A stretch of DNA of 8,881 nucleotides, taken from the IMG/VR virus record IMGVR_UViG_2700989170_000005; one strand, written 5' to 3'. The notes under the pieces are model-generated. The model saw only the letters and a program-made list of their open reading frames with translations, was not told the DNA's origin and did not search any database. The stretch comes from a virus. Its lineage: Duplodnaviria; Heunggongvirae; Uroviricota; Caudoviricetes. Shown here piece by piece: positions 1 to 8,881 of this stretch. A program made the position numbers and the translations under genes. How positions within the stretch are numbered: the stretch's first letter is position 1; every line of letters starts with the position of its first letter.

Positions 1-4
1 ATTA

Positions 5-12
5 CCACCTCC
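5..12 (-). promoter_or_regulatory. Shine-Dalgarno (GGAGGTGG on minus strand) for the next downstream gene, presumably major tail protein V, whose start codon lies just beyond the window start
   Basis: Reverse complement of positions 1-15 reads TAAGGAGGTGGTAAT: the U stop codon TAA (13-15) followed by GGAGGTGG. Lambda gene order puts V directly after U. The start codon itself is not in the window. Confidence 0.5.
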
Positions 13-414
13 TTAATTCGTGTACGTGATCTGGTACGTGATTTCCGCCATCGCCCAGGTGGCCATCTCATTATCACGTTGATAGTTAAAACCGAGTGGG
101 ATCATGGTGTCGATGAGTCCGGAAAGCACCGGAATATCCTTCATGGCCGGAAATATGGTGTTCTCCATCCACGTATCCAGCTCAGAATCCGGCGCCTGTG
201 CACGGACGAAAACGGCAATATGCAGAACAGCCTGCCAGTCGTCCTCATCCGTCATTTTTCCGGTGTACTGCGCATCACTCAGCCACACCGCCACGGCGGG
301 CAGTTCCTGCGCATCAATAAATGCCGGAAGCCCGTCAAAAAACGTGGCGCTGTCTCCACACTGTTCCCGAAGGCGTGCCAGCACGCTCTGACGGATTTGT
401 GTGTGTCGGTTCAT
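13..414 (-). CDS. U: Tail terminator protein (lambda gpU-like), 133 aa
   Basis: ORF 13..414 on minus strand. The translation MNRHTQIRQSVLARL...ATFFDG.PA..D...PAVAV.L..A.YTG......WQA.LHI.VF..AQ.PDSELD.WME..I.P.M.DIP.LS.LI..M...G..Y.RD......W......TY.ITY is colinear with lambda gpU as recalled from memory (131 aa). ATG at 412-414 overlaps the Z stop TGA at 411-413 (ATGA coupling). Confidence 0.9.
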   Translation of the reverse strand: MNRHTQIRQSVLARLREQCGDSATFFDGLPAFIDAQELPAVAVWLSDAQYTGKMTDEDDWQAVLHIAVFVRAQAPDSELDTWMENTIFPAMKDIPVLSGLIDTMIPLGFNYQRDNEMATWAMAEITYQITYTN

Positions 415-998
415 TTACTCAGATGTAACCTCAGTTGTTGTTTCAGGGCATACCCCAGCTGTTTCGGCATTTCCGCAGCAATGATGCGGTCGCGGGCATC
501 TTCAAATGCCTGTGTCAGCGGTCCGGACATCGGGATTTTCACCACATCAATGGGGTAACGATTTTTGCCGTCAATACGCCGCATCACATGCCAGCGACCA
601 TTCGCCAGTTGCTGAATAAACGCATCCCGGAAAAGGTATTTCCCCACTTTCAGTACGCTGCCACGATGACGTGAGTTGCTGCCATGCCGGGAGCGGGCCA
701 GTCTGACCTGTGCGGTACCCAGCTTAATGGCGGGCAGGTTACCCCGGTTAACACGCATGCGGGCATACATTTTTCCTGAGGGGCTGGCTTTAAGCAGCCT
801 GACACGCTCCCTGACCGTTTTCAGGGGAATACCTTTCACCTGGTTATCCCCGGCAACGGTATTCTGCGCAACCTGCCGTGTGGCGACAGAAACAATCTTT
901 GCCGCCACACGGTTTACCGCCCATGCGCTGGTCTGTGGCACCATGCGGGTATCGAGGCTGTTCAGATTGCGGATGGCATTCTCAAGTCCCTTCATCAT
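411..998 (-). CDS. Z: Tail completion protein (lambda gpZ-like), 195 aa
   Basis: ORF 411..998 on minus strand. N-terminus MMKGLENAIRNL resembles lambda gpZ MAIKGLEQAVENL; C-terminal block FIQQL.NGRWHVM.R..GKNRYPIDVVKIPM..PLT.AF......I.....PK.LGYAL..QLR is conserved. GAGG Shine-Dalgarno about 7 nt upstream of ATG 996-998. 17-nt overlap with the FII 3' end. Confidence 0.9.
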   Translation of the reverse strand: MMKGLENAIRNLNSLDTRMVPQTSAWAVNRVAAKIVSVATRQVAQNTVAGDNQVKGIPLKTVRERVRLLKASPSGKMYARMRVNRGNLPAIKLGTAQVRLARSRHGSNSRHRGSVLKVGKYLFRDAFIQQLANGRWHVMRRIDGKNRYPIDVVKIPMSGPLTQAFEDARDRIIAAEMPKQLGYALKQQLRLHLSK

Positions 999-1359
999 AT
1001 CGCCTCATTCTGGCATTATTCTGTGGGGCAGGACTGCCCCGCCTTAACCGGATATAACAGCATCCCCCGTCATCCGGAGTAATACGATCCACAAAGAAAG
1101 AATCATCCCCGATAGTTAACGTATCCTGACGGCGTAACTGCGATATATCTGCCGTTTTCACAAACAGGCACGGTGAGGAATCCTCAAGCCGGATCCCCCC
1201 GGCAACAAAAGAAATACTTTCGGGATCATCAAAAACCCCTGTCAGGTGTGTCCCCTCAAGTTCTCCGGACGTAATGACGGCGCTGATCCCCATATCACGG
1301 AGAATGACTTCATTGACACCGGCAAGCGCAGCATCAAACAGATTATCGAAACCGTCCAC
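982..1359 (-). CDS. FII: Head-tail connector / tail attachment protein (lambda gpFII-like), 125 aa, GTG start
   Basis: ORF 982..1359 on minus strand. MDGFDNLFDAA...GVFDDPE.IS....G.R.E.SSP.LFV.T....QLRR.DTLTIG...F.VDR..PDDGG matches lambda gpFII (MADFDNLFDAA...). The start is GTG at 1357-1359 with AGGAG 5 nt upstream; there is no in-frame ATG upstream. Confidence 0.88.
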   Translation of the reverse strand: MDGFDNLFDAALAGVNEVILRDMGISAVITSGELEGTHLTGVFDDPESISFVAGGIRLEDSSPCLFVKTADISQLRRQDTLTIGDDSFFVDRITPDDGGCCYIRLRRGSPAPQNNARMRRYDEGT

Positions 1360-1370
1360 GACATCTCCTG

Positions 1371-1757
1371 TTACTGCCTTTTTGCCAGACCACCTGCCGC
1401 CATGCTGGCAGCCACCTCAGCAGAAACACGAAACGACGTTCCCGGTGAAACAAATATCACTGAACCATTACATTTTGTATGCAGTGTCGCCAGTGCCACC
1501 ACCGTAACCTGCCCCGTTTCGTCTCCGGTAACAATGCCTGGCTGTTCAGGAACTGACTCGCCTTTATGCGCGGTCGGATCATCTTTCGATGGTGAGTACG
1601 TATCCGGCTCTGCGACCTCCCCCGCATCTCCAAGCTCTTCCTCCAGTTCCGCCACTCGCTGCGCAATATCTGCCGCACTACCGGAGACATCCGGTTCACG
1701 CCCCAGCCTCTCAGCCAGCTCACAAAGACGTTTCAGGTTTTCTTCTTTCGTAGCCAT
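1371..1757 (-). CDS. FI: DNA packaging / head assembly protein (lambda gpFI-like), 128 aa from ATG at 1755-1757
   Basis: Minus-strand ORF. The track begins it at a TTG (1790), but the ATG at 1755-1757 has an AGGAG Shine-Dalgarno 8 nt upstream and gives MATKEENLKRL..LAERL, like the lambda gpFI N-terminus (MTKDELIARLRSLGEQL). C-terminal block VTVVAL..LHT.........F V.PGT.FRVSA.VAA.M...GLA..Q is conserved with gpFI. Confidence 0.85.
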   Translation of the reverse strand: MATKEENLKRLCELAERLGREPDVSGSAADIAQRVAELEEELGDAGEVAEPDTYSPSKDDPTAHKGESVPEQPGIVTGDETGQVTVVALATLHTKCNGSVIFVSPGTSFRVSAEVAASMAAGGLAKRQ

Positions 1758-1775
1758 ACCCGCTCCTGATTGAAT

Positions 1776-1800
1776 GAAAAACGGGAGCATTTAGCTCCCG
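1776..1800 (-). terminator. Intrinsic-terminator-like hairpin in the E-FI intergenic region (7-bp GC-rich stem, 5-nt loop, U5 tract on the minus-strand transcript)
   Basis: Plus strand 1782-1800 cgggagc-attta-gctcccg is a perfect 7-bp inverted repeat. On the minus-strand RNA it reads CGGGAGC UAAAU GCUCCCG followed by UUUUUC (plus 1776-1781 gaaaaa). It lies 8 nt after the E stop (TAA, 1809-1811) and before the FI Shine-Dalgarno. Confidence 0.4.
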
Positions 1801-1808
1801 CTCACGGA

Positions 1809-2837
1809 TTATTTCACCTGCACCACCACAAACTCATCCGGATCCGGCAGCACCATCAGCGGCGCGGACTGCGTCATGGTGAATTCACGCGCCGGATCAC
1901 CCACGGTCAGCCAGTGTTTCGGATAACGGGAAGACGCCACCACGCCTTCAGACAATGCCTGCGCATCCTGAATGGAACCGTAGCAACGAATACCCTCTGC
2001 GGCCGTATTTCCCAGTACCAGTGTGCCGTCCGGCAGATAACGTTTTTCGGTACCGTCCTCTGCCACATAGGACGTTTTTGCCACCACGATTGCCAGATCA
2101 CCATAATACCCTTTGAAGGACACCACCGCCCCCAGGTCTTTCACTGCCGTTTCCAGCTGTGAATTTGAGCCACGACGGGTATCCAGTTTTTCGCGGAACA
2201 GCTTAAAGCCATTCAGCAGACGCCAGACCTTACCATCCATAATGGCAATATTGATGGTGCCGGAAGCAAAATCACAGTACGCATCCAGATCATGCGTCGG
2301 ATCAAAGGTATCGCGGTCCTGAGCGCTCCACTCCGTCCCTCCTGCCTGCGTAATGTTATTTCCCACCGACCGGCCAAAATCGACCTCAACAGTTTCAAAC
2401 TGCTCTCCTTCCATGGTGTATTTGCCATACAGCACGGCATTCACCGCCTGCATCTCTTCCACCTGGACAATGGCGTGCTCTTCCTGTTTGAGGTTATCGG
2501 TGATGATACGCAGGCGACGGTAAGCCGGGCCGTTCAGCTGGGCCGGATCTTCACCGGGAAGACGCTCCACCGCCTGCTGGTAATTAAATTCGTGTTTCGG
2601 CTTAACGTAGCCCGGGCGCAGTACACGAGTTTCACCGCCACGGTGACGCAACACCTTTCCTTCAACAACCGGGGAGACATAGGCCGCCACCGGCGTTTTT
2701 CCGGTAATTTTGTCCAGCATTACCTCTTCGGTATGGAAATTCACCGTACGGCGGAAAAACAGCTCCAGAAACAGCGCACGAAATTTAACTTTTTGTTCGG
2801 TATAACCGAGTAACTGGCGGGTCGTAAACAATCCCAT
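1809..2837 (-). CDS. E: Major capsid protein (lambda gpE-like), 342 aa
   Basis: ORF 1809..2837 on minus strand. Long colinear match to lambda gpE (341 aa), e.g. PGYVKPKHE, AIVQVEEMQAV.AVL.GKYTM.GE.F..VEVD.GRS..NNITQ.GGTEWS, KLDTRRGSNS.LETAVKDLG, REFTM.QSAPLM.L.DPDEF. ATG at 2835-2837 with AAGGAA 8 nt upstream. Confidence 0.95.
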   Translation of the reverse strand: MGLFTTRQLLGYTEQKVKFRALFLELFFRRTVNFHTEEVMLDKITGKTPVAAYVSPVVEGKVLRHRGGETRVLRPGYVKPKHEFNYQQAVERLPGEDPAQLNGPAYRRLRIITDNLKQEEHAIVQVEEMQAVNAVLYGKYTMEGEQFETVEVDFGRSVGNNITQAGGTEWSAQDRDTFDPTHDLDAYCDFASGTINIAIMDGKVWRLLNGFKLFREKLDTRRGSNSQLETAVKDLGAVVSFKGYYGDLAIVVAKTSYVAEDGTEKRYLPDGTLVLGNTAAEGIRCYGSIQDAQALSEGVVASSRYPKHWLTVGDPAREFTMTQSAPLMVLPDPDEFVVVQVK

Positions 2838-2894
2838 AAATCAGTTCCTTTCATTCAGAAATCAGTCAGGCTACCGCAGTGACCTGATAAAATG

Positions 2895-3242
2895 TTACGG
2901 CAGCGCTGCGTGACTCAGGGCACTGCCGGCAAAGGCATTCGCCTTTTTGTGTGTATCCACTCTCTCAGGCCAGTGGATGGCCTCCGTCGCAAAGGTCCCC
3001 GACTTGTAATACGTCAGCACCGTCTCTGTACCTTCAAGCGGCAGTACCAGTATGCCAACCACATGGCCTGCCTTCTGTCCGTCCCAGACCACCAGTTTCC
3101 CGGTATCCTCATCCAGCATCAGGGGCGTCAGAGCCGGTGTTGCCGAGGAAATCCCGCTGCAGCCTGTGGCGGTATGGGCCGGATCATTACCGGCAAAAAT
3201 ACGTACTTCCGCACGCTGTTCAGTGATGGTTTTCGTTACCAT
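2895..3242 (-). CDS. D: Head decoration protein (lambda gpD-like), 115 aa
   Basis: ORF 2895..3242 on minus strand. DPAHTAT, TPLMLD...KLV.WDG, VGIL, YYKSGTF, FAG.A match lambda gpD (110 aa). ATG at 3240-3242 with GAGG about 11 nt upstream. Confidence 0.9.
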   Translation of the reverse strand: MVTKTITEQRAEVRIFAGNDPAHTATGCSGISSATPALTPLMLDEDTGKLVVWDGQKAGHVVGILVLPLEGTETVLTYYKSGTFATEAIHWPERVDTHKKANAFAGSALSHAALP

Positions 3243-3278
3243 ATTGTAAAAACCTCATATTGATGGTCAGCACTGACT

Positions 3279-3947
3279 TCATGGCATGGCCATGAGCATT
3301 TTCACGTCCGCATCACCGTCTGCTGACGTCTGTGGCACGCCACCCTGTACCGCTGCCGGTGAATGGTTCGCCATGNNNNNNNNNNNNNNNNNNNNNNNNN
3401 NNNNNNNNNNNNNNNNNNNNNNNNNNNNNNNNNNNNNNNNNNNNNNNNNNNNNNNNNNNNNNNNNNNNNNNNNNNNNNNNNNNNNNNNNNNNNNNNNNNN
3501 NNNNNNNNNNNNNNNNNNNNNNNNNNNNNNNNNNNNNNNNNNNNNNNNNNNNTTTTCAGCCTGCGCCTCTGCCCCTTTTGCCTCATCCAGGGCCATAATC
3601 TGATCACGAAGTGAGGGTCCGGCATTCGCCTGCGGTGAAGCAGCCAGAATCGGACGGGCTTTTTCCACCGTCATCTCCGGCATCGCCGCCAGCGTTGCCG
3701 CCAGTTGTTCACGTCCTTTCGCCTCTTCACATGCCATAATGCGATCGGCTTCACTCTGCGCAGATACACCAGATTGTTGCGGTGCCGCCACGGCCAGAAT
3801 CGCCCGGGCCTGCTCAACGCTCATACCCTGTTGCCCTGCCAGCATCGTGGCCAGTTGTTCACGTCCTTTCGCTTCCTGACACGTCAGGATCCCCATCACT
3901 CGCTGGTTCTCCTGCGCGGCAGCCTCCGTTGCAGTTAATTGCGGCAT
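3279..3947 (-). CDS. nu3: Nested in-frame scaffolding protein (lambda Nu3-like), initiating internally in C at ATG 3945-3947; spans the assembly gap
   Basis: In-frame ATG at 3945-3947 (C residue 302, ..GGTMPQLTATE..) is preceded by a strong AGGAGG Shine-Dalgarno with a 4-nt spacer (minus strand ACAGGAGGCACTATG). This matches the lambda arrangement, where Nu3 is translated from an internal start in the C frame (..GGRMTKETQ..). Downstream sequence is the repeated helical scaffold-like motif. Confidence 0.5.
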   Translation of the reverse strand: MPQLTATEAAAQENQRVMGILTCQEAKGREQLATMLAGQQGMSVEQARAILAVAAPQQSGVSAQSEADRIMACEEAKGREQLAATLAAMPEMTVEKARPILAASPQANAGPSLRDQIMALDEAKGAEAQAEXXXXXXXXXXXXXXXXXXXXXXXXXXXXXXXXXXXXXXXXXXXXXXXXXXXXXXXXXXXXMANHSPAAVQGGVPQTSADGDADVKMLMAMP

Positions 3948-4850
3948 AGTGCCTCCTGTATCGTGTGTGTTCAGCGTCGCAGCCATCACGCTGATGGCGT
4001 CCGACGCATTGATTAATTCATCCGCCAGTTCGGCCTCAATACCGGACTGACCTTCAAAAACGGCGGCCTCTGTTCCCATAACCGCATCCACAGATAAACC
4101 GGTATACATCGCCACTTTTTCAGCAAACATCCGGCGCGCCGCATCAATGCGCTGCTGCATGTCCTGGCGAACCTTTGCTGGCAGGGATTCAAACTGATTG
4201 CCATCCACCTTGTGCGATCCGGCGTAAATCAGCGTGATATCCACACCGGCCTGTGCCAGATGACCGGCATAGCTGACATGGCCCATCATCACCCCAATGG
4301 AGCCGATACGGGATGTCTGGGTAACCAGCCGTCGGGAGCAGGCCGATGCCAGTAACATGGCGGCTGAACAGGCCGTGTCATTGCACAGTGCCCAGACAGG
4401 CTTCAGCTGCCGGAGACGGTAAATCATGTCAGCGCAGTCAAACGCGCCGGTGGCCTGCCCGCCAGAACTGTCAATGTCCAGCAGTACGCCCCGTACCTGA
4501 GTGTCCGCCATTGCCTGCTGAAGACAGGCGACAATGCCGTCATAGCCAGTCATTCCGGAAAATGGCCGCATGCCACCCAGCCGGTGTACCAGCGTGCCGG
4601 TCACCGGCAGTACAGCAATACCGTTCACCACCCGGTAAACACGGGCAGGTCGTTTGCCTCCGGCCATGTACTCGTCCGTTTCAGCCAGCATCCCGGGAGC
4701 GTCAAGCTGTACCTGCTGTTGCGGTACCGAAAGGCTTGCTGCGCCCATCTCACGCCCGAGCGCGCAAAAGAAAACCCGCGCATAGGCGGGCTCCAGAAGC
4801 AGCGGCTCATTGAATGCCGCAGCGATAATATGTGAAAGATTACGTCTCAC
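3279..4850 (-). CDS. C: Prohead protease / scaffold fusion (lambda gpC-like, S49/ClpP-type protease N-terminal domain), interrupted by an assembly gap; GTG start; true length unknown
   Basis: Minus-strand frame open from GTG 4848-4850 (GGAGA/GAGGAG Shine-Dalgarno upstream) to TGA 3279-3281, reading through the N run. N-terminal 300 aa are colinear with lambda gpC: AFNEPL.LEPAYARVFFCAL, NGIAVLPV.GTLV, SGMTGY.GI...QQA, GAFDCAD.I.R.R..KPVWAL.ND..CSA..LLASA.SRRLVTQT.R.GSIGVMM.H, ITLIY.GSHKVDGN, MFA.KV..YTGLSV, EAAV..GQ..I.A.LADEL.N..DAI.VM. The 5' end overlaps the portal 3' end as in lambda. Confidence 0.85.
   Translation of the reverse strand: MRRNLSHIIAAAFNEPLLLEPAYARVFFCALGREMGAASLSVPQQQVQLDAPGMLAETDEYMAGGKRPARVYRVVNGIAVLPVTGTLVHRLGGMRPFSGMTGYDGIVACLQQAMADTQVRGVLLDIDSSGGQATGAFDCADMIYRLRQLKPVWALCNDTACSAAMLLASACSRRLVTQTSRIGSIGVMMGHVSYAGHLAQAGVDITLIYAGSHKVDGNQFESLPAKVRQDMQQRIDAARRMFAEKVAMYTGLSVDAVMGTEAAVFEGQSGIEAELADELINASDAISVMAATLNTHDTGGTMPQLTATEAAAQENQRVMGILTCQEAKGREQLATMLAGQQGMSVEQARAILAVAAPQQSGVSAQSEADRIMACEEAKGREQLAATLAAMPEMTVEKARPILAASPQANAGPSLRDQIMALDEAKGAEAQAEXXXXXXXXXXXXXXXXXXXXXXXXXXXXXXXXXXXXXXXXXXXXXXXXXXXXXXXXXXXXMANHSPAAVQGGVPQTSADGDADVKMLMAMP
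3376..3552. other. Assembly gap: run of 177 N
   Basis: Directly visible as 177 consecutive n characters, located inside the C/nu3 coding region immediately 3' (in gene orientation) of the tandem repeat array. Confidence 0.99.
3555..3917 (-). repeat. Imperfect tandem repeats, period about 141-150 bp, at least 3 copies, inside C/nu3; each encodes a ..R.MG/A....EAKGREQLA..LA...M.VE.AR.ILA..PQ.. unit
   Basis: A perfect 23-nt direct repeat gccagttgttcacgtcctttcgc occurs at 3700-3722 and 3850-3872 (period 150). A third, diverged copy at about 3560-3600 (gccccttttgcctcatccagggccataatc) abuts the N run. Protein-level copies: ENQRVMGILTCQEAKGREQLATMLAGQQGMSVEQARAILAVAAPQQ / SEADRIMACEEAKGREQLAATLAAMPEMTVEKARPILAASPQ / SLRDQIMALDEAKGAEAQAE-[gap]. 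Confidence 0.8.
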
Positions 4851-6433
4851 GTGATGTTGTCTCCTCTTCCGGCCTGCGACTCTCCGCTATCTGCTGCTGA
4901 TACGCCTGGGCTATCCACACCGGACGTGAGAGTCCGGCTTTTTCGCGCTCTGCGGATTCCCTGACCTGCTGGCGGAAAATGTCCTGATAATCTTCGCCCA
5001 TCAGTGCCAGTTCTTTCTCATACGTGCTCAGTCCGGCCTCAATGCGCATCACCGATTCCTGGACCTCCTTGAGCCCGTCAATGGCCATTCTTCCGGAGCT
5101 AATCCACTCTGCCCGTGACCAGGCTGAACGCGCCTGGTAAAAATCAAAACGCGCCCGTGGCGGACGAATAATCCCCCGAAGAAGCGCCTCTTCCAGCCAG
5201 CAGGAAAACATCTGCGTGGCCAGCCGGGCCGCAATAAATTTTCGCCGCCCCATAAAATAGCGCCACGACTCATTGGCGGAGGCGCGGGCACTTGAGTAAC
5301 TGACCTTCGAGTAATCACGGGACAACTGTTCGTAGGAAACGCCAAGACCGGCTGCAATATACCGCAGCAGCGCCTGTTCAAGCGCCGAAAATCCATTGTC
5401 TGAATCCTGCGCTGTCTGCAGGTTCAGCGCATCGCCAGGAAAAAAGGTGCGGAATTTTAACACCGCCCAGCGTCACGTTATTCGTGTCATACCAGCGGGT
5501 GAACTTCTCCAGAATATTAATAAGCGGATTATCCTGCTGACCTTGCGGTGCCCCCGCGATATATTCAAATGCCTTTTCGGTATCAAGTTCACTTTCGATT
5601 GTGGCTGCATACATCGCCTTCACAATGGCCGACTGAAGCTGCGTGGCCTGCAGGGAGTCCAGCATCTTCATCCGCTCCATTACGCTGTAAAACTGATTAG
5701 CCCCACGGGTCTGCCCGTCCTCCACCGGCTCAAAAATATGCAGCATGGCCGGACGCCCGGTGGGAAGCTCACGCGGGATCCGCTCCCAGCGTCCGGCACC
5801 AGAGAACGGAAAATCATCCTCACAGATATGGTACGCAATCGCCCGCCCATACCGATCGACCTCAACCCCGGCCCGCAGAAAGTGGTTCCCCATACCGTGT
5901 CCTGGCGTGTCCACCCGTTTCGGACTCACGGCTTTAAAACGCGTACGGAATAACTGCGTGGTTTCCGTATCCCAGACCGGCTGCACAAAGATTTCGCCGT
6001 TAAAGGCATGCACGCCCACCCCTTCACGGATAAATTCCGTAAACGTGCGTTTCCCTTCCACGTCGATCTCGCCAAACATTCCTTCTGCGTATTCCGACCA
6101 GGCTGCTTCCACCTCCCCGACAAAACTTTTTGCCGTGGTCTCCCGCATCCCCAGCCAACGCCAGTTCAGACGGTAGCTGATAAGAAACATGTGCCCGACG
6201 ATATGATCCTTATGCAGGGCCACCGCATTAGCCGCGATACCGTTATTGCGCACCAGATCATCTGCCCGGGCATTCCCCAGACGCAATGCAGGCAACAGGG
6301 CCGCATCGGCACTCTGCGCCGGTGGTAACCACTCTGCCATTTGCCCGCCAAATCCTGCGCCGCCTCCGTTGTAGCTGAGACTCTCACGAAGCGGAACGCC
6401 GTTCACATCAATCAGGACAGGCGTTCGTTTCAT
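4840..6433 (-). CDS. B: Portal protein (lambda gpB-like), about 530 aa if one base is removed from the A6/T6 run at 5440-5445; as given, split by a +1 frameshift into ORFs 5378..6433 and 4840..5463
   Basis: N-terminal ORF (351 aa) and C-terminal ORF (207 aa) are both colinear with lambda gpB (533 aa): GGG.GFGGQ, DAALLP....GNARADDLVRNNG.AANA..LH.DHIVG, PRELP.GR....H.FEPVEDGQTRGAN.FYSVME.MKMLD.LQ.TQLQSAIVKAMYAATIESELDT, then PGD.LNLQTAQD.DNG.S..EQ.LLRYIAAGLGVSYEQLSR.Y...SYS.ARASANESW.YFMGRRKF, SGRMAIDGLKEVQE.VM.IEAGLSTYEKE. The frames switch at ..GGVKIPHLF | (F)PGDALNLQ.. (lambda: GGAKVPHLMPGDSLNLQ). ATG at 6431-6433 overlaps the W stop (ATGA). Confidence 0.9.
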
Positions 6434-6633
6434 AACCTCACTCCCAGCGGTCGGCGGCGTCGGGTCGTACCCAGAACCGACTCCGCATCGTTGATCGCAC
6501 GGTTAAGCTCATTCAGGGACGCTGCCGTATATTCGATCCTGCGACCGTCTTTCTGTACCGACACAACCCGTTTACCGGTTAATAAATCAAGGCGCGCCTG
6601 ACGCAGCGCCTGCAGTTCAGCGACTGTAACCAT
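6430..6633 (-). CDS. W: Head-tail joining / head completion protein (lambda gpW-like), 67 aa
   Basis: ORF 6430..6633 on minus strand. L.LLTGKRV..VQKDGRR.E.TA.S...L...I is colinear with lambda gpW (68 aa, ..[26 protein letters not shown]..). ATG at 6631-6633 directly follows the A stop TGA (6634-6636); the GGAGGAG in the last A codons serves as Shine-Dalgarno. Confidence 0.9.
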   Translation of the reverse strand: MVTVAELQALRQARLDLLTGKRVVSVQKDGRRIEYTAASLNELNRAINDAESVLGTTRRRRPLGVRL

Positions 6634-8544
6634 TCACTCCTCCGGACAGCTTCGCTGCCAGTTCTTCAAGGGTCGGTTGTGCAGTTGCATCCTTGCGGGA
6701 TGCAACTGCACAGCCAGATCAAGTTGCCAGCGTTGCACGGACACACGTAATGCCGCATAGGCATACACCAGGCAGTCCAGCGCTTCGTTACGCCGCTTTT
6801 TGTTATCCCACAACAGACGCATCTTTCCTTTTTCCCACTTTTCCACCAGTTCCTCCGCCACCAGTTGTTGTGCCTCTGTCTGCGAAAAAATCTCCGGATT
6901 ATCAGGAAAGCGGATGGCATACGATGTGGCCTCATTCACAGGGGTGGGATCGGCCTTCATTCGGGCATAGAGAATTTCTTTTGCGGTATCCGTCCCCACC
7001 TCACACAGATACACACCCCGCTGATTGCGGGTTTTCGGCATGGTGATCACCGGCTTGCCATAGACAGAGGCACCTTTTACCGGCAGTACCCGGAAAATAC
7101 CGTGTTTTTTTGACCTCTGATACACGATTTCGCCATCGATCCCCCCGATATCCCAGCAGACACGGGAAATGGTCATTTCGGTACCGTCTGCATGGCGGTA
7201 TTTTTTATTGATCGCCGCATCCACACGTAACAGCGTCTCTTCCTCATCAGGACGTCCCATGATGATGATTTTATCCACCAGAAAGGCTTCCTCTCCCGGA
7301 GCCCACCCCCAGACATACATCTCAAAACGGTTTCGCTGCGAGTCAATGCCCGCCGTCAGATAAACCACCCGGACAGGCACCGTTGCCGTGTAAGGCACAA
7401 CCTTATCCATCAGTACCTGGTGATCGAGTTTTTCGCCCACGGCCTCTTCCCAGGTCTCGCCCAGCGTGGTGTTCACAAAAGTTTTCACGCCGTTGGGATC
7501 TTTCAGTGCATCCAGCCAGTCACAGACTATCTGTACCCTGGTGGTGAACGGACTGTACGCCGTCCATATATGGAAAGTGATGGAGCGCGGCGGCGGAATT
7601 TCATTACCCGAAGCACTGAAAAACGTCAGACCGTCACACGTCCACATCCCGGTATTGTCACAAATCCAGCGCCCCCCGGTCTGATCAAGTTCAGACTGAC
7701 GGATCACGCAGCCATTATGTTCACACAGGTAATACACCGTTTCCGGTTTACCCTTCTCCCATTTCAGGCCAAACGACGTCGCATCATCGCCAAACTTCAG
7801 ATACTGCTCCTCCCCGCAATGAGGGCAAGGGACATAAAACCGCATGAAATGCGCAGATTCATTCGCAGCTTTTTCAATCTGACAGGAGCCTTTAATTTTT
7901 GGCGTTGAACCGCGTATGGATTTTGGCCATACCGAACCTTCAATACGTTTATCGCCAAGCAGTGTTGGCGAACCTTCTTTTTCCACATCCGGTTCAAACG
8001 AGGAGAGTTCGTCATAGCAGACCACATCGACAGATTTTTCACGGTAGTTTTTGGCAGCAGCACCACCCAAACACCAGAACCCCACACCAGAGGAAAAACG
8101 CTTCAGTGTGAGCGTATTATCCCGGTGTTTCCGGCCCAGCCAGGGAGAAAGTTTTTTCAGGCAAGGAACATCACGAATTGTTGCTTCCACGTGAGACTTC
8201 ATAAAATCTTCAGCAGCTGAGTCCGTCGGCTGAAAAAGAAGAGTGTTGCGGGATTTGTGCTCAATAAAATACCCGATCACACCAAGCACCATTTTTGTAT
8301 AACCAACACGGGCAGATTTAATCAGGTTAACTGTACGAATCTCGTCATTGCCCATGCAGTTCATGATGGCGACCTGAAACTGCAGCGTTTTCCATTCCCC
8401 CTCACCGTATGACGATTCTTTAGGCAGGTAATAATTTTGATCGGCCCATTCTACAGCCGTCACCGGCAATACCCTGACCAGTGGCTGCAGTGCGATAGTG
8501 ACTGCCACCATCATATTACTCAGTTGTTGTTCTGATATATTCAT
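6634..8544 (-). CDS. A: Terminase large subunit (lambda gpA-like), 636 aa from ATG at 8542-8544
   Basis: Minus-strand ORF. The track starts it at TTG 8601, but ATG 8542-8544 yields MNISEQQ.., matching the lambda gpA N-terminus MNISNSQ... Extensive colinear identity follows: TAVEWAD.NYYLPKES.Y.EG.W.TL.FQ.AIMN.MG.D.IR.VN..KSARVGY.KM.LGV..YFIEHK.RNTL, HRDNTLT.KRF..G.GFWCLGG.AAKNYREKSVDV..YDEL, SPT.LGDKRIEGSVWPKSIRGSTPK, HFMRF.V.CPHCGEEQYLKFGD, FYLCEHN.CVIRQ.ELD, TFHIWTAYSPFT, KTFVNTTLGETWE, YLTAGIDSQ, RSKKHG.FRV.P.KGASVYGKPV, TDTAKE, EAQQL.AEE.VEKW, DSKKRRNEALDC.VYA.AALR.S..RWQLDL. Confidence 0.95.
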   Translation of the reverse strand: MNISEQQLSNMMVAVTIALQPLVRVLPVTAVEWADQNYYLPKESSYGEGEWKTLQFQVAIMNCMGNDEIRTVNLIKSARVGYTKMVLGVIGYFIEHKSRNTLLFQPTDSAAEDFMKSHVEATIRDVPCLKKLSPWLGRKHRDNTLTLKRFSSGVGFWCLGGAAAKNYREKSVDVVCYDELSSFEPDVEKEGSPTLLGDKRIEGSVWPKSIRGSTPKIKGSCQIEKAANESAHFMRFYVPCPHCGEEQYLKFGDDATSFGLKWEKGKPETVYYLCEHNGCVIRQSELDQTGGRWICDNTGMWTCDGLTFFSASGNEIPPPRSITFHIWTAYSPFTTRVQIVCDWLDALKDPNGVKTFVNTTLGETWEEAVGEKLDHQVLMDKVVPYTATVPVRVVYLTAGIDSQRNRFEMYVWGWAPGEEAFLVDKIIIMGRPDEEETLLRVDAAINKKYRHADGTEMTISRVCWDIGGIDGEIVYQRSKKHGIFRVLPVKGASVYGKPVITMPKTRNQRGVYLCEVGTDTAKEILYARMKADPTPVNEATSYAIRFPDNPEIFSQTEAQQLVAEELVEKWEKGKMRLLWDNKKRRNEALDCLVYAYAALRVSVQRWQLDLAVQLHPARMQLHNRPLKNWQRSCPEE

Positions 8545-8839
8545 CGAGTAAATCCGGTAATTTATCCCCCGCACGCGCGCACTGATTCGCTCCCTTAGCA
8601 ATAAGGATTTTCAGATGATCAATATGACGCGGCGTTAAATCCGGGAACTGTCGTTGCATGGACAAAGGAATGGAGTCAAGCGTACTGGATAAAGCCATCG
8701 CCAGCTTACTAAGGGCAAAAATACAAAATCCGGTATCGATAAGATTTCCTTTTGACACCTGATTTTTTAACTGCTGTGCGACAGCCTGTTCTGCGGTCAG
8801 TTCCCATCTGGCAATGAGTAGTTTGAGGTGTACTGGCAA
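8516..8839 (-). CDS. nu1: Terminase small subunit (lambda Nu1-like), C-terminal terminase-interaction portion only (about 98 conserved aa); no credible start codon in the window; 5' part apparently out of frame or missing
   Basis: Minus-strand frame 8516..8839 translates to ..RWELTAEQAVAQQLKNQ.......TGFCIFALSKLA..L.S.LD.IPLS.QR.FP.L..RH.D.LK..I.K......A..D.L..LL.EYI, colinear with the C-terminal half of lambda Nu1 (..RHRLTRAQADAQELKNAR...ETAFCTFVLSRIAGEIASILDGLPLSVQRRFPELENRHVDFLKRDIIKAMNKAAALDELIPGLLSEYIEQSG). The stop TGA at 8516-8518 overlaps the 5' end of A by 29 nt, as Nu1/A overlap in lambda. The track's start is a TTG without Shine-Dalgarno; in-frame stops at 8849-8851 and 8867-8869 close the frame upstream. 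Confidence 0.7.
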   Translation of the reverse strand: MPVHLKLLIARWELTAEQAVAQQLKNQVSKGNLIDTGFCIFALSKLAMALSSTLDSIPLSMQRQFPDLTPRHIDHLKILIAKGANQCARAGDKLPDLLDEYIRTTTE

Positions 8840-8881
8840 TAGCGGACACTACCATTTGTTCTTTTTTTAAGCAGCCATCTG

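Follow-up and report, generated by a model that had tools for sequence, protein, structure and literature searches.

Tri-box triplication in the protease/scaffold gene of a phage 21-type prophage: an old, selected, and labile array of candidate contact modules

Introduction

The scaffolding protein of phage P22 has a C-terminal helix-turn-helix domain that binds the coat protein, and the scaffold is removed after assembly. The coat-binding module is present in a single copy, and no protease is fused to it. For the scaffold Nu3 of phage λ, Nu3-B, Nu3-C, and Nu3-Nu3 interactions have been described, as well as Nu3-E by two-hybrid analysis (PMC3224144).

The closest described relative of the gene analyzed here belongs to phage 21. 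The paper behind the phage 21 head genes is reportedly one by Smith and Feiss in Gene, 1993. In the head operon record (M81255.1), the internal ribosome-binding site and start of gene 6 lie nested within gene 5, and gene 6 contains three repeat regions named “Tri1 box,” “Tri box,” and “Tri3 box.” The annotation of these boxes reads “function unknown; putative,” and the start of gene 6 (gp6) is likewise labeled putative. The complete phage 21 genome (OL657228.1) annotates the pair as capsid protease/scaffolding protein and scaffolding protein.

Here, we analyze a tandem array in the corresponding gene of a draft genome. In our judgment, it is very probably the Tri-box triplication of a 21-type prophage in an Escherichia/Shigella draft genome, an old, selected, and labile array with a unit that would act as a contact module of the scaffold.

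Results

A lambdoid head gene cluster

The window, meaning the whole stretch of DNA that was analyzed, is an entire draft contig of 8,881 bp (NCBI GCA_000566425.1, AZQA01000199.1). A six-frame list of open reading frames revealed a lambdoid head gene cluster, all on the minus strand.

6634-8601, minus strand: large terminase
6430-6633, minus strand: gpW
4840-6433, minus strand: portal, split in two open reading frames
3279-4850, minus strand: S49 prohead protease gene whose C-terminal part is a scaffold domain; homologous to λ C and to gene 5 of phage 21
2895-3242, minus strand: decoration protein
1809-2837, minus strand: major capsid protein
FI, FII, Z, and U, minus strand: further genes of the cluster

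The open reading frames and the Pfam labels of the contig neighbors give the order terminase, W, portal, C/Nu3, D/shp, and capsid protein E, which agrees with phage 21 and λ. The portal gene has a +1 frameshift in a run of T, and Pro129 of the protease, in a DSPGG motif that is otherwise invariant, is changed to Ser. Because of these two changes, the prophage copy in the window is probably defective, and if so, the array here may no longer function.

The protease domain and the nested scaffold start

The protein encoded at 3279-4850 matches Pfam Peptidase_S49 (E = 3.7e-35) and the head maturation protease family phrog_53 (E = 9e-221). Positions 77-296 of the family profile match the SppA structures 3rst and 4kwb (E about 3e-22), and Pfam PF01343 spans residues 146-293 of the window protein. 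Ser162 aligns with the Ser of the SppA AASGG segment, which we take to be the catalytic serine; the Pfam match and the SppA profile alignment together identify an S49 domain in which this residue is conserved. The features of the gene are as follows.

3963-4622, minus strand: S49 (SppA-like) protease domain, residues 77-296, placed by the family profile against SppA structures
3945-3957, minus strand: internal Shine-Dalgarno AGGAGG (3952-3957) and in-frame ATG (3945-3947), read from the sequence
3756-3908, minus strand: repeat unit 1, residues 315-365, NQRVMGILTCQEAKGREQLATMLAGQQGMSVEQARAILAVAAPQQSGVSAQ; unit HMM 97 bits; Tri1 box of M81255.1
3615-3755, minus strand: repeat unit 2, residues 366-412, SEADRIMACEEAKGREQLAATLAAMPEMTVEKARPILAASPQANAGP; unit HMM 82 bits; “Tri box” of M81255.1
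3555-3614, minus strand: repeat unit 3, first 20 residues only, SLRDQIMALDEAKGAEAQAE; Tri3 box of M81255.1
3376-3552, no strand: run of 177 N, an assembly gap that is also in the deposited contig AZQA01000199.1
3282-3374, minus strand: C-terminal tail past the gap, MANHSPAAVQGGVPQTSADGDADVKMLMAMP; stop codon at 3279-3281
3850-3872, plus strand: 23-nt perfect repeat, copy A, antisense to the (E)AKGREQLA codons of unit 1
3700-3722, plus strand: 23-nt perfect repeat, copy B, antisense to the (E)AKGREQLA codons of unit 2

The internal site (AGGAGG, 4 nt, ATG) lies just upstream of unit 1 and corresponds to the annotated ribosome-binding site and gene 6 start in both M81255.1 and OL657228.1. The ATG at 3947 is thus the putative start of a Nu3/gp6-like scaffold protein with all three units. 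Since this start precedes the array, the three units would be present in both the full-length protease and the nested scaffold protein.

The assembly gap and the true length of the gene

The protease/scaffold gene is interrupted by the assembly gap, and the deposited gene call ends at the N run. We sized the gap by comparing 2.5-kb flanks on each side of the gene with complete genomes. The flanks match Escherichia coli ECMA0423 and Shigella flexneri SFBU1023 (L006 and L007): the 3,798 nt upstream of the gap are 100% identical, and the 2,594 nt downstream of it 99.92%. At the position of the gap, both genomes have 111 nt, not 177. The gap is therefore over-sized by 66 nt, and it conceals the latter half of unit 3 together with the first part of a C-terminal stub. 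In reality, it most likely holds 111 nt that encode (K)LAACPGMTVENARAVLAAASGRAEPVSASTTAMFEHF. With 111 nt at this position in identical genomes, the gene has 501 codons (1,506 nt), as in phage 21.

A preliminary description of this DNA had given the gene at least 523 codons, a value that counts 59 codons of N and is an artefact of the over-sized gap. It had also left room for a further repeat hidden there; the 111 nt hold the remainder of unit 3 and the beginning of the stub, and nothing else. A fourth unit or a 22-codon insertion within the gap is ruled out by the flank match to the complete genomes. Gene lengths read across an N run are unreliable when, as here, an over-sized assembly gap has been placed inside a repeat, and repeat-bearing prophage genes are typical break points of draft assemblies.

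Anatomy of the repeat array

Exactly two copies of the 23-nt sequence GCCAGTTGTTCACGTCCTTTCGC are present, one at 3700-3722 and the other at 3850-3872. In 200 dinucleotide-preserving shuffles, no such match arose, even with up to 3 mismatches allowed. A repeat search found two longer, diverged pairs: 94 nt at 3643-3736 and 3793-3886 (73% identity, spacing 150) and 32 nt at 3574-3605 and 3715-3746 (75% identity, spacing 141). An offset-identity scan of 3553-3960 peaked at 150 nt (47% identity vs a 27% background, z = 5.2), and the complete sequence from an identical genome gave peaks at 150, 291, and 141 nt. At the protein level, the similarity of the three units has z = 13.5-16.9, and none of the 1,000 shuffles run for each comparison reached the observed score. 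Tandem Repeats Finder gave no report at the 3555-3917 array, whose copies, with less than about 70% similarity, are too diverged for it. The tandem array of diverged units in the Nu3-like C-terminal part, as first described, is therefore real, with the 23-nt repeat, the spacing, and the z scores all far above chance.

Each unit is about 47-51 aa long and follows the pattern I(L/M)xCxEAKGRExLAxxLAxxPGM(T/S)VExAxxILAAAP. Searches with the unit HMM and PHROG profiles recovered this Nu3 core (EAKGRE, then PGMTVE.A..ILAAAP), followed by the stub and the C-terminal tail. Within the window, units 1 and 2 are whole, and only the first 20 residues of unit 3 are readable. Unit 3 is visible in full in L006 and L007, and the complete sequence from these genomes shows that the array consists of exactly three units plus the stub. 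The tail past the gap continues this stub (F-E/D-x-F-M), which resembles the start of a further unit, and the C-terminal ...L-M-x-M-P is conserved in the family alignment.

λ gpC aligns with the window protein along the protease domain and carries the unit only once, as ENSRIMGILNCEEAHGREEQARVLAETPGMTVKTARRILAAAPQS; the stub that comes next, ALDRLMQGAP, also resembles the start of another unit. The alignment and the unit HMM bear out the earlier statement that λ gpC/Nu3 carries essentially one unit, to which the short stub should be added.

The three units are the Tri boxes of phage 21

A colinear DNA alignment places the three copies in the register of the Tri1, Tri, and Tri3 boxes; for this comparison, the part of unit 3 that the gap hides was supplied by the identical genomes L006 and L007. 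The unit HMM hits fall at 314-365, 366-413, and 413-462 in phage 21, in protein P0004, and in L006/L007. Close kinship to the phage 21 head module is evident from 92.8% nucleotide identity and from a protease-domain tree in which the window protein groups with 21-type proteins. The repeat is the Tri-box triplication already annotated in phage 21 genes 5/6 and, as such, a known feature.

Distribution and copy number

About 2,000 complete E. coli genomes hold a match to the gene (93-97%); in about 1,866 of 5,426, the copy extends over at least 80% of its length. The three-unit, 1,506-nt form accounted for 54 of the 55 full-length best hits sampled from complete E. coli genomes. The preliminary description held that an equal unit number in close relatives would make the array an ordinary family feature. 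This is the case: the three-unit form is shared by phage 21, by Gifsy-1, and by about 1,866 complete E. coli genomes, roughly one in three, and is thus ordinary within this lineage.

We ran the unit HMM on 80 species-level loci (one genome per species), 71 of which encode complete proteins. One unit was found in 65 of the 71, from Enterobacteriaceae, Vibrio, Photobacterium, Pseudomonas, Marinobacter, and others. Among these complete loci, Escherichia/Shigella, E. albertii, Trabulsiella, and Providencia are the only ones with three units, and the Buttiauxella protein contains two. A second protein search added three-unit proteins from Salmonella (including Gifsy-1, 498 aa), Edwardsiella, and Cronobacter, a large 538-aa group with four units from E. 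coli, Citrobacter, Salmonella, and E. marmotae, and 568- and 578-aa E. coli proteins with five. The copy number in the family thus ranges from 1 to 5. The four-unit form lies in a prophage that combines a λ-like head with contractile-tail genes.

Searching the unit profile against 1.84 billion representative proteins gave 1,327 hits at E ≤ 0.001; among the best 150 of these, 123 have one matching stretch, 22 have two, 4 have three, and 1 has four. In a neighbor-joining tree of the protease domain alone, built without bootstrap values, all multi-unit proteins form one clade. The two-unit Buttiauxella protein is the sister of this clade, and the one-unit proteins all lie outside. On these comparisons, one unit is the ancestral state, with two to five units confined to a single clade.

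Age of the triplication

Unit 1 of the E. coli protein is 72% and 64% identical to unit 1 of Trabulsiella and Providencia, respectively; the corresponding values are 61% and 66% for unit 2 and 57% and 48% for unit 3. Neighboring units inside the E. coli protein are 41-51% identical. The units of Escherichia, Trabulsiella, and Providencia correspond by position as orthologs. Because they are closer to their counterparts in other genera than to their neighbors, the triplication predates the split of these prophage lineages. What had been called an expansion is, by this orthology and the protease-domain tree, not recent but an old triplication that has been stably inherited.

The same data bear on another explanation, in which the array arose by recent expansion in this strain or as an artefact of assembly around the gap. 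The gap does fall within unit 3 of a contig of only 8.9 kb, and repeats often break short-read assemblies. However, an identical three-unit sequence stands in the two complete genomes L006 and L007, three units are found in phage 21, which has been sequenced twice, as well as in nearly all of the sampled E. coli best hits, and the units keep their positions across genera. The flank match to complete genomes, the E. coli sampling, and the cross-genus orthology refute this explanation, and we give it next to no credence.

Selection on the protein and the question of a DNA-level role

The ratio dN/dS is 0.08-0.16 in the repeats vs 0.08-0.19 in the protease domain. By these substitution patterns, purifying selection acts on the array as strongly as on the protease domain. 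A dN/dS of about 0.1 in the repeats indicates constraint on the protein, not on a DNA signal.

The Tri boxes have also to be considered as cis-acting DNA or RNA elements, such as protein-binding sites, a CII-dependent promoter on the antisense strand, or a signal for translation. The label repeat_region and the words “function unknown” in M81255.1 would suit such a role, and two matches to the CII-box pattern TTGYN6TTGY lie antisense to gene 6 in OL657228.1, both of them also in the window. However, two matches compare with 1.6 expected by chance, and Rfam has no match in the window. Differences between orthologous repeats are mostly synonymous (dN/dS about 0.1), the units share only about 73% of their DNA sequence, and the 23-nt stretch itself differs between units 1 and 2 of phage 21. 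With mostly synonymous substitutions, CII-box matches at the chance level, and no Rfam match, a role at the DNA level is highly improbable.

Natural alleles and instability

Natural alleles have two, about 2.4, four, and five units. The two-unit alleles make up 25 protein clusters (451/452 aa) and are in-register deletions with three or more different junctions. In 11 of these clusters (P0095 and 10 more), the junction lies inside EAKGREQLA, exactly the outcome expected from recombination between the two 23-nt copies. Recombination between copies A and B would delete exactly 150 nt. A 482-aa form with a 19-residue deletion is very common, one of its clusters occurring on 1,000 contigs or more; four units are found in 551-aa forms, and longer products are fusions to tail genes with breakpoints within unit 3. 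One two-unit and one four-unit allele lie in head operons with all neighboring genes at full length. The suggestion in the preliminary description that the array is recombinationally unstable is well borne out by this series of alleles and by the 11 clusters joined within the stretch that the 23-nt repeat encodes.

Predicted structure of the unit

AlphaFold2 predicts three short helices per unit (pLDDT 70-85) with low-confidence linkers between the units. The model of the whole protein has a mean pLDDT of 64 and a pTM of 0.44, and that of the gp6-like part 60 and 0.26. The prediction suggests a beads-on-a-string arrangement of units. A Foldseek search of the PDB with the gp6-like model, itself of low confidence (pLDDT 60, pTM 0.26), returned no meaningful hit, and we assign no fold because of the low-confidence models and this result. 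When the PDB was searched by sequence with the scaffold profile, the only matches were designed Ala-rich tandem-repeat proteins, which we judged to be similar in composition, not homologous. Pfam has no family for the unit. A helix-hairpin-helix fold was considered and rejected: PF00633 scored 15.2 bits against a cut-off of 24, in one unit only, and just 1 of 26 units matched any helix-hairpin-helix family (E = 0.11). Three matches each were obtained with the PHROG scaffolding and “capsid assembly protein” profiles. The unit is the sole conserved element found in the scaffold part of λ-type gpC/Nu3 proteins.

Alternatively, the unit could be mainly a helical spacer that binds nothing in particular, with the copy number setting only how long a tether joins the protease domain to the true capsid-targeting determinant at the extreme C-terminus. 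Copy numbers of 1 to 5 in apparently intact head modules fit this reading, as do the length of the linker (75 aa in one-unit vs 35 aa in multi-unit proteins), the low confidence of the predicted packing between units, and the conservation of the C-terminal ...L-M-x-M-P tail. However, the unit motif is kept from Vibrio and Pseudomonas to Escherichia and the linkers are not, dN/dS in the repeats (about 0.1) equals that of the protease domain, and invariant G, E, A, and L positions would be unexpected in a pure spacer. We consider a pure spacer quite unlikely.

Discussion

The preferred reading is that the unit serves as a scaffold contact module, one that would bind the major capsid protein, the portal, or other scaffold molecules, in line with the interactions described for λ Nu3. 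In the phage 21/Gifsy clade, a single unit was duplicated to three, and in a sub-lineage to four or five; unequal recombination in register gives rise to the natural alleles with two, four, or five units. Three copies would make a longer, multivalent tether, through which the protease and the scaffold may be co-assembled into the procapsid. The protease would then remove the scaffold and itself from the procapsid. The conserved extreme C-terminal tail could be the capsid-targeting determinant instead of the unit.

A copy number of 1 to 5, which seems to be tolerated, and a linker shorter by 40 aa in multi-unit proteins fit a looser spacer role equally well.

It is conceivable, if rather unlikely, that unit copy number is the tuned valency or reach of Nu3-type scaffolds and not neutral variation in length. 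The allelic series produced by in-register recombination would then be selected to suit given variants of the capsid protein or the portal or given head-tail combinations, such as the λ-like head with contractile-tail genes in the prophage with the four-unit form. If copy-number tuning were true, the natural series would be a tool for studying how a λ-type scaffold contacts the shell. From the comparative picture, the unit emerges as the conserved core of the λ-type scaffold, and the natural allelic series can be used to test how the scaffold engages the capsid and the portal. For the window itself, the result carries little weight, as this allele is the standard phage 21 type of a prophage head gene that is common in E. 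coli/Shigella.

Comparison with known systems

The gene resembles λ gpC/Nu3 (NC_001416, C at 4418-5737) in joining an S49 protease to a nested scaffold frame, with 57% amino acid identity. The unit motif, the stub after the unit, and the AGGAGG, 4-nt spacer, and ATG at the equivalent codon are all shared. Unlike λ, it has three units instead of one and a protein of 501 aa instead of 439 aa, and the low-complexity linker from protease to unit is about 40 aa longer in λ. For phage P22, the likeness would be one of function: its coat-binding domain, a small helical module at the C-terminal end of the scaffold, is a plausible analogue of the unit for capsid binding. The PDB sequence search and the Foldseek search, the latter with a low-confidence model, yielded no match to it, and we claim no membership in a common family.

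Gifsy-1 STM2605 and the Salmonella, Edwardsiella, and Cronobacter gpC homologues belong with the window protein to one protease-domain clade with multi-unit arrays. The 538-aa (four-unit) and 568/578-aa (five-unit) proteins of Escherichia, Citrobacter, and Salmonella prophages are in the same clade and share the module with the window. In these four- and five-unit proteins and in the three-unit Cronobacter protein P0166, however, the units are 78-84% identical to each other, vs 52% in the window, which argues for recent duplication or homogenization there.

Phage 21 is the nearest of the named systems. The window gene is 92.8% identical in nucleotide sequence to gene 5, is fully syntenic with genes 4, 5/6, shp, and 7, and sits, as in phage 21, between the portal gene (gene 4) and the shp and major capsid genes. 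Both have three units in equal register, along with the internal ribosome-binding site and ATG. Unlike phage 21, the window allele has scattered, mostly synonymous substitutions, and its units 1 and 2 share a perfect 23 nt where those of phage 21 differ. The window copy is further set apart by the Pro129 to Ser change, by the frameshifted portal gene that adjoins it, and by an assembly gap that masks part of unit 3.

Frameshift in the portal gene and state of the prophage

The portal gene (4840-6433, minus strand) carries a +1 frameshift, with six T at window positions 5440-5445 versus five in an intact E. coli copy (L002). The frameshift splits the gene into two open reading frames:

5378-6433, minus strand, portal open reading frame after the frameshift
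4840-5463, minus strand, portal open reading frame after the frameshift

Because the identical six-T sequence is also found in two complete genomes that match the window on both sides of the assembly gap, E. coli ECMA0423 and Shigella flexneri SFBU1023 (L006 and L007), the frameshift is a genuine mutation. Given this frameshift, the prophage in the window is probably defective.

A second difference lies in the prohead protease (S49) gene, where codon 129 (window 4464-4466), within the DSPGG motif, encodes Ser (TCT) in place of Pro in both the window copy and L007. Pro129 is invariant among the aligned three-unit homologues (71 of 71). The substitution may be another sign of decay, or it may instead be tolerated.

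The run of 177 N at window 3376-3552 is a gap already present in the deposited NCBI contig. Judging by the identical complete genomes, it is oversized by 66 nt, as the true sequence spans 111 nt. The oversized run happens to preserve the reading frame, and the S49 open reading frame therefore seems 22 codons too long.

Unusual homologues of the repeat-bearing protein

Several proteins that bear the repeat array are abnormally long (P0001, P0006, P0007, and P0170). One, of 657 aa, has an internal duplication of 156 aa running from the end of the protease domain through units 1 to 3, and in those of 577, 610, and 721 aa the protein breaks off within unit 3 and is fused there to sequence from tail-fibre or baseplate genes. 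These long products suggest that, as prophages decay, the array is a hotspot for rearrangement or deletion; the alternative is that the sequences were misassembled at this site.

The four-unit protein (P0156, contigs L089 and L090) represents an allele inside a mosaic prophage, whose head genes (Nu1, A, W, portal, C, D, E, FI, and FII) are lambda-like and whose next genes belong to a contractile tail and baseplate (gp25-like, Baseplate_J, and sheath).

Loci near-identical to lambda gpC (L017-L025, L042, L043, L054, and others) were observed on low-coverage contigs of ~48 kb or shorter. The assemblies are labelled Chromatium, Kitasatospora, Neobacillus, Shewanella, an Akkermansia MAG, and others, and these loci are most likely contaminating lambda DNA.

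Comparison with lambda and phage 21

At about codon 308 of lambda gene C (NC_001416), AGGAGG is followed after 4 nt by an ATG, and the corresponding codon in phage 21 is the one at which gene 6 starts. This site sits 70 codons downstream of the RefSeq-annotated nu3 start (5132), and the start actually used by lambda nu3 may differ from the annotated one.

Matches to the lambda CII-box pattern TTGYN6TTGY are not enriched in the window (2 matches versus 1.6 expected by chance):

3695-3708, plus strand, CII-box pattern match antisense to the gp6-like region
3929-3942, plus strand, CII-box pattern match antisense to the gp6-like region

The complete genome record of phage 21 (OL657228.1) lists both of these sites as bound by CII.

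Follow-up and report, generated by a model that had tools for sequence, protein, structure and literature searches.

The 177 ambiguous bases that interrupt the prohead protease-scaffold gene analyzed here are almost certainly an ordinary scaffolding gap of a public draft genome record, with an over-estimated length. The window, as we call the whole stretch of DNA that was analyzed, has 8881 bases and contains a single run of exactly 177 N (3376-3552), being free of Ns in the rest of its length. It is the exact reverse complement of the NCBI WGS record AZQA01000199.1 (L048; assembly GCA_000566425.1; 8881 nt), in which the 177 N are already present at positions 5330-5506 of the deposit; therefore, they go back to the original assembler or scaffolder and were not introduced by the analysis pipeline. 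The number of Ns would correspond to a distance estimated from paired reads. A mask applied by the data provider was also considered as the source of the Ns and was rejected, since the deposit itself carries them and a mask that preserves length would give 111 and not 177. In the deposited record the gene call ends at the gap, giving a protein of 432 aa.

The estimated-length scaffold gaps of draft WGS genomes share these features, namely Ns in the deposit, flanks that are colinear in finished genomes and a count of Ns that differs from the true distance, and compared with them the gap of the window shows nothing unusual. The original prediction had recognized the 177 N as an assembly gap, and this reading was upheld both by the presence of the run in the deposit and by the colinearity of its flanks in gap-free records. 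The coordinates of the features mentioned below are collected in Table 1.

Table 1. Features of the window, with the basis on which each of them was assigned.
Feature	Position	Strand	Basis
N run, read as a scaffolding gap of estimated length	3376..3552	.	N run counted; 111-nt fill read in relatives
Prohead protease-scaffold gene (lambda gpC / phage 21 gene 5 type, Peptidase S49), GTG start	3279..4850	-	ORF, Pfam, homologues
Peptidase S49 catalytic domain (residues 147-292)	3975..4412	-	Pfam
Nested in-frame scaffold gene (Nu3 / phage 21 gene 6 type), predicted	3279..3947	-	Homologous start
C-terminal tail of C/Nu3 beyond the gap (MANHSPAAVQGGVPQTSADGDADVKMLMAMP, then stop)	3279..3375	-	Translation, match to L002
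Repeat unit 1 (53 aa, ENQRVMGILTCQEAKGREQLATMLAGQQGMSVEQARAILAVAAPQQSGVSAQS)	3753..3911	-	Alignment with lambda gpC, which has one such unit
Repeat unit 2 (47 aa, EADRIMACEEAKGREQLAATLAAMPEMTVEKARPILAASPQANAGPS)	3612..3752	-	Unit comparison
Repeat unit 3, visible first part (LRDQIMALDEAKGAEAQAE + 2 nt)	3553..3611	-	Translation
Terminase large subunit	6634-~8560	-	ORF/Pfam
gpW	6430-6633	-	ORF/Pfam
Portal gene, split in two	5378-6433 and 4840-5463	-	ORF/Pfam
Head decoration protein D	2895-3242	-	ORF/Pfam
Major capsid protein E	1809-2837	-	ORF/Pfam
FI, FII, Z, U	also in the window	-	ORF/Pfam

The protease-scaffold gene and the content of the gap

The gene in which the gap lies has a length of 1572 nt if the Ns are counted, which closure of the gap reduces to 1506 nt (501 aa). 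The gap-closed protein reached 115.3 bits against the Pfam family Peptidase_S49 (gathering cut-off 24.9) over residues 147-292, and shares 52% identity with lambda gpC (E = 1e-138). According to Pfam, the order of the C/Nu3 region on the minus strand is Phage_portal_2, Peptidase_S49, HDPD and Phage_cap_E. Within the gene, the start of a nested scaffold gene is predicted at the ATG 3945-3947, with the motif AGGAGG just 5' of it, and the product would have 200 aa once the gap is closed. This nested start and its ribosome-binding site are homologous to those of the annotated 'scaffolding protein' CDS of phage 21, and the start also to lambda nu3, which is nested in C. The window contains an in-frame internal start with its ribosome-binding site, from which a separate scaffold protein is predicted to be made. 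As a separate observation on the protease part, codon 129 of the S49 gene (4464-4466) gives DSSGG in the window, while all five aligned relatives present DSPGG and lambda DTPGG. This Pro-to-Ser change in a conserved S49 motif possibly means that, in a prophage already without a portal, the protease has decayed as well.

The content of the gap could be read in records that cross the site. The fill is 111 nt long and identical in L012, L033, L036 and L002, with the plus-strand sequence AAATGTTCAAACATGGCGGTTGTGGATGCAGAAACCGGTTCTGCCCTGCCTGAGGCTGCCGCCAGTACAGCCCGGGCATTCTCCACGGTCATCCCCGGACAGGCCGCCAGT. Together with 2+1 flanking bases it encodes, on the minus strand, KLAACPGMTVENARAVLAAASGRAEPVSASTTAMFEHF, which is the remainder of repeat unit 3 (30 residues) followed by the eight residues TTAMFEHF. 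It should be noted that the fill proposed for the window is taken from near-identical relatives, and not from the reads of the AZQA01 strain itself. These relatives are indeed close: the IMG/VR contigs L012 and L033 are one base off the window (position 1976) over ~8.2-8.65 kb, carry the window's private variants and present the same 111-nt fill. Both are draft contigs (8.3 kb and 19 kb, respectively) and both cross the gap site unbroken. The same fill was found in L036, the complete chromosome of Shigella flexneri SFBU1023. Ten more NCBI records (L038-L047), retrieved by means of the window's truncated portal fragment, span the gap without Ns, and in 10/10 of them the gene is called at 501 aa.

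Altogether, the prophage was found without the gap in 13 records at 99.8-100% identity, complete chromosomes included, and in all of them the two flanks are adjacent, colinear and in one orientation. The match is exact over 200+111+200 nt in nine of the 13, with L038, L040-L043 and L045 among these nine. Beyond the near-identical records, the E. coli O121 prophage L002 matches the window at 100% identity over the 214 nt left of the gap and the 424 nt right of it. In L001-L003 the 60-nt flanks lie exactly 111 nt apart. An exact-flank pattern search of IMG/VR gave a spacing of 111 nt in 29/29 contigs. The same flanks at a distance of 165-190 nt were found neither in the pattern search of IMG/VR nor in 185,579 species-representative genomes. 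The annotated homologues in complete E. coli genomes and in phage 21 are all 1506 nt long (501 aa), compared with the 1572 nt of the window ORF with its Ns, and of 60 E. coli records taken by even sampling, 58 have the same length. One of these 60 records, NZ_CP146687.1 of E. coli MS 198-1 (H139), is about 57 nt shorter across the counterpart of window ~3162-3976, where it aligns in two pieces; this rare length variant concerns the scaffold/D-junction region.

The comparison with these relatives makes it very probable that the run of Ns over-estimates the true distance by 66 nt (177 vs 111). Since 177 (3x59) and 111 (3x37) are both multiples of 3, the continuity of the frame across the Ns is a 1-in-3 coincidence. 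The original prediction had warned that this continuity would carry no information if the length of the gap were an estimate, and with a real distance of 111 nt the warning was justified. It had also suggested that the gene continues beyond the gap with a C/Nu3-like C-terminus, which agrees with our results, as the 501-aa S49 peptidase of L002 ends in exactly MANHSPAAVQGGVPQTSADGDADVKMLMAMP. On the other hand, the number of repeat units and the length of the protein, which it had regarded as unknown, could be obtained from the near-identical records: three units and 501 aa. We consider that the gap can be closed in silico with high confidence, by 111 nt that would restore the 501-aa protease-scaffold protein and the 200-aa nested scaffold protein, as they occur in all relatives.

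Repeat units of the scaffold part and possible causes of the break

In the coding direction, the Ns begin after LRDQIMALDEAKGAEAQAE, which corresponds to the first 19 residues of the third of three units of ~50 aa. In the gap-closed protein the three tandem units have 53, 47 and 49 aa. As DNA, they are 52-59% identical to each other; the longest words that unit 3 has in common with units 1 and 2 are of 9-10 nt, while units 1 and 2 share one exact word of 23 nt, located away from the gap. The longest word in common between the fill (with 30 nt on each side) and the rest of the window has 12 nt. Tandem Repeats Finder did not report the array when it was run on the window. The placement of the Ns at the edge of a repeat array, in a partial third copy, as originally described, is correct, with the qualification that the array is evident in the protein, where the gap opens 19 residues into unit 3, and weak at the DNA level, at which Tandem Repeats Finder was silent. 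The presence of three units of ~50 aa is a feature of gpC/Nu3 of the phage 21 type, compared with the single unit of lambda (window 3553-3911 vs L049 119-1438). Judging from the 52-59% DNA identity between units, this triplication is old, and its copy number is stable across ~1900 E. coli records.

Regarding the origin of the gap, the explanation that best fits these data, and in our opinion a nearly certain one, is a scaffold gap of estimated length whose true content is 111 nt, comprising the rest of unit 3 and TTAMFEHF. The assembler would have linked two contigs of one defective prophage of the phage 21/lambda type and put in place of the interval as many Ns as it estimated to be missing. 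The break would be specific to assembly GCA_000566425.1 (for example, by local coverage or a discarded short node) and would not have been forced by the locus. The fill is unremarkable in its secondary structure (z = -1.74) and has a moderately raised GC content (0.61-0.67), values that do not back secondary structure or extreme composition as a cause of the break.

According to the original prediction, the gap was an artefact of repeat collapse, or of an unresolved tandem repeat, in which units of ~150 nt would confuse the assembler and the gap would conceal further units. Such a process could be suspected from the location of the gap within the third unit of a three-unit array, and from the exact 23-nt word common to units 1 and 2. 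However, the units are too diverged as DNA for a collapse by the assembler to be supported: their identity is 52-59%, the longest words that unit 3 shares with the others have 9-10 nt, and Tandem Repeats Finder reported no array. In addition, the number of copies is constant (29/29 IMG/VR contigs, 13/13 near-identical records and 58/60 E. coli records), and other short-read drafts, L012 and L033, cross the site. The sequence that closes the gap holds the rest of unit 3 and eight more residues, without further repeat units, and by this outcome, which the original prediction itself had named as its refutation, the repeat-collapse reading is refuted. We also rejected the possibility that the excess of 66 nt represents one repeat unit, as the units measure 141-159 nt; an extra unit would need this length, and the excess is only 177-111 = 66 nt. 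Hence, repeat collapse is very improbable, and the claim was not sustained. The same low probability applies to a true distance of 177 nt in the source strain, which would imply a private in-frame insertion of 66 nt (22 codons) in the third unit of the scaffold domain. With a length divisible by 3 the run preserves the frame, and rare length variants such as H139, 57 nt shorter, do occur; nevertheless, records that are 1 base off in 8.6 kb have 111 nt, spacings of 165-190 nt are absent from IMG/VR and from the species-representative genomes, and the preservation of the frame is a 1-in-3 chance event. If it were true, such a private 22-codon expansion would mean that a Nu3-type scaffold is length-polymorphic within an otherwise clonal defective prophage.

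A more plausible rival, to which we assign a minor but appreciable probability, is a putative second related lambdoid prophage in the same genome, or strain heterogeneity, which would have created a bubble in the assembly graph from the shared flanks and the divergent 111-nt segment, with the divergent short node dropped and the interval bridged by Ns. This proposal concerns only the cause of the break, and leaves the fill and its length of 111 nt unchanged. Among 25 haplotypes, the per-site frequency of differences from the window type is ~3 times higher in the fill (0.173) than in the 50 nt next to it (~0.055), although the invariance of the flanks is partly an artefact, as the search pattern itself fixed 15-17 nt of each flank. 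The variable sites run from the second base of the fill to the last one. Moreover, the module is present in E. coli genomes in a median of 1-2 copies, with a maximum of 5-6, and the window is recombinant at this point (3162-3976 is 100% L002-like in an L004-like background). Against a bubble, collapsed-repeat flanks would not normally yield contigs of 3.3 kb and 5.3 kb, and the break is absent from L012 and L033, two drafts of this prophage. The same mosaic structure relative to the closest complete E. coli relative could raise the suspicion of a mis-scaffold, with flanks derived from different loci or prophages. This is the least probable of the explanations considered, as the same mosaic, with the flanks adjacent in the same order and orientation, is found in 13 independent gap-free records that include complete chromosomes; flanks at different loci, which the original prediction had named as evidence against a repeat artefact, were not found, and both belong to one locus. 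Consequently, an over-estimated scaffold gap remains the reading that we adopt for the 177 N.

The surrounding prophage module

All genes of the window are located on the minus strand and form, according to ORFs and Pfam assignments, a head and proximal-tail module of the lambda/phage 21 type. On the evidence of its split portal gene, altered terminase 3' end and IS-cut Nu1, the element is a decayed prophage. The portal is divided into an N-terminal ORF of 351 aa and a C-terminal ORF of 207 aa by an A6 run at 5435-5440, where intact E. coli relatives present A5. In the public collection, 2587 indexed blocks, complete chromosomes included, contain the 351-aa fragment; therefore, the portal pseudogene is genuine and fixed in a widespread defective prophage, and is not the result of a read error.

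The 3' end of the gene for the terminase large subunit (6634-6720, around 6703-6707) presents a 1-nt deletion and substitutions with respect to E. coli relatives. The ORF thus stops right before gpW (636-aa calls) rather than overlapping it (642 aa); the 642-aa form is found in the related records L039, L041, L044, L046 and L047. The C-terminus of lambda gpA binds the prohead, and by analogy the altered C-terminus may inactivate the protein. In the same gene, two complete genomes, L036 and L037/L043 (E. coli ECMA0423), show indels with respect to the window at 7818 and 7947, of -1 and +1 and 129 nt apart, and the terminase of L043 is called as two pieces of 201 + 397 aa. At 7818/7947 the window, L012, L033, L038 and L040 mutually agree, so that in the L036 and L037/L043 genomes either errors or genuine changes may be involved.

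At the other end of the module, the last ~57 nt of the window (8825-8881) lose the match to intact E. coli relatives and are the terminal part of an IS3-family element, with an HTH_Tnp_1/rve transposase ORF that reaches ~15 nt into the window. The element cuts Nu1, of which a fragment of 107 aa is left (8516-8839). The record stops there because its end falls in the IS3-family repeat, a typical break of short-read contigs.

Another aspect to mention is the mosaic patch 3162-3976, which comprises the D/C junction and the whole scaffold domain. It is 100% identical to the E. coli O121 prophage L002 and ~91% identical to L004, which elsewhere is ~99.7% identical to the window. The patch has the appearance of a segment exchanged by recombination among lambdoid prophages, and its extent is exactly that of the scaffold part. 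Finally, position 1976, the sole difference from L012/L033 (A vs C), is a private, non-synonymous change (Ala288Ser, A288S) in the major capsid protein; the exact Ala288Ser protein was present in a single contig of the public collection, AZQA01000199.1, whereas the sequence word with this private base was absent from IMG/VR and from the metagenomes. A literature search for the accession brought up nothing but unrelated six-letter prefixes.

Comparison with known systems and meaning of the gap

The closest of the systems with which the gene was compared is that of phage 21, genes 5 and 6 (UMO75420 and the nested UMO75421; record OL657228). Both present terminase, W, portal, C/Nu3, D and E in the same order, a protease-scaffold gene of 1506 nt (in the window, once the gap is closed), a nested internal start and three units of ~50 aa. 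The capsid protease/scaffolding protein of phage 21 and that of the window have ~87% identity as protein and ~90% as DNA. In contrast to phage 21, the copy in the window is part of a prophage in decay, in which the portal is split, the 3' end of the terminase altered and Nu1 cut by an IS element, and in this record it is also interrupted by the 177 Ns. With lambda gpC (NP_040584) and its nested Nu3 (NP_040585) the window shares the S49 domain, the location between B and D and the in-frame nested scaffold gene. However, lambda gpC contains one unit of ~50 aa (ENSRIMGILNCEEAHGREEQARVLAETPGMTVKTARRILAAAP...) after an unrelated linker, whereas the protein of the window has three in tandem, and their lengths are 439 aa and 501 aa (gap-closed), respectively.

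No new biology rests on the gap, which is an ordinary artefact of a draft record, and the main value of the result is one of curation: in AZQA01000199.1 the protease-scaffold gene is cut short by the gap (the 432-aa call). Neither the length of the N run nor the continuity of the frame across the Ns should be taken for biology. More generally, a repeat that is evident at the protein level need not be an assembly hazard if its DNA copies are only 52-59% identical.

What the first reader, a model, noticed from the sequence alone, without database searches (positions are those of the whole stretch)
5431..5463. Portal gene (gpB-like) broken by a +1 frameshift in an A6 (minus-strand T6) homopolymer
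Both portal halves are strongly lambda-like but lie in different frames. The switch maps exactly to the run aaaaaa at 5440-5445. With six bases the minus strand reads CAC CTT TTT TCC TGG (..HLFSW.., terminating 22 codons later at 5378). With five bases it would read CAC CTT TTT CCT GGC GAT GCG CTG AAC CTG (..HLFPGDALNL..), which matches the lambda portal ..HLMPGDSLNL.. and restores a single portal of about 530 aa. This is either a homopolymer sequencing error (the assembly is clearly draft, see the N run) or a genuine inactivating mutation in a decaying prophage. A programmed frameshift is not known for portal genes and the out-of-frame tail has no conserved sequence.
Basis: partly seen in the sequence, partly recalled or inferred. 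Interest (0 to 1): 0.5.

Follow-up and report, generated by a model that had tools for sequence, protein, structure and literature searches.

The report
Real frameshifted portal pseudogene, Shigella prophage
The broken phage portal gene is a real one-base insertion, not a sequencing error: it is shared by Shigella flexneri genomes in general and sits in a defective lambda-like prophage that carries other lesions, so it is an ordinary, already-deposited pseudogene.

Summary
On the minus strand a T6 run (plus-strand A6, 5440-5445) splits a lambda/phage-21-type portal gene into a 351-aa ORF (5378-6433) and a 3' remainder (4840-5439). Removing one T gives a 530-aa portal. It aligns end to end with the solved lambda gpB portal and differs by one residue from intact portals in E. 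coli prophages, which carry T5.

It is a true mutation. The exact 351-aa truncated product is on record on at least 1000 contigs. It is deposited under Shigella flexneri names with four GenBank protein accessions, one named for strain 301. All 10 loci fetched carry T6, including chromosome-sized records such as AE014073.1 (strain 2457T). None of 5426 complete E. coli genomes has it.

The window is 100% identical to 2457T over 5.3 kb. The prophage is defective in other ways:
- IS600 has removed the 5' part of the small terminase gene Nu1; the DNA upstream of Nu1 is replaced by IS600.
- A second one-base deletion rewrites the last 30 residues of the large terminase.

I found no recoding signal. 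This is an ordinary prophage pseudogene and of low interest.

The parts
5440..5445 (-). T6 homopolymer (A6 on the plus strand). It is the site of the one-base insertion relative to T5 in intact relatives.
   Evidence: Sequence read. Alignment with CFSAN029787 and FDAARGOS_943 (T5) and phage 21 (TTTTC). It is one of four one-base indels against L004 across 5.3 kb.
4840..6433 (-). Whole portal pseudogene (lambda gpB / phage 21 gene 4 type), 1594 nt instead of 1593.
   Evidence: Relatives annotated 'phage portal protein' are 1593 nt. The repaired translation is 530 aa and differs by 1 aa from the CFSAN029787 portal. PDB 8k38 lambda portal, E = 4e-213.
5378..6433 (-). 5' portal ORF of 351 aa: residues 1-331 native, 332-351 an out-of-frame tail, then a stop.
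   Evidence: Pfam PF05136, profile 2-288 of 354. This exact protein is deposited as 'Head-tail preconnector gp5 [Shigella flexneri]'.
4840..5439 (-). 3' portal remainder in the other frame, about 199 codons. The mechanical ORF 4840-5463, with a GTG start, is an ORF-calling by-product and not a separate gene.
   Evidence: Pfam PF05136, profile 288-354. Deposited as a separate 207-aa CDS, named for Shigella flexneri 2a str. 301 among others.
6634..8544 (-). Large terminase subunit (gpA type), 636 aa. A second lesion is a one-base deletion within a small multi-base change near 6707. It replaces the last 30 residues with 24 out-of-frame ones.
   Evidence: Indel against L001 and L004. C-terminal comparison ...LDLAVQLHPARMQLHNRPLKNWQRSCPEE* against ...LDLAVLAASRKDATAQPTLEELAAKLSGGVNGYSR*. 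Pfam GpA_ATPase and GpA_nuclease.
6430..6633 (-). gpW head-tail joining gene, intact (67 aa), immediately upstream of the portal.
   Evidence: Annotated relatives. PF02831 in the related loci.
8516..8824 (-). 3' remnant of the small terminase gene Nu1. The N-terminal part is missing.
   Evidence: Homology to intact prophages starts at window 8824, which is 201 nt into Nu1 of L004. Pfam PF07471 matches only profile positions 85-163 of 164.
8825..8881 (-). Terminal 57 bases of an IS600 copy that truncates Nu1. The draft contig ends inside it.
   Evidence: Window rc 1-57 equals L005 3553-3609. L005 2360-3610 is 99.6% identical to 'IS3-like element IS600 family transposase'.
3279..4850 (-). gpC-type S49 prohead protease/scaffold gene. 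It overlaps the portal 3' end by 11 nt and is interrupted only by the assembly gap.
   Evidence: Annotated relatives. Intact 501-aa product in complete Shigella records.
3376..3552 (.). Scaffold gap of 177 N. It stands for 111 bp of ordinary gpC coding sequence in complete genomes.
   Evidence: The two flanks map to L005 ...8881 and 8993....

Best explanation
The window is part of a defective lambda/phage-21-like prophage of Shigella flexneri. In its portal gene a T5 run gained one T, most likely by replication slippage; that step is inferred. Translation therefore leaves the portal frame after Phe331, adds 20 unrelated residues and stops. The product lacks the last 199 of 530 portal residues. 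By inference it cannot build the dodecameric portal ring on which a lambda-type prohead assembles and through which DNA is packaged.

The mutation is real and inherited. It is present in every related Shigella locus examined, in two locus variants that differ from each other elsewhere, so it predates their split.

It is one of several lesions. An IS600 insertion has removed the 5' part of Nu1, and in this sub-lineage a second frameshift has rewritten the C-terminus of the large terminase. By inference the element cannot make particles, and the portal lesion has no consequence of its own today.
For: 1. Relatives carry one base fewer exactly here. CFSAN029787, FDAARGOS_943, RMDEC364, VL46 and VL40 are 99.8-99.9% identical over the portal, have T5 and carry an annotated intact 1593-nt portal. 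Phage 21 has TTTTC.
2. The repaired product is 530 aa. It is 1 aa (G445S) from the CFSAN029787 portal and aligns end to end with lambda gpB, PDB 8k38.
3. It is not an artefact. The exact 351-aa truncated protein is indexed in 2587 blocks and seen on at least 1000 contigs from NCBI, ENA and Logan. It has GenBank entries AAN42336.1, AAP16213.1, ABF04804.1 and ADA73063.1, named for Shigella flexneri including strain 301.
4. All 10 loci fetched have T6 and none has T5. They include the chromosomes AE014073.1, CM001474.1, CP007037.1, CP026765.1 and LR213452.1.
5. An exact 44-mer scan of species-representative genomes finds S. flexneri SFBU1023 and one 4.44-Mb record labelled E. coli.
6. None of 5426 complete E. 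coli genomes matches the T6 context without a gap.
7. The window is 100% identical to AE014073.1 over 5329 bp.
8. T6 occurs both in loci with the terminase deletion and in loci without it, so it is the older lesion.
9. Other lesions are present: Nu1 cut by IS600 and a frameshifted terL C-terminus.
10. No recoding signals were found. The downstream fold has z = -0.49 and there is no Rfam match.
Against: - No read data for this particular draft assembly could be inspected, so its own base call rests on agreement with other assemblies.
- No expression or protein data were examined. The loss of function of the truncated product is inferred from what is known of lambda-type portals, not shown.
- The loci were retrieved by exact identity to the truncated protein. 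They cannot reveal Shigella strains that might carry T5.
Confidence: 0.95

Rival explanations
1. Homopolymer sequencing or assembly error in a draft genome: the real sequence is T5 and the portal is intact.
For: The window is a draft scaffold with a 177-N gap. It ends inside an IS element. Homopolymers are a classic site of base-calling errors (general knowledge).
Against: The same T6 is in 10 of 10 separately deposited loci, including chromosome-sized records. The truncated protein is on at least 1000 contigs from three assembly sources. The window shows no other indel against AE014073.1 in 5329 bp.
Confidence: 0.01
2. Recoding: a +1 ribosomal slip on CUU UUU U, or RNA polymerase slippage on the T6 run, restores the frame in a fraction of products, so some full-length portal is still made.
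For: A P-site tRNA-Phe on UUU could re-pair with the overlapping UUU one base downstream. That would give exactly the ancestral ...HLFPGD... sequence (read). CUU U is the slip site of prfB (general knowledge).
Against: - Intact relatives have a single ORF with T5 or TTTTC, so the split arrangement is not conserved.
- There is no in-frame stop in the A site and no Shine-Dalgarno-like sequence directly upstream.
- The downstream fold is no better than shuffled sequence, z = -0.49, and there is no Rfam element.
- The review PMC5009743 describes bacterial transcriptional slippage on runs of 9 A or T, and the word 'portal' does not occur in the text held for it.
- With Nu1 truncated there is nothing useful for a portal to do.
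Confidence: 0.02
3. The truncated N-terminal portal fragment has been kept for a host function, for example interfering with portal ring assembly of incoming lambdoid phages.
For: The 351-aa ORF is unchanged in a very large number of S. flexneri assemblies. The surrounding head and tail genes are still largely intact.
Against: - The uniformity is explained by recent common ancestry. The whole 5.3-kb segment is 99.8-100% identical among the loci.
- The loci were selected for identity of this very protein, so the sample is biased.
- No promoter or other feature sets the fragment apart.
- There is no test of selection.
Confidence: 0.02

Closest known systems
Phage lambda portal protein gpB (PDB 8k38) and phage 21 gene 4 portal
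   Same: Same family (Pfam PF05136) and the same W-portal-C-D-E gene order. The repaired product aligns over 523 residues with lambda gpB. The DNA is 93.5% identical to the phage 21 portal gene.
   Different: Here the gene is interrupted by a one-base insertion after codon 331, so no full-length product is encoded.
Intact prophage portals of E. coli CFSAN029787, FDAARGOS_943, RMDEC364, VL46 and VL40
   Different: They have T5, a 530-aa portal, a full-length 169-aa Nu1 and a 642-aa large terminase.
The same locus as deposited in Shigella flexneri genomes (AE014073.1 = 2457T; strain 301; three further GenBank protein accessions)
   Same: Identical T6 allele and identical 351-aa and 207-aa split products. 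The window is 100% identical to AE014073.1 over 5329 bp.
   Different: Nothing at the portal. The window differs from AE014073.1 only by a cluster of 22 substitutions in gpU and one other base.
prfB-type +1 programmed ribosomal frameshift (CUU UGA C)
   Same: A CUU U / UUU U sequence on which a +1 slip would restore the frame.
   Different: There is no A-site stop codon, no upstream Shine-Dalgarno stimulator, and no conservation of the split arrangement among homologues.

Membership tests
Lambda-family phage portal protein (Pfam PF05136) | Significant match to the family profile over its full length | tested here: met
The two fragments cover 2-288 and 288-354.
Lambda-family phage portal protein (Pfam PF05136) | End-to-end similarity to an experimentally solved lambda-type portal | tested here: met
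   PDB 8k38 'Portal protein B', E = 4.4e-213, query 5-527 against chain 7-530.
Lambda-family phage portal protein (Pfam PF05136) | Position in the head module between gpW and the gpC protease | tested here: met
   The order terL-W-portal-C-D-E-FI-FII-Z-U in the window matches annotated prophages and phage 21.
Lambda-family phage portal protein (Pfam PF05136) | One uninterrupted reading frame encoding the whole protein (a functional gene) | tested here: not met
   The frame is broken at the T6 run and a stop follows at 5378-5380. It is a pseudogene of this family.
Sequencing or assembly artefact | Allele confined to one assembly and absent from independent assemblies of the same lineage | tested here: not met
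   T6 is in 10 of 10 loci from separate records, in at least 1000 contigs, and in two species-representative genomes.
Programmed +1 ribosomal frameshift site | Split-frame arrangement and slip site conserved among homologues | tested here: not met
   Homologues outside S. flexneri have a single ORF with T5 or TTTTC.
Programmed +1 ribosomal frameshift site | Stimulatory elements: a slow or stop codon in the A site, a Shine-Dalgarno-like sequence just upstream, or a nearby structure | tested here: not met
   The A-site codon is UUU or UCC and no SD-like sequence lies within a few bases upstream. Fold z = -0.49. No Rfam match.
Programmed +1 ribosomal frameshift site | Measured frameshifting efficiency above background | not testable with these tools
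   This needs a reporter assay or proteomics.
Transcriptional slippage site (bacterial) | A long A or T run; about 9 in described bacterial cases | tested here: not met
   The run has 6 bases. PMC5009743 describes slippage 'on runs of 9 As or Ts'.
Phase-variable (contingency) homopolymer locus | Tract length varies among closely related isolates | tested here: inconclusive
   All 10 loci have T6. However, they were retrieved by identity to the truncated protein, so T5 variants would not have been returned.
Defective (cryptic) prophage | Loss or disruption of more than one function essential for particle production | tested here: met
   Portal frameshift. Nu1 truncated by IS600. terL C-terminal frameshift.

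The most novel reading that the evidence does not exclude
The T6 allele may not be simply dead. Either low-level +1 slippage on CUU UUU U still yields some full-length portal, or the 351-aa N-terminal fragment is retained because it interferes with portal assembly of superinfecting lambdoid phages. The second would be a prophage-remnant defence. Nothing found here supports either reading, and they are not formally excluded only because no expression or selection data could be examined.
Probability: 0.03. Interest if true: 0.55.

Novelty: already known. Interest (0 to 1): 0.08.

Why it matters
It matters little beyond correct annotation. The split portal should be labelled as one pseudogene of a defective S. 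flexneri prophage. It should not be labelled as two genes, and it should not be 'corrected' as a sequencing error.

The allele is shared by all S. flexneri loci seen here and absent from 5426 complete E. coli genomes. It could therefore serve as a small lineage marker, and it orders the lesions: the portal frameshift and the IS600 insertion in Nu1 came before the terminase deletion. It opens no biological question.

Tried and rejected
- **Sequencing error.** Rejected. The same allele is in many separately deposited assemblies.
- **IS element hidden in the N run.** FDAARGOS_943 has an ISEc60 in the matching prophage, so I considered this. It is rejected. That IS lies between FII and Z, and complete Shigella records have 111 bp of ordinary gpC sequence at the gap.
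- **Two paralogous copies per Shigella genome carrying T6.** Not supported. The exact 44-mer occurs once in each of the two representative genomes. The two locus variants look like strain-level alleles of one locus.
- **Programmed frameshift or slippage.** No stimulators, no conservation, and the run is too short.
- **Promoter or terminator scan around the break.** Nothing beyond chance.
- **Comparing substitutions before and after the break as a test of relaxed constraint.** There was 1 substitution in 990 nt against 4 in 604 nt among the 10 loci. I abandoned this test. The numbers are tiny, and the loci were selected for an identical N-terminal protein, which biases it.
- **Literature search for a description of this specific pseudogene.** Nothing specific was found.

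Full report
**What is in the window.** All the genes discussed lie on the minus strand and form the head module and the start of the tail module of a lambda/phage-21-like prophage. In order they are:
- the last 57 bases of an IS600 copy (8825-8881)
- a 3' remnant of the small terminase gene Nu1 (8516-8824)
- the large terminase gene (6634-8544)
- gpW (6430-6633)
- the portal gene (4840-6433)
- the gpC-type S49 protease/scaffold gene (3279-4850, holding a 177-N gap at 3376-3552)
- gpD (2895-3242) and gpE (1809-2837)
- FI, FII, Z and U

This follows from the ORF list, from annotated relatives and from Pfam matches.

**Checking the observation.** The minus strand reads CAC CTT TTT TCC TGG, with six T at 5445-5440. 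The upstream ORF (5378-6433) encodes 351 aa. Residues 1-331 are portal sequence and residues 332-351 (SWRCAEPADSAGFRQWIFGA) are out of frame. The other frame carries the rest of the portal down to 4840.

The Pfam lambda-family portal profile PF05136 is split at exactly this point. Profile positions 2-288 lie in the first ORF and 288-354 in the second.

Deleting one T gives a 1593-nt, 530-aa ORF.

**Which state do relatives have?** Against 5426 complete E. coli genomes the portal region matches 1881 records.
- The five closest strains (CFSAN029787, RMDEC364, VL46, FDAARGOS_943, VL40) are 99.8-99.9% identical. All have a 1593-nt gene annotated as an intact phage portal protein.
- Direct alignment shows T5 in CFSAN029787 and FDAARGOS_943, and TTTTC in phage 21.
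- A 64-base query centred on the run finds no gap-free match in any complete E. coli genome.
- The repaired window protein differs from the CFSAN029787 portal by one residue, G445S, downstream of the break.

So the ancestral state is T5, and the window carries a one-base insertion.

An exact-sequence look-up of the 351-aa truncated product, out-of-frame tail included, finds it in 2587 index blocks and on at least 1000 contigs from NCBI, ENA and Logan assemblies.

It is deposited as 'Head-tail preconnector gp5' of Shigella flexneri under four GenBank protein accessions (AAN42336.1, AAP16213.1, ABF04804.1, ADA73063.1), with one name specifying strain 301. The 207-aa downstream ORF is deposited separately.

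All 10 loci retrieved contain the T6 context and none the T5 context. They include the chromosomes AE014073.1, CM001474.1, CP007037.1, CP026765.1, CP026792.1 and LR213452.1. AE014073 occurs together with the strain name 2457T in 43 papers, and PMC9769918 uses it as its reference chromosome.

An exact 44-mer scan of one genome per species finds two records: S. flexneri SFBU1023 and a 4.44-Mb record labelled E. coli ECMA0423.

The window itself is 100% identical to AE014073.1 and to WACK01000005.1 over 5329 bp spanning the portal. A base-calling error cannot recur identically across this many separate assemblies. The insertion is a genuine, inherited mutation of the S. flexneri lineage.

**Relative age.** The 10 loci fall into two variants.
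- One variant (AE014073.1, CP007037.1, WACK01000005.1, CP178302.1, and the window) has a 636-aa large terminase.
- The other (CP026765.1, LR213452.1, CP026792.1, CM001474.1 and two more) has the 642-aa form found in E. coli.

The two differ by about 10 substitutions in 5.3 kb. Both have T6. Both have the same IS600/Nu1 junction, judged from gene coordinates.

The portal insertion and the IS600 insertion therefore predate the split of these variants, and the terminase lesion is younger. The pseudogene is nevertheless young in absolute terms, because only one substitution separates it from intact E. coli copies.

**The prophage is defective in other ways.**
1. Homology to intact prophages begins 201 nt into Nu1. 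The remnant matches only positions 85-163 of the 164-position Nu1 profile. The DNA upstream of that point is IS600. From general knowledge of lambda, the missing part is the DNA-binding domain of Nu1, and cos lies just upstream of Nu1, so cos is presumably lost or displaced from this position as well.
2. Near window 6707 a six-base stretch, TGGCGG, is replaced by five bases, AGTTG. This swaps the last 30 residues of the large terminase for 24 unrelated ones. From general knowledge of lambda gpA, its extreme C-terminus is the prohead (portal) binding segment.
3. In some strains the tape-measure or gpL genes are not called as proteins. This hints at further strain-specific decay. I did not follow it up.

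**Mechanism.**
- Shown: one extra T in a T5 run, a frame change after Phe331, a stop 21 codons later, and loss of the last 199 of 530 residues.
- Inferred: the insertion arose by replication slippage. The truncated product cannot form a working portal ring. The prophage cannot assemble or fill heads in any case, given the terminase lesions.

**Recoding considered.** A +1 slip of tRNA-Phe from UUU to the overlapping UUU would recreate the ancestral protein exactly. Several things count against it:
- Relatives do not conserve the split arrangement.
- There is no A-site stop codon or adjacent Shine-Dalgarno-like stimulator.
- The downstream RNA folds no better than shuffled sequence, z = -0.49.
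- No Rfam family matches.
- The review PMC5009743 describes bacterial transcriptional slippage on runs of 9 A or T, and the word 'portal' does not occur in the text held for it.

I rate recoding at about 2%.

**Comparison with what is known, and novelty.** The gene belongs by sequence to the lambda-family portal proteins but fails the test of an uninterrupted frame. It is a pseudogene of that family inside a cryptic prophage. The same split gene is already deposited in GenBank under four S. flexneri protein accessions, one named for strain 301. A literature search found no paper devoted to it, which fits its ordinariness.

**Verdict.** Novelty: already known. Interest: low.

Noticed in passing
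window 6634-6715 (minus strand): There is a second frameshift in the window. The 3' end of the large terminase gene has a six-to-five-base change (TGGCGG to AGTTG) near 6707. It replaces the last 30 residues with 24 unrelated ones. Four of the 10 Shigella loci have it (AE014073.1/2457T, CP007037.1, WACK01000005.1, CP178302.1) and six do not.
   Followed up: yes
window 8516-8881: Nu1 (small terminase) is truncated by an IS600 copy. Only profile positions 85-163 of 164 remain. The draft contig ends 57 bases inside the IS. The mechanical ORF 8516-8839 (TTG start) runs into IS sequence and is not a real start.
   Followed up: yes
window 3376-3552: The 177-N scaffold gap inside gpC stands for only 111 bp of ordinary coding sequence in complete genomes, so the gap size is an estimate. 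I found no reason for the assembly break there.
   Followed up: partly
window 61-298 (gpU): A cluster of 22 substitutions in about 240 bp separates the window from AE014073.1 (2457T) and from the second locus variant, while the rest of the window is nearly identical. It looks like a recombination or gene-conversion patch. A second lambdoid remnant with an identical U protein exists in S. flexneri (L020, LR213455.1).
   Followed up: partly
L009 / L016 (CP178302.1): A 4.44-Mb chromosome labelled 'Escherichia coli strain ECMA0423' carries the Shigella-type locus: T6 portal, IS600 in Nu1 and the terminase deletion. It also has its large terminase split into two called genes. It may be a Shigella or an enteroinvasive strain filed under E. 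coli.
   Followed up: no
L017-L019 (CP182555.1, CP058589.1, CP102209.1), locus 11908-15980: In some S. flexneri strains the tape-measure gene (L018, L019) or gpL and neighbouring tail genes (L017, L019) are not called as proteins. This suggests additional strain-specific pseudogenes in the tail module of the same prophage.
   Followed up: no
L002 and L004 (NZ_CP065615.1, FDAARGOS_943): This E. coli genome holds two copies of the intact relative. Both have the identical portal protein (WP_197939909.1), at 771 kb and at 2.01 Mb. The second copy carries an ISEc60 between FII and Z. Several of the closest E. coli strains have 2-3 places matching the portal.
   Followed up: no

Follow-up and report, generated by a model that had tools for sequence, protein, structure and literature searches.

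IS600-associated deletion as the probable origin of a truncated small-terminase gene in a lambda-like prophage of Shigella flexneri

The small-terminase gene at the end of the window (the whole 8,881-nucleotide stretch analyzed here, IMG/VR virus record IMGVR_UViG_2700989170_000005) was very probably truncated by an IS600-associated deletion of ~3 kb in a lambda-like prophage of Shigella flexneri, and the window itself ends 58 bases inside the IS600 element. A preliminary description, made from the letters of the window, had found the Nu1-like gene to lack its N-terminal half in frame and had left three options side by side: a frameshift or sequencing error within or near a T7 run, a real truncation or rearrangement that separates the DNA-binding domain, or a diverged N-terminus encoded beyond the window. 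The second option was correct, with its cause, IS600, going unrecognized at the time; the first and third do not hold. The observation is fully explained, and it calls for no new gene type and no unusual split or domain-swapped terminase. The event, ordinary genome decay, is of an already known kind, and the genomes that show it have been published and annotated before. The coordinates of the features discussed below are collected in Table 1.

Table 1 Features of the window that bear on the truncated small-terminase gene.
Feature	Position	Strand	Basis or remark
IS600 (IS3 family), right terminal 58 bases, ending ...ACACCTCA	8824..8881	-	Sequence identity to annotated copies
IS600 transposase C-terminus, last four codons (QMAA) and TAA stop	8867..8881	-	End of the coding sequence in the reference copy (L003)
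IS600 right inverted repeat, ~29 bases, imperfect	8824..8852	-	Comparison of left and right inverted repeats (IRL/IRR)
AAC triplet adjoining the IS600 tip	8821..8823	-	Expected place of the 3-bp target duplication
Small-terminase remnant, codons 68-169 and stop	8516..8823	-	99.8% identity to the 3' 309 nt of the intact gene
Chimeric ORF, 107 aa	8516..8839	-	First five codons (TTG start, L-P-V-H-L) from the IS600 inverted repeat, rest Nu1
Large terminase (gpA type)	6634..8544	-	Pfam GpA_ATPase and GpA_nuclease
Portal gene, split into ORFs of 351 aa and 207 aa	4840..6433	-	T5 to T6 insertion at about 5445

Several lines of evidence identify the end of the window as IS600. First, window positions 8822-8881 match annotated IS600 copies at 60 of 60 bases in 2,769 of 5,426 E. 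coli genomes, and PGAP labels the matching copies ‘IS3-like element IS600 family transposase’. Second, when window positions 8300-8881 were used as a megablast query against complete E. coli genomes and phages, the terminal ~60 bases were found in up to 43 copies per genome, some of them on plasmids, and intact small-terminase genes matched the query only from base 58 on. Third, the element boundary can be read directly from a reference copy in E. coli O26 RM8426 (our locus L003), a simple insertion in the antiterminator gene Q that occupies 795-2058 of the locus (1,264 bp, from TGAGGTAGCC... to ...ACACCTCA) between AAC/AAC target duplications. The window is identical to this copy base for base, 58 of 58, up to the tip (...CCTCA) at 8824. 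Read toward the tip, these 58 bases comprise the last transposase codons and stop, a short non-coding stretch with an A7/T7 run, and the right inverted repeat. The transposase coding sequence of the reference copy ends at locus position 2015, which corresponds to query base 15, and the transposase C-termini in L003 and in the S. flexneri locus L009 read ...REKYHQMAA followed by a stop, the same as in the window. The left and right inverted repeats (TGAGGTAGCCTGAGTTTAACGGACACTCC and TGAGGTGTACTGGCAATAGCGGACACTAC) share about 20 of their first 29 bases, and the element begins with TG and ends with CA, as is typical of the IS3 family. In S. flexneri loci identical to the window, which itself contains 58 bases of the element, the full IS600 is 1,264 bp long, begins TGAGGTAGCC and is 99.4% identical to the reference copy; it carries HTH_Tnp_1, HTH_21 and rve domains in an orfA plus orfB arrangement that PGAP annotates with a ‘programmed frameshift’.

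This identification accounts for each of the features that had seemed anomalous. As the preliminary description reported, minus-strand stop codons TAG (8849-8851) and TAA (8867-8869) lie in the frame of the Nu1-like ORF, a T7 homopolymer occupies 8862-8868 of the plus strand, the TTG at 8837-8839 is the only start that the ORF lister found for the 107-aa ORF and has no Shine-Dalgarno sequence, and the remaining two frames give the translations quoted there. Nearly all of the flagged interval, 8837-8881, sits inside the foreign element. Because 8824-8881 are the terminal 58 bases of IS600, the stops in this interval are neither chance occurrences nor errors within a terminase gene. The TAA is the genuine stop codon of the IS600 transposase, the A7/T7 run follows that stop in every IS600 copy, and both the TAG and the TTG fall within the right inverted repeat. 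The 107-aa ORF, which is also called in public annotations of five of the loci (L007, L008, L010, L011 and L013), is an artifact of the open frame.

What survives of the small-terminase gene is its 3' part. In the closest intact relative, from E. coli FDAARGOS_943 (our locus L014), the gene is 510 nt long and encodes 169 aa; the window match starts at nucleotide 202, that is, at codon 68, and residues 68-169 are kept. The boundary between terminase DNA and IS600 lies at 8823/8824, and base 8824 (A) belongs to IS600 yet restores the first base of codon 68 (AAA). The Pfam model PF07471 (Phage_Nu1) matches residues 6-83 of the 102-aa remnant at model positions 86-163 of 164 (E = 5e-19, 68.9 bits against a cut-off of 30), in keeping with the earlier statement that only the C-terminal part of a Nu1-like protein is recognizable; the length quoted there for lambda Nu1, 181 aa, is also right. 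Because the same model matches the intact relative at 84-163 only and lambda Nu1 at 1-164, the N-terminal domain of this lineage falls outside the Pfam model, and it aligns loosely to the helix-turn-helix region of lambda. The earlier remark that the other two frames were not Nu1-like by eye is accordingly not diagnostic, as the Pfam model misses the N-terminal domain even of the intact 169-aa protein.

The remnant encodes the C-terminal part of the protein, for self-assembly and large-subunit binding, and the PF07471 match covers the oligomerization/large-subunit-interaction region of the Nu1 type. Its C-terminal 100 residues align to residues 82-181 of lambda Nu1, with 43% identity over the remnant, and, as in lambda, the last part of the small-terminase gene runs into a gpA-type large-terminase gene, with 29 nt shared between the large-terminase start (8544) and the end of the remnant (8516). 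Unlike lambda Nu1, the remnant has neither the N-terminal winged helix-turn-helix domain nor the cos site that this domain binds. Codons 1-67 are missing, IS600 lies directly upstream and tblastn returned no match to the domain in the loci; the place of a cos site (cosN/cosB) directly upstream is likewise taken by IS600. Even the intact 169-aa relative differs from lambda Nu1 in its unmatched N-terminal domain and in its own candidate repeats (AACCGGACAT, three copies), which implies a packaging specificity distinct from that of lambda or phage 21.

In the stretch 8400-8881, from the IS600 tip to the large-terminase start, we found no promoter-like sites (0.9 expected) and no terminator-like sites (0.5 expected). 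A TTGCCA hexamer in the inverted repeat was considered as part of an outward-facing hybrid promoter at the IS600 end and was set aside, as by eye it had no acceptable -10 partner.

The same arrangement is found at the same place in S. flexneri genomes. The first 5,329 bases of the window’s minus strand are 100% identical to AE014073.1 (L009), which we take to be S. flexneri 2a 2457T; past the run of N in the window, one of 3,375 bases differs from nine other assemblies, and the window is 99.96% identical to the record Shigella flexneri SFBU1023, which carries the junction. The exact large-terminase protein of the window occurs in about 2,000 blocks of the assembly collection, complete chromosomes included. 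The junction of IS600 with the Nu1-type gene is present in at least nine complete assemblies (the seven genomes of L004-L010, together with L011 and L017) and in several draft contigs. Complete E. coli RefSeq genomes do not contain the window’s junction (their best coverage of the query is 90%, starting at base 58), a result that points to Shigella.

The complete genomes also extend the locus past the edge of the window, as the preliminary description had suggested doing. Where a diverged N-terminus had been envisaged they contain the remainder of IS600, followed by the Rz lysis gene, and no terminase N-terminus. In seven complete genomes, a single complete IS600, oriented as the terminase genes are, lies upstream of the remnant, and Rz lies upstream of IS600; the two junctions, Rz with IS600 and IS600 with Nu1, are exactly 1,264 bp apart, with GGG on the left flank and AAC on the right. 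Rz breaks off at residue 134 of 155, with its final 67 nt missing, and its stop is now the TGA with which IS600 begins. The truncated Rz occupies 8056-8460 of L009, and an Rz1 ORF is still called inside Rz in some annotations.

The 3-bp target duplication is thus absent at this IS600 copy in the complete genomes. In its 58 terminal bases, its TG...CA ends, its ~29-bp inverted repeats and its QMAA terminus the copy is like IS600 of Shigella and enteroinvasive E. coli; unlike IS600 generally, it has no usual 3-bp target duplication, a difference that bears on the history of this copy, by deletion or recombination, and not on its identity as IS600.

In some strains, IS600 at this locus is itself split, at nucleotides 372-377, by a ~1.3-kb IS3-family element with TGAACCGCCCC termini (L011 7526-8828; L017 about 1936-3224; L016 upstream of 1164). 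The left part of IS600 was not found within the 8-kb locus L016, which suggests further rearrangement there.

Comparison with the intact relative gives an estimate of what was lost. Homology to L014 extends to position 3344 and starts again at 6334, and IS600 takes the place of the intervening 2,989 bases. This size and content are read from one E. coli relative, whose left flank agrees with the Shigella prophage at only 94.6% identity, and what lay between Rz and cos in the true ancestor may have been different. In L014 the segment comprises the 3' end of Rz, a DUF4406 gene, four hypothetical ORFs, the sequence that precedes the terminase gene and the initial 201 nt of the small-terminase gene. 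Within it, at 5958-6054, three copies of AACCGGACAT precede the small-terminase start by 79-176 nt; one inverted copy comes first, and two direct copies 30 nt apart follow. This arrangement is cosB-like, and we regard the repeats as candidate cosB R sites. For comparison, three R sites have been described in cosB, with R2 opposed to R3 and R1, and cosB is bound by the winged helix-turn-helix of the small subunit (PMC4669245). The lambda cosN 12-mer GGGCGGCGACCT is absent from both L014 and L009.

Traces of this segment were sought in the Shigella-type loci. A blastn search with the lost L014 segment gave nothing significant in 12 such loci (±10 kb around the locus), and a tblastn search of the 12 loci with the 67-aa N-terminus (MATQTEVARHLSLTDRQLRRLQKLPGAPVSNKRGQLDLDAWRDFYISYLRRSKNDVPDGDPEEDYEE) gave a chance-level match only (13 aa, E = 5.4). 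The cos/cosB elements whose presence upstream had been raised in the preliminary description were not found either, in that the AACCGGACAT motif is absent from L009, L016 and L017. If the segment had moved by exchange between IS600 copies, a reciprocal junction should join the 5' part of the Nu1-type gene to the left end of IS600 (...GAAGAGAAAC followed by TGAGGTAGCC). This junction has no match in a species-representative genome collection, the query being one exact 26-mer from L014, in which a single-nucleotide polymorphism within the 10 bases taken from Nu1 would mask a genuine occurrence. As a positive control, the window’s own junction was found in two complete chromosomes of the same collection. 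Because the reciprocal junction has no match while the window’s junction is recovered, loss of the segment is favored over its transfer elsewhere.

These results bear on three other ways of producing the observed sequence. An IS600-mediated inversion or translocation, after which the N-terminal half and cos would survive elsewhere in the chromosome joined to another IS600 copy, is very unlikely. Shigella genomes are heavily rearranged through their IS copies, according to two published accounts (PMC7373316; PMC8072062), and direct examination covered only the ±10 kb around the locus; against this, the reciprocal junction is one that any IS-IS crossover would keep, and it has 0 exact matches in a collection in which the control was found in two genomes. 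More doubtful still, and given very little credence here, is a simple insertion of IS600 that would have left the small-terminase gene otherwise complete, its N-terminal half and cos lying just across the element. IS600 normally makes a 3-bp duplication, as with AAC/AAC in gene Q of L003, and AAC also adjoins the tip here, so an original simple insertion is plausible as a first step. The other side of the same 1,264-bp element is, however, the truncated Rz with its GGG flank in seven complete genomes, the missing 5' part of the gene has no match within ±10 kb, and the left junction predicted for such an insertion is absent from the species-representative collection. A sequencing or assembly error, in which false stops would arise in a full-length gene through miscalled bases or an indel within the T7 run, has next to no probability: homopolymers are error-prone, and the run of N and two frameshifted neighboring genes could suggest poor quality, but the 58 terminal bases, T7 run and both stops among them, are native IS600 sequence found identically in thousands of genomes, the junction and the neighboring frameshifts recur in independent complete genomes (2457T among them), no frame upstream of 8824 resembles the intact relative’s gene, and correction of a single indel restores no contiguous in-frame Nu1-like N-terminus.

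We therefore return to deletion, with a single 1,264-bp IS600 in place of ~3 kb of lambda-like prophage. Judged by the intact relative, the replaced span ran from 67 nt before the end of Rz, through accessory ORFs and cos, to codon 67 of the small-terminase gene. Two routes could lead to this structure. In one, two same-orientation IS600 copies, one in Rz and one at codon 68, would have recombined with each other; in the other, a single element would have mediated an adjacent deletion. The lack of a target duplication at the flanks points to a secondary deletion or recombination, and the end product does not tell recombination from adjacent deletion.

The rest of the window shows that the truncation is one of several lesions in this prophage. 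On the minus strand, the Nu1-like remnant is followed by a lambda-type module with a gpA-type large terminase, W, portal and an S49 protease/scaffold gene, and then by the decoration protein, major capsid protein, FI, FII, Z and U. The large-terminase gene is intact apart from a 1-nt deletion near 6707, which shifts its last 24 codons away from the reading frame of the intact relative; the protein is 636 aa long against 642 aa in the relative and diverges from residue 613, and the overlap with gene W is lost. Because lambda gpA binds the prohead through its extreme C-terminus, this change alone may disable packaging. The portal gene is frameshifted at about residue 331 of the 530 that make up the portal of the intact E. 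coli relative, and the same split is seen in the complete S. flexneri genomes of L007, L009 and L010. As the large-terminase and portal lesions are both present in complete genomes, they are real mutations, and the portal gene is a real pseudogene.

The intact packaging and head genes of a functional lambdoid prophage are, then, not found here. We conclude from the gene content that the prophage is in all likelihood defective and cannot package itself, because cos and the DNA-recognition domain are lost and the portal and large-terminase genes are frameshifted. By the same token, the remnant would have no packaging function, because it has no DNA-binding domain and no cos target and would have to work with a frameshifted portal and a large terminase with a frameshifted C-terminus. 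The prophage resembles the cryptic lambdoid prophages of E. coli K-12 and Shigella in keeping a head/packaging module, in its IS-bounded deletions and frameshifts and in having no cos; nothing of substance sets it apart from them, and it is one specific, lineage-wide instance. IS-driven pseudogenization and deletion are a documented mode of Shigella genome decay (PMC7373316).

A different role for the remnant can be imagined. The IS600 transposase gene points in the same direction as the remnant, with no terminator-like site between them, and read-through from the one into the other is conceivable. The remnant, expressed in this way and together with the altered large subunit, might then act as a dominant-negative decoy against superinfecting lambdoid phages; it would bind the terminase subunits of such related phages and interfere with their packaging. 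We consider this joint proposal very improbable. If it were true, the decoy role would make a decayed prophage a weak anti-phage asset retained across S. flexneri.

Under the preferred reading, an IS600-associated deletion, the chief value of the result is negative: the terminase is neither split nor domain-swapped in an unusual way, and this stretch contains no sequencing error in need of correction. What looked anomalous is the point at which a short contig runs into a repeated insertion sequence, and the locus adds one more documented example of IS600-driven prophage decay in S. flexneri. More broadly, when homology is lost abruptly within about 60 bases of a contig end in a genome scan, IS termini should be checked first.

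At one edge the window opens on the second base of the start codon of gene V (major tail protein), and at the other it stops 58 bases into IS600; both ends probably adjoin sequence that is repeated in the genome. In most assemblies with this large terminase, the gene lies on contigs of 5-10 kb. The window is most likely a whole short-read contig broken at repeats on both sides.

A few smaller observations concern other parts of the prophage. A run of 177 N at 3376-3552 falls within the S49 protease/scaffold gene, where ...EAKG.EQLA... motifs recur. S. flexneri genomes have only 111 nt at this place, and either the run does not preserve length or the repeat region of the source strain is 66 nt longer. 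In one assembly a group II intron-type reverse transcriptase gene (RVT_1 and GIIM) lies between Q and the holin gene of the prophage (L004 4432-5853), and in a second assembly another lies further upstream (L005 1-1167); their presence varies between strains. Finally, the ORF at 982-1359 has, at about 1200, a run of G6 where the E. coli relative has G5, and the copy in the window is open (125 aa). In the relative, the FII-like head-tail joining gene carries a frameshift annotation and has an ISEc60 insertion after it, and at this gene it is the E. coli relative that appears to be the damaged copy.
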